This document shows positions 1 to 64,000 of a stretch of 64,000 bases of DNA, one piece after another. The stretch is from Obrimoposthia wandeli (lineage: Eukaryota). The DNA is taken from assembly GCA_977020255.1 (NCBI GenBank), contig CDROCS010003917.1, forward strand, positions 124,001-188,000, written 5' to 3'. Position numbers and translations under genes: made by a program. Within the stretch, counting starts at the first letter, position 1; each line of letters opens with the position of its first letter. The notes under the pieces are model-generated. The model made no database searches. It was given only the letters and a program-made list of their open reading frames with translations, and had not been told where the DNA came from.

Positions 1-206
1 GGCAAAAAGCGGTTGCAAAGGTTAAAGAAGCCGCCAGTAGAGAAATTTGTCGTACTTTCTGAAGCTTGTTATCTTGCTTAATAGTGATAATGAGCTTATT
101 GCAGATTTATTAGTCGCTTTAACTCAAAATCAACGAAACTGGGGTTTTGGTTTGTGTTTTTTATATTTAAGAAATGTGAAGGGCTATCACTGGAACCACA
201 AGCGTG
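1..206 (+). mobile_element. Decayed IS3-family (IS407-like group) transposase OrfB fragment
   Basis: Segments in three different frames (QKAVAK..CRTF / SEACY / SDNELIADLLVALTQNQRNWGFGLCFLYLRNVKGYHWNHKR) resemble the N-terminal HTH region of IS3-family OrfB (WGFGLCFLYLRNVKG.WNHKRVYR). Similarity stops at about nt 206. The left end runs off the window. Confidence 0.7.
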
Positions 207-2366
207 GTTGGCAATTAAAAAATCTAATTGCTCTCTCGTTTCAATACCTTCTGCTACTACGGATATGCTTAATGCTTTTGCCATAGAAAAAATAGCTATT
301 ACAATAGCAACGTCATCTGAATCGTTTGGTATTTTTCGGATGAAAGAACGATCAATTTTTAGTACATCTATTGGCAGCTGCTTGAGGTAACTCAAAGAGG
401 AATAGCCAGTGCCAAAATCATCCATAGCAATAGTGATACCCAAAGACTTTAAGCGCTTTAATGTGTAAATAGAGCTACTTATATCCTCTATAACTGCACT
501 TTCGGTTATTTCCAGCTCTAATTGGCCTGGCTGAATTTGATGCTTGTTGACAGAATCTTCTAAAAAGCTAAACAATTTTTCGTCTTTAAATTGTTTAGGA
601 GACAAGTTAATTGCGATACTAATGTTATTAATATCAATGGAACGCCATTGTTTTATCTGCTTGCACGCTTGCTCAATAACCCAGTAGCCAATATCGAAAA
701 TTAAATTGTTTAACTCTGCTATGGGGATAAACAAATCGGGCGGATACAGAATTTTGCCGTCTCGATGCCAACGGATTAAAGCTTCTACGGAGCGAGTAGC
801 GAATTGCTCTTTACAAAGAGACACTTTAGGTTGCAAGTACAGCGAAAATTCATCAGTCTTTAAAGCTCGCTGTAAGTCATTAATAATTTGTAAATTTTGA
901 TTTTTTTTATTTTCAGTGTCATGAGAAAAAAAACACACTTGACCGCGCCCTTGTTGCTTTGCTTGAAACATCGCTGAATCTGCATGCTTTATTAGCTCTT
1001 CCGAATTATTCGCATCTTTAGGGTAGGTAGCGATACCTATGCTTGCGCCAGGGCGCAATAAATGGGTGTCAATTGTTAATTCTTTAGCAGCTTGTTCAGC
1101 TAATCTATTTGCAAAATCGCTTAAATAATTATCACTTTCGAAGTGCTTAGCGATAATTGTAAACTCGTCTCCACCAATACGGTATAGGGTTTCATTTTCA
1201 CTTAGAAGTAAATTGAAACGATTACTCAATTCAATAAGTAATTTGTCACCTAACTGATGGCCGAAACTGTCATTTGTCCATTTAAAATTATCTAAATCTA
1301 TGAAAAAAAGTGCTAAATTCGAATTGTTTTGATTTGAATTTTTAATTTCCAACTCAAGGTTCTGCATAAATGAGTAGCGATTGGGGATTGTCGTTAACGT
1401 ATCAAAATAGGCGAGTTTATGTAAGTTTTGTTGTGTCTTTAATTTTTCCTCTATATTATTTAAAACGGCTACATAGTGAATAGAGTTGTCTTTACTTACT
1501 ACTTTATGGACATTTAACCAGCCCGGAAATTCACCACCGCCTTTTCGTTGGCAAACAACCTCTCCCGACCAATTATTTTCCGAATCAGCGTCTAAATAAA
1601 CTAACTCTATAATCGATAGTTGAGGGTGTTCCTTTGAATATAGTGTAGGGCGATGATTATGCACATTTTCAGATGAAAAGAGCGTCATCTTTCGATAGCT
1701 GGGGTTAACATCAATTAATAATCCCACATCGTTAATCACAAACACAGCTTCATCTAAAGCATTTAAAGCCTGGTGAGCTAATTGTAAGGATTGCAGAGGT
1801 AAAACTAATGCTCGTTTCAATATTAGATAAAGCGAAAGAACAAACAGTAAACCTACAATTGCTACCTGGGTGATGTCTATCACAAGGCTATCACGCAAAT
1901 TGGACGCAAATCCGGCGTCATCGTAAATTATCTCGATATTACCGATGGTCATGCTCCCTTCTTGAACAGGATAGCGTAAGCGTTTATCGTTAGATATCCA
2001 AATTTTATCATGTAGTTCTGGTATATAGAGAACCACATGATTACTAACTTTAAGCTTCCCGGTATATAAATGATCAAAATTGCCTAAAATTTTGATACCA
2101 AGTACAAAAGGCGATTGCATTTCAGCGTCTAAAATAGCAGCGGCAAACTCTGCAGAGTAGCGTCTGTCATACGATTTTTTATATATATTCCAGATGGTGA
2201 GCTGCACAGATGTAGCAACTCTGCGCGCGACAGAAATACTGCGCTCTTGTAACGCTGATTGCATTATATTCGAGTTGGATTGGTAGCGAACAGCAACAAA
2301 ACTGGTCATTACTACAATTGTAATGACACTCAGTATAATAAATAGACGGGTCGTTAAAGTATTCAA
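96..2366 (-). CDS. Membrane-anchored PAS-GGDEF-EAL diguanylate cyclase/phosphodiesterase; C-terminus replaced by IS-derived sequence
   Basis: Two hydrophobic segments around a periplasmic domain, PAS-like region, intact RIGGDEF, and EAL motifs VEALIRW, ELEITES, DDFGTGYSS, VAEGIET. The usual terminal QGY motif is missing after DFLIANH. Confidence 0.9.
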   Translation of the reverse strand: MNTLTTRLFIILSVITIVVMTSFVAVRYQSNSNIMQSALQERSISVARRVATSVQLTIWNIYKKSYDRRYSAEFAAAILDAEMQSPFVLGIKILGNFDHLYTGKLKVSNHVVLYIPELHDKIWISNDKRLRYPVQEGSMTIGNIEIIYDDAGFASNLRDSLVIDITQVAIVGLLFVLSLYLILKRALVLPLQSLQLAHQALNALDEAVFVINDVGLLIDVNPSYRKMTLFSSENVHNHRPTLYSKEHPQLSIIELVYLDADSENNWSGEVVCQRKGGGEFPGWLNVHKVVSKDNSIHYVAVLNNIEEKLKTQQNLHKLAYFDTLTTIPNRYSFMQNLELEIKNSNQNNSNLALFFIDLDNFKWTNDSFGHQLGDKLLIELSNRFNLLLSENETLYRIGGDEFTIIAKHFESDNYLSDFANRLAEQAAKELTIDTHLLRPGASIGIATYPKDANNSEELIKHADSAMFQAKQQGRGQVCFFSHDTENKKNQNLQIINDLQRALKTDEFSLYLQPKVSLCKEQFATRSVEALIRWHRDGKILYPPDLFIPIAELNNLIFDIGYWVIEQACKQIKQWRSIDINNISIAINLSPKQFKDEKLFSFLEDSVNKHQIQPGQLELEITESAVIEDISSSIYTLKRLKSLGITIAMDDFGTGYSSLSYLKQLPIDVLKIDRSFIRKIPNDSDDVAIVIAIFSMAKALSISVVAEGIETREQLDFLIANHACGSSDSPSHFLNIKNTNQNPSFVDFELKRLINLQ

Positions 2367-2372
2367 ATAAAG

Positions 2373-3443
2373 CTACTCATAACTGCCAAACCAACGGTAG
2401 TAAGCATTGTATTGCTTTTTAAAAGCGGCTTTCTTTTTAATGATTTCTTCGTTTATGGTACTTTTCTGAGCGTAGTCGATCATTATTTTATTCGTGGCTA
2501 CTCGCCATTTTTCGATATCCGAAGTGCTCCACTTATTGATTGTTGTGCCGTTTTGAATGAATTTGTTCATCGATTCAAAGTCTGCTACTTTCGCTTGTAA
2601 AGTGGTAGTCAAAGTGTAAGTTTTAATTGCAGATTCTAAAATTGCTTTTAAGTCTTTAGGCAGCAGTGCGTAAGCACTTTCGTTAATTAAAAAATCAGCC
2701 AAGACAGAAGGCTGCCAAATAGCCGGTACAATTGCATGTTTGCTGATATCGTTTAAACCTAGTTCCCAAGCCCCAGTGGCTGTTGTCCACTCTACTGCAT
2801 CAAGATCTCCGCTTTCTAAAGCAGGTTTAATTTCCTCAGGCAGTAATGGAATAGTATAAGCACCACTAGCAGCAGATAATACCTCACTAGGCAAACCTGG
2901 GCCGATACGAACCTTCTTAGCTTTTAGGTCTGCTAAATTACTCACAGGCTCATTAGAGAGTAAACCAAATTCCATGCCAGGCCACCAGGCAGGGCGCCAA
3001 AGAATACCGTGCGGATTTGATAGAGAATTGGCTAGGGCAGTACCTTCACCTGCGAAAAAGAACATCATTGAAGCATCAATATTCATAAAGTCGAAGGGGC
3101 CAGCATTGAGTAGTGCCCAAGCGGGGTTCTTGCCGGACCACCAATTAGGCCAACCATTACCCATTTCAATAGTGCCTTGTTGCACAGCAGTATAGATATC
3201 TGATCCAGATGTGATTTTACCGCTGGGGTGTACTGTAATGTTTAAACGCCCAGCACTCATTATTGATACTTGACTGGAGAAATCTTGCAATGCTTTAAAG
3301 TCTATCGTATGGCTATTTGCCTGAGATTGAAGTTGCCAGTTAAAGACAGTGGGTTCTTTTTGTATGCAGCCTGTTAATGCAGCAGTTAAGCTTACGATAA
3401 AAACTAAAGTAGCCGCTAATTTGCATCTATTATTACAATTCAT
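2373..3443 (-). CDS. TRAP-type (DctP/TakP-like) solute-binding protein, predicted lipoprotein
   Basis: Lipobox LTGC. DctP-family segments GRLNITVHPSG, WWSGKNPAWALL, LADLKAKKVRIGPG and EIKPALESGDLDAVEW. Confidence 0.8.
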   Translation of the reverse strand: MNCNNRCKLAATLVFIVSLTAALTGCIQKEPTVFNWQLQSQANSHTIDFKALQDFSSQVSIMSAGRLNITVHPSGKITSGSDIYTAVQQGTIEMGNGWPNWWSGKNPAWALLNAGPFDFMNIDASMMFFFAGEGTALANSLSNPHGILWRPAWWPGMEFGLLSNEPVSNLADLKAKKVRIGPGLPSEVLSAASGAYTIPLLPEEIKPALESGDLDAVEWTTATGAWELGLNDISKHAIVPAIWQPSVLADFLINESAYALLPKDLKAILESAIKTYTLTTTLQAKVADFESMNKFIQNGTTINKWSTSDIEKWRVATNKIMIDYAQKSTINEEIIKKKAAFKKQYNAYYRWFGSYE

Positions 3444-3855
3444 CTGTGAACCCTTTGTTTATTCTATATATGGATAAAGAATATGCTTTTTATAAGAATT
3501 ATTCTTAAATGATAAAGATATCATATATGCAGCTCAAATAATTTAAAATGTTTGTATGGAAAATAAGGGGTATTAATTTTTTTCGGTTGACGAAAAAAAT
3601 ATGAGATATGCGTGATAAATTAATCACTAAAGCAAAGCTATTTAATGGTTTAGTTAGTTCTAAATATACTATATAGCCAGTGTATATGTGAATATAAATG
3701 GCTAGCATAAAGTATATTTCAGGATCGGGAAGCGATTAATTCGCTATAATAAGTTCTAAAACCTAACATAACATCAGTGTATGATTATACATACACTTTT
3801 TAAGAGTGAGTCTGTTAAAGCTCAGAACGGGACGGGATGACGATGTAACTAGAAT

Positions 3856-5052
3856 CTATTTTTGATATACAATACGTCCTTTCACCCAGGTTGCTTGCAC
3901 ATTGAAATCTTTATCTATTAAAGTAAAATTGGCCTGTTTACCTGTTTTAATGCTACCACATTGTTGATTTAAGCCGAGCAATGTTGCAGGGGTAAGCGAG
4001 GCCATTTTTAGAGCTTCTTGTAAATCAATATCAAACCATAGCGCAGTGTTTTGTACTGCCTTTAGCAGTTTTAAGGTACTGCCTGCTAGTCCGCCTTGTA
4101 AAGTTCTGGCAACACCTTCTTTTATGGTTACAGGTACCTCTCCTAGAAAATATTGGCCATCTTCTAAGCCGCTACTGGGTACTGAATCGGTAATTAGGTT
4201 AACGTAGTCACTGCCTTTAAGTTGATAGCAGAGCTTCATTATTGCTTTATGAACATGCTCGCCATCAGCAATTAATTCTGTGTAACAATGAGGGCAAGCT
4301 AAAGCTGCACCTACTACTCCAGGTTCGCGATGATGTAAACCTCGCATACCGTTAAAGCAGTGTACTACACCGTCAGCGCCAGCATTTAAGGCAGCAGTCG
4401 TTTGCTCAAAATCTGCATTAGTGTGGCCCAACATAACACGTATACCTTGCTGTTTTAAATAAGGTATTAATTCAAGTGCAGAGGGTTGCTCTGGTGCTAG
4501 TGCAATAGAAACTAAGCTGCCTTGAGCTGCGGCTAAAAATTCATCGAGTTCAGGTCGGTTAATCGATAAGAAATGCTCTTCAGGTTGTGCTCCTTTAAAG
4601 ATAGCATTGAAAAAAGGCCCCTCCAGGTAAGCCCCAAGAATTTCAGCTCCAGGGACTCCTTGTTGTTTGGATAAATGAATTTGCTGTAATGCTGCACAAA
4701 TATCCTCTTTGGCAGCGGTCATTGTGGTCGGTAAAAAACCCACTACGCCGATGCTGGCATAATATTGTGACATAGTGGCAAGGCTATCATGGGTAGCATC
4801 CATTACATCAGCGCCCATAGCGCCATGGGCATGAGTGTCGATTAAGCCGGGAATTAGCCAGTAATCTGAAAAATCTTCTATCTGATGATTATCTATAGGG
4901 TTGTCATTTACATGGCTATCTTTTACAGAGCCTCCGTTAATAGCATTGTCATTGTAAGATAGAATGTTCTCATTGAAAGTGATGTACGCATTATCAAGTA
5001 CGGCTTGTTCGGTGAATAGCCGTGCCACTTTGAGGGTGGTTTTTTTAGTCAT
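3856..5052 (-). CDS. nagA: N-acetylhexosamine-6-phosphate deacetylase (AgaA/NagA family)
   Basis: PGLIDTHAHG, YLEGPF, LGHTNA, HCFNGM, IADGEH, ITDS and LAGS amidohydrolase motifs; lies in the aga cluster. Confidence 0.9.
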   Translation of the reverse strand: MTKKTTLKVARLFTEQAVLDNAYITFNENILSYNDNAINGGSVKDSHVNDNPIDNHQIEDFSDYWLIPGLIDTHAHGAMGADVMDATHDSLATMSQYYASIGVVGFLPTTMTAAKEDICAALQQIHLSKQQGVPGAEILGAYLEGPFFNAIFKGAQPEEHFLSINRPELDEFLAAAQGSLVSIALAPEQPSALELIPYLKQQGIRVMLGHTNADFEQTTAALNAGADGVVHCFNGMRGLHHREPGVVGAALACPHCYTELIADGEHVHKAIMKLCYQLKGSDYVNLITDSVPSSGLEDGQYFLGEVPVTIKEGVARTLQGGLAGSTLKLLKAVQNTALWFDIDLQEALKMASLTPATLLGLNQQCGSIKTGKQANFTLIDKDFNVQATWVKGRIVYQK

Positions 5053-6223
5053 GATGAGTAGTTACCGGATGAATAGTCACACCTTGTACGACGCGGTTGA
5101 CCTCGCCACTAGGGCAAGGATTATCGGGGCTTAAGCCTAAACTAATTGCGAGGTGAAAGCCAAAAATTTGTGAGAACATTACCCAAGCTAGCCCTTGATA
5201 AACATCCGCTAGATTTGCAATATTATGGCTTAATTGTGGTATTTTATTTGAAATAGCTTGACCACTAAGGACGAGTACGTCAGCAATGCCATCATTGCGT
5301 AATTCAGCAATGATATCATCGTCATACTGTTGTGTGTATGTATCGTTAGAGCGTAGCACCACTACTAAGGTATGCTGATTAACGATAAACTTAGGGCCGT
5401 GACGAAAACCTAAGGAAGAGTCATGCGTCGCTATAATTTTACCCGCGGTTAGCTCCATGCATTTCAAGGCCGCTTCTTTAGCATTTCCTTGTAAACCACC
5501 GCTGCCTAAAAAGACTAAGCGCTGTGGCGGTTTTACCGCCAAAGCTTTACTGCGTTCTATATAAGGAGTTATTAATTTTTGGCAAAAATGGCTCAAATCA
5601 CGACGCTGCTGATCTTTAGCTTCACTCGAACATTGTTCAAAGCAATGTAGCGCACTAAGATACATGCAAGAATAGCTTGATGTCATGGCAAAACTTTGAT
5701 CGTTGGTGGCACTGGGCATTAGTAAGCAAAAACGTTGCGCTTGGTCTTTGGCTGAAATAGCCAAATGACCTTCTGAGTTACAGGTTATAAACAAGTGGAA
5801 GCTTTTATTTACTAATTGATCGAGTATCTCCACAGCGGCTACACTTTCAGGGCTGTTACCTGAGCGTGCAAATGAAACGAGTAGTGTAGGTGTGTCTCGT
5901 TTTAGATAGAGAGCTGGGTTGCTTACTAGATCAGTACTTGGCACAGCATGGATATCTAGCGATGTTTGACTGCGCAAATATGGTGCTATTGCTTGGCCAA
6001 TAAAAGCTGAAGTGCCAGCACCAGTTAGTATGATGGTTAACTCTGGTTCGTTTAATAAGGGTAGTAAAAACCGCTTAATTTGCGCATCTACCATTGCAAA
6101 ATGATTGGATAAATCAGGCCAAAGCTGCAATTGCTGCTCGATTTCCACAGCAGTATGCTGTGCACCTAGTGCGTGTAACTCACTCATTTTATGCTGTAAA
6201 TTTGTGGATGATACATTGCTCAT
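5045..6223 (-). CDS. agaS: Galactosamine-6-phosphate isomerase/deaminase, SIS domain
   Basis: LTGAGTSAF, SFARSGNSPES, FAMTSSYSCM, GFRHGPK and NPCPSGEVNRVVQGV motifs. Confidence 0.9.
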   Translation of the reverse strand: MSNVSSTNLQHKMSELHALGAQHTAVEIEQQLQLWPDLSNHFAMVDAQIKRFLLPLLNEPELTIILTGAGTSAFIGQAIAPYLRSQTSLDIHAVPSTDLVSNPALYLKRDTPTLLVSFARSGNSPESVAAVEILDQLVNKSFHLFITCNSEGHLAISAKDQAQRFCLLMPSATNDQSFAMTSSYSCMYLSALHCFEQCSSEAKDQQRRDLSHFCQKLITPYIERSKALAVKPPQRLVFLGSGGLQGNAKEAALKCMELTAGKIIATHDSSLGFRHGPKFIVNQHTLVVVLRSNDTYTQQYDDDIIAELRNDGIADVLVLSGQAISNKIPQLSHNIANLADVYQGLAWVMFSQIFGFHLAISLGLSPDNPCPSGEVNRVVQGVTIHPVTTHHD

Positions 6224-7536
6224 GATGATACTTCCATTTTGCAGGCGCTGGCATAGTTAGCGGTTACTTGTTGTATATGATGGTGGATGATACTTGATAC
6301 TTGAGTGGCAAGATAAAGCTTCAAATCTCCTTGTACAATATCTCTAAATTGCACCGGTAAATATTGAGATAATAAAGTGATCGGTATTTCAATTGCAGAT
6401 AAGTTTTCGGTCAATTTGGCAATAGCTTCTTGTACTACTGGCAGGGGCCAGTAGTAACGACACCTATCACTAAAGCTAAATTGGCGTGCAAATTTTTGTG
6501 CCTTTGAATTTCCAAAATAATAAGATTGCCAATAGGTTGGGTTTTCTAACATACTTTGCTCAAGCACTTCTTTTAGGTTCGAGCAATCAGCATATGCACA
6601 TAGAATTTGTTCTATATCGTTTAAGGCAAATAAAACCTCTCTGAATGCGAAAGTGAGCGCCGGACCCACTTTTAAAATAGCAAAATGATCATTCACTAAT
6701 GCATGATAAGCGCCAGGGGGTTGGTAATCAGTAGAGTGTGCCTCAAACACCATATTAGGGTAATTAGCTAATGCTTTACTCAAAGATTGTGCTTTTTTAG
6801 GCTCGTAGCTGACTATAGATTGATGGTCGAACTCTACCCCAGGTTGCACTACTAATGCGATCACCCGCTCCCAAGCGGCTGCTAAACCTTGTTTTAAAAA
6901 TTCAGTATTATGTAATGCTAATGTATTAGCAGCAGATGCATTACTCGTAACCTCTAATTTAGGTTCTAAATCATGTTGTGCACCGCCAGGTACTGGTACT
7001 TCAGTACCAATTATATATAAAGGCGGACGTTGTTCTTTTTTATCGTCATTTCGGTTGCGATAAGTATCTTCTGCTACTTTGCACAAGGTAGCGGCTCTTT
7101 GTGCGATTATTTTATCAGCTAAGGGGAGGGTGTCATCAGCACATGCCATTGAGCAATCCAAGTGAATTTTCTCAAATCCAGCGGTTACATATCCAGCAAT
7201 TAACTGAGCAGATTTGTGCATGGCAACTTCAGCACTATCAGTTTGCCAGCAATTGGGTCCTAAATGATCCCCACCTAATACCAGTTGGTCAAGTGGGAAT
7301 TCTAATTTTGTTGCTATGTTTTTTACGAACAGGCAAAAATCTTCAGGTTGCATTCCTGTGTAGCCGCCAAATTGATTGACTTGATTGGAGGTGGCCTCTA
7401 CCAACAATAATGAGTTATTGTGTTTAGCTTGTAAAATACTAGCTTCTAGAACGTAGCTGTTGGCTGAGCATATTGCGTATATACCGCATTTATCACCAGC
7501 TTTATGACGTTTTATTAGCGTGAGTAACGGGCTCAT
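6220..7536 (-). CDS. kbaZ: KbaZ/GatZ/AgaZ-family tagatose-6-phosphate-processing protein
   Basis: EATSNQVNQFGGYTGM, LGGDHLGPN, IHLDCSM, IGTEVPVPGG, VQPGVEF, FEAHSTDYQ, LKVGPALT and SFSDRCRYYW motifs. Confidence 0.9.
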   Translation of the reverse strand: MSPLLTLIKRHKAGDKCGIYAICSANSYVLEASILQAKHNNSLLLVEATSNQVNQFGGYTGMQPEDFCLFVKNIATKLEFPLDQLVLGGDHLGPNCWQTDSAEVAMHKSAQLIAGYVTAGFEKIHLDCSMACADDTLPLADKIIAQRAATLCKVAEDTYRNRNDDKKEQRPPLYIIGTEVPVPGGAQHDLEPKLEVTSNASAANTLALHNTEFLKQGLAAAWERVIALVVQPGVEFDHQSIVSYEPKKAQSLSKALANYPNMVFEAHSTDYQPPGAYHALVNDHFAILKVGPALTFAFREVLFALNDIEQILCAYADCSNLKEVLEQSMLENPTYWQSYYFGNSKAQKFARQFSFSDRCRYYWPLPVVQEAIAKLTENLSAIEIPITLLSQYLPVQFRDIVQGDLKLYLATQVSSIIHHHIQQVTANYASACKMEVSS

Positions 7537-7586
7537 AATTTTTCCTTAAGAACATAAATATTAATCAAAACGGTAATAATGTAGCG

Positions 7587-8420
7587 CTATTTCACCGCGC
7601 CAGAAGACAACCCTGTCACCAATTTTTTTTGAAGCCAGCTAAATAAGATCGCAGCGGGAAGCGATGCGACAAGCGCTGCGGCCATTACATGGTGCCATTC
7701 AACGGTGTAGCGCCCACCCACTAAAGAATAAACTTGAATAGGTAGCGTATAATTTTCTTCAGTACGCAAAACAGTTAACGCAAGTACGAACTCATTCCAA
7801 CCATTAATGAAAGTAAACATCGCGGTCACGGCAATTGCAGGCACTGCCATCGGTAGAAATACTTTTACTAAGCCTTGTAAGAAGCTGGCACCTTCCATCC
7901 ATGACGATTCCTCTAAATCTTTGGGAATGGTTTGGAAATAATTTTGTAGCATCCAAATAGCAAAGGCGATGTTGAAGCCTGCATAAATCAGTACTAAAGA
8001 GTTAACAGAGTCGATCAATCCCAGCCATACAACTAAGCGAAATAAACCCACCACTAATACGATAGGTGAGAGCATTTGTGTGACCAGCAAAAATAGCCGA
8101 TAGCTGTTTTTGGCGCCAAATTGATAGCGTGCCAGTGCATAAGCGGCGGGAATAGCGACGAGTAAGGTGATGAATGTGGCACTTAAACTGACGTATAAAC
8201 TATTGAGTAAAGCATCGCCAAACTTAGTGGCATGCCACATGTCAATATAGTTTTGCCAAACATATTCTGAAGGAAGCCAAGTCGGTGGAAAGCGAAATAC
8301 TTCCTCGCGAGGTTTTAGTGAAGTGAAAAACATCACGGCAAAAGGGAATATAATAATACAGATTAGAGGAGATAGTGCTAACCAGCAATAGATGCTGTGT
8401 TTGGTTTTATTATTCATCAT
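7587..8420 (-). CDS. Carbohydrate ABC transporter permease (MalG-like)
   Basis: Multiple TM segments and EAA loop IPKDLEESSWMEGAS. Confidence 0.9.
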   Translation of the reverse strand: MMNNKTKHSIYCWLALSPLICIIIFPFAVMFFTSLKPREEVFRFPPTWLPSEYVWQNYIDMWHATKFGDALLNSLYVSLSATFITLLVAIPAAYALARYQFGAKNSYRLFLLVTQMLSPIVLVVGLFRLVVWLGLIDSVNSLVLIYAGFNIAFAIWMLQNYFQTIPKDLEESSWMEGASFLQGLVKVFLPMAVPAIAVTAMFTFINGWNEFVLALTVLRTEENYTLPIQVYSLVGGRYTVEWHHVMAAALVASLPAAILFSWLQKKLVTGLSSGAVK

Positions 8421-8444
8421 CGACTGCTCCTCAAAGTAATAAAG

Positions 8445-9323
8445 CTATTGTTCATTTTTCATCACCATGCGTGCGTAAAACAAAGTGAAAACGAGAAGAA
8501 CCGCAAACATCACAATAGATACAGCAGACGCTTCACCGATGTGACCAAAGTTAAATGCTTGCTTGTACAGGTATGTGACTAATATATCCGTTTCATTATT
8601 CGGGCCTCCTTGTGTGAGCACCCAGATAATAGGGAATGAATTAAAAACATAGATAACGTTTAAAACAATCGCCATATTGATGAAAGGACGTAATAGTGGG
8701 TAAGTGATGCGTTTAAACTGCTGATAGAAATTGGCGCCATCCATCTTCGCCGCTTCATATAAATCTTGTGGAATAGAAGATAAGCCGCCCAGAAAAATGG
8801 TAATAGTAAAAGGGATTGAAACTAAAATACCTAAACCAATTTGTACCGGAAATGCCGTTACAGATTGTGCTAGCCAAACGATGGGGGTATCTACTAAGCC
8901 TAAGTTCATGAGTGTGGCATTTAGCATGCCAAATTCGCCATTGAGGCTCCAGCGCCAAACAATTGCGGTCATAGGCAGTGAAATAGCCCAAGGGAGCATT
9001 AAGATAGTACGGGCAATACCGCGACCGTGAAATTCGGTATTAAGAATGATCGCAATAGGCACTGAAAACAAAATGGTGCCACCAACGACAGCCACGGTCC
9101 AAACCATGGTACGTATGCTAGCTTCGATGAATAACGGATCTTCTAAGATATATTGAAAATTCTCTAACCCTATATAGCCGCGAATTTTACCAAAGCGATT
9201 TACATCACTTAAAGATAAATTAATAAGCTCGTACAATGGATACGAAATCACAAATAACGCTAAGAGTAAGCTTGGGAGTATGAGGTAAAGTGGAATATTT
9301 TTATGCATATAAAGACCGTTCAT
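8445..9323 (-). CDS. Carbohydrate ABC transporter permease (MalF-like); start 9323 or 9308
   Basis: EAA loop [22 protein letters not shown] and TQGGP motifs. Confidence 0.9.
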
Positions 9324-9602
9324 ATTGCTCTTAGAACACATTAATTGTGTATCAATGTTTAAGAATAGTTTATGGTTAAATACGTTGTCTAAAAAAATGT
9401 CTTGTTAAGCAATAGTTATAGATGCATAGATGAGCATTGAAATCAAATATTAAGCTGTTTTACTGTGTCCCTACGGGTTAAAATATATCCTAGTTTGTGA
9501 CAAATAACAGCTAACTGCAATATCAAATACTTGGTCCAATTTGTCAATAATAATTGAGCTTTCATACGCCAGACGCCGATTTGCGACGCCGATTTTTTTT
9601 TT

Positions 9603-9636
9603 GAAAAATATGCGAAGCTAATGTATAGCTTCGCAT
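9603..9636 (-). terminator. Intrinsic terminator/stabilising hairpin downstream of the solute-binding protein gene
   Basis: 11-bp perfect stem ATGCGAAGCTA/TAGCTTCGCAT with a 5-nt loop, followed by a T run on the minus strand. Confidence 0.65.
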
Positions 9637-9693
9637 TACTATATTAGCGCTTTACCTTATTTTGGAGTTCAGAGAAAGCGCTGTTTAAGTAAA

Positions 9694-10932
9694 CTATTTT
9701 CCAAGAACGCGGTTGATACGCTTTTGGGCTTTATCAAGTGTTTCCTGGGCTTTCGCACCACCGTAAATGGCTTGTACTGCGTTACTTGTGATATCAGCAA
9801 CCTCTGACCAACCGGCAATAGTCGGTGCAAAACGTGCATCAGGAAGTAAATCAACGAACGTTTTAACAGCATCGTTATCAGCAAAAGCGGGTAATTTTGA
9901 GACAGATTTCAAGACAGGTAAGAAACCTTCACCCGATGAGAAAGCTGCACGTTGTTCAGTGGTAAACATGAAGTCCATAAACTTAACGGCAGCTTTTTTA
10001 TGTTTAGAGTTTTTAAACAATACTACAGAATCGGTTACCCCGTAAGTTGCGCGGCTCTTACCACCTGGAATAGGAGCTATACCATACTTAATATCAGGCG
10101 CTTCATCTTTAAGTTGGTTAACCAAGAAAGGCGCGGTGATCATCATACCTACTCTTCCTTGCTTAAATAAATTTTGCACATCTTCGCGGTTGTATGAAGT
10201 AACACCCGGTTGAGTTAAACCTTTATCAATCATGCTTTGTAAGCGTTCAGCGTTAGCAACCGAGGCTGCACTTGCTAAATTAGAGCTACCATCTTTTTTC
10301 AGTAATGATCCACCTTCACTCCACATGCCATAATAAAAATAAACGTCTGTTTCTACTTCTTTGCCTTGTAGGCCAAACCCATAACTGTTTTCAACTTTTG
10401 CGATTTTAGCAGCGCTATCAGTTACCTCATCCCAAGTTGTAGGTACTTTAGCATCTGCTTTTTCAAATAAATCTTTATTGTAATACATGGCTCTAGCGGA
10501 TGCTGCGACAGGCAAGCCGTATACTTTATTGTTTAAAGTACCTGGGTTTAAGAAGGCAGGAACGAAGCGCTCTTTCATTTCTTTGGTGATTAAACCATCT
10601 AATGGTTCTGCTACATCTTGTTCTACATAATCGACTAACCAGCGCGTACCAATAATGGCCATATCAGCATTAACGTTCGAACTAATATCAGTGGTTAGCT
10701 TTTGATTGAGCACATCCCAGTTAACTACTTCAATCTTTATATCTATATCGGGATTACTTTTTTCAAAATCTTTCGCAAGTGCTTCATAGTAAGGACCTGT
10801 TTTAGCGCTGTAATAGGCAACGGTAAAACGAACCTCTTCAGCAGCTTGTGCCGATAGAGATAAGGAAGTGCCAAGTACCGCGAGAGAAATGCCTGCGGCT
10901 AATGTCTTCAAAGAAGTAGATAAATATTTCAT
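9694..10932 (-). CDS. Sugar ABC transporter solute-binding protein (family 1)
   Basis: Signal peptide from MKYLSTSLK with an AGGTGT RBS; YGLPVAASARAMYYNKDLF motif. The start is trimmed from the 11022 given in the ORF track. Confidence 0.9.
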   Translation of the reverse strand: MKYLSTSLKTLAAGISLAVLGTSLSLSAQAAEEVRFTVAYYSAKTGPYYEALAKDFEKSNPDIDIKIEVVNWDVLNQKLTTDISSNVNADMAIIGTRWLVDYVEQDVAEPLDGLITKEMKERFVPAFLNPGTLNNKVYGLPVAASARAMYYNKDLFEKADAKVPTTWDEVTDSAAKIAKVENSYGFGLQGKEVETDVYFYYGMWSEGGSLLKKDGSSNLASAASVANAERLQSMIDKGLTQPGVTSYNREDVQNLFKQGRVGMMITAPFLVNQLKDEAPDIKYGIAPIPGGKSRATYGVTDSVVLFKNSKHKKAAVKFMDFMFTTEQRAAFSSGEGFLPVLKSVSKLPAFADNDAVKTFVDLLPDARFAPTIAGWSEVADITSNAVQAIYGGAKAQETLDKAQKRINRVLGK

Positions 10933-10942
10933 TGTTACACCT

Positions 10943-10957
10943 ATAACCTTTCGTTTT
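10943..10957. promoter_or_regulatory. Candidate AgaR operator, copy 1 (ATAACCTTTCGTTTT)
   Basis: Perfect 15-bp inverted partner of 11085-11099. Contains CTTTC and sits 10 bp upstream of the solute-binding protein start. Confidence 0.55.
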
Positions 10958-11084
10958 GTTGTTTTAATGGAAGTAAAGGATGTTTCTTTGTCAATATAAC
11001 CATAATGCTTTCTTTTGCGCAAGTTTATTGTGTGTTTTCGTTGACTGTTGTGGTTATTGTGTTATCTTTTCTTTCATTTATTTT

Positions 11085-11099
11085 AAAACGAAAGGTTAT
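11085..11099. promoter_or_regulatory. Candidate AgaR operator, copy 2 (AAAACGAAAGGTTAT)
   Basis: Reverse complement of 10943-10957; overlaps the RBS region of the ATPase gene. Confidence 0.55.
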
Positions 11100-11101
11100 T
11101 T

Positions 11102-12178
11102 ATGTCGGTTTTGCAGTTAAAGCAGCTTGTTAAGCGTTATGACAATGTCGAAGTTTTACATGGGATTGACTTGAGCATTAATGAAGGCGAGTTTTTAGTA
11201 CTTATAGGGCCTTCAGGGTGTGGGAAGTCGACATTACTGCGCATGATTGCCGGCCTAGAAGAAATTAGTGCGGGTAGCTTGACCTTAGATGGTAGTGAAA
11301 TAAATCATGTGCCCTCACAGCAGCGAGACTTTTCAATGGTGTTTCAAAGCTATGCGCTGTATCCGCATTTAAGTGTGTATGAAAATATCGCCTTTGGTTT
11401 AAGAATTAGAAAATCAGAGCAGGCACATATCGATAAAATGATTAATTGGGCGGCTGATATTTTAAACTTAACGCCTTTATTAGAGCGAACGCCTAAACAG
11501 TTATCAGGCGGACAATGCCAAAGAGTTGCAATGGGGCGTGCCTTAGTTAGAGAGCCCAAGTTGTTCTTATTTGATGAGCCACTTTCAAATTTAGATGCTA
11601 AATTGCGCATTCAAATGCGCGCTGAAATGAAAGCATTACACTTAAAGCTAAAAACCACCACGGTTTATGTTACGCATGATCAAGTTGAAGCAATGACGTT
11701 AGCAGATCGAATAGTGGTGATGAATGCAGGTATTATTGAGCAAGTTGGTACGCCACTTGATTTGTACGATAACCCCGTAAATTTATTTGTTGCAGGCTTT
11801 TTAGGAGCACCAGCTATTTCCTTTATCAAGGCAGTGGTTTGCGATGGGGGTGTTGAGGTAGAAAACTTAAGTAGTAATGAAAAAGCTCTTCTAACTTTGG
11901 TGTTAGATGTAAGCTATTTAGCTATAGGGACGGCAGTGGTGTTAGGTATTCGCCCAGAATTTTTTGATCTACAAGGAAGTGATGCGAAAGTCGTTGTTAA
12001 ATTTATTGAGGCGATGGGCGCGGAGTCTTACGTACATGGACATTTATGTGGGCAACAGATTGTTGCTAAAACCGATTTAAGACTTGATTATCAACCAGGG
12101 CAACTAGTTGATATAGGAATTACACCCGCCGCTGTGCATGTTTTTGATGCTAATAGTGGTCTTAGGTTAAGCAGTTGA
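11102..12178 (+). CDS. Sugar ABC transporter ATP-binding protein (MalK/UgpC family)
   Basis: Walker A GPSGCGKST, signature LSGGQCQR, Walker B FLFDEPLSNLD and YVTHDQVEAM. Confidence 0.95.
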   Translation: MSVLQLKQLVKRYDNVEVLHGIDLSINEGEFLVLIGPSGCGKSTLLRMIAGLEEISAGSLTLDGSEINHVPSQQRDFSMVFQSYALYPHLSVYENIAFGLRIRKSEQAHIDKMINWAADILNLTPLLERTPKQLSGGQCQRVAMGRALVREPKLFLFDEPLSNLDAKLRIQMRAEMKALHLKLKTTTVYVTHDQVEAMTLADRIVVMNAGIIEQVGTPLDLYDNPVNLFVAGFLGAPAISFIKAVVCDGGVEVENLSSNEKALLTLVLDVSYLAIGTAVVLGIRPEFFDLQGSDAKVVVKFIEAMGAESYVHGHLCGQQIVAKTDLRLDYQPGQLVDIGITPAAVHVFDANSGLRLSS

Positions 12179-12220
12179 TATAATGTCGCGTTTTTCAATG
12201 CAAAAAAGTGGTCTAGGAAA

Positions 12221-13009
12221 TTGAAACAACCCAAGAAAAGCATCAGAAATACTCACCAACGTCGAGATTATATCTTAGCGCATTTAGCAGAACACGGCTC
12301 GATTACGGTCGAGAGTATCTCGCATCATTTTTCGGTATCTACCGTCACCGCTAGAGCTGATCTTAGATTGCTGGAAGAAAAAGGCCAGCTAGTGCGTCAC
12401 TACGGTGGTGCCATGTTAAGTAAACCTATCGCTGTGGTGCATACGGCCGATGATCGATTATCGATCAATATGGAGATTAAACATAAGCTTGGAAAAGCAG
12501 CTGCAGAATTAGTACAGCCTGGGGAGTCTATTATTCTAGATTCTGGTACCACCACAAAATGTATTGCTCAACAATTAAGTGCTATTTCCCCACTGCATGT
12601 AATGACCAACAGTTTACCTGTCTTATTAGAGTTATCGGCTTTTAAGGGAATTACTTCGATGGTAACAGGAGGGCATTTGTGTCATAAAAGCCAATCTTTT
12701 TGCGGTGCTCAAGCTGAAAACAATTTAAGGGAATTTCATTTTGATAAACTGTTTCTAGGTGTTGATGGTTTTCATTTAGACAAAGGCATTTCAACCTACA
12801 ATGAAGATGAAGCGCGAGTAAACTCGATTATGGCTGAGGTTGCTGAAGAGGTTATAGTGGTTACTGATTCAAGTAAATTCAAAAAGCTTAGTTTATATAA
12901 AATAATAAATTTAGATAAAATCGATGTATTGATAACCGATGCCAATATTTCAGAAAAATATCGCTTGGGTATACTTGAGCGAGGTATTGAGTTAGTGATC
13001 GTTGATTGA
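12221..13009 (+). CDS. agaR: DeoR-family transcriptional repressor, AgaR-like
   Basis: HTH VSTVTARADL, IILDSGTT, and FDKLFLGVDGF motifs; lies in the aga cluster. Confidence 0.8.
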   Translation: MKQPKKSIRNTHQRRDYILAHLAEHGSITVESISHHFSVSTVTARADLRLLEEKGQLVRHYGGAMLSKPIAVVHTADDRLSINMEIKHKLGKAAAELVQPGESIILDSGTTTKCIAQQLSAISPLHVMTNSLPVLLELSAFKGITSMVTGGHLCHKSQSFCGAQAENNLREFHFDKLFLGVDGFHLDKGISTYNEDEARVNSIMAEVAEEVIVVTDSSKFKKLSLYKIINLDKIDVLITDANISEKYRLGILERGIELVIVD

Positions 13010-13218
13010 TTTAGTTGAATTGGCATTTTAATTTTGCAGGAACTTGTCGTGGTCAGTTTGCTTTTTAAAGTACAACGGCTATGGAATTGTTTGAAAAAAT
13101 ATACTGATCTAGCTCGTAGCGCAATGCGATGGAGATAATTTAAGTTGTTCTTTGACCAATCTACCTTTATTAAAACCAATCATGTAGCCCACCCTTAAAG
13201 TTAAATTAGGATTGTTAA

Positions 13219-14127
13219 ATGTATTACGGCATTGATATTGGCGGTACAAAAATCGAAATTGCAGCGTTTGATCACGAATTCCAATTAGTAAAACAGCGAC
13301 GCGTCGCGACGCCAACACAAGATTACCAAGTTTTTCTCAATACTGTGCAAGTAATGGTTTTAGAGTTTGATAGGGAGTTAAAGTGTAAAGGGGCAGTAGG
13401 GATAGGCTTTCCAGGTATCCGTGATTTAAATGATGGAACTTTTGTCTGCGTTAATATCCCTTGTGTTACGGGTAAACGATTGGATAAAAATTTGTCACAC
13501 CTTTTAAAGCGCACAGTGATAATAGAAAACGATTGTAAGTGTTTTGCGCTATCTGAAGCAGTGCTCGGTAGTGCAAAAGGTTATCAGCATGTATTTGGTG
13601 CGATAATTGGTACAGGTGCTGGTGGTGGTTTGGTAACAAAAGGGCATTTATCGACAGGTGCACATGGTATGGCCGGAGAATGGGGGCATGTAGGTATTAA
13701 TGCTTATGTTATTGATAAGTATAAGTTGCCGGTTTGGCGCTGCGCTTGTGGTTTATCAGGATGTGCTGAACAATATATTTCAGGTAGCGGTTTACAAAAT
13801 TTGTTTGGTTACAAGTCTCACAATAAATCTTTGAACGGGAAGGAAATTATGGCGCTTGTTGAAAGCAAAGATGCTTTAGCTTTAGAAGTGTTTGAAATGT
13901 ATGTAGACATATTAAGCTCAAGTTTAGCCACAATCCAACTAAGCTATGATACCGATGCCATTGTATTGGGTGGTGGCATGAGCAATGTGGCCGCTTTATA
14001 TGAAAAATTACCAGGTTATATTGCCCAGCATATGTTCGAGCGTGCTCAAGTGCCAGCAATTTTAGCACCTGAGTTCGGAGACTCTAGTGGTGTTAGAGGT
14101 GCTGCATTATTACATTTTGATTTGTAA
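13219..14127 (+). CDS. nagK: ROK-family N-acetylhexosamine kinase (NagK/AgaK-like)
   Basis: GIDIGGTK, IENDCKCF, GTGAGGG, GEWGH, zinc motif CACGLSGCAEQY and FGDSSGVRGAA. Confidence 0.85.
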   Translation: MYYGIDIGGTKIEIAAFDHEFQLVKQRRVATPTQDYQVFLNTVQVMVLEFDRELKCKGAVGIGFPGIRDLNDGTFVCVNIPCVTGKRLDKNLSHLLKRTVIIENDCKCFALSEAVLGSAKGYQHVFGAIIGTGAGGGLVTKGHLSTGAHGMAGEWGHVGINAYVIDKYKLPVWRCACGLSGCAEQYISGSGLQNLFGYKSHNKSLNGKEIMALVESKDALALEVFEMYVDILSSSLATIQLSYDTDAIVLGGGMSNVAALYEKLPGYIAQHMFERAQVPAILAPEFGDSSGVRGAALLHFDL

Positions 14128-14172
14128 GGGAGTATTATTTACTCTTTGGTACTATCGTTAACAACAGTAAAT

Positions 14173-14661
14173 TTATCGAATTGACTTGCTCATTTTTATT
14201 AGCTTGCTGCTATAACCTAGTTTATCGTATAAGCCTATTGCTGCTGAGTTAAACTGATATACCGATAGCATTACTTCGTCTATACCAAAGGTTTGAAAAT
14301 AGTCTTCAATACTATCCACTAACTTTTGCGCAACACCTCTACCTTGAAAAGAAGGTAGCACTGATATTTCATCAATATAGCCAATTTTCTTACTACAATG
14401 TATAAATGATTCTTGATTGGTAATTTGTCCAGCAATAACTCCACAAGGTTGCATGTTTATCTTTGCAATAAACATGACATAGTTACCACTGCTTAATAAT
14501 TCATGAAAGCTCTGTGGTGTTCGTTGCGAAGCTATTTGCTCAGGAGATTTAAACTCATCGGCTAGCTGCGCGTAATGATATGCATCACAAGCGTAAAAAA
14601 GTGGTTCAACAATTGCTAAATCAGCGGGGGTTACTTTGCTTATTTCAATTTTATTGACCAT
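14173..14661 (-). CDS. GNAT-family N-acetyltransferase
   Basis: Motif A VLPSFQGRGVAQKL and NSAAIGLYDKLGY. Confidence 0.85.
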   Translation of the reverse strand: MVNKIEISKVTPADLAIVEPLFYACDAYHYAQLADEFKSPEQIASQRTPQSFHELLSSGNYVMFIAKINMQPCGVIAGQITNQESFIHCSKKIGYIDEISVLPSFQGRGVAQKLVDSIEDYFQTFGIDEVMLSVYQFNSAAIGLYDKLGYSSKLIKMSKSIR

Positions 14662-14831
14662 TGATAGCGCTCAGTTTGAGAATCCGAATAGTAAGACTTC
14701 TACTAGGATATCGTAAATAATTTTTTAAAAGAATTAAAATAGCCTGTGATAAAAACTTGTAGATGTAATCTCATTCAAACACCACTTTCACGATAGCTGT
14801 ACAAAGGTCAAGAAATCGGTTTATTTTTTAG

Positions 14832-15150
14832 CTAAATTGCTGGCTTTCGATGTTCAATATACTTAAAGGCAGTACCTATTAATGTTGCCATGATCATATA
14901 AATAAGTGCCAATAGTAGTAGGGGCTCATAAGTGATAAATGTATCTTGGCGCACTTTAGAGAAAACGGAAAATATTTCAATCATTGTAATAGTAGCTACT
15001 AAAGGCGTTGCTTTAAGCTGTAATATTACTTCACCACCTAAGGTGAGCAATGCTCGATAAATGCTCTTGGAAACTAAATTCGACAAAATATTTGCGATCT
15101 GCTCATGCCGATAGAGCGGGCAGCTTCTACCTTTCCTTTGGAGATGCTTC
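14832..15150 (-). pseudogene. 5'-truncated polar amino-acid ABC permease (HisM/OccM-like) pseudogene
   Basis: EAA loop ISKGKVEAARSIGMSRSQIFCRI*FPRAF carries an in-frame TAG at 15074-15076. A frameshift then leads into RALLTLGGEVILQLKATPLVATIT..DTFITYEPLLLLALIY. The N-terminal half is absent. Confidence 0.85.
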
Positions 15151-15332
15151 ACTAATCACCTTTTATTGTCATTAGATAATTATTTAAAGGCCAGCCAAAA
15201 TCTATGTTTAATAGGCATTCATCAGAGTGATATTACACTTATAAGGATATTTTTTATCAGCAAATTCAATATGCTGCGTGCAATTGATAAAAATAATCAA
15301 CATAATTAAGTCACTTGTTGATCTGATATTAT

Positions 15333-15346
15333 TATACGATCGTACA
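15333..15346. promoter_or_regulatory. Candidate TetR operator TATACGATCGTACA
   Basis: Near-perfect palindrome in the divergent region between the permease remnant and the TetR gene; a similar core occurs at 16577-16590. Confidence 0.5.
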
Positions 15347-15675
15347 GTAATCAAGGTGTTTATTCACAATTAACCGTTCAGTTATTAATAGCACTAAATG
15401 ATAAAGTTATTTATTGAATAGTGAGGATACCAAAAAGAGGAGATTTATTTTCATGCGTATTAGCGAGAGAAATTAGTACATTTTCAAGTAAGCAGAGCAG
15501 CACCTCCATTATCTAAAGAGCGCAGCAGCGTTATAATTTAGCAGTGTTATCTTTTGTGATCTTTTTCGGTATTAACAAGCATGTTAGGATAAAATAAAAT
15601 CTTGAACTAGCATTGTTTATGCAAATAGAGAAAGCGTGATCCCTTATTGAAATTAAAAAGAGATAAGAAGAAAAT

Positions 15676-16317
15676 ATGAGTCAATCTAGGAAACCGTTCA
15701 ATAGACAATCTGAACAGAAAAGAACCATGGATTTGATTTTAGCAACCCAATTATGTATTGAACGAGGGGGTATCGGTGAGGCTAGCATCCGGCGTATAGC
15801 TGAAGAAGCTGGTGTAACTCCCGGTTTGGTGAGACATTATTTTCCTGATAAAGAAGCTCTGATCTGTGCTGCATATCGCCAAACAATGGCGCAAATGTTT
15901 AGTGGAGCGCGTCAGGGTGTTGATGATTTGTCAGGTTCGGCAATTGAGAAATTACGCCTTTTTATTAATACCTCGCTTCAGCCTGCTGTAATGAACAGTC
16001 GCTATCATCAACTATGGGCATCTTTTACCAGTCTTACTCGCTCTACACCGGCTATGGCAAAAATCCACCATGAATCCTATCTTGAATTTCGTATGGGTTG
16101 CCAAGATCTTGTTGAAATGGTTTTTATCGAAATGGAGCGTGATGTTAAGCCGAAACAGCTAGAACATTTTGGCATCATGGTAAACGCGATTTTGGATGGA
16201 CTTTGGTTAGAGGGATGTTTGGCTATGGAGCTATTTGAAGAAGGTGAGCTGGCTGAAATAGGGTTGCGCTCAGTGCAATCGGTGCTATCTATAGAGGGAT
16301 TAATAAAAACAGATTAA
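15676..16317 (+). CDS. TetR-family regulator, BetI-like
   Basis: HTH ASIRRIAEEAGVTPGLVRHYFPDKEAL and BetI-type C-terminus ILDGLWLE. Confidence 0.9.
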   Translation: MSQSRKPFNRQSEQKRTMDLILATQLCIERGGIGEASIRRIAEEAGVTPGLVRHYFPDKEALICAAYRQTMAQMFSGARQGVDDLSGSAIEKLRLFINTSLQPAVMNSRYHQLWASFTSLTRSTPAMAKIHHESYLEFRMGCQDLVEMVFIEMERDVKPKQLEHFGIMVNAILDGLWLEGCLAMELFEEGELAEIGLRSVQSVLSIEGLIKTD

Positions 16318-16361
16318 GCGCGAACAGCTATTTTTCTTAAAAGCCGCAGTGGTAGACTTCA

Positions 16362-16394
16362 CTGACTATAGGTTGTAAATCAACCTATAGTCAG
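16362..16394 (+). terminator. Hairpin after the TetR gene (probable terminator)
   Basis: 14-bp perfect stem CTGACTATAGGTTG/CAACCTATAGTCAG with a 5-nt loop; the U-tract is weak. Confidence 0.5.
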
Positions 16395-16576
16395 CATCTT
16401 TAATTCATTCTCGTATTCTTTATTGCAGTTAAAATTTAAGCTTGATATTTAAAACGTCATTCGATTGCCTTGTGTTTTGGGGTTATATGACCACTTTAAT
16501 TTATTGCTAAGGCACAGTTATAAAAATTAGTTATCACTGTTTATGCTTTAATTGAGGAGTTTATTTAGTTTATTGT

Positions 16577-16590
16577 TGTACGATTGTAAA
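16577..16590. promoter_or_regulatory. Candidate TetR operator TGTACGATTGTAAA
   Basis: Shares the TACGATYGTA core with 15333-15346; about 110 bp upstream of the DDAH start. Confidence 0.45.
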
Positions 16591-16700
16591 ATAAAGCTGG
16601 AAAAGCGTTCAGCAAAGATGCATTATCTGTGAATTGACACCTTGGATGAATTTATTCACAGGTGCTACTCTTATTTTTATAACCGTATTTGGGGATATCT

Positions 16701-17462
16701 ATGTTTAGTAAAGCAATAGTAAAAAAGCCTTGTAGAGCTGTCGTTTCTGGAATCACTAGTGCTGATATAGGAGTGCCGAATTACGACAATGCACTAGTTC
16801 AACATGCAAAATATGTGCAAGCGCTAAAAGATTGTGGCTTAGAAGTCACTGAGCTAAACGCAGATGAAGCTTTTCCCGATTCAACTTTCGTAGAAGATAC
16901 CGCTTTAATGACTCCGTACTGCGCAATTATCACGAACCCTGGAGCGCAATCGAGAAAGGGTGAAATAACTGAAATGCGTGAGGTAGTCAGCAGGTTCTAT
17001 GACAAAGTAGAAAGTATACAAGCACCTGGTACTGTAGAAGCGGGTGATATTATGATGGTTGGTCAACATTATTATATTGGCTTATCTGAGCGTACTAACG
17101 CAGCAGGTGCGCAGCAAATGATTGATATATTAGAAAAACATGGCATGTCAGGCTCTATTGTTACGATGAGTGAGGTATTGCATTTAAAAACGGGTTTAGG
17201 CTATTTAGAAGGTAATAATCTATTAGCTTGTGGTGAATTTTTAACTAAACCTGAATTTTCTGAGTATCAAATATTGGAAGTAGATGCAGCAGAAGCTTAT
17301 GCAGCGAATAGTGTTTGGATCAACGACAAAGTTTTAACCCCAAAGGGTTTTCCGAAAACAAAAGCGTTAATAGAAAATGCAGGCTATGAAGTGATTGAAG
17401 TTGATGTGAGCGAATTTCAAAAAATTGATGGCGGTTTAAGCTGCCTTTCGCTGCGTTTCTAA
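16701..17462 (+). CDS. N(G),N(G)-dimethylarginine dimethylaminohydrolase (DDAH, amidinotransferase superfamily)
   Basis: FPDSTFVEDT, VEAGD, LHLKTG and GGLSCLSLRF, with the catalytic Asp/His/Cys retained. ATG at 16701 follows a GGGGA RBS. Confidence 0.9.
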   Translation: MFSKAIVKKPCRAVVSGITSADIGVPNYDNALVQHAKYVQALKDCGLEVTELNADEAFPDSTFVEDTALMTPYCAIITNPGAQSRKGEITEMREVVSRFYDKVESIQAPGTVEAGDIMMVGQHYYIGLSERTNAAGAQQMIDILEKHGMSGSIVTMSEVLHLKTGLGYLEGNNLLACGEFLTKPEFSEYQILEVDAAEAYAANSVWINDKVLTPKGFPKTKALIENAGYEVIEVDVSEFQKIDGGLSCLSLRF

Positions 17463-17690
17463 GTTGGATTACTAATAACTGGGTATTTGTGTATATAGTG
17501 CCTAGTTAAACTTATTTGAGATGTCGTATGTACTTTGGCAAAATTGCAAAGTATAGGCAGAGTGTATGCCAGCTGTACTAAGAAGCATAAGCTTAAAAAC
17601 AAACTTCTATAGGGTATTATTTTTTGCTTTACTAATCCTCATTACTTCGTAGAAATACTTCATATTAATGGTTTTGATTCAGTAAGAAGC

Positions 17691-20372
17691 TTATGCCGTT
17701 AGTTCATTATCTAACTCACAGTTTTTAATAATACGCATTAGTCTTGATAAACAGCGCCAAGTGCTGCGAGCATCGCTACCTTTAAGGGTGTCTTGTAGCT
17801 CGATTGTAGTGAGTTCTAGCTCCGGTAGCTCATAAAGACCTGCCAAGCCGATAAGTTGATGTACATTGCTGCGCATTTGTAAAATATCATTGTGCTGAAA
17901 GTTAGTATTTAATATTGAGGCGAGCCTATCTAATTCTTCTTTTAGCACCGATTGGTCAAGATTATAATCAGCAATGTTGGTGGTTTTCTTCAATTTATGG
18001 CTTTCAATAATAGATAAGGGTTTAATTAATAGTTGCTGCTTTTTTTGTGAAGATGCTCTGGTTAATTCTCGAATTTTATGAATGAGTTCAACATCGTTAA
18101 TTGGTTTTAAAACAATGCAGTTACTGCCAGCGGCAATGATTTTTTGGTGATCTTGCTCTATTATATTTGCCGTTAATGAGATAATCGGCATGTTTGAGCT
18201 TTGGCGAATAAATTTTGTGGTTTCAAATCCGTCCATGATTGGCATGTGGATATCAATAATAGCTAAATCTGGCTGATGTTTAGTTATCAGCTCTAGTGCT
18301 TCTTTACCGTTGGAGGCTATGTAGGATTTTATATTATGCTTTTCTAGTATTTTACCAATTAAAATTTGATTGAATATGTTGTCTTCAGCAACCACGGCAC
18401 AAATATTACTATCTAAGTCAACACTGCTATCAGCATTGACAACTGCCTTGTAGTCAATTTTTTCAGGAGGTATTAAAGCTTCAGGTCGTATAGGTTTGTT
18501 AATGACGGTAATTAATTTTGGTAATACAGGTAATGGGTGGCCATTGGGCAGTGCAAAGGTAACCGTTTTATGTGTGTTACTAAGCAATGGCAGTAGTTGG
18601 TGAATGAGGGCGTTTTCTAGATCAGTGGATTTAATGCCAATAATTAAATGCTCATATCTTGGAATTAGTTCGAGCAACTCGCTTAATTGTGTTAAAGAGC
18701 GGTATTTGTAATTCTTCCGCTCTAACATCAAAGCTATAGATCTTCTGGTATGCTGATTATCGTCGTAAATAAGTACAGGTTTAGTCAGTTTTAAATGTTT
18801 TTCTACGACAGGTGTGTGTTCTATATTCCTTAACGCAGGTATCTGTAAAGTGACGTTTGTACCGCGTCCTTGTTTTGAGTATATCTCAAGTTTTCCACCC
18901 ATTAAATTAGTTAAAGTTTTAGCAATAACTAAACCTAAACCCGACCCACCAAATCGTCGAGTTATTGAGGTGTCAGCTTGCACAAAGGCCCGAAATAGCT
19001 TATTTAATTGCTCATCCGATATGCCAATACCGGTATCGGTTACACTAATAATAATTAAAGATTGGTGGCTATTGATGTGCTGTATATCCAAACTAACGGC
19101 CACAGAGCCGCTGTCGGTAAACTTAAGAGCATTTGAAACGAGATTGGAAAATATCTGTTTGAAGCGAGTTGGATCACCTTTGATTTCATATGATCGGCCA
19201 TTACTGCTTACTAATGATAATTCTAATCCTTTAGAGTGAGCCATGGGTGCTTGCATTTCTAAGATATCTAGCATGGCTGTTTCTAAGTTATAGTCTATTC
19301 TCTCTAAGGTAATGGCGTTTTTCTGTAGTTTAGAATAATCTAAAATATCATCGACAATCGAGAGCAGTAATTGTGAAGTATGGTTGATGATACGAATGGG
19401 TTCAACTTGGTCTTCAGTTATATTTGATTCTTGTAATATTTTAGAAAAACCTAATACTGATGTAATTGGTGTTCTAAGTTCATGGCTCATACGCGCTAAA
19501 AATTGATCTTTCGCTTGGTTAGCTTCAATTTCTTTTTCCCGTGTCGATTCCAGTATTTCGTTTTGTTGTTCTAAATGATGCATCGCCGATTGTAATCTTC
19601 GAGTAGCACTATTAACGCGTGTTTCCATGTCAGTGGTGGAAACTTTAATACGTAGTGCCATTCGATTAATCCCGCTGGCTAGGGCCTGCAGTTTTCCCGT
19701 GTGTGATTCACGGGCACGTGCATCAAAGTTACCTTTTTGGAAAGCTTCAACCACAGAGGTTATTTCTGAGATAGGAATAGTTATTTGCTTGGCAAGGCCA
19801 CGTGCGAACCAAAAAGCGAATAATAAAATTGCGGCTATGACTGCCATTACACTTAGCACGATGTTTTGATTTCTCAGTTTAGCTGGTTCTTCAGATAGTA
19901 CAGCGATTACCCAACCAATAATTTCTGTGGATTGTAGTTTGTTTGTAGACTTGGCATAAAGTGAGGATAATGGGATGTCTTTTGTCACAGCTTGCACAAA
20001 ATACCAATAAAGCCCGTCGTGATAAAAAGAAGGCGAAGTAGGTTGTAGACTTAATGGAAAATCTGCAGAACGTTTTATGGTGCTGTATCTATCATCTAAA
20101 AAAACAATATCAGCGACGCCATCTAAAGATAATGGCGTTTTACTTATTTCAGTGATGCGAGCCATATCCGCTTGTAAAATAGGATTTTTTGATTCAAATG
20201 CAACAAGTTTAGCAATGGTATGACCTTGCAACATTAACATTTTTTGGGTATCAGATGTTTGCGATACTATAAAATAAACCGTTAAAATAGTAGACAACAA
20301 TACAAGCGGTAATAAGGCGACAATGAGAATCTGCTTATTTAAACCAGAACTTGAATTATCCAAAAATTTCAA
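17691..20372 (-). CDS. Hybrid sensor histidine kinase, BarA/GacS-like
   Basis: TM-periplasmic-TM-HAMP, H-box ARMSHELRTP, N/G boxes FSNLVSNALKFT, DTGIG and GGSGLGL, pseudo-receiver, receiver DLAIIDIHMP..K, and Hpt-like VHQLIG. TTG start with a GAGGT RBS. Confidence 0.9.
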   Translation of the reverse strand: MKFLDNSSSGLNKQILIVALLPLVLLSTILTVYFIVSQTSDTQKMLMLQGHTIAKLVAFESKNPILQADMARITEISKTPLSLDGVADIVFLDDRYSTIKRSADFPLSLQPTSPSFYHDGLYWYFVQAVTKDIPLSSLYAKSTNKLQSTEIIGWVIAVLSEEPAKLRNQNIVLSVMAVIAAILLFAFWFARGLAKQITIPISEITSVVEAFQKGNFDARARESHTGKLQALASGINRMALRIKVSTTDMETRVNSATRRLQSAMHHLEQQNEILESTREKEIEANQAKDQFLARMSHELRTPITSVLGFSKILQESNITEDQVEPIRIINHTSQLLLSIVDDILDYSKLQKNAITLERIDYNLETAMLDILEMQAPMAHSKGLELSLVSSNGRSYEIKGDPTRFKQIFSNLVSNALKFTDSGSVAVSLDIQHINSHQSLIIISVTDTGIGISDEQLNKLFRAFVQADTSITRRFGGSGLGLVIAKTLTNLMGGKLEIYSKQGRGTNVTLQIPALRNIEHTPVVEKHLKLTKPVLIYDDNQHTRRSIALMLERKNYKYRSLTQLSELLELIPRYEHLIIGIKSTDLENALIHQLLPLLSNTHKTVTFALPNGHPLPVLPKLITVINKPIRPEALIPPEKIDYKAVVNADSSVDLDSNICAVVAEDNIFNQILIGKILEKHNIKSYIASNGKEALELITKHQPDLAIIDIHMPIMDGFETTKFIRQSSNMPIISLTANIIEQDHQKIIAAGSNCIVLKPINDVELIHKIRELTRASSQKKQQLLIKPLSIIESHKLKKTTNIADYNLDQSVLKEELDRLASILNTNFQHNDILQMRSNVHQLIGLAGLYELPELELTTIELQDTLKGSDARSTWRCLSRLMRIIKNCELDNELTA

Positions 20373-20949
20373 ATCTATATACCTCTTTACTACTATCCAG
20401 CACTAAAAATACAGTATGTCCTATAATATTGTTACTTATAGGTTGTCGAGCAGAACTTAATGGTAGCAATTGAACACTGATGATCTGCATAATATTTTAA
20501 AACATCATCAATAAGCTGGTGGCTAATTTTTTTAATATTGAATACGTATTAATAAATCAATGATAAGCATAATTTTAAACCAAACTTAGTTAAGCTAAGT
20601 AAGACGAACTTGTAAATAGCTAAGTAGGTAAAATTATACTAGTAAGCGGTGTAGTTTTATAAACAATTTCGGTATTAGTATCTACATAGTGTTCGGTTTT
20701 ACTTTAATTCATTGATTTACGTTGGTCTAGGATAAAAGCGAATCATACAGTTTCAGTCAAAACTAGTCAAGTGAAGCGTTAATTTATATAAAATAATATT
20801 TTGAGAATTTTATTGATAGATTTATTTTAGTTGCATAAAGCAGAGGAAGAAATTTGTGTCTTGAAAATACTATTTGTGGAACGTATTTAGTAAGCGACAG
20901 TTTAGGAAAGTAAAAAGCCGCTAACTTTAACAATTGAGCGTTAAATTAA

Positions 20950-21159
20950 CTACAGTTGCTTGATCGCTGATCTAGCGGCTGCTGACAATTCAGCTGCATC
21001 TGTTTCTAAGCATTGTCTAATATCTGCTTTCATTGAGCGCGCCCAAAACTTTTGCATATGCACGCAAGTGACAGATGCAGCGTTTTCTTCGCCACCATGC
21101 TGATTATTCTCAGCAATTTGATTAACCATGTGAATGAGTTGTTGTTTTGCTGTTCTCAT
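20950..21159 (-). CDS. fdsD: Formate dehydrogenase delta subunit
   Basis: LIHMVNQIA and HMQKFWARSM motifs; last gene of the fds operon. Confidence 0.85.
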   Translation of the reverse strand: MRTAKQQLIHMVNQIAENNQHGGEENAASVTCVHMQKFWARSMKADIRQCLETDAAELSAAARSAIKQL

Positions 21160-21194
21160 ACGTTTCTCATCTTTGTTAGTTATTTAGGGTTTTA

Positions 21195-22013
21195 TTACAG
21201 CTGTTCGGTTGAGTGGTATATATTGAATTTACTATTACGTGCAAAACCTATTAAATTAATGTTAAGTTTTGCAGCTTGGGCAATAGCCAGTGAAGTAGGT
21301 GCAGAAACAGCCACTAAATTTGAGCATTGCAAAAAGCTAGCTTTATGCACCATTTCGTAACTTGCTCTACTGGAAACGAGTACAAACCCTTCACGGCTAC
21401 TTATTTTATTAAGTACCATTGCACCAATTAGTTTATCAAATGCGTTGTGTCTGCCTACATCTTCTCGTAACAGTATTTTCGAGCCATTTGAATCACACCA
21501 AACAGCGGCGTGGCAAGCGCCGGTTAGTTGCTGAATACGTTGCCAGTCATTAACGGAATCAACGGCAAGCTGGATTGCATCAGGATTTGGCAGTGGCGCT
21601 TTAGGCACTTGTTTACCTGGGCGTATAGCAGACGCTAGAGAATCTGCACCACAGAGGCCGCAACCGGTATTACCAATCAGGGTGCGTCTGTAAGATTTTA
21701 GCGCTTGCATTTTTTCACTGCTAATATCAATGTTGATTTCATAACCATGCGGCTGTTCGTTCACCTGTAAGTTATAAATTTGATCAATGTTATCAATAAT
21801 ATCCTGGGCGAAACTAAAACCGACTGCGAAATCTTCTAAATCGCAGGGGGTGGTCATCATCACCGCTTGGCTAATACCATTGTAAACAAGCGCCACCGGC
21901 ACTTCTTCTACAACAAGATCATCCAGTGGTAGCAATTTTTGATTGCGCCATTGCTGCGTTTGTACACTAATATACCCAGTGTCAGTGACGACACTAGGGA
22001 TGCTATCCATCAT
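21195..22013 (-). CDS. fdhD: Formate dehydrogenase accessory sulfurtransferase FdhD/FdsC
   Basis: VEEVPV, GCGLCG, TGACHAA, REDVGRHNAFDKLIG, SSRASYEM and SAPTSLA motifs. Confidence 0.92.
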   Translation of the reverse strand: MMDSIPSVVTDTGYISVQTQQWRNQKLLPLDDLVVEEVPVALVYNGISQAVMMTTPCDLEDFAVGFSFAQDIIDNIDQIYNLQVNEQPHGYEINIDISSEKMQALKSYRRTLIGNTGCGLCGADSLASAIRPGKQVPKAPLPNPDAIQLAVDSVNDWQRIQQLTGACHAAVWCDSNGSKILLREDVGRHNAFDKLIGAMVLNKISSREGFVLVSSRASYEMVHKASFLQCSNLVAVSAPTSLAIAQAAKLNINLIGFARNSKFNIYHSTEQL

Positions 22014-22034
22014 TATAGGTATCCAGTAACTTTA

Positions 22035-24893
22035 TTAGTGAGTTACTTCTGTTTTATCAGGGCGTAAAAAACGTTGTTGCTTTTTATCTTGTGCAACAAA
22101 TTCTTTCTGCCATTTAGAAGGTTGGCTCACTTTTTCAACTTGTACCGCAGTCACTTTGTACTCAGGGCAGTTTGTTGCCCAATCAGAGTTATCAGTGGTG
22201 ATTACGTTGGCACCACTTTCTGGGTGATGGAATGTTGTGTAAACCACGCCAGGTTGCATCCGTGAAGTAACTTTAGCACGTAGTACTGTGTTACCAGCAC
22301 GACTTGTAATACCTAACCAGTCACCATCAGCAACACCACGCTCTTGAGCGTCATGTGGATGTAGTTCTAATACATCTTCAGCGTGCCATGTCATGTTTTC
22401 TGTACGTCTAGTCTGCGCGCCAACATTGTATTGCGACAAAATACGGCCAGTGGTTAGTAGCAATGGCAAACGTCTAGTGCTGCGCTCTTGTGTTGGGATA
22501 AACTCAGTAATCGCGAAGTTACCTTTACCGATCGGGAAATCGACGACGTGCATTGTTGGTGTGCCTAGCGGTGATTCGTCATTACAAGGCCATTGGATAG
22601 AGCCTAGTTCTTCAAGCTTATCGTAACTAACACCGGTAAAGGTTGGTGTAAGCATCGCTATTTCATCCATGATTTCACTTGGATGGTTGTAGCTCATTTC
22701 ATAACCTAGCGCTTTAGATAGACCTAAAGTAACTTCCCAATCAGCTAATCCAGCTAATGGTGGCATTACTTTACGTACGCGGTTAATACGACGTTCTGCG
22801 TTGGTAAAAGTACCGTCTTTTTCTAGGAAAGTAGAACCCGGTAGTAATACGTGGGCAAATTTTGCCGTTTCGTTCAAGAAAATGTCTTGTACGATTAGGC
22901 AATCTAAAGATCTTAGTGCTTTTTCAACGTGTGATGTATTTGGATCAGACTGGGCAATATCTTCGCCTTGTACATACATGCCTTTGAAATTGCCATTGAT
23001 CGCAGCATCAAACATGTTCGGAATACGTAAACCTGGCTCTTCATCAATCGTTACATTCCAAGCGGCTTCAAACTTATCTCTGACCGCTTTAACACCAACA
23101 TGCTGGTAACCTGGAAGCTCGTGCGGGAATGAACCCATGTCACAAGATCCTTGTACGTTGTTTTGACCACGTAATGGGTTTACACCAACGCCTTCTCTAC
23201 CTAAGTTACCAGTGGCAAGAGCTAAGTTAGCAATACCCATGACCATGGTTGATCCTTGGGAGTGCTCAGTAACACCTAGGCCGTAGAAAATAGCACCGTT
23301 GCCAGCTTTAGCATAAGTAAGCGCTGCTTTTCTAACTAAGCTTGGTTCAACACCGGTAATTTCTTGAGAGGCTTCAGGAGAGTTACGCTCTTCACAGATA
23401 AACGCTTTCCATTGATCAAAAGCTGCTTTTTCACAGCGATCTTCAATGAAGGCATCGTTTTGTAAATTATCTGTCATTACCACGTGAGCAAGTGCGTTTA
23501 TCAACGCAACGTTAGTACCTGGGCGAAGCTGTAAGTGAATCGCTTCATTAAGGTGTGGAGTTTTTAACAAATCGATACCCCGTGGATCAACGACGATTAA
23601 GCTTGCGCCTTCACGTAATCTGCGGCGCATTAATGAGCCGAATACTGGGTGTGCATCTGTTGGGTTTGCACCGATAACAACAATGCTATCTGCTTTTCTG
23701 ATTGAATCAAACGTTTGCGTACCAGCTGATTCTCCAAGTGTGGTCTTTAAACCGAAACCAGTAGGGCTGTGACAAACACGTGCACAAGTGTCAGTGTTGT
23801 TATTGCCAAATGCAGTACGGATAAGTTTTTGTACTAGGAAGGTTTCTTCGTTAGTACAACGTGAAGAGGTGATACCACCCACGCTTTCACGACCGTGTTC
23901 TGCTTGAATTTTGTGGATCTTTTTAGCAGAGAATTCAAATGCTTCTTCCCAGCTAACGGCGCGCCAAGGCTGATCGATCGTGTCACGAATCATTGGCTCT
24001 TTAATTCTATCGCCGTGTGTTGCATAACCAAAGGCAAAACGCCCTTTAACACAAGAGTGTCCTTGGTTAGCTTCGCCGCCTTTATAAGGCACCATGCGAA
24101 TAACTTTGTCGCCTTTCATTTGTGCTTCAAACGAGCAACCAACACCACAATACGCACAGGTAGTAACAATTGAGTGCTCAGGTTGACCTTGATCAATAAC
24201 AGACTTTTCCATTAAAGTTGAGGTCGGGCAAGCTTGTACACAAGCGCCACAAGAGACACAATCTGAATCGATAAAGTCTTGGTCAACACCTGCAGTAACT
24301 TTTGATTCAAAGCCACGGCCACCGATGGTTAAAGCGAAAGTACCTTGTACTTCTTCACAAGCACGTACACAGCGTGAGCAAACGATACATTTGCTTGGGT
24401 CAAAGCTGAAGTACGGGTTTGAGTGATCTTTTTCTGCATCTAAATGGTTATCGCCATTAAAGCCATAACGAACATCACGCAGGCCAACAGCACCTGCCAT
24501 GTCTTGTAATTCGCAATCACCGTTCGCAGGGCAAGTTAAGCAGTCTAGCGGATGATCTGAAATATATAATTCCATCACATTGCGGCGTAACTTGGCCAGT
24601 TTTTCAGTTTGGGTAGTAACTTGCATGCCTTCGGCAACAGGGGTAGTGCAAGACGCTGGATAACCGCGACGACCTTCAATTTGCACTGTACATAAGCGAC
24701 ATGAGCCAAAAGGTTCTAAGCTATCAGTGGCGCATAATTTTGGAATGTTGATATCATTGAGTGATGCAGCGCGCATTACTGATGTTCCCTCAGGAACGGT
24801 AATAGCGACGCCATCGATTTCAATATTAATCATCGTATCGCAAAGAATAGCGGGTGTTCCTAAATCTTTACTTGGATCAAAATACTCTAACAT
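22035..24893 (-). CDS. fdsA: NAD-dependent formate dehydrogenase alpha subunit (molybdopterin enzyme, Cys ligand)
   Basis: N-terminal 2Fe-2S and 4Fe-4S motifs, CAYCGVGC, CARVCHSPT, LRGQNNVQG and a C-terminal molybdopterin-dinucleotide domain. Start taken as MLEYFDP. Confidence 0.93.
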   Translation of the reverse strand: MLEYFDPSKDLGTPAILCDTMINIEIDGVAITVPEGTSVMRAASLNDINIPKLCATDSLEPFGSCRLCTVQIEGRRGYPASCTTPVAEGMQVTTQTEKLAKLRRNVMELYISDHPLDCLTCPANGDCELQDMAGAVGLRDVRYGFNGDNHLDAEKDHSNPYFSFDPSKCIVCSRCVRACEEVQGTFALTIGGRGFESKVTAGVDQDFIDSDCVSCGACVQACPTSTLMEKSVIDQGQPEHSIVTTCAYCGVGCSFEAQMKGDKVIRMVPYKGGEANQGHSCVKGRFAFGYATHGDRIKEPMIRDTIDQPWRAVSWEEAFEFSAKKIHKIQAEHGRESVGGITSSRCTNEETFLVQKLIRTAFGNNNTDTCARVCHSPTGFGLKTTLGESAGTQTFDSIRKADSIVVIGANPTDAHPVFGSLMRRRLREGASLIVVDPRGIDLLKTPHLNEAIHLQLRPGTNVALINALAHVVMTDNLQNDAFIEDRCEKAAFDQWKAFICEERNSPEASQEITGVEPSLVRKAALTYAKAGNGAIFYGLGVTEHSQGSTMVMGIANLALATGNLGREGVGVNPLRGQNNVQGSCDMGSFPHELPGYQHVGVKAVRDKFEAAWNVTIDEEPGLRIPNMFDAAINGNFKGMYVQGEDIAQSDPNTSHVEKALRSLDCLIVQDIFLNETAKFAHVLLPGSTFLEKDGTFTNAERRINRVRKVMPPLAGLADWEVTLGLSKALGYEMSYNHPSEIMDEIAMLTPTFTGVSYDKLEELGSIQWPCNDESPLGTPTMHVVDFPIGKGNFAITEFIPTQERSTRRLPLLLTTGRILSQYNVGAQTRRTENMTWHAEDVLELHPHDAQERGVADGDWLGITSRAGNTVLRAKVTSRMQPGVVYTTFHHPESGANVITTDNSDWATNCPEYKVTAVQVEKVSQPSKWQKEFVAQDKKQQRFLRPDKTEVTH

Positions 24894-24894
24894 C

Positions 24895-26457
24895 TTAATG
24901 CCCCTCCACTGATGGGTTTTTCTCATTCAGTTGTGCTTGGTAAGCTTTCATTGCACTTTGTACAGGGAAAGGTGTCATTCCGCCCATCGCACACAACGAC
25001 ATGTCGATCATGGTTTCACATAAATCGTCAAGTAATTCTAAGTTCGCTGCAACGTTTTCGCCGTCACGAATCTTATCGATAACTTCAGTACCGCGAACAG
25101 AACCGATACGACAAGGCGTACATTTACCACAAGATTCTTCTACACAGAATTCCATAGAAAAACGTGCTTGTTCTGCAAGATCAACGCTGTCGTCAAAAAC
25201 AACAATACCACCGTGACCTAATACTGCACCAATTGCAGCAAAAGATTCATATTCTAACGGTGTATCCCATTGCTCTGGTGTAAGGTAAGCACCTAATGGC
25301 CCACCCACTTGAATGCTGTGCATTGGACGACCGGTAAAAGTACCTTCTGCAAAGTCATCTAATAAATCTTTGAGTGTGGTACCAAAAGCGAGTTCAACTA
25401 AACCACCGCGATTTACATTGCCGGCAATTTGAAAAGGTAGCGTACCTTTAGAGCGGCCCATGCCGTAGTCAGCGTAAATCGCTGCGCCATCCGCTAAAAT
25501 ATGCGGTACTGCGCCAAAAGAGAGTACGTTGTTAACAACAGTAGGCTGACCAAATAAACCTTCAATTGCAGGAAGTGGCGGCTTAGCTCTTACTAAACCA
25601 CGCTTGCCTTCTAAGCTTTCAAGTAATGAAGTTTCTTCACCGCAAATGTAAGCGCCAGCACCTAAACGCACTTCTAGATCGAAAGCGTTACTAGAGCCAC
25701 AGATGTTTTCGCCAAGGAAATTTTGTGCATAAGCATTGCTAATAGCTTCGTTAAGAATAAGCAGTGCTTGAGGGTATTCTGAGCGCAGGTAAATGTAACC
25801 TTGTGTTGCACCAACCGCTAAACCGGCAATGATCATACCTTCAACAACAGCAAGAGGATCTGCTTCCATTAATAGACGGTCTGCAAAAGTACCTGAGTCA
25901 CCTTCGTCAGCATTACAAACGATGTATTTTTGCTGTGGTGGGCAGTTAAGTACTGTCTGCCATTTGATACCAGTAGGGAAGGCTGCGCCGCCGCGACCTC
26001 TTAAACCTGAAGCACTGATTTCATCAACAATTCCTTGAGCATTCAGCTGCATCGCTTTAGCAAGGCCTTTAAAACCATCATGGGCAATATAGTCATTAAT
26101 GTCAGTCGGGTCTATTACACCGGCTCTGGCAAAACTTAAGCGTTGCTGCTTTTTGAAATAAGGAATTTCTTCAGTCAAACCTAAGTATAACGGATGATCT
26201 TGTGCGCTTTGCTGGGTAAAACCTGCTGCAAATAAGCTTTCAACATCTTCAGGTTGTACTGGGCCAAAGGCAATACGCCCTTCATCCGTCGCTACTTCAA
26301 TAAGAGGTTCTAGCCAAAACATGCCTCTTGAGCCGTTACGAACGATGTTTATATCAATATTTTTCGAAGATGCGATATCGCGAATATTGCTCGCAACTTG
26401 CTCGCCATCTAAGGATAAAGTAGTGGTATCTCTTGGAACATAAATAGTTGTTGTCAT
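24895..26457 (-). CDS. fdsB: Formate dehydrogenase beta subunit (NuoF-like FMN/NADH-binding)
   Basis: GLRGRGGAAFPTG, CNADEGDSG, GAGAYICGEETS and ESCGKCTPCR motifs. Confidence 0.93.
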   Translation of the reverse strand: MTTTIYVPRDTTTLSLDGEQVASNIRDIASSKNIDINIVRNGSRGMFWLEPLIEVATDEGRIAFGPVQPEDVESLFAAGFTQQSAQDHPLYLGLTEEIPYFKKQQRLSFARAGVIDPTDINDYIAHDGFKGLAKAMQLNAQGIVDEISASGLRGRGGAAFPTGIKWQTVLNCPPQQKYIVCNADEGDSGTFADRLLMEADPLAVVEGMIIAGLAVGATQGYIYLRSEYPQALLILNEAISNAYAQNFLGENICGSSNAFDLEVRLGAGAYICGEETSLLESLEGKRGLVRAKPPLPAIEGLFGQPTVVNNVLSFGAVPHILADGAAIYADYGMGRSKGTLPFQIAGNVNRGGLVELAFGTTLKDLLDDFAEGTFTGRPMHSIQVGGPLGAYLTPEQWDTPLEYESFAAIGAVLGHGGIVVFDDSVDLAEQARFSMEFCVEESCGKCTPCRIGSVRGTEVIDKIRDGENVAANLELLDDLCETMIDMSLCAMGGMTPFPVQSAMKAYQAQLNEKNPSVEGH

Positions 26458-26466
26458 GGGTAGTTC

Positions 26467-26958
26467 CTATGTAATTTGCAATGCAACAGTATTTAAACCA
26501 TTGATAACTTTATCAAACTTATCAGGAGTTACTCTGCCTACTATGTCATCTCCTACTCTAATGTTGGGTCCACAAGCGCAGTTTCCTAAGCAATACACCG
26601 GATCTAGGGTAATGTTTCTATCTGCTGTTGTCTGGTGATAATCAACATCTAAACTTTCTTTAGCATGGCTTTCAAGTGCGCGACCGCCTCGAGCTTGACA
26701 CGCTTCAGCGCGGCAAATCTCAACTCTGTTGGTCCCAGCTTTGCTAGTGTGAAAGTGACGGTAAAAGGTAATCACGCCATGAATTTCTGCCGCTGTTTGT
26801 TGTAACGCAGCTGCAATTAGTGGAATTGCATTGGGTGGGATGTAACCAAAATTATGTTGTACTTCATGTAAGATAGGTAGCAGAGCGCCTGGCTTATCAC
26901 GTAGTTGAGTTATTATTTGTTGGATTTGTTCGTTTGCGCTCACGGATGTAGCATCCAT
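26467..26958 (-). CDS. fdsG: Formate dehydrogenase gamma subunit (NuoE-like 2Fe-2S)
   Basis: GALLPILH, CRAEAC and CLGNC motifs. Confidence 0.92.
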   Translation of the reverse strand: MDATSVSANEQIQQIITQLRDKPGALLPILHEVQHNFGYIPPNAIPLIAAALQQTAAEIHGVITFYRHFHTSKAGTNRVEICRAEACQARGGRALESHAKESLDVDYHQTTADRNITLDPVYCLGNCACGPNIRVGDDIVGRVTPDKFDKVINGLNTVALQIT

Positions 26959-27357
26959 AGGTTCACCTAATCATTGTCATATGAAGTAAATTGCATATAT
27001 TATTATTAAATCAATCTTATTATACGCAGAAAGTACCATTATTAGGGGCTAGGTTAAATATGAAAATAAGTGCATATATGTTTTAGATATGTTTAGTGCG
27101 CTTTTGGCATAAAATAAAGCGAAGTTTATTTACAGAAAATTAATTGATAAATTAAATAACCTTATGAAAAATAAGTTATTTGTTGTATGTTTGAATGATC
27201 TTTAATTAACACAATAAAAGTTATGATACATGAACCTTGGTCGTTATTTTATTTATGTGTCGTGTCGATTATTAAGCAAACAGTAGATGGTCGTTATAGT
27301 GATTTAGTGCAGAAGTAGCACAGTGAAAATAATGCAACCTTAAATGTGAGGCTAGAC

Positions 27358-27924
27358 ATGGGCGATAAAGAGAGAGAATTACAGCAAGCAGAGCCATTAA
27401 TTATGACAATGTTAATGACACCTGAAATGGCAAATTTTAGTGGAAACGTCCACGGGGGGGCCATTTTGAAAATGTTAGATCAAGTGGCATATGCATGCGC
27501 AACTCATTATTCCCACCACTACGCCGTTACGCTTTCAGTAGACCAGGTAACCTTTAAAAAGCCGGTTAAAGTGGGTGAATTAGTCACTTTTTATGCACAA
27601 GTTAACTACGTTGGCCGGTCAACAATGGAGGTCGGAATTAAAGCGATAGCAGAAGATATTCACTCTCGTCAAACGCGCCATACAAATAGCTGTTACTTTA
27701 CGATGGTCGCAGTAGATGATAACGGTAAGCCGGTAGAGGTGCCTAAATTACTACTTGATAGCCCTGTTACTAAAGCGCGCTATGTAGCTGCTAAACTAAG
27801 AAGGCAACTGCGATTGGAACATGATTCAACCATGGAGGCGATCGATCTTAAATGGACGGAACAGTTAGATACTTTAAGTGAAGAAGAAATAGAAGATGCT
27901 TTAAACTCTGAAATGGAAAAGTAG
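27358..27924 (+). CDS. HotDog-fold acyl-CoA thioesterase (YciA-like)
   Basis: NFSGNVHGGAILKMLD, VGRSTMEVG and YFTMVAVD motifs. ATG at 27358 follows a GAGG RBS. Confidence 0.88.
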   Translation: MGDKERELQQAEPLIMTMLMTPEMANFSGNVHGGAILKMLDQVAYACATHYSHHYAVTLSVDQVTFKKPVKVGELVTFYAQVNYVGRSTMEVGIKAIAEDIHSRQTRHTNSCYFTMVAVDDNGKPVEVPKLLLDSPVTKARYVAAKLRRQLRLEHDSTMEAIDLKWTEQLDTLSEEEIEDALNSEMEK

Positions 27925-27938
27925 TAATTGCAGTGCGA

Positions 27939-28223
27939 TTAATAGGTGTTCTTTGTTTTGAGTTCGTATGTAAAAGCGATAACCTCAGCAATAGCACGAT
28001 AGAGCGCTTCGGGAATTTCATCACCGATTTCCAAACGAATTAAAATTTCTAACAATTCTGGGTTCTCATGAATATGAATCTCATTCTCTTTTGCCAACTC
28101 GATAATTTTCTCTGCGATATCGCCTTTACCTTTAGCAACAACCGTTGGTACACCACCTGCTTCAATATCGTATTTTAATGCGACAGCTGAGTTAAGCTTT
28201 TGATTATCAGGATGATTACTCAT
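27939..28223 (-). CDS. Stand-alone FlhB C-terminal-like protein (EscU/YscU/HrcU family)
   Basis: AVALKYD..PTVVAKGKG.IAEKIIELA..IHENPEL..EIPEALYRAIAEVIAF. Confidence 0.88.
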   Translation of the reverse strand: MSNHPDNQKLNSAVALKYDIEAGGVPTVVAKGKGDIAEKIIELAKENEIHIHENPELLEILIRLEIGDEIPEALYRAIAEVIAFTYELKTKNTY

Positions 28224-31069
28224 GTTCTAATATCAATGATGCGTTTACTGATCGGGTTGTTGGCAATAGCCGCTTGAGAGCCCTGTGAACAGTGCAGTGT
28301 TTGCACTTCAAAGCCCTGGCTGTTGAGTTGGTTTTTAAAGTTATTCATACGCTGCTCTATTTCATGTACTGTGCTTAATTGTGTGCATAAAAATGTGGTT
28401 GATATTGTGTTGTCAGTTGGGTTAAGTGCAACTTCAGCATCTACTTCACCACGCTCTTCTAAATCAAAGTGTAATTTCACACTCCAAATAGCGACAAAAT
28501 CACCTTCATCATTGATGTGTTTACGCTGCTTTATTTCAATTTCAACATTATCAAGCTTCTCATTGTGTTGAACAGGGATATCTATCTGAAAAGATCGTTC
28601 GTTACTGATGTCAGCTTTTAAATGTTGTTGCTGAACATGACTAAGCTGATTGGTAGTGACTCTGGCAAGCATGCGTTCAGTAGTGTTTTGCAGCATTTCT
28701 TTTTGCTCAGTCGGTAGCTGTTCTGCAAGGCGGTTCAGTTTGGCTAAAAAGTTTTTCATATCTCCTTGTTGCCCACCACTTTGGCTAACCAGTTTACTTT
28801 CAGTGAACAATCCCCCTTGCTGAATATTGCGCTTCACAGTATCACTACTATTGTTGGCACCTGGCTTGACACCAAATAGCTGCATTATGCTCATCGTGAT
28901 TTTATCAACAGATGCTTGTGCAGGGGATGCGATACTCGCAAACTGTGCAGTTTGGTTCACTAATTGATTAATGCCTTCAGCAATAGGAATTTGTTGCGGT
29001 AGAGCTTGGCGTAAACTGTGCTCCATTAATTGTGCTTGTTTAGGGCTCAGAATCGGTGGCGTTACTTGTGGTGTTGGAGCTTGGCTTGCTTGCTGCCATT
29101 GAATGTTAGCTTGAACACCTTCTGTTCGAGTTATTTGCACATTTTGTAATGGAGGTAAATTTGCAGGCGCTTGCAAAGTTATTGATTGGCCAGCTACAGC
29201 AACTTTAATCGCGGCATTGTTAGAGGGCAGAGCATTCAATTGCAAATTTTGTGGAATATTTTGCCGGTTCATTAAAGTATCAGCTGAGGTCTTAGTTGTT
29301 AATGATTGGGATGGGGATTGTAGAGAAGTTGATTGAGAAGCTAAAAGAGGTGAAGTGTTTTGTGCAGAAGAACTTGGCTGTGAAGATGGATTTGTTGCAG
29401 AGAAACCTGCTGCAATAGCTTTTATGCCAAGGTTTTGTTGGTTTACACTGGAAGCAGTTTGAGGTGCAGGGATAGAGTTGGTAGGCACAGAAGGACTATT
29501 AGTAGTGTTGTTATTTTGAATGCTGCCTATATTAGGGTTTACAACAGCGCTTGATGCTGAAGCTGGGTTTGCTGTTTGATTAGCCGTTGCTGCAAGTGTT
29601 GAAGGAGTCGAAACTGATGGCGTTGTTGTCGCTATTGTAGGTGATGGGGCTGGCGAAGCCGTCGCTGCTATATTATTCGACAAATTAACGGTGGGAGGCG
29701 TGGCATTAACTCTATTTTGAGAGGGTGGCGCTTGTGGTACTCCAGGTGAGCTAGAGGTTGGAGTGCTCTGATTGTTTGTATTATTTGCAAGTGTAGCGAC
29801 AGGTTGAGTCAGATTAGGGCTTTTAACGGCATTTTGTAGCGAAGCTTGCTGAAGAGCCCCAGGGTGAGACTGAGTATTTGTTATAGTGCTAGCCGTTTGA
29901 GTTGTTACCGCTTTAACATCTGTAGGTGAATTAGCAATAGAAGCTGAGGTGGGAATTGGTCTCGAATCATAGGTATTGCTGGTACTGTTAGGCTGAGTGC
30001 TTGTTGCAGCATTAGCGGGTTGTGATGTTAGCGCTTTAGCATCAGTAGGTAAATTTGCAACAGGAGCTGGAGCAACTCTTGCGCTGTAAGTATTGCTTGT
30101 GTTGTTAGGCTGAGTATTTGTTACAACGCTAGTAGCTTGTGATATTACCGCTTTAGCATCAGTAGGCGTGTTGGTAACAGGACTTTGAGCAGGTCTCGTG
30201 GTGTTTGGCGGTGTTTGGTTAATCGTTGCTGTAGCGTTAGTGTTTACCCCAGTAGTCTGATTGATAGGTGAAGTGCCTGTTGCTACTTGCGTAATATTTG
30301 TAAGAGAATTGTTGAGTATCGAAGGGGGTTGAGTTGAATTGACATTGGAAGTGGTATTTGAATTAGTTTGAATAGCCGCATTAGTCAAGCTGTTGCTCAG
30401 TTGAGCTGATGTTGCATTAGTGGCAGTCGCGATATTTTGAGAGTTGCCCAATGGAACAGAGCTAGTATTAGCGCTAGTATTGTTTAATAAAGAGCTATTT
30501 TGGCTAATGACTCTTGCGGTTAAAGTTTCGCCTTTAGGCAAGGCAAGTTCAATGGCGCTCAAAGTGCTACCGCTAGCATTAATGATAACGGGTGCTTTAA
30601 GGATAACTTTGCCAGAATCACCTGAAGCTGTTAGAGGTGAACTCGTCGCTGAAATATTAGCAAGTAAAGCTTTAGCATTTAGTATGGTTTTATCTGTAGC
30701 TTGATTACTAACAGGTTGATTACTGGTAGTGTTCGCGACTGGCTTATTATCAGTGCTCTTATTCGTCGTTTGGTTATCAGCGATTACTTTTAGTTGAATT
30801 TGACCGTCGTTTGAGCGCTGTACAATTACGCTGCTTCCTGCTTCAGGTATGTTTGCAGAAAATTTGGCAGATAGCTGGATTACCGTGTTATTGATTTCCA
30901 GTTTAACCCGATGAGTACTTTGCTGAGCTTTATCAGGGTTTAATTGAGTAACTTGTGTTACTTTTGCTTGAACTGCTTTTCCACTGGGTAATGCTACTTC
31001 AATAGATGTAGCAGAAGAGGCACTTCTTGTCGCTAAAACTTTCCCTTGTGCAAGCGCCTGAGCATCCAT
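28220..31069 (-). CDS. FliK-like flagellar hook-length control family protein with a long low-complexity region
   Basis: C-terminal FliK-type domain (WSVKLHFDLEERGEVDA..LNSQGFEV), a very long S/T/N/P/Q-rich middle, and a 4-bp overlap with the FlhB-tail gene. Confidence 0.8.
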   Translation of the reverse strand: MDAQALAQGKVLATRSASSATSIEVALPSGKAVQAKVTQVTQLNPDKAQQSTHRVKLEINNTVIQLSAKFSANIPEAGSSVIVQRSNDGQIQLKVIADNQTTNKSTDNKPVANTTSNQPVSNQATDKTILNAKALLANISATSSPLTASGDSGKVILKAPVIINASGSTLSAIELALPKGETLTARVISQNSSLLNNTSANTSSVPLGNSQNIATATNATSAQLSNSLTNAAIQTNSNTTSNVNSTQPPSILNNSLTNITQVATGTSPINQTTGVNTNATATINQTPPNTTRPAQSPVTNTPTDAKAVISQATSVVTNTQPNNTSNTYSARVAPAPVANLPTDAKALTSQPANAATSTQPNSTSNTYDSRPIPTSASIANSPTDVKAVTTQTASTITNTQSHPGALQQASLQNAVKSPNLTQPVATLANNTNNQSTPTSSSPGVPQAPPSQNRVNATPPTVNLSNNIAATASPAPSPTIATTTPSVSTPSTLAATANQTANPASASSAVVNPNIGSIQNNNTTNSPSVPTNSIPAPQTASSVNQQNLGIKAIAAGFSATNPSSQPSSSAQNTSPLLASQSTSLQSPSQSLTTKTSADTLMNRQNIPQNLQLNALPSNNAAIKVAVAGQSITLQAPANLPPLQNVQITRTEGVQANIQWQQASQAPTPQVTPPILSPKQAQLMEHSLRQALPQQIPIAEGINQLVNQTAQFASIASPAQASVDKITMSIMQLFGVKPGANNSSDTVKRNIQQGGLFTESKLVSQSGGQQGDMKNFLAKLNRLAEQLPTEQKEMLQNTTERMLARVTTNQLSHVQQQHLKADISNERSFQIDIPVQHNEKLDNVEIEIKQRKHINDEGDFVAIWSVKLHFDLEERGEVDAEVALNPTDNTISTTFLCTQLSTVHEIEQRMNNFKNQLNSQGFEVQTLHCSQGSQAAIANNPISKRIIDIRT
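29871..30230 (-). repeat. Three degenerate ~120-bp coding tandem repeats within the FliK-like gene
   Basis: TGAGT(A/G)(T/C)TTGTT..TTA(C/G)CGCTTTA(A/G)CATC(T/A)GTAGG recurs at 29871, 29994 and 30111 (periods 123 and 117 bp). Protein unit PTD(A/V)KA.TSQ....TNTQPN.TSNTY. Confidence 0.8.
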
Positions 31070-31327
31070 ATTTTAAGCCTCTGTCAAAATCACCGCCGCT
31101 AAGCTAACCAACCGGTAATTTATTTAAAGTGTTCAGTCGTTATAGACGTTTTAAAATTGTTTATGTTATCTATAATATCAGGTGGTTTTTATTAGATCAG
31201 TTAACGTAAAAAAACTATGAAAAACTGATCTATAGCAATGCTACTTTATTAGATAACCGTTTATAATGCGCTGCATTAACGGTTAATAGACATACATCAC
31301 TAAACCAATAATACCTTATTGAGAATA

Positions 31328-31354
31328 GTATCGGCAGAAAAGTGGCAAATTGTA
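31328..31354 (-). promoter_or_regulatory. Sigma-28 (FliA)-type promoter for the FliK-like/FlhB-tail operon
   Basis: Minus strand reads TACAATTT-N11-GCCGATAC, against the consensus TAAAGTTT-N11-GCCGATAA. Confidence 0.6.
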
Positions 31355-31582
31355 GTTAAATTTGCTTCGCTTTTCTGTTTGAAGGGTAAAACACCAATAA
31401 GGGTGTATGTAGTGTAATACAGATAATGATTAGCTTTATTGCTAAGGTGTTACGATCTATGAAGTGGTGACGGTGGCTTTACTAAAAGATGTTGATATCT
31501 ATCCATTGTATTCATTTTATTTCTTTAGTGAGTACTGATAACTTAGAAAGGCAGTAGCAAAATTATTATTGAGGAATCCAGT

Positions 31583-32230
31583 GTGGCAGCATTGCTGTTA
31601 GATGTTCACAATCTATATTGTGAAAGGGATGATCGAGTTTTGTTTGAACATTTATCGTTTGAGTTAAAGCAAGGTCAAATTTTACAGTTAGTCGGCAAAA
31701 ATGGGAGTGGTAAAACATCGTTGCTTAGAATTTTATGTGGTTTATATAGTAACTACGAAGGCAGTGTGAGTTTTTTAGGTGAAGAGATAACAGCCTCTAG
31801 AGATGCTTATAATAGTGCGCTGTTGTATATCGGTCATAATGTAAGTGTCAAGGTTGGCTTAACCGCCCGAGAAAACTTAACTTGGTATGCTAAGATTCAA
31901 CCTCAGCTCGATGAGAAGCTTATTGATGAAGCTTTGGCAAAGGTCGGTTTAAAAGGTTATGAAGAGGTCATTTGTCAAAACTTATCGGCAGGTCAAAAGC
32001 GTAGGGTGAATTTAGCTAGATTATTTATGCTTAATGAAAACTCTTTTGATAAAACGCTATGGATATTAGATGAGCCTTTCACTGCAATTGATGTCGAGGG
32101 AGTGCACAATTTAGAGCAACAAATAGCGTATTATGTGAATAATGGTGGAGCAGTGTTAATAACTACTCACCAAGAATTACAAATAAAAGAGAATTTAGAG
32201 CAGTTAAATTTAGATGAATGGGGAACTTAA
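31583..32230 (+). CDS. ccmA: Heme export ABC ATPase CcmA
   Basis: GKNGSGKT, LSAGQKRR, WILDEPF and ITTHQ motifs; first gene of the ccm operon. Confidence 0.93.
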   Translation: MAALLLDVHNLYCERDDRVLFEHLSFELKQGQILQLVGKNGSGKTSLLRILCGLYSNYEGSVSFLGEEITASRDAYNSALLYIGHNVSVKVGLTARENLTWYAKIQPQLDEKLIDEALAKVGLKGYEEVICQNLSAGQKRRVNLARLFMLNENSFDKTLWILDEPFTAIDVEGVHNLEQQIAYYVNNGGAVLITTHQELQIKENLEQLNLDEWGT

Positions 32231-32309
32231 CCTTTGTTCATAGGGCTAATAACACGGCTGAAGCAAAAATGAACGAATCAGTCGCTTTAATAAATAATGA
32301 TGTCTTTAT

Positions 32310-32981
32310 ATGATGAAAATTTTTTGGGCAGAGCTAAGTAGAGATTTACTTCTAGCCTACAGACGTAAAGGGGATTTATTAAACCCCTTACTTTTTTTTG
32401 TGATGGTTGTAGCGCTGTTTCCATTAGGGGTTAGCCCCGCAGCTGATTTTTTAAGCCAGTTAGCGCCTGGCGTGTTATGGGTCTCTGCATTGTTAGCAGC
32501 CTTGTTATCTTTAGATAATCTGTTTAAAGCTGATTTTGAAGATGGCACATTAGAGCAGTTACTACTCAGCCCCGAATCTACTTATGTCATTGCTTTGGCA
32601 AAAGCAGTTGCTCACTGGTTAACAACAGGGCTGCCACTAGCACTGTTGGCACCTTTACTGGCGGTAATGTTATTTTTACCGAGTAATGCAATCCCTACAT
32701 TGGTAGTTACATTGCTTTTAGGGACACCTACATTGAGTTTAGTGGGCGCGATTGCAGCAGCACTAACAGTTGGTTTGAAAAAAGGAGGCGTTTTAATTTC
32801 TTTATTAGTTATACCACTGTATATCCCAGTGTTGATTTTTGGAGCGAGTGCAGTACAAAACGCCACTCAAAATTTACCAGTGCAAGCTTACCTTGCGATA
32901 TTAGGTGCTATGTTAGCTTTAAGTATAGTGTTAGCACCTTTTGCGATAGCGGCATCTTTAAGAGTATCAGTGAGTAGTTGA
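32310..32981 (+). CDS. ccmB: Heme exporter protein CcmB
   Basis: NPLLFF, PGVLW and FKADFEDGTLEQLLL motifs. Confidence 0.93.
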   Translation: MMKIFWAELSRDLLLAYRRKGDLLNPLLFFVMVVALFPLGVSPAADFLSQLAPGVLWVSALLAALLSLDNLFKADFEDGTLEQLLLSPESTYVIALAKAVAHWLTTGLPLALLAPLLAVMLFLPSNAIPTLVVTLLLGTPTLSLVGAIAAALTVGLKKGGVLISLLVIPLYIPVLIFGASAVQNATQNLPVQAYLAILGAMLALSIVLAPFAIAASLRVSVSS

Positions 32982-32983
32982 AA

Positions 32984-33739
32984 ATGGTTAAAAAACAGAT
33001 TATGCCAAAATGGTTCTATCAAATGGCATCACCAAAATGGTGCTATCAAATATCAGGTAAACTACTACCTATATTTTCTATCGCTGCACTATTGTTATTA
33101 GTAGCAGGGGTCGTCTGGGGGTTACTATTTGCCCCACAAGATTATCAGCAAGGTAATAGTTTTCGTATTATTTATATTCATGTTCCCAGTGCTATTCTGG
33201 CGCAATCAATTTACCTAACCATGGCCGTTGCAGGTGGTGTTGGTATTATTTGGAAAATGAAAATCGCTGATATGGTAGCCTATTCTTGCGCGCCAATAGG
33301 TGCTTCTATGGCGTTTATCGCTTTATTGACTGGCGCAATTTGGGGAAAGCCAACTTGGGGCTCATGGTGGGTTTGGGACGCTAGATTGACCTCTATGTTG
33401 ATTCTATTGTTTTTATACTTTGGCGTGATGGCAATGTACTCCGCGATGGAAAAGCCAGAGAATGCAGCACGCTCAGTCGCTATTTTATCTTTAGTCGGTC
33501 TAGTTAATATACCCATCATCAAATACTCTGTTGATTGGTGGAATACTTTACACCAGCCAGCAACGTTTACATTGACAGAAAAACCCGCGATGCCTGTTGA
33601 AATGTGGCTGCCTTTACTCGTGATGGTAATTGGGTTTTATTGTTTTTTTGCCACTACAATGTTGATGCGATTACGCAATGAAATTTTAGTCAGAGAAAAG
33701 CGCGCAAGCTGGGTAAAGCAATTAGTATCAGACAGCTGA
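32984..33739 (+). CDS. ccmC: Heme exporter protein CcmC
   Basis: WWD domain WGKPTWGSWWVWDARLTS, with flanking histidines YIHVP and TLHQP. Confidence 0.95.
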   Translation: MVKKQIMPKWFYQMASPKWCYQISGKLLPIFSIAALLLLVAGVVWGLLFAPQDYQQGNSFRIIYIHVPSAILAQSIYLTMAVAGGVGIIWKMKIADMVAYSCAPIGASMAFIALLTGAIWGKPTWGSWWVWDARLTSMLILLFLYFGVMAMYSAMEKPENAARSVAILSLVGLVNIPIIKYSVDWWNTLHQPATFTLTEKPAMPVEMWLPLLVMVIGFYCFFATTMLMRLRNEILVREKRASWVKQLVSDS

Positions 33740-33802
33740 GCTAATTAAGGGTTGGGCGAATTAGCAAGTTGAACAAGATAGCCAGTGTAAAAGGTAAAAA
33801 AG

Positions 33803-33979
33803 ATGCAGTTTGAAACATGGTTAGAGGTAATGGAAATGGGCGGACACGGACTTTATGTGTGGAGCAGTTTTGGTTTGACAGCATTAGTGATTGCTTTAAA
33901 TGTAATTGTGCCATTAAACGCACATAAGAAAACTCGAGTATCCCTTAAAAAGAAATTCCAGCGAGAGAATAACAGCTAA
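33803..33979 (+). CDS. ccmD: Heme exporter protein CcmD (58 aa; not in the ORF track)
   Basis: Hand translation [66 protein letters not shown] motif; the stop overlaps the ccmE start (TAATG). Confidence 0.9.
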
Positions 33980-34464
33980 TGACACCGAAGAGAAAAAAAC
34001 GCTTAGTGCTAGTTTTATTTGTAGTATTTGGCGCTGCAATTGCCGTCGGTTTAGCAATGTTTGCTCTGAACCAAAATATCAGTTTGTTTTTCTCACCTAA
34101 GCAAATTATGAACGGAGAAGCACCGGTTGAAACTCGCATTAGAGTGGGAGGAATGGTGGTTGAAGGCAGTGTTAAACGTGCAGATAACAGTTTAAAAACA
34201 GAGTTTGCAATTACTGACTACGCAGAGCAGGTGACGGTCATTTACGAAGGGATATTACCGGATCTTTTTAGAGAAGGGCAAGGGATTGTCGCGCAGGGAA
34301 GTCTTGATAAACAAGGTGTTTTCCAAGCCGTAGAAGTATTGGCTAAACACGATGAGAAATATATGCCTCCAGAAGTAGCAGATGCACTTGAAAAATCGGG
34401 TGTTAGTAAAGATCAAGATCAATCCCAGGGTACAAAACCGGCATCAACAGGAGCTTATCAATGA
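33979..34464 (+). CDS. ccmE: Heme chaperone CcmE
   Basis: [10 protein letters not shown] and [13 protein letters not shown] motifs. Confidence 0.95.
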
Positions 34465-36416
34465 TTCCTGAAATAGGTGAGTACTCACTAATTTTAGCCC
34501 TAGTGTTATCAGTTTTTTTAGCTGTTATCCCAATGGTTGGGGCCACGAAAGGTGATGTTTTCTTAATGAGCTTCGCCAAGCCGCTAGCAAAATCTCTTTT
34601 TTTATTTTTATTTATCAGTATGGTTTGTTTAGGTTATGCCTTCGCGACAGATGATTTTAGTGTTAAGTATGTCGCAGGTAATTCTAACAGCGCTTTGCCT
34701 ATTTATTACAAACTGAGCGCCATATGGGGAGGGCACGAAGGTTCGCTATTGCTGTGGGTGTTCATTCTTAGCGGCTGGATTTTTGCAGTAGCGATAAAGT
34801 CTGATGGTTTGCCGATGGATATAATGGCTAGAGTGTTATCAGTGTTGGGTATGGTTGGCGTTGGCTTTATATCATTTACCTTGGTTACTTCTAGTCCTTT
34901 TGAACGTTTATTATTAAATACACCTGCAGAAGGCGCTGATTTAAATCCGCTACTTCAGGATATTGGTCTTATTATTCATCCTCCTTTACTTTATATGGGG
35001 TATGTCGGCTTCTCAGTTGCTTTCGCTTTTGCTATTGCCGCTTTGTTAAGTGGTAAACTGGATGTTGCATGGTCCCGTTGGACCAGACCATGGACAAATG
35101 TATCTTGGGCTTTCTTGACCATTGGTATCACATTAGGCAGCTGGTGGGCGTATTACGAACTTGGCTGGGGCGGATGGTGGTTTTGGGATCCTGTTGAAAA
35201 TGCTTCTTTTATGCCATGGCTAATGGGTACTGCATTAGTGCATTCACTAGCAGTAACAGAGAAACGCGGACTATTTAAAAGCTGGACGTTATTGCTCGCT
35301 ATCTTTACGTTCTCACTTAGCTTACTAGGTACTTTTTTAGTGCGCTCAGGTGTACTTACATCAGTGCATTCATTTGCCGCAGATCCAGAGCGAGGCCTCT
35401 ATATTTTGGTGCTGCTAGCTATTACCGTAGGCGGGTCGTTATTACTCTATGCGATTAAAGCTTATGATATGAAAAGTGAATCAGATTTCGAACTGTGCTC
35501 TAGAGAAACATTATTACTAGTCAATAACGTAGTATTAGTGATCATGTGTTCTATGGTGTTGATCGGCACATTGTATCCGCTAGTTGTCGATGCAATGGAT
35601 GCGGGGAAAATATCAGTTGGCCCTCCTTATTTTAATGCTCTGTTTGTCCCTTTTAGTTTGATATTAGTTTTTTTCATGGGGATAGGAATACTCTTGCGTT
35701 GGAAAAAAAGTAGTCCACAACGCATGTTTAAACAATTATTACCTTCTTTGGTATTAGCTGTTATTTGCGGGATAGCAGCAGCTTATATTTTTAACAGTGA
35801 AATGGCATTCAAAGCAACGCTCGCGTTGGTGTTATCTTTTTGGGTTGTATTTAGTTTACTCGCTGATGCTTATAATAAAATTTCTAATAAAAAGGATAAG
35901 TTGAGTAGTTTGTCCAAATTACCAAAAAGTTATTGGGCAATGCAAATAGCACATTTAGGTGTAGTTGTATCGCTAGTAGGCGTCGCATTAGTAGCCACCT
36001 ACAGTGAAGAGCGTGATATTCGTATGGTAGCTGGTGATACTGTGACGCTTGGTGATTACAAATTTGAGTTTAAAGGAGCTAAAGCACTAATAGGACCCAA
36101 TTATAAAGGTGATGTAGGCACGGTTGTCGTCTATAAAAACCAACAGTTCTTTGCAGAAATGCATCCAGAGAAAAGATTGTATCTAGCTCGCGGCAGCATG
36201 ATGACGGAAGCTGATATTAATGCTGGTGTATTTGCTGATATATTTGTAGCTTTAGGCGAACCACTAAACGATGGTGCATGGGCTGTAAGATTGCAATATA
36301 AGCCTTTCATGCGCTGGGTATGGTTTGGAGGGTTGCTAATGATGATCGCTGGTTTGTTAACGGCTTTTGATCGGCGTTATCGTATTAAAAAAACCTTGAA
36401 AACAGCACTGGCTTAA
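34461..36416 (+). CDS. ccmF: Cytochrome c biogenesis heme lyase CcmF
   Basis: [34 protein letters not shown] and SVHSFA motifs. Confidence 0.95.
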
Positions 36417-36508
36417 GTGCTGCATATCTATCAATAATATTTGTTAGTAACACACGTTTAAAGAAAAGAGCTAGTGATTAAGCTCTTACAGTATTTAGGA
36501 TTGAAAAT

Positions 36509-37051
36509 ATGCGCCGAGTTTTATTGTTTGTCCCGTTAATTGCCTGTTTTATTTTAGGAATACTTTTTGTAAAAGGTTTATCACTTAATCCAACGGATTT
36601 ACCTTCCGCTAAAATTGGTAAAGCTTTCCCAAGCTTTAATTTACCTGATTTAAGAGATGGCGCCAAAAAAGTCAGCGAAAAAAGCTTAACAGGTACTGTG
36701 CGTTTAGTGAATGTATGGGCTACTTGGTGTCCAACTTGCAAACAAGAGCACAGCTTTTTAAATAAATTAGCTGAAACTGAAGGCGTTGAAATAGTTGGTA
36801 TTAACTATAAAGATGAACGCAATAAAGCTGCACAGTGGTTAAAGCGTTACGGAGATCCATATGTCTTTAATGTTTATGATGAACAAGGCAGCCTAGGTTT
36901 AGATTTGGGAGTATATGGAGCCCCTGAAACCTACATAGTTGATGTTGATGGTGTTATTCAGTATCGACATGTTGGTGAAGTTAATGCAGATGTTTGGCTT
37001 GAACTAAAAGTTAAAATGCAAGCACTAGGTTGGAGCGCAAGTAAATCATGA
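36509..37051 (+). CDS. ccmG: Thiol:disulfide interchange protein CcmG/DsbE
   Basis: NVWATWCPTC and GVYGAPETY motifs. Confidence 0.93.
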   Translation: MRRVLLFVPLIACFILGILFVKGLSLNPTDLPSAKIGKAFPSFNLPDLRDGAKKVSEKSLTGTVRLVNVWATWCPTCKQEHSFLNKLAETEGVEIVGINYKDERNKAAQWLKRYGDPYVFNVYDEQGSLGLDLGVYGAPETYIVDVDGVIQYRHVGEVNADVWLELKVKMQALGWSASKS

Positions 37052-37536
37052 AATACATAGTATTGATGTTGATATTGTTTTCATTACCCAGTGTTGCCGC
37101 AATAGATACTTTTAAATTTGATACGGACGAAAAGAGAGAGCTTTTCCGACAATTAAGTGAGGAACTGCGCTGCCCTAAGTGTCAAAATCAAAATTTAGCG
37201 GATTCCAATTCTCCCATCGCTAAAGATTTACGCATAGAATTGTATCGTATGGTTATTGATGGGCAAAGCACCACACAAATAAAAAATTTCATGGTAGAGC
37301 GATATGGACAGTTTGTGCTATATCGCCCTTCAGTGAATTCATTAACGTATGTACTTTGGTACGGACCTTTTGTGTTACTTTTCATCGGCTTTATGGTTGT
37401 TTTCAGTTTGAGTAGAAATAAAAAAGTGGCCAAAAATAAAGTTACCAATAATACAGCACAAAGTGCCTCATCAGGTACACCAACGGATACTCACCAACAA
37501 CGTTTAAAAGAACTTCTGGATAAAAAAGATGATTGA
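37048..37536 (+). CDS. ccmH: Cytochrome c biogenesis protein CcmH
   Basis: LRCPKCQNQNLADSNS and RYGQFVLYRP motifs. Confidence 0.93.
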   Translation: MKYIVLMLILFSLPSVAAIDTFKFDTDEKRELFRQLSEELRCPKCQNQNLADSNSPIAKDLRIELYRMVIDGQSTTQIKNFMVERYGQFVLYRPSVNSLTYVLWYGPFVLLFIGFMVVFSLSRNKKVAKNKVTNNTAQSASSGTPTDTHQQRLKELLDKKDD

Positions 37537-38779
37537 GCTGTGGTTAGGCGTAATTTTATTAACACTTGTTGCTATGTCATTTATTTGTTGGCCTTTGTTT
37601 GGTCTAGTCAAAGCTAATCAATCGGCAGTTGGCGTTAATAGGCAGCAAGAGAATATCAGCATTTTTGAGCAGCGTTTGGCTGAGTTACAAAAAGAACTAC
37701 AGCAAAATTTGTTGAATGAGGAAAGCTTTGCTGAATTAAAACTAGAATTAGAAAAAAACCTGCTTGTTGATGCGAGTCATGAAGATTCGAAATTGAAAAT
37801 ATTGGCTGCTGTGACAAAGCCGCAAATGATGATGGTGGTTGTGATTTGTTTCGCCCTTCCGATATTTTCATTGGGCTTATACGCTAAGTATGGGAGCTCA
37901 GAGGATTTGATGTGGGCCAACAATAAAAATAGTTCTCATCAATTACCCGATGGTGAAAAACCTACTGCAAAGCAGGCTATAGCGCTATTAGAAGAAGAGT
38001 TAGTCCGTGAGCCTAACAATGCTGAAGGTTGGTATATGTTGGCAGGCATTTATATGGGTGCTAATCAGTTTGATAAAGGAGCAGATGCTTTTGCAAAAGT
38101 ACTAGAAATCTTACCTGAAGAGTCTCCACAGTTCCCCAGCGTCGTAGGACAATATGCTCAATCGATATTTTTTATTGAAGGCAAAGTGTCCCAAAAGGTA
38201 CAGGCACAAATATCGCGCGCTTTAGCAATAGATGCAGATGAAGTGGTTTCTCTAGGATTACTGGGTATTGCTGCATTTGAAACGAATGAATATCAATTGG
38301 CTATAGATTATTGGAATCATGCCTTGCAAAATGCAGAACCTAATGCAGCGCAGGCTTTAAAATCGGGTATTAGCAAAGCAGAACAACGCCTGACAGATGC
38401 CGGTATTTCCATCAAAAAATCGGAAATAACTAAACTTAATGTTGTTGTTGATGTCGAGATTAGTGATGCTTTAAAAGCACAGTTAAAAAACGATGCCGTT
38501 TTATTCGTGTTTGCCAGGCCTGTGGGTGGAAGAATTCCGTTAGCTGCTGTAAAAATGAAAGTATCAGATCTGCCAAAACGCGTTATTTTAGATGATAGTT
38601 TGGCAATGATGGCCAATGCAAAGATTTCTTTGCAGAAAAAGGTTGAAGTTAGTGCTAGAATCTCGCTTAGTGGTCAGCCTCAGTCGCAAAAAGGTGATTT
38701 TGAATCGGTTGTTTTAGTGTTAGATGTAATAGAAAATTCAAGTTCTGTTAAGCTGTTGATAAATAAAGTTGTTGAATAG
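37529..38779 (+). CDS. ccmI: Cytochrome c biogenesis protein CcmI (CycH, TPR)
   Basis: N-terminal TM segments, TPR-like region (PNNAEGWYML) and C-terminal PLAAVK..LDDSLAM domain. Confidence 0.9.
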   Translation: MIELWLGVILLTLVAMSFICWPLFGLVKANQSAVGVNRQQENISIFEQRLAELQKELQQNLLNEESFAELKLELEKNLLVDASHEDSKLKILAAVTKPQMMMVVVICFALPIFSLGLYAKYGSSEDLMWANNKNSSHQLPDGEKPTAKQAIALLEEELVREPNNAEGWYMLAGIYMGANQFDKGADAFAKVLEILPEESPQFPSVVGQYAQSIFFIEGKVSQKVQAQISRALAIDADEVVSLGLLGIAAFETNEYQLAIDYWNHALQNAEPNAAQALKSGISKAEQRLTDAGISIKKSEITKLNVVVDVEISDALKAQLKNDAVLFVFARPVGGRIPLAAVKMKVSDLPKRVILDDSLAMMANAKISLQKKVEVSARISLSGQPQSQKGDFESVVLVLDVIENSSSVKLLINKVVE

Positions 38780-38836
38780 ATATATTTTGTTTTATAGTCA
38801 ATATTAATTTGTAATGTAAGTTGGTGATTTCGATCT

Positions 38837-41719
38837 ATGGAAATAGGTTTTCGTGAGTGGTTAATAGTGGGGGCGATAATAGTCATTTTATTGATTATTA
38901 TTGACGGATGGCGTCGAATGAGGGCGCAAAGTAATTCACTTAAAATAGATATTGATGATAAGTTATCTGACTTAGGTGAAGATAGTTATAATCCTGAATT
39001 ACCCTTAGGCACCGCGCGCGTATTTAAGCCTAAAGATAATGAACAAAAAACATCATCAACTAAACCAGCGCAAAATGAAGCAAAAGGGCGTGCGCAAAGT
39101 TATACTCAATCTCCAGCTATTGAAATCAACAATGCTCATAATAAGGCCGTTATAAAATCAGCTGTAAGTAATAATAAACCACTCCTTGATACAAACTCTC
39201 TGCCCTCATCAGTGTCAGAAGAAGCAGTAAATGAACATAGTGCATCTAGTAGTGTTCTGAATGTTGATACTATCAATTCTGAAGCTGCTAAACACCCTGC
39301 TTACGGTGAAAGTGTAAATGAAAATTTCATAAGTAAACCTCCCCACCCTGAGAAAACACAGCCACCAGTCACAGCGCAGACGCTTAGAGAAGATGTACTA
39401 GCGAGAGATGCTAATTTTTCAGGTAATGTGCCTGTAACAGAATCAATCTTAGAAGTAGCGCCTAGTAAAGAACCGATTCAAACGGCTGATATAGGTTTTT
39501 CAGCGTTAGACTCATTGGTTGATACAAAAGATATTGAAGCTGAGAAAGAATCGTTTACTGTTCCTGATATCTTAAAGAAAGAGAGTTTTACTAAGAGTGA
39601 TATTGAGCATCATTCACGTAAAAACAGTAATGCGTTGGCAGGGCCAACACATATTTCTCCGGAAGAAGATGCATTAGTTAACAACGCTGAAATTAACACT
39701 AACAGCAGTGAAAATATGGTCGCTGCAACTGAAGATACGGATCATATAGTTAATAGTCTATTACATAACTTGGCGTTGTCTAAGCAAGAGACAGTAGATA
39801 AAACGAATGATTTTCAATTGCCTGTCTCAAGTATTCCTGAGCAAAGTGAACAATACATTGATCAAGGTGTTAGTGAGTCTAATGTAACTGCAAGTGTTGA
39901 TTTAGGGCCCGATAAATTTGAACAACTTTTAGCAGAGAGAGACCAAAAAGGTTCTCTGGTAGCGCCTATATTCTCACCAGAGCATCAATCAAATGCGTTA
40001 TCCACCCCTAGTACTTCTATAGAGCAATTAGAGCAGGAGCTACAGGCTGCTGTTGATGAACCTTTATCTATAAATACAGTGTCAAGCGTAGATAGCGATG
40101 ATGAGTATAATACAGAGGTAAGTTCTTCACCTGTTCAAATGAATGAAGTGTCAACTAATGAAGTTTCTAGCTCTCAAAATTCTGCTATCAACTACCATCA
40201 ACATCAACATGAAGCAGAATACTCATCAGAACTAATGCCAAACTATGGTCATGATGAAACACCTGCTGAACTGCATAATATTGAGGTTGAGTCACAAAAA
40301 GACGATCATCTTACCGAAATAGAAGTACTTAAAGCTCGGCTTAAGGAGCTCGCACCACAAGAGCTTGTTCAGTCGGACCTAACGAACGAGCCAAAAGATT
40401 CTGCAATTGTAAAGCATGAGAATAGCTTTGACGAAAGGTTGGAAACTGAAGTTGAGCAGATCCCATTTGCTGGTCAGCAAACTGCAGATAATCTAACCAC
40501 AGTAATCGACGACGATGTTAGTTTAGAAGATCTAACTAGTGAGTTATCAGCTCACCATCTAGGCAGTTCAAATCCAGATTTAATTGAATCGTTTGAGTTA
40601 TCAGCAGTTGAAATGACTTCGCAGCCCAGTCTAAATCAAAATGCTGATCCATTGATGGATGGTTTTCAAAACAGCGTAGCAACTAAAGATTTAATGTCTC
40701 AGTTTGAGCATGATTTGAAGCAAGATGGGCAAGTAGTTGCCAATGAGTTGGATCTGCCTATTACAGAGCTCATCAAAAAGAATAAAGCAATTCCTACTGA
40801 CTCTTCTACAAAAAATGAAGCTAGATTAGATGCTTCAACCCCCTCAAGTTTTGATCATTCTCAAGTAGATAACAATCAGCAAAATCGCTTTGAAATAGAT
40901 CCTTTATTAGATAACGATATGTTGTCTGAAAGCGTATTATCAGGTGATGACTTTGATGATGATCAGCAAGAGGCTTTTTTAAACAGTAAAGAGTCCTCCA
41001 TTAACGAAGATGATAATTTAGGTTTTACGGCATTGGAGCAAGGGTACGGTGGCGACCCATTAATGACAGGCTTTGACGAGGTAGAAATTGAATCCAAAGA
41101 AGAACAGCAACAAAGTTTAGAAGATAAACTGCTACCTCTAAAAACAACATTATTTGAGAGTGATGAAGATAGCGAACAAGCAAGTTACCAGGAAAGCCTG
41201 TTCATAGAATCTGAAACATTAAATTCAATACAAAAATCGACAAAAGACACCAAGACGCCACGGAAGGTAATTACGAATGTTGAAGATCCAAATTCGGTAT
41301 TGATTGTCACGGTAGTCGCTAAAGATCAGTATTTAAATGGCGCGGTTTTACGCCATGTGGTTGAAGCATGTGGTATGGAATTTGGAGATATGAAAGTTTT
41401 TCATCGCTTCGAAGATGGGGCAGATCAAGGAGCTGTGCAGTTTAGTATGGCAAATGCAATCAACCCAGGTACATTCAATATAGAAAATATGGACGATACA
41501 GCTACTCCTGGCGTTTCTTTCTTTATGTCCATGGATGAGCCAGTTGATCCTAAAAAAGCGTTTGAATGCATGATAGCCACCGCCGAAACAGTCGCCACTC
41601 ACTTAAACGGTGACCTTTTAGACGACGACAGATCGGTTATTAGACCACAAACGAAAGAGCATTACCGCGAGCGTGTACGTATCCACGAAATGAATAAACT
41701 GAGCCGGCGTGCCCTATAG
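38837..41719 (+). CDS. zipA: Cell division protein ZipA with a greatly extended acidic linker (960 aa)
   Basis: N-terminal anchor REWLIVGAIIVILLIIIDGWRR; C-terminal FtsZ-binding domain (GMEFGDMKVFHR, FSMANAINPGTF, TPGVSFFM, LDDDRS); upstream of ligA. Confidence 0.85.
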   Translation: MEIGFREWLIVGAIIVILLIIIDGWRRMRAQSNSLKIDIDDKLSDLGEDSYNPELPLGTARVFKPKDNEQKTSSTKPAQNEAKGRAQSYTQSPAIEINNAHNKAVIKSAVSNNKPLLDTNSLPSSVSEEAVNEHSASSSVLNVDTINSEAAKHPAYGESVNENFISKPPHPEKTQPPVTAQTLREDVLARDANFSGNVPVTESILEVAPSKEPIQTADIGFSALDSLVDTKDIEAEKESFTVPDILKKESFTKSDIEHHSRKNSNALAGPTHISPEEDALVNNAEINTNSSENMVAATEDTDHIVNSLLHNLALSKQETVDKTNDFQLPVSSIPEQSEQYIDQGVSESNVTASVDLGPDKFEQLLAERDQKGSLVAPIFSPEHQSNALSTPSTSIEQLEQELQAAVDEPLSINTVSSVDSDDEYNTEVSSSPVQMNEVSTNEVSSSQNSAINYHQHQHEAEYSSELMPNYGHDETPAELHNIEVESQKDDHLTEIEVLKARLKELAPQELVQSDLTNEPKDSAIVKHENSFDERLETEVEQIPFAGQQTADNLTTVIDDDVSLEDLTSELSAHHLGSSNPDLIESFELSAVEMTSQPSLNQNADPLMDGFQNSVATKDLMSQFEHDLKQDGQVVANELDLPITELIKKNKAIPTDSSTKNEARLDASTPSSFDHSQVDNNQQNRFEIDPLLDNDMLSESVLSGDDFDDDQQEAFLNSKESSINEDDNLGFTALEQGYGGDPLMTGFDEVEIESKEEQQQSLEDKLLPLKTTLFESDEDSEQASYQESLFIESETLNSIQKSTKDTKTPRKVITNVEDPNSVLIVTVVAKDQYLNGAVLRHVVEACGMEFGDMKVFHRFEDGADQGAVQFSMANAINPGTFNIENMDDTATPGVSFFMSMDEPVDPKKAFECMIATAETVATHLNGDLLDDDRSVIRPQTKEHYRERVRIHEMNKLSRRAL

Positions 41720-41885
41720 TTAAATATGTTTTACGCTAATCAGGTTAACAAAATAATTATCAATTAAGCATCGCTGGCTATTCGTATTGAAAGTGATAAC
41801 TTTAGCCAGTAAGTGATATACATTTAATATAGAAGGTTAAGAAAGAAGCGGGTGTTTGTTAGCGCTACTTTAGGTTTATTGCTAA

Positions 41886-44224
<2,339 letters not shown>

Positions 44225-44283
44225 GCGCTAAGCTAAGTTGATTATTATAACTGCTTACGACAGCAATGTATTAAAAACAACGG

Positions 44284-44925
44284 TTAAGCCCATCCTTCTA
44301 TGTGTGCACCGCTAATAATTAACCTTAAGAGATCAGCTCGACAAACAATACCGACTAACTGCTCTGAGTGATCGAAAATTGGGATTGCATTGATATCAAA
44401 TTCTAAAAAACATGCCGCTATTTGAGTAATTTCTGTATGCGGCGCACCTGCTATTAGTTTATGAGAATAAAACTGGGTGATGCTTTGTGTTGAATCTTTT
44501 CCTTGTGCCAATATATCTTTGGCGGTGAGAATACCAACCGGTTTATTACTGTTATCAACCACCATTAAGTGATTAATGCTTAATGCTTGCATACGCTCCC
44601 AAGCTGAATGCACAGTAGTACCTTCGACCACTTTGTGCACTGGGGCACTCATTATTTGCTCAGCGATTAACCCTTGTTTCTTAGCTGCTGGACCAATAGA
44701 AGGCTTTAAGTCGTCATAAGTGCCATTAGATGACTCCTCTCGTGGCGCACTTGTGCGTTCCATAATTTTACGAAATTCGTTATTCTTAGTTTGTAAATCC
44801 CTTTCGTTATGGGTGCTGCTATGCATTTTTTCACCAGCACTAGTCTGGTCTACGCCTTTGTCTGGTAAAAGGGTGCGTAACGGTGTTTTAACTCTGTGTC
44901 CTTGATCAATAATGGCGAAAGACAT
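44284..44925 (-). CDS. CBS-domain-containing protein
   Basis: Tandem CBS motifs (AEQIMSAPV..LMVVD..GILT and IPIFD..VGIV.RADLL) after an N-terminal extension. Confidence 0.8.
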   Translation of the reverse strand: MSFAIIDQGHRVKTPLRTLLPDKGVDQTSAGEKMHSSTHNERDLQTKNNEFRKIMERTSAPREESSNGTYDDLKPSIGPAAKKQGLIAEQIMSAPVHKVVEGTTVHSAWERMQALSINHLMVVDNSNKPVGILTAKDILAQGKDSTQSITQFYSHKLIAGAPHTEITQIAACFLEFDINAIPIFDHSEQLVGIVCRADLLRLIISGAHIEGWA

Positions 44926-45046
44926 ATGAGACCTCCGTTTTTTAATTAAGTTATAACTCGTTGAAAACCGACTATTGCATCTGAGCTATTAGTGCTTTTT
45001 ACTAAGACAACAAATAAGTGAGTTTTATCAATTTACTTTATAGTAG

Positions 45047-47050
45047 TTATATCGCCCGACGAATCAATTGCTTGATGACAAATCTAGCAGGGTGCAATGC
45101 ATTCGACAAATCTGCTGGTAAAGGGCTTGGTTGGTTAGTGATTAAGCACGCCAAGTGCTCGGCGCTTAATGGGCAAGTTATCAAGCCTTTTGCTCCGTGT
45201 CCAGTATTGATATACAACCCGTGAAAGTTAGGTGCAGGTGAGTTTTCAAAACGCCAATTTTTATCTTTTCGCAATTTTGCGTATTTCTCAATGAATTGTT
45301 GATGAATAGGTGCTGGACCAACTAATGGCAGATAGTCAGGACTAGAACATCGCTGTGCAACTTTACCTTGCAGTTTATTTGATAAAGGTAATTTTGCTGC
45401 GAACTCTGGCAATACTTTTTTAAGGTTTTTGATATTTGTTTGCTGGTCTAAATGCTTTAATTGGGAATCTTGACTATGTAAATCAAAACTGGCGCCAAAG
45501 CAAAACTGCTTGTTTGTAGCAGGAGATATGTAACCAGCACCACAAACCACAGTTTTTAAATCGTTATCAACTGGTGCTTCACAGTGAGTCACTTGACCGC
45601 GAATAGCTTTAGTTGATAATTCATGTAGTTGTGAGAACTGCTTAGCGCTGTTCGCATTGGCAACGATAACAGCATCAAAAGTAAATTCTTGGTCGTCTAT
45701 TGAACTAAGTTGCCAGCGATTATCCGACAGCTGGGTCAAATCAGTAATTTCAGTATTGAGTACTAGGCCTATATTGCTAGCAGAAATAATTTTGTGGCAA
45801 AAACTTTTGGGCGCTACCCAGCCCGCCCGGGGAAAAAATAAGCCACTGAAAAGTGTCTTAGTTCCAGCAAGTAACGAAGCTTGCTCGGCATCAACCCAGT
45901 AGACAACACTATCGTGATAACAGTTTTGAGTAAGCAAGTCTTGCTGTTGAGCTGCTTCTTTATCATTTGTCGCTAATTGTAATAAGCCACACTGTTGCGC
46001 TATCTCATTATCAAAACATTGATAAATTTTTAACAAGCGTAAACTGTATTCCAGCCCTGTTAGATGAAACTCGCCGCTGACAGTGGGTTTTGAAGGTAGT
46101 TTGGCATATAAAGCGCCTTGCATATTACCGGATGCATGGGCACATATATCGCTAGCCCCATCAAAAATCGTAACTTGCACACCTCTTCTAGCTAATGCTT
46201 CAGCACTAGTGCAACCTGCTAAGCCTGCACCAATTATGGCTACATGTTTGATGTTATTAATCGGTGTTTGTTTATTTAGCTTAAAGTTGTCCTCTTGGAG
46301 GTTAAACCAAGGTTTGGCTGTAGGGCGATCTAATTTTTTCTGGGTGAATAGTCCGCTAATCATTTCGCGTTTTTTACCAAAACCATTGTGCTTTTTTATT
46401 TCAAATCCTGTTTCTTGTAGTGCCCGGCGTACAAAACCTGCTGAGGTAAAGGTTGAGAGTGTAGTAGAGTCAACTTCACTTAATCGAGCGAGTTGTTCAA
46501 ATAGTGCGGGTTGCCACATATCAATGTTTTTCGCGGGAGAAAAACCGTCTAAATACCATGCTTGTGTAACGTGCTGGCATTGTTTGAAAGCTGATAAGCT
46601 ATCATCGAATATGAGTGTTAGATAGAGACCTCCTTCATTAATTATTATGCGATGAAAACCTTTAATAGGGGGAGGATACTGTGCGCAAATTTGATCTGTA
46701 ATGTGCTTAAATTGCGTAAAACTAGCGACTGATTTCTTAAAGTCATCCACAGATAAAGGAAAAAACTCGCTGGAAAAAAAATAAAGAGGTTTGCTAGAAA
46801 CTATGGACGTGGCTTCTTCTATCGCCGCTATCGTACAGTAAAAATTAAGACCAGTACCAAATCCCGTTTCATTTATACAAAAGTAATTAGCGCTTAATGA
46901 ACTGTAACGATTAACTATGTTGTTAGGGTTGACAAAAACGTGAAGCGTTTCGTCCATGCCGCCATCTGAATTATAATAATAGTCTTCAAATTGCTGTGAA
47001 TAAGGAGTGTCATCTTTCCATTGAATAGTACTGGTTTGTATTAGTTTCAT
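45047..47050 (-). CDS. mnmC: Bifunctional tRNA mnm5s2U34 biosynthesis protein MnmC
   Basis: Methyltransferase part ETGFGTGLNF, WYLDGFSPAKN, GFGKKREM; FAD oxidase part IIGAGLAG, ASGN and GLITCPL. Confidence 0.95.
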   Translation of the reverse strand: MKLIQTSTIQWKDDTPYSQQFEDYYYNSDGGMDETLHVFVNPNNIVNRYSSLSANYFCINETGFGTGLNFYCTIAAIEEATSIVSSKPLYFFSSEFFPLSVDDFKKSVASFTQFKHITDQICAQYPPPIKGFHRIIINEGGLYLTLIFDDSLSAFKQCQHVTQAWYLDGFSPAKNIDMWQPALFEQLARLSEVDSTTLSTFTSAGFVRRALQETGFEIKKHNGFGKKREMISGLFTQKKLDRPTAKPWFNLQEDNFKLNKQTPINNIKHVAIIGAGLAGCTSAEALARRGVQVTIFDGASDICAHASGNMQGALYAKLPSKPTVSGEFHLTGLEYSLRLLKIYQCFDNEIAQQCGLLQLATNDKEAAQQQDLLTQNCYHDSVVYWVDAEQASLLAGTKTLFSGLFFPRAGWVAPKSFCHKIISASNIGLVLNTEITDLTQLSDNRWQLSSIDDQEFTFDAVIVANANSAKQFSQLHELSTKAIRGQVTHCEAPVDNDLKTVVCGAGYISPATNKQFCFGASFDLHSQDSQLKHLDQQTNIKNLKKVLPEFAAKLPLSNKLQGKVAQRCSSPDYLPLVGPAPIHQQFIEKYAKLRKDKNWRFENSPAPNFHGLYINTGHGAKGLITCPLSAEHLACLITNQPSPLPADLSNALHPARFVIKQLIRRAI

Positions 47051-47181
47051 GAACTTATTTTAACAGTAAATGGTAGGGGTTATGTAGAACAACTGCTAAT
47101 ATAGCTGCGGTTTTTGGATTATGCCATTAAAGATATTTACATATCTGGATAATAATTTTTATATTATTAAAGGGAAGTAAA

Positions 47182-48348
47182 ATGAAGATAGCAGTTGCGG
47201 GTACTGGCTACGTCGGATTATCTAATGCAATGTTATTGGCGCAGCATCATCAAGTGGTTGCCGTTGATATTGATAGCGCAAAAATAGAGCTTCTAAATAA
47301 CAAGCAATCGCCAATCGTGGATGCTGAAATTGAACAGTTTTTACAAAAAAGTACCCTTAATTTTACCGCCACCACAGATGCTGAACTAGCCTATAAAGAT
47401 GCCGACTATGTCGTTATTGCTACTCCAACGGATTATGATCACACCACTAATTATTTCGACACATCGACAGTCGAAAAGGTAATAGCGACGGTTAACGAGA
47501 TAAACCCTGCTGCTATTATGGTGATAAAATCGACGGTACCTGTTGGCTTCACACAAAGAATTAAAAGTAGCACTGTCAACAGTAATATTATTTTTTCGCC
47601 GGAGTTTTTAAGAGAAGGAAAGGCGTTATATGATAATTTATACCCTTCTAGAATTATAGTCGGAGAGCAAAGCGAAAGGGCAAAAATTTTTGCAAACATG
47701 CAGGCACAAGGAGCCATAAAACAGAACATTGAAATCTTGCTATTAGACTCAACTGAAGCCGAAGCGGTTAAATTATTTTCCAATACTTATTTAGCAATGC
47801 GCGTGGCTTATTTTAATGAACTGGATACTTATTGTGAAAGTATTAATATCAGTAGCAAGCAAGTGATAGAAGGCGTCGGTTTAGACCCGAGGATTGGGAG
47901 TCATTATAATAACCCATCGTTTGGTTATGGCGGTTATTGCCTGCCCAAAGATACGAAACAGTTATTGGCGAATTACCATGAAGTTCCAAATAACTTAATA
48001 GGCGCTATTGTGAATGCTAATGTAACAAGAAAGGATTTTGTTGCGGATCAAATTCTTAAGAGAAAGCCTAAAACAGTGGGGATTTATCGTTTAGTGATGA
48101 AGCAAGGTTCTGATAATTACAGAGCTTCAGCTATTCAAGGTATCATGAAAAGAATCAAAGCCAAAGGTGTCAATGTTGTTATCTTTGAACCTAGTTGTAA
48201 CGAGCAAAGCTTTTTTAATTCTCAAGTGATTAATGACATAGATATATTTAAGCAAATAAGTGACGTTATTGTCGCTAACCGTTTCGATGAGTGCCTCGAA
48301 GACGTTATTGCTAAAGTATATACTCGCGATTTGTTTGGCCAAGACTAG
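47182..48348 (+). CDS. ugd: UDP-glucose 6-dehydrogenase
   Basis: [23 protein letters not shown] and [10 protein letters not shown] motifs. Confidence 0.93.
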
Positions 48349-48419
48349 TGTTGATCTATTGATATTCAATTGGCCTTAAGGTTCATTGAATCTGCGTTGT
48401 AGTTATATTCATCAATAAT

Positions 48420-48635
48420 TTAATGACTGCTGAGTATTCGTTTAATTTTAACTGCCTTTTCAAAATGATCTAGTTGCTCTGTGGCAATCCACCAAGTCGC
48501 CACTTCCATTAAAAGTAGTGGATCATCATTCTTGTTGGCAAAAAAAGCGTAAAAAGAAAGCCCTACATTATCTCCTTTTTGTGCTATTTTCGTATCACAT
48601 ATCTGCATCATTTTGGCTTTCAAGCTTGCTTGCAT
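48420..48635 (-). CDS. Conserved small hypothetical protein (resembles the DUF6500 family)
   Basis: KGDNVGLSFYAFFANKNDDPLLLMEVATWWI..HFEKA recalled as a conserved DUF motif. The ATG at 48635 has an AAGGT RBS. Confidence 0.65.
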   Translation of the reverse strand: MQASLKAKMMQICDTKIAQKGDNVGLSFYAFFANKNDDPLLLMEVATWWIATEQLDHFEKAVKIKRILSSH

Positions 48636-48841
48636 AATATACCTTAAAAATTGAATAGATTTGAGCAAAGGTTAGGTTTGGCTGCTCCTCATGTGAGTAA
48701 AAATGACTCTTATTAAGAGGGAGTTTAATTTTATGATCATTTAAGTGATGTTAAAAATAGTCCAAATTTTATCATTTAAACGATAACCTTTGCTATGTAC
48801 AGTTTTTTGCCTTTATAGCTGATAACGACGACAAGTTCTTG

Positions 48842-49039
48842 TTAGACGGTTTCAACCACATTCGCATATTTACTAGCTGTTTCTTTACGTTGTTGGAACA
48901 CTTGAAAAACAGCAATAGTAATGAATATAAAGAAACAAACGCCTAATACCGCTAACCCTATGGTAGCAAAACTAAGTAGCATGAAGATACTTAAAGCAAT
49001 GGCTGCAACTGCGATTAAAATAGCACGTAATTTTTTCAT
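48842..49039 (-). CDS. Small (65 aa) membrane protein
   Basis: AGGAG RBS, basic N-terminus, long hydrophobic stretch and charged tail. Confidence 0.65.
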   Translation of the reverse strand: MKKLRAILIAVAAIALSIFMLLSFATIGLAVLGVCFFIFITIAVFQVFQQRKETASKYANVVETV

Positions 49040-49146
49040 TTTAAAACTCCTATAAAAGATTGAGTTGATGATAAGGCAGCTTTTCTATTAAGCTTGATCA
49101 CTTGCTCATCAATAAAGCTATTATCTATTTATAAGCTTGGCTAAAG

Positions 49147-49173
49147 CTGACGCTAAGTTTACATTTTTGTAAT
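49147..49173 (-). promoter_or_regulatory. Candidate OmpR-family (CopR/CusR-like) binding site 1
   Basis: Minus strand ATTACAAAAATGTAAACTTAGCGTCAG; 21 of 27 positions identical to 52119-52145. Confidence 0.6.
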
Positions 49174-49352
49174 ATAGCGTATTGCTTGCAGCACATGAAA
49201 TTCAAAACTTCAGAGGTAAATACATTGTTGATAGTGATGAGTTTGGTGATTATAAGATGGAGTAATATGATTGGAATAATTAGAAGTTACATATCTATCT
49301 ACCTATTCAACTAGCTAAATAACAATATATCTAAGAACTTAGCTTTCGTGTC

Positions 49353-50714
49353 TTAAGGAAATACAATACAAACCTTTAAGCCTGGGTTGTTTGTTTGTTT
49401 ATCGTCATTGCTGGACAATACAAGTTTAGCTCGATGTAATTGGCTAATAGTATCTACTAAAGAAAGCCCTAATCCGTTACCAGGCGAATGCCTACTTTGT
49501 TCAAGGCGATACATGGGTTGTAGCACTTTAAGGCGCAATTCTTCGTTAATTCCAGGGCCATTATCTGCTACAAATAGCTGCTTACCTTGACAAGCTAAAG
49601 TGATAATACTGCCAGACGGAGTGTGGCGTATTGCGTTTTCAAGTAAATTAGCAATTAACTGGATAATTAACTCTCTGTCCCCGGAAAAAAGGTGCATTGA
49701 ATCAACTTTCAACTTCAAGATATGTTGGCTGTCTTCAATAACAGGGCGATAAATCTCTGCTGTTTCAGTGATAAGTGAAGCAAGAGAACACTCTTTGAAA
49801 CGCTCACGATATTGCCCAGAACTCAGGTGTGCAATGCGTAAGATAGCTTCAAAAGTCGCTATAATTTGATCACTTTGTTCTAGGGAATCATTTAGCGCTT
49901 GGTGAATGATATTAGTATTAACTTTCTGCTTTTCACTTTCTACAACTGCTGTTTCCAATTTAGCCCTTAAGCGCGCCATTGGTGTTTTCAAATCGTGCGC
50001 AATATTTGCCGATAAATTCTTACTTTGTTGTAATAGAGTTTCTAAACGTAAAGTCGTGGAGTCGATATGTAGTGCAACTTGATCTAAGTCATCAGCATTT
50101 TGAGGTGGGTTGATCCTGGTAGTTAAGTCTCCAGCTGCAATGGTATTTAAAGCCGTACTAATATTGCTATAACGACGTTGATTTCTAAAGCCTAAATACA
50201 AACCCACAAATAAAGTAATGACGGTGCTTAAAAGACCAATGATTATAAAAAGTTTCGTTACTATCTCTAATACTTCGTAACGTTGCTCCATATTAATAGC
50301 GACTAGCAGGATGCCAGAGTTATTCGGGATATTATCGCTTAGTATTCGCCAAGTATCTCTATGACCTTCAAATTTTAATTTGTGATTAGAAAAACCTGTT
50401 GGTGAAAGTAAATCGCTATACTCAGGGCCAATAACATTCCCATTGAAACTTTTTAACGTTGCAAACAATAGAGCGCTATGTGGCAATTTAACATCGAGTA
50501 AAGATGTTGCCAATATTTGCTCAGCTAAAGCTTGGTGGGTACTACTCAGCTCTAAATTAACAGTTTCTTCAATTTCATTCTTTATAAGTACGATACTGGC
50601 AAAACCTGCGAGTAATAAAATGGTTAAGAAAGTGAGAGTAAGCATGCAAGCTTGGCGAACAGCAGTCATTCTTAGTAAGGTTTTTTTTAATCTAAGACGC
50701 TTGTTCAAGGACAT
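49353..50714 (-). CDS. Sensor histidine kinase (two TM segments, HAMP, HisKA, HATPase)
   Basis: IAHDLKTP, NLLENAIRH, DNGPG and GNGLGL motifs. Confidence 0.93.
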   Translation of the reverse strand: MSLNKRLRLKKTLLRMTAVRQACMLTLTFLTILLLAGFASIVLIKNEIEETVNLELSSTHQALAEQILATSLLDVKLPHSALLFATLKSFNGNVIGPEYSDLLSPTGFSNHKLKFEGHRDTWRILSDNIPNNSGILLVAINMEQRYEVLEIVTKLFIIIGLLSTVITLFVGLYLGFRNQRRYSNISTALNTIAAGDLTTRINPPQNADDLDQVALHIDSTTLRLETLLQQSKNLSANIAHDLKTPMARLRAKLETAVVESEKQKVNTNIIHQALNDSLEQSDQIIATFEAILRIAHLSSGQYRERFKECSLASLITETAEIYRPVIEDSQHILKLKVDSMHLFSGDRELIIQLIANLLENAIRHTPSGSIITLACQGKQLFVADNGPGINEELRLKVLQPMYRLEQSRHSPGNGLGLSLVDTISQLHRAKLVLSSNDDKQTNNPGLKVCIVFP

Positions 50715-51375
50715 AACCTGCGCCTCGTACTGTCTTTATTATTTTTGTCGCAAAACCTTTTTCAATTTTAGTACGTAAACGACTAATATGCGTTTCAACC
50801 ACACTCGTAGTTGGATCAAAACGTAAATCCCACACTTTTTCTAAAAGCATTGTTTTTGTTTGCATTCGCCCTGGGTTCTTCAAAAATATTTCTAATAGTA
50901 AAAACTCTTTAGTATTGAGTTCTATCTTTTGACCGTTACGCCGGCATTGTCTACTCAGTAAATCTAGGCTTAAATCCGAAAAAGTAAGTAGTGACTGTAC
51001 TTCACTACTTTCGGGTAGAGCCCGCCTACCTAATGCAGCTACTCTAGCTAACAATTCCGTGAAAGCAAACGGCTTTGTCAGGTAATCATCGCCACCTGCT
51101 TCTAATCCGTCCACGCGATCACTCACTTCCCCTAAGGCTGATAAAAACAGCACTGGCACTTTATTTTTGGCTGCGCGCATTGCTTTTAAAACGGATAAGC
51201 CATCAAGACCAGGTGTCATGCGATCGAGTATGACTAAATCATAATCATTAGTAGTAGCAGCAACTAATGCGTGCCGTCCATTTGAAAATAGATCTACAAC
51301 ATGACCTGCACTTTGTAAACCTTCCTGGACCCAAGGCCCTAACTCACAGTCGTCTTCAAGTACTAAAATTCGCAT
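50692..51375 (-). CDS. OmpR-family response regulator (CusR/CopR-like)
   Basis: MRILVLED, DLVILDRMTPG, GGDDYLTKPF and VVETHISRLR..TVRGAGY motifs. Confidence 0.93.
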   Translation of the reverse strand: MRILVLEDDCELGPWVQEGLQSAGHVVDLFSNGRHALVAATTNDYDLVILDRMTPGLDGLSVLKAMRAAKNKVPVLFLSALGEVSDRVDGLEAGGDDYLTKPFAFTELLARVAALGRRALPESSEVQSLLTFSDLSLDLLSRQCRRNGQKIELNTKEFLLLEIFLKNPGRMQTKTMLLEKVWDLRFDPTTSVVETHISRLRTKIEKGFATKIIKTVRGAGYVLEQAS

Positions 51376-52118
51376 AAAAGTTACTTCCAAGGTGGATTAA
51401 TTACTCATTTATTGAGCTTTTTTAATAGTAGAACTTAATAAAACTTGTAATTGTGTTCATTAGTGTCCGGTTTAATTTTTGTTGTTCTTTAACTCATTGA
51501 TTTTACGTTAACGACAACTGTTATTTGGCTGAAAACTCGAGCTCACTAAAGTGATGGTTTTTAGAAAAATCACTGAAAATTGAGACACCTCGTTACAATT
51601 TGATTACCAAAGCCTGAACTGTTAGGTCTGATTACACTTTTTAACCGGACAGCTGCTAATTGTTTGTTGAATTGTGGCAAAATTAACAACCGATGCATTA
51701 TCTCTAAGGGGGTATTAGTTGTACCACAAAAGTTAGAAAAATTATGGGCGTATCTTACCTTTAGTCTAATGTGGATACCAAAGTTGTTTTGCAGGTAAGG
51801 TTAGAGATGCTGACTCATATAAATATAAATATAAATCAGCTTACAGCCAGCACATCATTAATAGTAATCCTATGTAAAGAGTAACTGTAGAACTAGCGTA
51901 TCCAAAATAAAACTAAAGGGCATGCAAGTATATGCAATCGCAGCGCTGGTAGTGATAAACATATTCATTGGGTACGCTAAATACACTAAACGAAATGAGC
52001 AATGATGAATAGAGCAATGATAAATAGATCAATGCATAGCTATTCTTTATTCATTTCAATGACCTCTAAAATTTCTGCTAAGTAAAGGGGAATAATAATT
52101 GTAAAGTTTGTATCTGGC

Positions 52119-52145
52119 CTGACCTGAAGTTTACAAATTTGTAAA
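52119..52145 (-). promoter_or_regulatory. Candidate OmpR-family binding site 2
   Basis: Contains the perfect 18-bp palindrome GTTTACAAATTTGTAAAC flanked by CTGACC/GGTCAG; matches site 1. Confidence 0.6.
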
Positions 52146-52338
52146 CAATTGGTCAGTCAGGCTTTTAAAGTACACAAATAGCTTAGAAGTAATTGAATTG
52201 GATGGGTTTTAAGCGAGGTTTATTAGAGCTGTGAATAAAAATAGAGTGAGTAGTAACTCAGCAGGCTCAATAAGATAGTGCTGTGTAGATATCGGTAACG
52301 GGATTTAAGGAGCCTCGGACCAGCTTCTATATTATTAG

Positions 52339-52761
52339 CTAAGCCATTGGCGGTTTACTACGTTTAGGCTCTTGGGCTTTGTAGTGTGGTAATTTATCGT
52401 TGAACAGGTGCCAATCCGCCTTAGATGTTACAAAGTTATGAGAGGCGGGGCGTTCTGTTATATAACTATCTAATATACCTAAACGCAACCGGAGTCGCAG
52501 CGGTTCTGAGTTGCTTTCACTGAATAGCGACGATGAGCAATGCCGACAAAAGTAGGCATTGCTGCCAGGCTTTGCACTATAGCTTTGGATATCACTTTTA
52601 CCTTGTACAAAACTAAGATGTTTTTTGAGCACAAAGCCGTTTGTTGCGTAAGCTGTACCACTAGATTTTCGACAGCGAGAGCAATGGCAGTGAATAATAT
52701 CAGTAATACTGCCATTAATCGTCAGTTTGATTTTGCCACAAAGGCAGCTGGCATTATACAT
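52339..52761 (-). CDS. GFA (CENP-V/glutathione-dependent formaldehyde-activating) family protein
   Basis: SCLCG, CHCSRCRK and FCRHCSS zinc motifs. Confidence 0.88.
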   Translation of the reverse strand: MYNASCLCGKIKLTINGSITDIIHCHCSRCRKSSGTAYATNGFVLKKHLSFVQGKSDIQSYSAKPGSNAYFCRHCSSSLFSESNSEPLRLRLRLGILDSYITERPASHNFVTSKADWHLFNDKLPHYKAQEPKRSKPPMA

Positions 52762-53518
52762 TTAATCTCCCAATATAAAGTTTGCAAGTCTGTGCAATGT
52801 TTAACAAATTGTTATGAGTAGCATGCTTATAAAACAATTCTTCGAGTGTCGTTGCTAGCTGACAATAGGCGCTACTTTGGTTTTGAGGGCAGTACGAGCA
52901 CGATTCTATACGGCCGAGTAATCCTGCTAAATCATAAGATTGAGAATTGTCGAAACAATATTCTTTCATGGTATTAGCTTGAAAGAAATTGCTAATCTCA
53001 GCTGTTGAAAGGTTGTTATGCTTTACTTTATTATAATCTACTGCGAATGTCTGCAAAGCTTGATCTAACTGCTGTTGGAAATTATCTGTTAAGTCAGCTT
53101 GATTCCAAATAAGTGCAAAATAGCCATCAGTTTTGAGTATTCTGCGAAATTCCTGCTTAGCTGTATCATTGCTAAACCAATGAAAAGATTGAGCAGCAAC
53201 AATTAAATCCAGAGATTTGCTAGTAAGTCCTGTATCTTCAGCCTTGTTATTCAGATAGGTAAAAAAGGGATAAATAGATAAATTTTCCTTCGCAGCCGCT
53301 AGCATATACCTGTTAGGTTCTATCGCAGTGACAGAAAAGTTATTTTCGAGCAATAATTGGGTGAAAATTCCGGTTCCAGCGCCTATGTCAGCAAGTTTCG
53401 ACGCAGGGCTCAAAGTAGTCGAGTTCTTTATTTGTTCAATTAATTGCTGTGGATAGCTGGGTCGGTATTTAATATAATTCGCCACTTTTCTAGAAAAGCG
53501 CTCTATGCTATCACTCAC
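52754..53518 (-). CDS. Class I SAM-dependent methyltransferase
   Basis: YRPSYP, ADIGAGTGIFT and AAQSFHWF motifs. Confidence 0.88.
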   Translation of the reverse strand: MSDSIERFSRKVANYIKYRPSYPQQLIEQIKNSTTLSPASKLADIGAGTGIFTQLLLENNFSVTAIEPNRYMLAAAKENLSIYPFFTYLNNKAEDTGLTSKSLDLIVAAQSFHWFSNDTAKQEFRRILKTDGYFALIWNQADLTDNFQQQLDQALQTFAVDYNKVKHNNLSTAEISNFFQANTMKEYCFDNSQSYDLAGLLGRIESCSYCPQNQSSAYCQLATTLEELFYKHATHNNLLNIAQTCKLYIGRLNV

Positions 53519-53727
53519 ATATCCCCCTTAAATTTCTGAAGCAGTTTTGAAAGTACTGCCGAGTAAATTGTATTATGAATAACAAAAACAGTAGATATCG
53601 CTAAAGAAGCGCAACGATGTATAGCTTAAGTGTAACATAAAGCCAGATTGCTGCATTTGGCAATCTGAATAAGTTATTAAAGGTACGTAGATAAAACTGT
53701 AAATGCATCTTGAGATAGGAAGGTGGT

Positions 53728-54201
53728 ATGAATTTAAAAATTAAAGTTGCAGGGCCCCAGTTTGATGATTGGGGAGCGTTGCTAGAGCTTTTGCATAGTG
53801 CGTTTGCTTATCAGAATTCACGAATAGACCCTCCATCTTCATTGCATTTGTTAAATACGAAGACACTTGCAGAGAAAGCGAAAGAACAAAAACTATATAT
53901 TGCGTTGAGCAATGACAAGTTAGTCGGATGTGTTTTTGCGAGGGAGCAACGAAGCTCTCTTTATATAGGGAAATTTGCAACATGTCCGTCACTTCAAGGA
54001 AAAGGTATAGGCAAACGTTTACTTAACACCGTTATCATAGATGCGAAAAGAAATGGCTTTAATAGATTAGAGCTACAGGTAAGAGTCGAATTGACAGAGA
54101 ACCAAGCTGTCTTTACCAAGCTTGGTTTCGTGCAAACAGCAACAACTATTCATCCAGGCTACAAATACGCAACTTCTGTGACAATGCAAAAAAGGATCTA
54201 G
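53728..54201 (+). CDS. GNAT-family N-acetyltransferase
   Basis: LQGKGIGKRL and ELTENQAVFTKLGF motifs. Confidence 0.85.
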   Translation: MNLKIKVAGPQFDDWGALLELLHSAFAYQNSRIDPPSSLHLLNTKTLAEKAKEQKLYIALSNDKLVGCVFAREQRSSLYIGKFATCPSLQGKGIGKRLLNTVIIDAKRNGFNRLELQVRVELTENQAVFTKLGFVQTATTIHPGYKYATSVTMQKRI

Positions 54202-54279
54202 TCATAATTAAAGGATATAGTTATTAAAGGTAGTAAAATAGCATAGGCCCATTAAAAGTAACTTATTTTACACAAAGGG

Positions 54280-54307
54280 TTGACGCCAGCTCCCGTATCT
54301 ATATAAT
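54280..54307 (+). promoter_or_regulatory. rRNA promoter P1
   Basis: TTGACG-N16-TATAAT followed by a GC-rich discriminator, with an AT-rich upstream region. Confidence 0.8.
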
Positions 54308-54476
54308 TCGCCTCCTCGCTAACGGGGCAACCCGAAAAACGAGACAATAACTAAACATTGAATGCTTTGTAAAGCATTGTTTTAAAATGATTAATTATTG
54401 TTATGGTTGAGTTTTAATCATCGTTTATAAGGTTTGTCTTCACTGAAAACAAACTTAAAAATAAACGAATAAATGA

Positions 54477-54504
54477 TTGACTTACCGAGCTGCGAATATA
54501 TAAT
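54477..54504 (+). promoter_or_regulatory. rRNA promoter P2
   Basis: TTGACT-N16-TATAAT. Confidence 0.8.
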
Positions 54505-54589
54505 ACGCACCTCACTTAAACGGAGTCGCAAACATCAGCGATTCAGTATTAAGAATTACTTTCAAGTAACGCTTAATTAAACGTTTATA

Positions 54590-54601
54590 CGCTCTTTAAA
54601 A
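54590..54601 (+). promoter_or_regulatory. Leader boxA antitermination site
   Basis: CGCTCTTTAAAA, against the consensus TGCTCTTTAACA. Confidence 0.75.
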
Positions 54602-54869
54602 ATTTGGTCAGATAATTCGTGTGGGCGCTTGTCGATATTAGCTACAAAAGCTTAATAGCATTGTAAGTAACTTAAATTTTTTGGAAACAGAAAGTTAACG
54701 TTGACTTGCTAATATCAAGACAAGCAACCACGTGAAATCATGCAAAATATTATATTTTAAAGGATGAATAAGTTTACTTGTTTATCTGAATGAAAGAACA
54801 CCTATTTATAGGTCAAAGGTTAGCAAATCTTGAGCCGTTTTTGCCTTCGGGTAGAAACACAAAATTCTT

Positions 54870-55116
54870 AAATTGAAGAGTTTGATCATGGCTCAGATTG
54901 AACGCTGGCGGCAGGCTTAACACATGCAAGTCGAGCGGAAACAGAGATAGCTTGCTATCAGATGTCGAGCGGCGGACGGGTGAGTAACGCGTAGGAATCT
55001 ACCTAGTAGTGGGGGATAGCCCAGAGAAATTTGGATTAATACCGCATACGCCCTAAGGGGGAAAGGAGGGGACTCATTTATGAGCCTTTCGCTATTAGAT
55101 GAGCCTGCGTAAGATT

Positions 55117-55153
<37 letters not shown>

Positions 55154-55166
55154 TCTTTAGCTGGTT

Positions 55167-55240
<74 letters not shown>

Positions 55241-55368
55241 CACAATGGGCGCAAGCCTGATGCAGCCATGCCGCGTGTGTGAAGAAGGCCTTCGGGTTGT
55301 AAAGCACTTTCAGCTGTGAGGAAAGGTTGTACATTAATACTGTGCAGCTGTGACGTTAACAGCAGAAG

Positions 55369-55424
<56 letters not shown>

Positions 55425-55425
55425 A

Positions 55426-55459
<34 letters not shown>

Positions 55460-55616
55460 TTATTTAAGTCAGATGTGAAAGCCCTGGGCTCAACCTAGGA
55501 ACTGCACCTGATACTGGATAACTAGAGTACAGAAGAGGGTGGTGGAATTTCCTGTGTAGCGGTGAAATGCGTAGATATAGGAAGGAACATCAGTGGCGAA
55601 GGCGGCCACCTGGTCT

Positions 55617-55692
<76 letters not shown>

Positions 55693-55787
55693 TCTACTAG
55701 CCGTTGGGGAGCTTGTCTCTTTAGTGGCGCAGCTAACGCATTAAGTAGACCGCCTGGGGAGTACGGTCGCAAGATTAAAACTCAAAT

Positions 55788-55856
<69 letters not shown>

Positions 55857-55914
55857 AACTCTTGACATCCAGAGAATTCGCTAGAGATAGCTTAGTGCCT
55901 TCGGGAACTTTGAG

Positions 55915-55946
<32 letters not shown>

Positions 55947-56238
55947 TGTGAAATGTTGGGTTAAGTCCCGTAACGAGCGCAACCCTTATCCTTATTTGCC
56001 AGCGGGTTATGCCGGGAACTCTAAGGAGACTGCCGGTGACAAACCGGAGGAAGGGGGGGATGCCGTCAAGTCATCATGGCCCCACGAGTTGGGCTACACA
56101 CGTGCTACAATGGCCGGTACAGAGGGCTGCAATCTCGCGAGAGGGAGCTAATCTCACAAAACCGGTCGTAGTCCGGATCGGAGTCTGCAACTCGACTCCG
56201 TGAAGTTGGAATCGCTAGTAATCGTGGATCAGAATGCC

Positions 56239-56292
<54 letters not shown>

Positions 56293-56421
56293 GATTGCAC
56301 CAGAAGTAGCTAGCTTAACCTGTACTTGTATAGGAGAGCGGTTACCACGGTGTGGTTCATGACTGGGGTGAAGTCGTAACAAGGTAGCCCTAGGGGAACC
56401 TGGGGCTGGATCACCTCCTTA
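54870..56421 (+). rRNA. rrs: 16S rRNA
   Basis: Runs from AAATTGAAGAGTTTGATCATGGCTCAG to GGATCACCTCCTTA, with universal segments such as GTGCCAGCAGCCGCGGTAA. Confidence 0.98.
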
Positions 56422-56569
56422 AACGATTAGCTTTTATCGGCAAGCGTTCACACGAATTATCTGACTTAAATTAATAGAGAAGCGAAAGACGTGAGTCTTA
56501 ACTCATTATTTAATTGTAATATTAATTAAATAATCGGTTAAAGCTTAGTCTTCGATAGTTTAACGACTA

Positions 56570-56613
56570 TTGGATTTAGATCTAACGCCTGTGGCGTTAT
56601 GTCTTAGATTTAA
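56570..56613. repeat. Hairpin repeat, copy in the 16S-23S spacer
   Basis: TTGGATTTAGATCTAACGCCTGTGGCGTTATGTCTTAGATTTAA; near-identical to 60037-60081. Confidence 0.8.
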
Positions 56614-56650
56614 TGCTTTATCTTGATTATTTGCTCCGCAAATAACAAGT

Positions 56651-56662
56651 CGCTCTTTAACA
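56651..56662 (+). promoter_or_regulatory. Spacer boxA antitermination site
   Basis: CGCTCTTTAACA in the 16S-23S spacer. Confidence 0.75.
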
Positions 56663-56952
56663 ATGTGGATTTGATGAAAAAAAGTCTTTAGGTTTTTTCT
56701 AATCAACTAAGTAGAATTTATTCTATTTATGAGACAAGAAAAGATCTTGTTTATGATGATGTACCGTCGAAAAGTACATCAACCAGTCATAAACGAAAAT
56801 TTGGATTAAATGATTATCACTGATCGTTTAATCCTATGTAGTTTAATCATACATGCCAAAAAATGATTAATGATGCTTACCCGCATTGTTAATCGGTGAT
56901 TTTATCGTTACGAGAAAACCAGTTTCTTGCACCAGACACCTTCGGGTTATAT

Positions 56953-57995
56953 GGTCAAGTGACTAAGCGTGCACGGTGGATGCCTAGGCAGTCAGAGGCG
57001 AAGAAAGACGTTGTAACCTGCGATAAGGTGAGGGGAGCTGGTAAACAAGCTTTGATCCTCACATTTCTGAATGGGGAAACCCACTCTATTTATAGAGTAT
57101 CCCATAGTGAATACATAGCTATGAGGAGGCGAACCCGGGGAACTGAAACATCTAAGTACCCGGAGGAAAAGAAATCAACCGAGATTCCCTAAGTAGCGGC
57201 GAGCGAACGGGGAGTAGCCCTTAAGCTAGATTGATGTTAGTGGAACAAGCTGGGAAGCTTGGCCGTAGTGGGTGATAGCCCCGTACACGAAAACATCTTT
57301 TTAGTGAAATCGAGTAGGACGGGACACGTGATATCCTGTCTGAATATGGGGGGACCATCCTCCAAGGCTAAATACTCCTGACTGACCGATAGTGAACCAG
57401 TACCGTGAGGGAAAGGCGAAAAGAACCCCTGTGAGGGGAGTGAAATAGATCCTGAAACCGTGTACGTACAAGCAGTGGGAGCGGTCCTTGAGACCGTGAC
57501 TGCGTACCTTTTGTATAATGGGTCAACGACTTAATTTCAGTAGCAAGCTTAACCGACTAGGGGAGGCGTAGGGAAACCGAGTCTTAATAGGGCGTATAGT
57601 TGCTGGGATTAGACCCGAAACCGAGCGATCTATCCATGGGCAGGTTGAAGGTTGAGTAACATCAACTGGAGGACCGAACCGACTACCGTTGAAAAGTTAG
57701 CGGATGACCTGTGGATCGGAGTGAAAGGCTAATCAAGCTCGGAGATAGCTGGTTCTCCTCGAAAGCTATTTAGGTAGCGCCTCGTGTCTCACCATTGGGG
57801 GTAGAGCACTGTTTCGGCTAGGGGGTCATCCCGACTTACCAACCCGATGCAAACTCCGAATACCAATGAGTGCAATCACGGGAGACACACGGCGGGTGCT
57901 AACGTCCGTCGTGGAAAGGGAAACAACCCAGACCGTCAGCTAAGGTCCCAAAGTTACAGTTAAGTGGGAAACGATGTGGGAAGGCTCAGACAGCT

Positions 57996-58047
<52 letters not shown>

Positions 58048-58830
58048 AGTCGAGTCGGCCTGCGCGGCAGATATAACGGGGCTCAAACTAGACACCGAAG
58101 CTACGGACGCATGCTTGCATGCGTGGTAGAGGAGCGTTCTGTAAGTGGATGAAGGTCAAGACGGGAGTCAGGCTGGACATATCAGAAGTGCGAATGTTGA
58201 CATAAGTAACGATAAGGGTGAAAAACCTCCCGCCGGAAGACCAAGGGTTCCTGTCCAACGCTATTCGAGGCAGGGTGAGTCGGCCCTTAAGGCGAGGCAG
58301 AGATCCGTAGTCGATGGGAAGCGGGTTAATATTCCCGCACATTTTATAACTGCGATGGAGAGACGGGAGCAGGCTAGGCGAGCGCGGCGATGGTTGTCCG
58401 TGTTTAAGCCCTTAGGCAGATATCTTGGTAAATCCGGGATGTCCACTTTAGTGTGAATGCTGAGAGGTGATGACGAGGTCCATACGGGATTGAAGTCGTT
58501 GATGCCATACTTCCAGGAAAATCTTCTAAGCTTCAGGTTATAAAGTACCGTACCCCAAACCGACACAGGTGGTCAGGTAGAGAATACTAAGGCGTATGAG
58601 AGAACTCGGGTGAAGGAACTAGGCAAAATGGTGCCGTAACTCGGGAGAAGGCACCCCACTGAGGGTGATGGGATTTACTTCCTAAGCTATCGGTGGTCGA
58701 AGATACCAGGTGGCTGCGACTGTTTATTAAAAACACAGCACTGTGCAAACTCGAAAGAGGACGTATACGGTGTGACGCCTGCCCGGTGCCGGAAGGTTAA
58801 TTGATGGGGTTAGCTTCGGCGAAGCTCTTG

Positions 58831-58924
<94 letters not shown>

Positions 58925-59333
58925 CGATGGCCACACTGTCTCCACCCGAGACTCAGTGAAATTGAAATCGCTGTGAAGATGCAGCGTCCCCGCGGCTAGA
59001 CGGAAAGACCCCGTGAACCTTTACTATAGCTTCACACTGGACTTTGACATTATTTGTGTAGGATAGCTGGGAGGCATTGAAGCGTTGACGCTAGTTGATG
59101 TGGAGCCAATCTTGAAATACCAGCCTGATAATGTTGAGGTTCTAACTCAGTTCCCTAAGCGGGATCGAGGACAGTGTGTGGTGGGTAGTTTGACTGGGGC
59201 GGTCTCCCTCCCAAAGAGTAACGGAGGAGCACGAAGGTACCCTCAGCATGGTCGGAAATCATGCAATGAGTGCAAGCGCATAAGGGTGCTTAACTGCGAG
59301 ACAGACACGTCGAGCAGGTACGAAAGTAGGTGC

Positions 59334-59407
<74 letters not shown>

Positions 59408-59433
59408 TCCTCCCAAGAGTTCACATCGACGGG

Positions 59434-59479
<46 letters not shown>

Positions 59480-59481
59480 CC

Positions 59482-59514
<33 letters not shown>

Positions 59515-59591
59515 TGGTACGCGAGCTGGGTTTAGAACGTCGTGAGACAGTTCGGTCCCTATCTGCCGTGGGCGTTTGAGATTTGAGAAGA

Positions 59592-59623
<32 letters not shown>

Positions 59624-59673
59624 GAACCTCTGGTGTTCGGGTTGTCACGCCAGTGGCATTGCCCGGTAGCTAC

Positions 59674-59716
<43 letters not shown>

Positions 59717-59851
59717 CCTTCAAGATGAGATCTCGCTGGGAACTAGATTCCCCTAAAGAGCCGTTTAAGACTAAGACGTTGATAGGTTGGGTGTGTAAGG
59801 GCTGTGAGGTCTTGAGCTAACCAATACTAATTGCTCGTGAGGCTTGACCAT
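56953..59851 (+). rRNA. rrl: 23S rRNA
   Basis: Runs from GGTCAAGTGACTAAGCG to GAGGCTTGACCAT; the sarcin-ricin loop AGTACGAGAGGACC and the peptidyl-transferase segments are present. Confidence 0.97.
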
Positions 59852-60036
59852 ATAACGCCAAAGGCGTTTGGAAGAGATTGGTAAAACGTAACAAGAAATA
59901 AGATAAAATCACTTAGTCACAACATCTTTTTGTTGAGACATGGTTGTTGATTTAACTACATAAAAGACTTAAGCTTATTCGAAGCTTTAGAAGACATCAA
60001 ATCCAGATTATAGAAAACAGCAGTTCTAACCAGCTG

Positions 60037-60081
60037 TTGGATTTAGACCTAACGCTTTGTAGCGTTACGTCTCAGATTTAA
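60037..60081. repeat. Hairpin repeat, copy in the 23S-5S spacer
   Basis: TTGGATTTAGACCTAACGCTTTGTAGCGTTACGTCTCAGATTTAA. Confidence 0.8.
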
Positions 60082-60125
60082 CCATAGTTTTTTTAACAAA
60101 AGAAAACCTTTAGAAGTACAGTTTA

Positions 60126-60248
60126 TGTTTGGCAACCATAGCTTGAGATGGACCCATTACCTGATCCCATCCCGAACTCAGAAGTGAAACGATTTAGCGC
60201 CGATGGTAGTGTGGGGTCTCCCCATGTGAGAGTAGGTCATTGCCAAGC
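60126..60248 (+). rRNA. rrf: 5S rRNA
   Basis: ACCTGATCCCATCCCGAACTCAGAAGTGAAAC..GCCGATGGTAGTGTGGGG..GTGAGAGTAGG; the ends TGTTTGGCAA and TTGCCAAGC pair. Confidence 0.95.
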
Positions 60249-60261
60249 TTTTATTCCGATG

Positions 60262-60295
60262 AATCCCAAGTACTGTAAAGTACTTGGGATTTTTT
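60262..60295 (+). terminator. rRNA operon intrinsic terminator
   Basis: 12-bp stem AATCCCAAGTAC/GTACTTGGGATT followed by a T run. Confidence 0.85.
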
Positions 60296-60342
60296 CGTTT
60301 GGGTGTAGATAAATAAATACGATAAGTTCTATTCGATTGATA

Positions 60343-60450
60343 GTTTCTAGAGACCATAAAAGATCTCATCTATTGTTTATTCAGTAGTGAATGGTTTAGC
60401 GCCGATGGCATTGTAGAATCGGCTCTAGGAATACTAGATCATAACTGAGT
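60343..60450 (+). pseudogene. Decayed second 5S rRNA copy
   Basis: ACCATA.., TCAGTAGTGAATGGTTTAGCGCCGATGG (versus TCAGAAGTGAAACGATTTAGCGCCGATGG in the 5S gene) and TAGATCAT (versus TAGGTCAT) occur in 5S order; the intervening parts are diverged. Confidence 0.6.
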
Positions 60451-60548
60451 TTTGAATCCGGTAAATTTCAAAGTTTAGATGCTTGGCATTATTTAGATCT
60501 AACAGAACACACTCAACAAGAAAAAGTCACCAAAGTTCGATGCTAATT

Positions 60549-61013
60549 TCAATCTTCAATCAATACGCTGGTAATATACTTGGTGCGGTTAATGGAAATC
60601 AGTGTCCTAAAGTTTTTCATGTTTGCATCAGAGTAGATAACGCGCTGGCAAAAATCCTCGTATGCTTGCATATCGGTTACTGTGACAACTAACACAAAAT
60701 CTATTTCTCCAGTCACTTTGTAACACTCTTTCACTTCCTTTGCGTTTTGCACTAATTTGATAAATTGACTATTTAATTCAGCTCGATCTCTCTCCATACG
60801 TACTTCCACAATCATATGTAAGCAAGGCCCTAGCTTTTCAGGGTTTAGTAGGGCTACTCTCGCACTAATAACACCTTCGCGCTCTAATCGCTTAACGCGT
60901 TTAAGACAAGCAGGTGGAGATAGTCCTATAAGCTGAGAGAGAGCTAGATTACTCATGGAAGCATCATCTTGTAATTGGCGTAAAATAGCTTTATCTAGCT
61001 TGTCGAGAAACAT
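60549..61013 (-). CDS. Lrp/AsnC-family transcriptional regulator
   Basis: LDKLDKAILRQLQ..GLSPPACLKRVKRLE and ECYKVTGEIDF motifs. Confidence 0.92.
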   Translation of the reverse strand: MFLDKLDKAILRQLQDDASMSNLALSQLIGLSPPACLKRVKRLEREGVISARVALLNPEKLGPCLHMIVEVRMERDRAELNSQFIKLVQNAKEVKECYKVTGEIDFVLVVTVTDMQAYEDFCQRVIYSDANMKNFRTLISINRTKYITSVLIED

Positions 61014-61135
61014 AATTAGTATTTCCGATTAAAAAAGAAATTAATATTAATATTTTGTTAGAACTAATGGAATTATTTCTTTGGCAATTCGCTATAATCT
61101 TTTCAATAATTTATGTAATAAGATAAGAGTCAGAT

Positions 61136-62098
61136 ATGAAAAAAACGATAAAACTGAAACGATTGGGATTAGAAATTTGGCAGGTTTACTTCACATTATT
61201 GAAGGTAATGGTACCTGCAATTATCATCGTTAAAATCCTCGATGAAATTGGTGGCACTTTATGGTTAGCTAAATTTTTAGCACCAGTTATGCAGTTAATT
61301 GGATTACCTGAAAGTATGGGAATTGTTTGGGCTAGTGCTATCTTGACAAACATATATACAACGATGATTGTTTTTGTGGATGTATCTGCTCCATTGCATT
61401 TAAGTGTGGCGCAAGTATCAGTGGTTGGTATTCTAATCTTACTGTCGCATTCATTACCTATAGAGGGAGCAGTAGCCAAGATGGTTGGCGTTAATTGGTG
61501 GCTAACTGTTTTACTACGAATTGGTGGATCGCTTATTCTAGCTGCAAGTATTAATGGTTTATATGGGTATTTTGATTATCAACAGCAAGAAGCGGTATTG
61601 TTATGGCAAGGCAACACGGGTGAACAAAGCTTGATGTCGTGGGGATTGGATCAACTGATTTTATGTTTTAGCATCTTTTTTATCATTGCTACGCTAATTA
61701 TTATGTTACGCATCTTGCGAAAAATAGGTGTGGAAGCATTACTTCAGCGCTTACTGTCTCCATTGTTACGATTACTGACGATAGGGCGTGAAGCAACTAA
61801 CATCACAATTATTGGTATTACGCTAGGTTTAAGTTTTGGTGCTGGTTTACTAATAGCTGAAGTTAAGAAAGGTGTGTTAAGTAAACGAGATATAATATTG
61901 AGTGTTTGTTTCTTGAGCTTGGCACATAGTTTAATTGAAGATACTTTACTTATTTTGCTGCTAGGAGCCGATATAGTGGCCGTGCTGTGGATTAGATTTT
62001 TCTTTGCTGTAATAACGATAGCTATAATAGCTAGAATAATTAAAGAGCCTGACCATGTGAAGAAGCCTGAAGTTGAAATTAAACACGAAACTAGCTAA
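61136..62098 (+). CDS. Multi-pass membrane protein with nucleoside-recognition (Gate) domains
   Basis: LAPVMQLIGLP, LLSHSLPIEG and LAHSLIEDT repeated Gate-type motifs; highly hydrophobic. Confidence 0.7.
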   Translation: MKKTIKLKRLGLEIWQVYFTLLKVMVPAIIIVKILDEIGGTLWLAKFLAPVMQLIGLPESMGIVWASAILTNIYTTMIVFVDVSAPLHLSVAQVSVVGILILLSHSLPIEGAVAKMVGVNWWLTVLLRIGGSLILAASINGLYGYFDYQQQEAVLLWQGNTGEQSLMSWGLDQLILCFSIFFIIATLIIMLRILRKIGVEALLQRLLSPLLRLLTIGREATNITIIGITLGLSFGAGLLIAEVKKGVLSKRDIILSVCFLSLAHSLIEDTLLILLLGADIVAVLWIRFFFAVITIAIIARIIKEPDHVKKPEVEIKHETS

Positions 62099-62225
62099 TT
62101 CAACCTTTAGCCTTCGAACCCCAATTTTTTATAACGGTGCTAGATATTATATATCAGCACCGATTATTTAAGAACTTTTGCACTTACCAACACTGCACAA
62201 GATTGTTGATATTATGCAGTGAGTA

Positions 62226-63125
62226 TTACGGTATTATTTCTTCAGCGGCTTTAGCTAAAATCCACTCTTTGAAGCAATTAACTTGCAAGTTGTCTTTTTT
62301 ATTATCTGGTATTACTAAGTAATAACAGTCATCTGTATCTATTGCTTCTCCTAACTGAACAACTGATTCTTGCTCTAATTCACGATCGATAAAATAGGTG
62401 GGTAATAGAGCAATACCCAAATTAGCATTCAGTGCAGATATAATCATTGAAAATTGATCAAAGCTAAGATGATTATTTTGGCTAATATCTAATGAATGTA
62501 GATCGAACCAATCTTTCCAGCTGCCCAAACGACTCGTCATTTGTAATAAATTTTGCTGTTCTAAATCTTGTAGTTTATTAATGGGATTTTGCTGCAAATA
62601 TTTGCGCGAAGCAACAGGTACCATTTGCTCTTTACTTAATAAATAGCATTGTGCTTGTGGCCAATTGGGTTTACCAAAGTGAATCGCTATGTCAGCGAGT
62701 TTATCGCTAAACGTAAAGGGCTTAGTACGAGAGCTAAAGCTCAGCGCAATATTAGGGTTTTGCTGGATGAAACTATCGAGTTTAGGAATGATCCAGCGGC
62801 TGGTAAAAGTAGGTAGTGCTGCTATATTGAGAGATGATTTGGCACCGACAGACATAGCCCTTAACATTGCATCTTCAGTAATATGTAATATTTTTTTAGC
62901 GTCGTCTAAAAATCGAATACCAGTGTCAGTTAACACTACACGCTGTCTGACTCGCTTGAATAGTGAAACGCCTAACTGGTTTTCTAAATCTTTAATCTGC
63001 CTACTGATAGCGCTTTGTGTCAAATGAAGCTCTATTGCAGCTTGCGTAAAGCTGCAATGTTTTGCTGCGGCGACAAAGCTATGTAAATTGTGAATATTGG
63101 GAATATGCTTTTTGAGTAAGGTCAT
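62226..63125 (-). CDS. LysR-family regulator (GcvA-like)
   Basis: SFTQAAIELHLTQSAISRQIKDLE..LFKR HTH, WIIPKL and GIALLP motifs. Confidence 0.92.
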   Translation of the reverse strand: MTLLKKHIPNIHNLHSFVAAAKHCSFTQAAIELHLTQSAISRQIKDLENQLGVSLFKRVRQRVVLTDTGIRFLDDAKKILHITEDAMLRAMSVGAKSSLNIAALPTFTSRWIIPKLDSFIQQNPNIALSFSSRTKPFTFSDKLADIAIHFGKPNWPQAQCYLLSKEQMVPVASRKYLQQNPINKLQDLEQQNLLQMTSRLGSWKDWFDLHSLDISQNNHLSFDQFSMIISALNANLGIALLPTYFIDRELEQESVVQLGEAIDTDDCYYLVIPDNKKDNLQVNCFKEWILAKAAEEIIP

Positions 63126-63346
63126 GCATCTATATTTTCAATTTATGTGTATATCGCATGTTATTGTAGTTTTTACTAATATGCTATGACGATAGCGTAT
63201 TAACTGGTTAAAGCTTTAACTGAAAAAATAGTAAAAACGTTTCACTAAATACCCTTAAGAGGCTATTTCAGAATGAAAACTCGAAAGTGTTCATTCTGAA
63301 ATAGTTTATGGCAATCTTGTTATTTAAACATTAAGTCTTTAGCTCA

Positions 63347-64000
63347 CTATAGTCCGACTAAAATACTGGGTAAATAAGTAGCGGTTGCAGGCCAAACGGC
63401 CACAACTACAAGCACTAAGAGCTGCATTAACACAAAGGGTAATACTCCCCAATACATGTGTTTATAAGTTAAACTTTTTGGTGCTATCGAGCGAAGGTAG
63501 AAGATAGACGGGGCCATTGGAGGCGTTAGGTAAGAGGTTTGAATAACAACCATTACCATAATTGCAAACCAAATAGGATCAATGCCAGCAGCTTTAATAA
63601 AAGGTGTAAAAATAGGAATGCATATCAAAACGATAGAAATCCAATCTAATACGAAGCCAGCAACGAAGACGATGGCTAAAAAGAAAATGATCAAGCCGGT
63701 TTTTTCAAATCCAAAATAGCCAACTAAATCACGCACTAACTGGCCACCTCCTGATACTGCAAATAAGCTGGTAAACATAGTACCGCCAACAATAATTAGC
63801 ATTATCATTGCCGTTACTCGAATCGTGACTTGTAGAGCTGCTATTAGATTTTTATAGCTTAGCTCGTTGAACAAAGCTGCTAAAATTAGTGCACCTATAG
63901 CACCCACTGCCGCGGCTTCTGTCGGTGAGGCGGCCCCGGCTAATAAAGAGCCTAATACAGCAAAGATTAGCACTAATGGGGGGACCATTGCTTTGAAGGT
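63347..64000 (-). CDS. dctM: TRAP transporter large permease DctM, C-terminal part (5' end outside the window)
   Basis: ASPTEAAAVGA, GIDPIWF and TSYLTPPMA motifs. Confidence 0.85.
   Translation of the reverse strand, partial: TFKAMVPPLVLIFAVLGSLLAGAASPTEAAAVGAIGALILAALFNELSYKNLIAALQVTIRVTAMIMLIIVGGTMFTSLFAVSGGGQLVRDLVGYFGFEKTGLIIFFLAIVFVAGFVLDWISIVLICIPIFTPFIKAAGIDPIWFAIMVMVVIQTSYLTPPMAPSIFYLRSIAPKSLTYKHMYWGVLPFVLMQLLVLVVVAVWPATATYLPSILVGL

What the first reader, a model, noticed from the sequence alone, without database searches (positions are those of the whole stretch)
96..3443. Orphan lipoprotein TRAP solute-binding protein coupled to a membrane diguanylate cyclase/phosphodiesterase: candidate new c-di-GMP sensing module
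Seen: a DctP/TakP-like binding protein gene ends 6 bp before a TM-periplasmic-TM-PAS-GGDEF-EAL gene on the same strand. No dctQ or dctM is adjacent, the binding protein carries a lipobox (LTGC), and the GGDEF is intact with no RxxD I-site (SENE at that position). Known: binding protein/enzyme pairs act as sensors, e.g. NspS-MbaA in Vibrio cholerae (an ABC-type binding protein) and DctB-DctS in Bacillus (a TRAP-type binding protein with a kinase). Inference: this protein is a receptor rather than a transport component, feeding an organic-acid (2-oxoacid- or lactate-like) signal into c-di-GMP. I am not aware of a characterised TRAP-binding-protein/GGDEF-EAL pair.
Basis: partly seen in the sequence, partly recalled or inferred. 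Interest (0 to 1): 0.72.

Follow-up and report, generated by a model that had tools for sequence, protein, structure and literature searches.

The report
TRAP-type lipoprotein paired with c-di-GMP sensor
A membrane-tethered nutrient-binding protein that has lost its transporter sits, in nearly all related marine bacteria, directly in front of a membrane sensor enzyme, so the pair very likely forms an unnamed signal-sensing module; the copy in this window has a damaged enzyme tail.

Summary
The two genes are real. Both lie on the minus strand, 6 bp apart.

Gene 1 (2373-3443) is a DctP/TakP-type binding protein with a lipobox. Gene 2 (96-2366) has the order TM, periplasmic domain, TM, PAS, GGDEF, EAL.

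In 53 related loci from several phyla, 49 of 51 assessable ones keep the pair. Only one locus has dctQM beside it. The binding protein always travels with the same roughly 130-residue periplasmic domain, while the cytoplasmic output changes: PAS-GGDEF-EAL, PAS-GGDEF, histidine kinase or hybrid kinase. The two trees agree.

The periplasmic domain has no Pfam family and is predicted to be Cache/PDC-like. Its distant relatives sit next to SBP_bac_3 binding-protein genes.

The six TakP cation/carboxylate-site positions hold compatible residues that never vary in the subfamily. This fits an organic-acid ligand.

Corrections:
- The last 36 residues of this EAL domain are unrelated to all homologues, and the QG[FY]xF end is missing.
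- The missing I-site is peculiar to this lineage.
- The downstream flank is cut off by the window edge.

The scan noted a similar pair elsewhere in this genome (s1-241208).

The parts
3444..3855 (-). Intergenic region upstream of the binding-protein gene. It holds a terminator-like hairpin after nagA (3797-3776), promoter-like hexamer pairs (3692-3663, 3547-3520, 3537-3509) and an AAAGGG ribosome site 8 nt before the ATG.
   Evidence: Consensus scans only; promoter-like sites are no more frequent than in shuffled sequence. Sequence read. No Rfam family.
2373..3443 (-). Gene for a DctP/TakP-type solute-binding lipoprotein (356 aa).
   Evidence: Pfam DctP 3.7e-30. NCBIfam TRAP_S1 56.9 bits against a cut-off of 50. 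AF2 model pLDDT 89.6. Foldseek TM 0.83-0.90 to 2zzv, 7ug8, 2hzl and 4pet.
3366..3443 (-). Signal peptide with lipobox L-T-G-C. Cys26 is the codon at 3366-3368.
   Evidence: Cys26 is invariant in 42 aligned homologues and always follows a hydrophobic leader. The residue after the Cys is never Asp.
2907..2909 (-). Codon of Arg179 in the motif KKVRIGPG. It aligns with the carboxylate-binding arginine of TakP-type proteins.
   Evidence: Invariant in alignment A1. Aligns with the Arg of K[ML]R[IV] in 2zzv, 4pet, 7ug8 and 5cm6. TakP Arg177 forms the salt bridge to pyruvate (PMC1839085).
2367..2372 (-). 6-bp spacer between the stop of gene 1 and the TTG start of gene 2.
   Evidence: Across homologues the gap ranges from -8 to +43 nt in most loci.
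96..2366 (-). Gene for the membrane sensor enzyme (756 aa): TM1, periplasmic domain, TM2, PAS, GGDEF, EAL.
1872..2279 (-). Periplasmic domain (about residues 30-165), predicted Cache/PDC-like, with no Pfam family.
   Evidence: No Pfam hit in 39 members. AF2 pLDDT 80.6: a long helix, then an alpha/beta core with five strands, then a helix. VIA Z 10-11 to sensor domains 3li8, 4onx, 4u64 and 2zbb. Foldseek finds WalK, CdgS9 and dCache domains.
1446..1772 (-). Cytoplasmic PAS domain (residues 199-307).
   Evidence: Pfam PAS_9 7.9e-06, just under its cut-off; clear in homologues.
942..1412 (-). GGDEF domain (residues 319-475) with an intact GGDEF motif and SENE in place of the RxxD I-site.
   Evidence: Pfam 4.6e-42. 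Motif columns.
210..881 (-). EAL domain (residues 496-719), Pfam profile positions 2-222 of 236. The EAL, N, ExxE, DDFG, K and E motifs are present.
96..206 (-). Aberrant 3' end: residues 721-756 plus the stop codon. It is unrelated to the conserved end of all homologues. The homology breakpoint lies at about position 205, inside a short palindrome (194-209).
   Evidence: blastn against L001 stops at 205. Three-frame translation and C-termini of homologues. Contig depth in run X1 appears continuous across 151-258, and the same run holds a contig that carries the canonical end.

Best explanation
The two genes encode a binding-protein-dependent sensor. This is inferred from comparative genomics and predicted structures.

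Proposed mechanism:
1. The lipid-anchored TakP-like protein captures a small carboxylate, probably bridged by a cation, in the periplasm.
2. It docks on the Cache/PDC-like periplasmic domain of the membrane enzyme.
3. That changes the balance between c-di-GMP synthesis (GGDEF) and breakdown (EAL) through the PAS linker.

The binding protein is a receptor and does not serve as a transport subunit. It and the periplasmic domain form one inherited input module. Other bacteria join that module to GGDEF alone, to histidine kinases or to hybrid kinases.

In this window the enzyme has lost the conserved end of its EAL domain. Here the module may act mainly as a cyclase, or it may be decaying.

Shown: gene order, its conservation, the domain swaps, the predicted folds and the conserved site residues. 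Inferred: docking, the ligand class, and the direction of the c-di-GMP change.
For: 1. Linkage. 49 of 51 assessable loci, with binding protein at 52-88% identity, have the sensor gene directly downstream. Gaps are mostly -8 to +43 nt. The organisms are Gamma- and Alphaproteobacteria, Verrucomicrobiota and Bdellovibrionota. All other neighbours vary.
2. No transporter. A Pfam-verified DctM probe finds dctM adjacent only in L020. The other hits are 8 kb away in L031 and 60 kb away in the window.
3. Output swapping. The same N-terminal TM-periplasmic-TM module precedes PAS-GGDEF-EAL, PAS-GGDEF, HisKA-HATPase, and the kinase with a receiver domain. Well-supported branches of the sensor-domain tree force at least 3 changes of output type.
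4. The two proteins are inherited as a unit. 26 of 36 bipartitions are shared. Patristic distances correlate at r = 0.64, reached by 0 of 2000 permutations.
5. The ligand site looks live. Through 4pet/5cm6, TakP Arg177, Tyr100, Gln156, Glu214-Trp215 and Glu240 map to Arg179, Trp101, Glu158, Glu218-Trp219 and Gln244. All are invariant in 42 sequences.
6. The lipoprotein Cys is invariant.
7. The periplasmic domain is predicted as Cache/PDC-like. Among its closest structures are partner-binding domains such as WalK and the LapD orthologue CdgS9.
8. Distant relatives of that domain lie next to SBP_bac_3 genes in 5 of 5 assessable loci. For P0100, P0101 and P0104 the match survives with the periplasmic part alone, at E 1e-5 to 7e-7.
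9. Across the family GGDEF, EAL and mostly RxxD are intact.
Against: - No interaction, ligand or c-di-GMP effect was measured or modelled.
- Congruent trees follow from co-inheritance alone and do not prove contact.
- The residue after the lipid-modified Cys is never Asp. Under the E. coli sorting rule that would send the protein to the outer membrane, away from an inner-membrane sensor. Sorting rules differ between bacteria, so this is unresolved.
- Two loci (L014, L036) have the binding protein without the sensor gene.
- In L020 the pair is followed by dctQ-dctM, so a transport role is not excluded in every member.
- The loci were found with peptide patterns taken from the query, so only close relatives were sampled.
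- This window's copy lacks the EAL end.
Confidence: 0.7

Rival explanations
1. The lipoprotein is a ligand-independent accessory partner of the sensor, in the way YycH/YycI act on WalK or CpxP acts on CpxA. It has a binding-protein fold but no signalling ligand. Any small molecule is sensed by the Cache-like domain itself.
For: Cache/PDC domains usually bind small ligands directly (fold matches). The periplasmic domain has its own invariant residues: R49, W59, D80, E82, F97 and G142. The binding protein is unusually conserved over its whole length, with mean column identity of 63%, which could reflect protein contacts.
Against: All six positions of the TakP cation/carboxylate site hold compatible residues and are invariant. 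That is hard to explain without a ligand.
Confidence: 0.12
2. The protein is still a transport subunit that serves a TRAP membrane unit encoded elsewhere. Its place next to the sensor reflects co-regulation or a dual role, as with BctC-BctE.
For: L020 has the order binding protein, kinase, DctQ, DctM. The window holds a DctM-like gene 60 kb away. Databases name the protein a TRAP transporter subunit.
Against: Only 1 of the related loci has dctQM adjacent. The invariant lipid anchor is unusual for Gram-negative TRAP binding proteins. The outgroup L054 has a twin-arginine-like leader with RR in its N-region and no family-type lipid anchor. The link to the periplasmic domain is kept through changes of output.
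Confidence: 0.1
3. In this particular genome the pair is a decaying or rearranged copy. The 3' end of the enzyme gene was replaced, the EAL barrel is incomplete, and the protein may be unstable or inactive. A second, intact-ended copy or strain carries the function.
For: Homology stops at position 205 and 36 unrelated residues follow. The source-like run X1 holds two variants, and one contig continues past 205 with the canonical C-Q-V-G-Q-G-F-Y-F end. The scan noted a similar pair on another piece of this genome (s1-241208).
Against: The reading frame stays open for 756 codons, the same length as homologues. All other motifs are intact. The binding-protein gene is intact and 87-88% identical to L001. 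Contig depth in X1 is even across the junction.
Confidence: 0.35

Closest known systems
NspS-MbaA of Vibrio cholerae
   Same: A binding-protein gene without a transporter lies next to a membrane GGDEF-EAL enzyme that has a periplasmic domain between two transmembrane helices. The binding protein acts on that domain and sets c-di-GMP turnover (review PMC8050422).
   Different: NspS is an ABC-type SBP_bac_8 protein that binds polyamines. Here the partner is a DctP/TakP-type lipoprotein with a carboxylate site. The MbaA periplasmic domain is described as dCache-like, whereas this one is a single Cache/PDC-like module. No experiment exists for the present pair.
ScrB-ScrC of Vibrio parahaemolyticus
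   Same: A binding protein works with a membrane GGDEF-EAL enzyme. Distant relatives of the present periplasmic domain also sit next to SBP_bac_3 genes, the family of ScrB.
   Different: ScrB is SBP_bac_3 and depends on the ScrA-made signal. Whether the ScrC periplasmic domain is homologous to the present one was not tested, because no ScrC sequence was available from a tool.
DctB-DctS(-DctA) of Bacillus subtilis
   Same: It is the only TRAP-type binding protein known to act as a co-sensor rather than a transport subunit (Graf et al. 2014, cited in PMC12718363). Kinase-output members of the present family resemble it in layout.
   Different: Its output is a DcuS-type kinase working with the DctA carrier, in a Gram-positive bacterium. 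The present family has a different sensor domain, is mostly Gram-negative and marine, and includes c-di-GMP outputs.
TakP / TTHA0766 / 7ug8 TRAP binding proteins (2-oxo- and 2-hydroxy-acid binders)
   Same: Same fold (TM 0.83-0.90, 21-26% identity). The positions of the arginine and of the cation ligands hold compatible residues.
   Different: Those proteins are soluble transport subunits encoded with dctQM. The present subfamily is lipid-anchored, lacks dctQM, and has its own Trp-rich invariant motifs (GWPNWW, WRPAWWPGMEFG, EWTT, WQP), so the ligand's side group probably differs.

Membership tests
DctP-family TRAP solute-binding protein (PF03480) | Sequence match above the curated cut-off | tested here: met
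   Pfam DctP 105.7 bits against a cut-off of 23.4. NCBIfam TRAP_S1 56.9 against 50, but TIGR00787 only 64 against 175.
DctP-family TRAP solute-binding protein (PF03480) | Two-lobe binding-protein fold with the conserved carboxylate-binding arginine | tested here: met
   AF2 pLDDT 89.6. Foldseek TM 0.83-0.90 to TakP-type structures. Arg179 is invariant and aligned to the family arginine.
DctP-family TRAP solute-binding protein (PF03480) | Encoded with the DctQ and DctM membrane subunits (a working tripartite transporter) | tested here: not met
   dctM is adjacent only in L020. There is none within 8 kb in the other loci except at the edge of L031. In the window the nearest is 60 kb away. The window's downstream flank is cut at 95 bp.
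Binding-protein-dependent c-di-GMP sensors (NspS-MbaA kind) | Transporter-less binding-protein gene adjacent and co-directional to a membrane GGDEF-EAL gene with a periplasmic domain, conserved across species | tested here: met
   49 of 51 assessable loci keep the binding protein next to a sensor gene. 29 of the 53 related loci have a GGDEF-EAL or GGDEF output.
Binding-protein-dependent c-di-GMP sensors (NspS-MbaA kind) | Physical contact between the binding protein and the periplasmic domain; ligand-dependent switch of enzyme activity | not testable with these tools
   No multimer prediction or assay was available. Support is indirect only: output swapping and tree congruence.
Bifunctional GGDEF-EAL enzymes | GGDEF active-site motif and RxxD inhibitory site | tested here: inconclusive
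   GGDEF is present. RxxD is replaced by SENE in the window and by GPNE in L001, but is present in 17 of the other 18 homologues compared.
Bifunctional GGDEF-EAL enzymes | Complete EAL domain with all conserved catalytic segments | tested here: not met
   EAL, N, ExxE, DDFG, K and E are present. The final QG[FY]xF segment and profile positions 223-236 are missing. All 18 other homologues keep them.
Cache/PDC-like extracytoplasmic sensor domains | Long N-terminal helix followed by a PAS-like alpha/beta core between two transmembrane helices | tested here: met
   AF2 secondary structure. VIA Z 10.2-10.9 to 3li8, 4onx, 4u64, 5wbf, 3lid, 2zbb and 6d8v. Foldseek hits to WalK, CdgS9 and dCache domains. 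This is a prediction and has not been confirmed by a solved structure.
Cache/PDC-like extracytoplasmic sensor domains | Match to a curated Cache/sCache/CHASE sequence family | tested here: not met
   No significant Pfam family in any of 39 members. The best is CHASE8 at E 0.023 in one member.

The most novel reading that the evidence does not exclude
The unannotated periplasmic domain defines a large superfamily of sensor domains specialised for docking binding proteins. It has about 1100 representative clusters at E <= 0.001.

This superfamily has exchanged two things:
- its partner class: SBP_bac_3 in distant members, and a dedicated lipid-anchored DctP/TakP branch here;
- its outputs: c-di-GMP enzymes, kinases and SpoIIE phosphatases.

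The DctP branch would report one conserved marine carboxylate to biofilm and motility control in many marine lineages.
Probability: 0.45. Interest if true: 0.8.

Novelty: new variant of a known kind. Interest (0 to 1): 0.65.

Why it matters
Only two binding-protein/GGDEF-EAL pairs are listed in the field's 2021 review, and both use ABC-type proteins.

This finding adds:
- a whole conserved subfamily of TRAP-type binding proteins that has left transport for signalling;
- a new, unnamed periplasmic sensor domain;
- culturable hosts (Neptuniibacter, Marinomonas) in which the ligand and the c-di-GMP response can be tested directly.

It also warns that database names such as 'TRAP transporter substrate-binding protein DctP' mislabel these genes as transport parts.

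Tried and rejected
- Exact look-up of the window's binding protein in the assembly collection found nothing, so the flank beyond the window edge could not be fetched.
- No reading frame restores the EAL end, so a simple frameshift is rejected.
- Window 1-230 has no repeat in the window or the loci, so an insertion-sequence copy could not be shown.
- Rfam found nothing upstream. The only hit, a CpoB thermometer at E 0.09, lies inside the coding region and is taken as chance.
- Promoter-like sites are no more frequent than in shuffled sequence.
- Neighbouring genes gave no consistent clue to the ligand. BCCT carriers lie near the pair in only 3 loci (L004, L042, L044). Genes downstream of the kinase versions are unrelated to each other.
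- I considered a betaine-like ligand because of the many invariant tryptophans. I rank it below a TakP-like acid because the cation/carboxylate site is kept.
- LapD-like inside-out signalling is rejected. GGDEF and EAL are catalytically intact across the family, and kinase outputs exist.
- Literature searches for a TRAP-type binding protein paired with a GGDEF-EAL enzyme found none.
- The word-based large protein search was not used, because the genome scan already answered the synteny question.
Full report
**What is in the window.** Both genes lie on the minus strand. The binding-protein gene spans 2373-3443 (356 aa, ATG start, AAAGGG ribosome site). After a 6-bp spacer, the sensor-enzyme gene spans 96-2366 (756 aa, TTG start). 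Pfam gives DctP (3.7e-30) for the first gene and PAS_9, GGDEF (4.6e-42) and EAL (3.7e-68) for the second. NCBIfam places the second closest to DibA-type phosphodiesterases, far below the equivalog cut-off. Upstream lie nagA and a GalNAc cluster on the same strand. They are separated from the pair by 412 bp that hold a terminator-like hairpin and promoter-like hexamers; this is weak evidence from consensus scans only. No Rfam family is present.

**Corrections to the observation.**
- *The EAL domain is incomplete.* The Pfam match ends at profile position 222 of 236. DNA identity to the closest relative L001 (83%) runs from 3548 down to position 205 and then stops. All 18 other GGDEF-EAL homologues end with C..[GA]QG[FY].[FY]...[PA] (Q[AV]QG in a few), whereas the window reads 36 unrelated residues. 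No other frame restores the motif.
- *The junction is probably real.* In the run that best holds this DNA (X1), contig depth stays near 17.5 from 151 to 258. The same run also holds a second variant (49 differences in 508 bases). One contig matches from 205 upward and continues with letters that translate to the canonical C-Q-V-G-Q-G-F-Y-F end. A copy with an intact end therefore exists in the same sample. It may be a paralogue or a second strain. The scan's note s1-241208 reports a similar pair on another piece of this genome.
- *The missing I-site is lineage-specific.* The window has SENE and L001 has GPNE. 17 of the other 18 homologues compared keep RxxD.
- *The downstream flank is cut off.* Only 95 bp follow the stop codon, so 'no dctQM adjacent' cannot be checked there in the window itself.

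**Conservation of the pair.** A scan of one genome per species returned 53 loci that encode relatives at 52-88% identity, plus one outgroup at 27%.
- In 49 of 51 assessable loci the next gene downstream on the same strand starts with a homologue of the window's first 200 residues. The gap is usually between -8 and +43 nt.
- L014 and L036 lack that gene. In L027 and L052 the contig ends first. In L049 and L051 both genes are interrupted.
- Clustering all ORFs of the loci shows that only these two genes are shared. Every other neighbour differs between lineages.
- Multi-pass membrane ORFs near the pair were scanned against Pfam. Only L020 has DctQ and DctM, in the order binding protein, kinase, DctQ, DctM.
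- Using that DctM as a probe found just two more hits: 8 kb away at the edge of L031, and at 63.3-64.0 kb in the window.

**Output swapping.** The partner genes fall into four architectures behind the same N-terminal module: PAS-GGDEF-EAL, PAS-GGDEF (L005), (PAS-)HisKA-HATPase, and the kinase with a receiver domain. On trees of the binding protein and of the sensor N-terminal region, 26 of 36 bipartitions are shared. Patristic distances correlate at r = 0.64, reached by 0 of 2000 permutations. Well-supported branches of the sensor-domain tree force at least three changes of output type. Congruence by itself only shows inheritance as a unit. The stronger argument is that the binding protein stays with the periplasmic domain while the cytoplasmic part is exchanged.

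**The binding protein.** The AF2 model is confident (pLDDT 89.6). It superposes on TakP-type TRAP binding proteins that hold lactate, pyruvate or 2-oxo acids with a cation (TM 0.83-0.90, 21-26% identity).

The TakP paper names the pyruvate and sodium ligands (PMC1839085). I mapped them through the printed alignments to 4pet and 5cm6, whose residue spacing matches TakP numbering:

| TakP | Window |
|---|---|
| Tyr100 | Trp101 |
| Gln156 | Glu158 |
| Arg177 | Arg179 |
| Glu214-Trp215 | Glu218-Trp219 |
| Glu240 | Gln244 |

All six window residues are invariant in 42 sequences. The subfamily also has its own invariant Trp-rich motifs, so the ligand's side group is probably not that of pyruvate. 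Mean column identity is 63% across phyla, which is unusually high.

A hydrophobic leader ending in an invariant Cys marks every member as a lipoprotein. The outgroup L054 instead has a twin-arginine-like leader with RR in its N-region. The residue after the Cys is never Asp, so the target membrane is uncertain. Public databases call these proteins TRAP transporter subunits and give no signalling name.

**The periplasmic domain.**
- No Pfam family matches any of 39 members.
- The AF2 model (pLDDT 80.6) shows a long helix continuing from TM1, a second helix, a five-stranded alpha/beta core and a helix into TM2.
- Structure searches give Z 10-11 to extracytoplasmic Cache/PDC sensor domains of kinases, DctB and the LapD-orthologue CdgS9, and lower scores to CitA (Z 9.4) and WalK (Z 8.9).
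- A profile search of 1.84 billion representatives found 45 clusters at E <= 1e-30, 192 at <= 1e-10 and 1121 at <= 0.001.
- Seven of the distant hits were looked up. In the five loci that show the upstream flank, an SBP_bac_3 gene is adjacent: four directly upstream on the same strand and one divergent. Outputs there include kinases and SpoIIE phosphatases.
- With a profile of the periplasmic part alone, P0100, P0101 and P0104 still score E 1e-5 to 7e-7 at full database size. P0139 is borderline and P0110 is not significant.
- This suggests that the domain type is generally partnered with binding proteins.

**Mechanism and rivals.** The best reading, at about 0.7, is a binding-protein-dependent sensor of the NspS-MbaA kind. 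It uses a lipid-anchored TRAP-type receptor for a cation-bridged carboxylate. The rivals are:
- a ligand-independent accessory role (0.12);
- a continuing transport role with a distant DctQM (0.10);
- independently of the above, decay of this particular copy (0.35).

Docking, the ligand and the direction of the c-di-GMP change are all inferred.

**Comparison with what is known.** The 2021 review of binding proteins in signalling lists NspS-MbaA (SBP_bac_8) and ScrB-ScrC (SBP_bac_3) as the only GGDEF-EAL cases. The one TRAP-type co-sensor on record is DctB-DctS of Bacillus. Four literature searches found no TRAP-type binding protein paired with a GGDEF-EAL enzyme. The principle is known. Three things are new: the binding-protein class, the dedicated lipoprotein subfamily, and the unnamed sensor domain. 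I therefore rate the finding as a new variant of a known kind, with interest 0.65.

Noticed in passing
window 1-81 (+): An open frame enters from the left window edge and stops at 79-81. It is convergent with the sensor gene. It may be the end of the gene that now abuts the rearranged EAL 3' end.
   Followed up: no
window 194-209: A perfect short palindrome (AACCAC-AAGC-GTGGTT) spans the point where homology to L001 ends (position 205). It may be the site of the rearrangement, or a coincidence.
   Followed up: no
window 63347-63997 (-): A DctM-like gene lies at the far end of the window, seen as two tblastn segments that overlap by about 20 nt. It may be frameshifted or may run off the window. 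It is 60 kb from the pair.
   Followed up: partly
L020:810-5957: A Rhodospirillales MAG has the order binding protein, histidine kinase, DctQ, DctM. It is the only transporter-linked member and a possible picture of the ancestral state. A partial second binding-protein copy lies at the contig start (6-572).
   Followed up: partly
L049:8001-11266 and L051:8001-11182: In these two loci both the binding-protein gene and the sensor gene are split into pieces. These are either pseudogenes or indel errors of long-read assemblies.
   Followed up: partly
L056:918-3930, L057:3122-7741, L059:171-3229, L060:1966-5541, L062:431-3211: Distant relatives of the periplasmic domain, with kinase or SpoIIE-phosphatase outputs, each have an SBP_bac_3 gene next door. 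This hints at a wide, unnamed class of binding-protein-partnered sensors.
   Followed up: partly
L004:11441-13063, L042:5279-6862, L044:1823-3391: BCCT (betaine/carnitine/choline) carrier genes lie within a few kb of the pair in three loci. This is a weak hint about the ligand, too rare to rely on.
   Followed up: no
window 402-909 in run X1: The run that best holds this DNA has two variants of the sensor gene: one with 1 difference and one with 49 differences in 508 bases, at depths 12.6 and 9.4. The sample holds either a paralogue or a second strain.
   Followed up: partly
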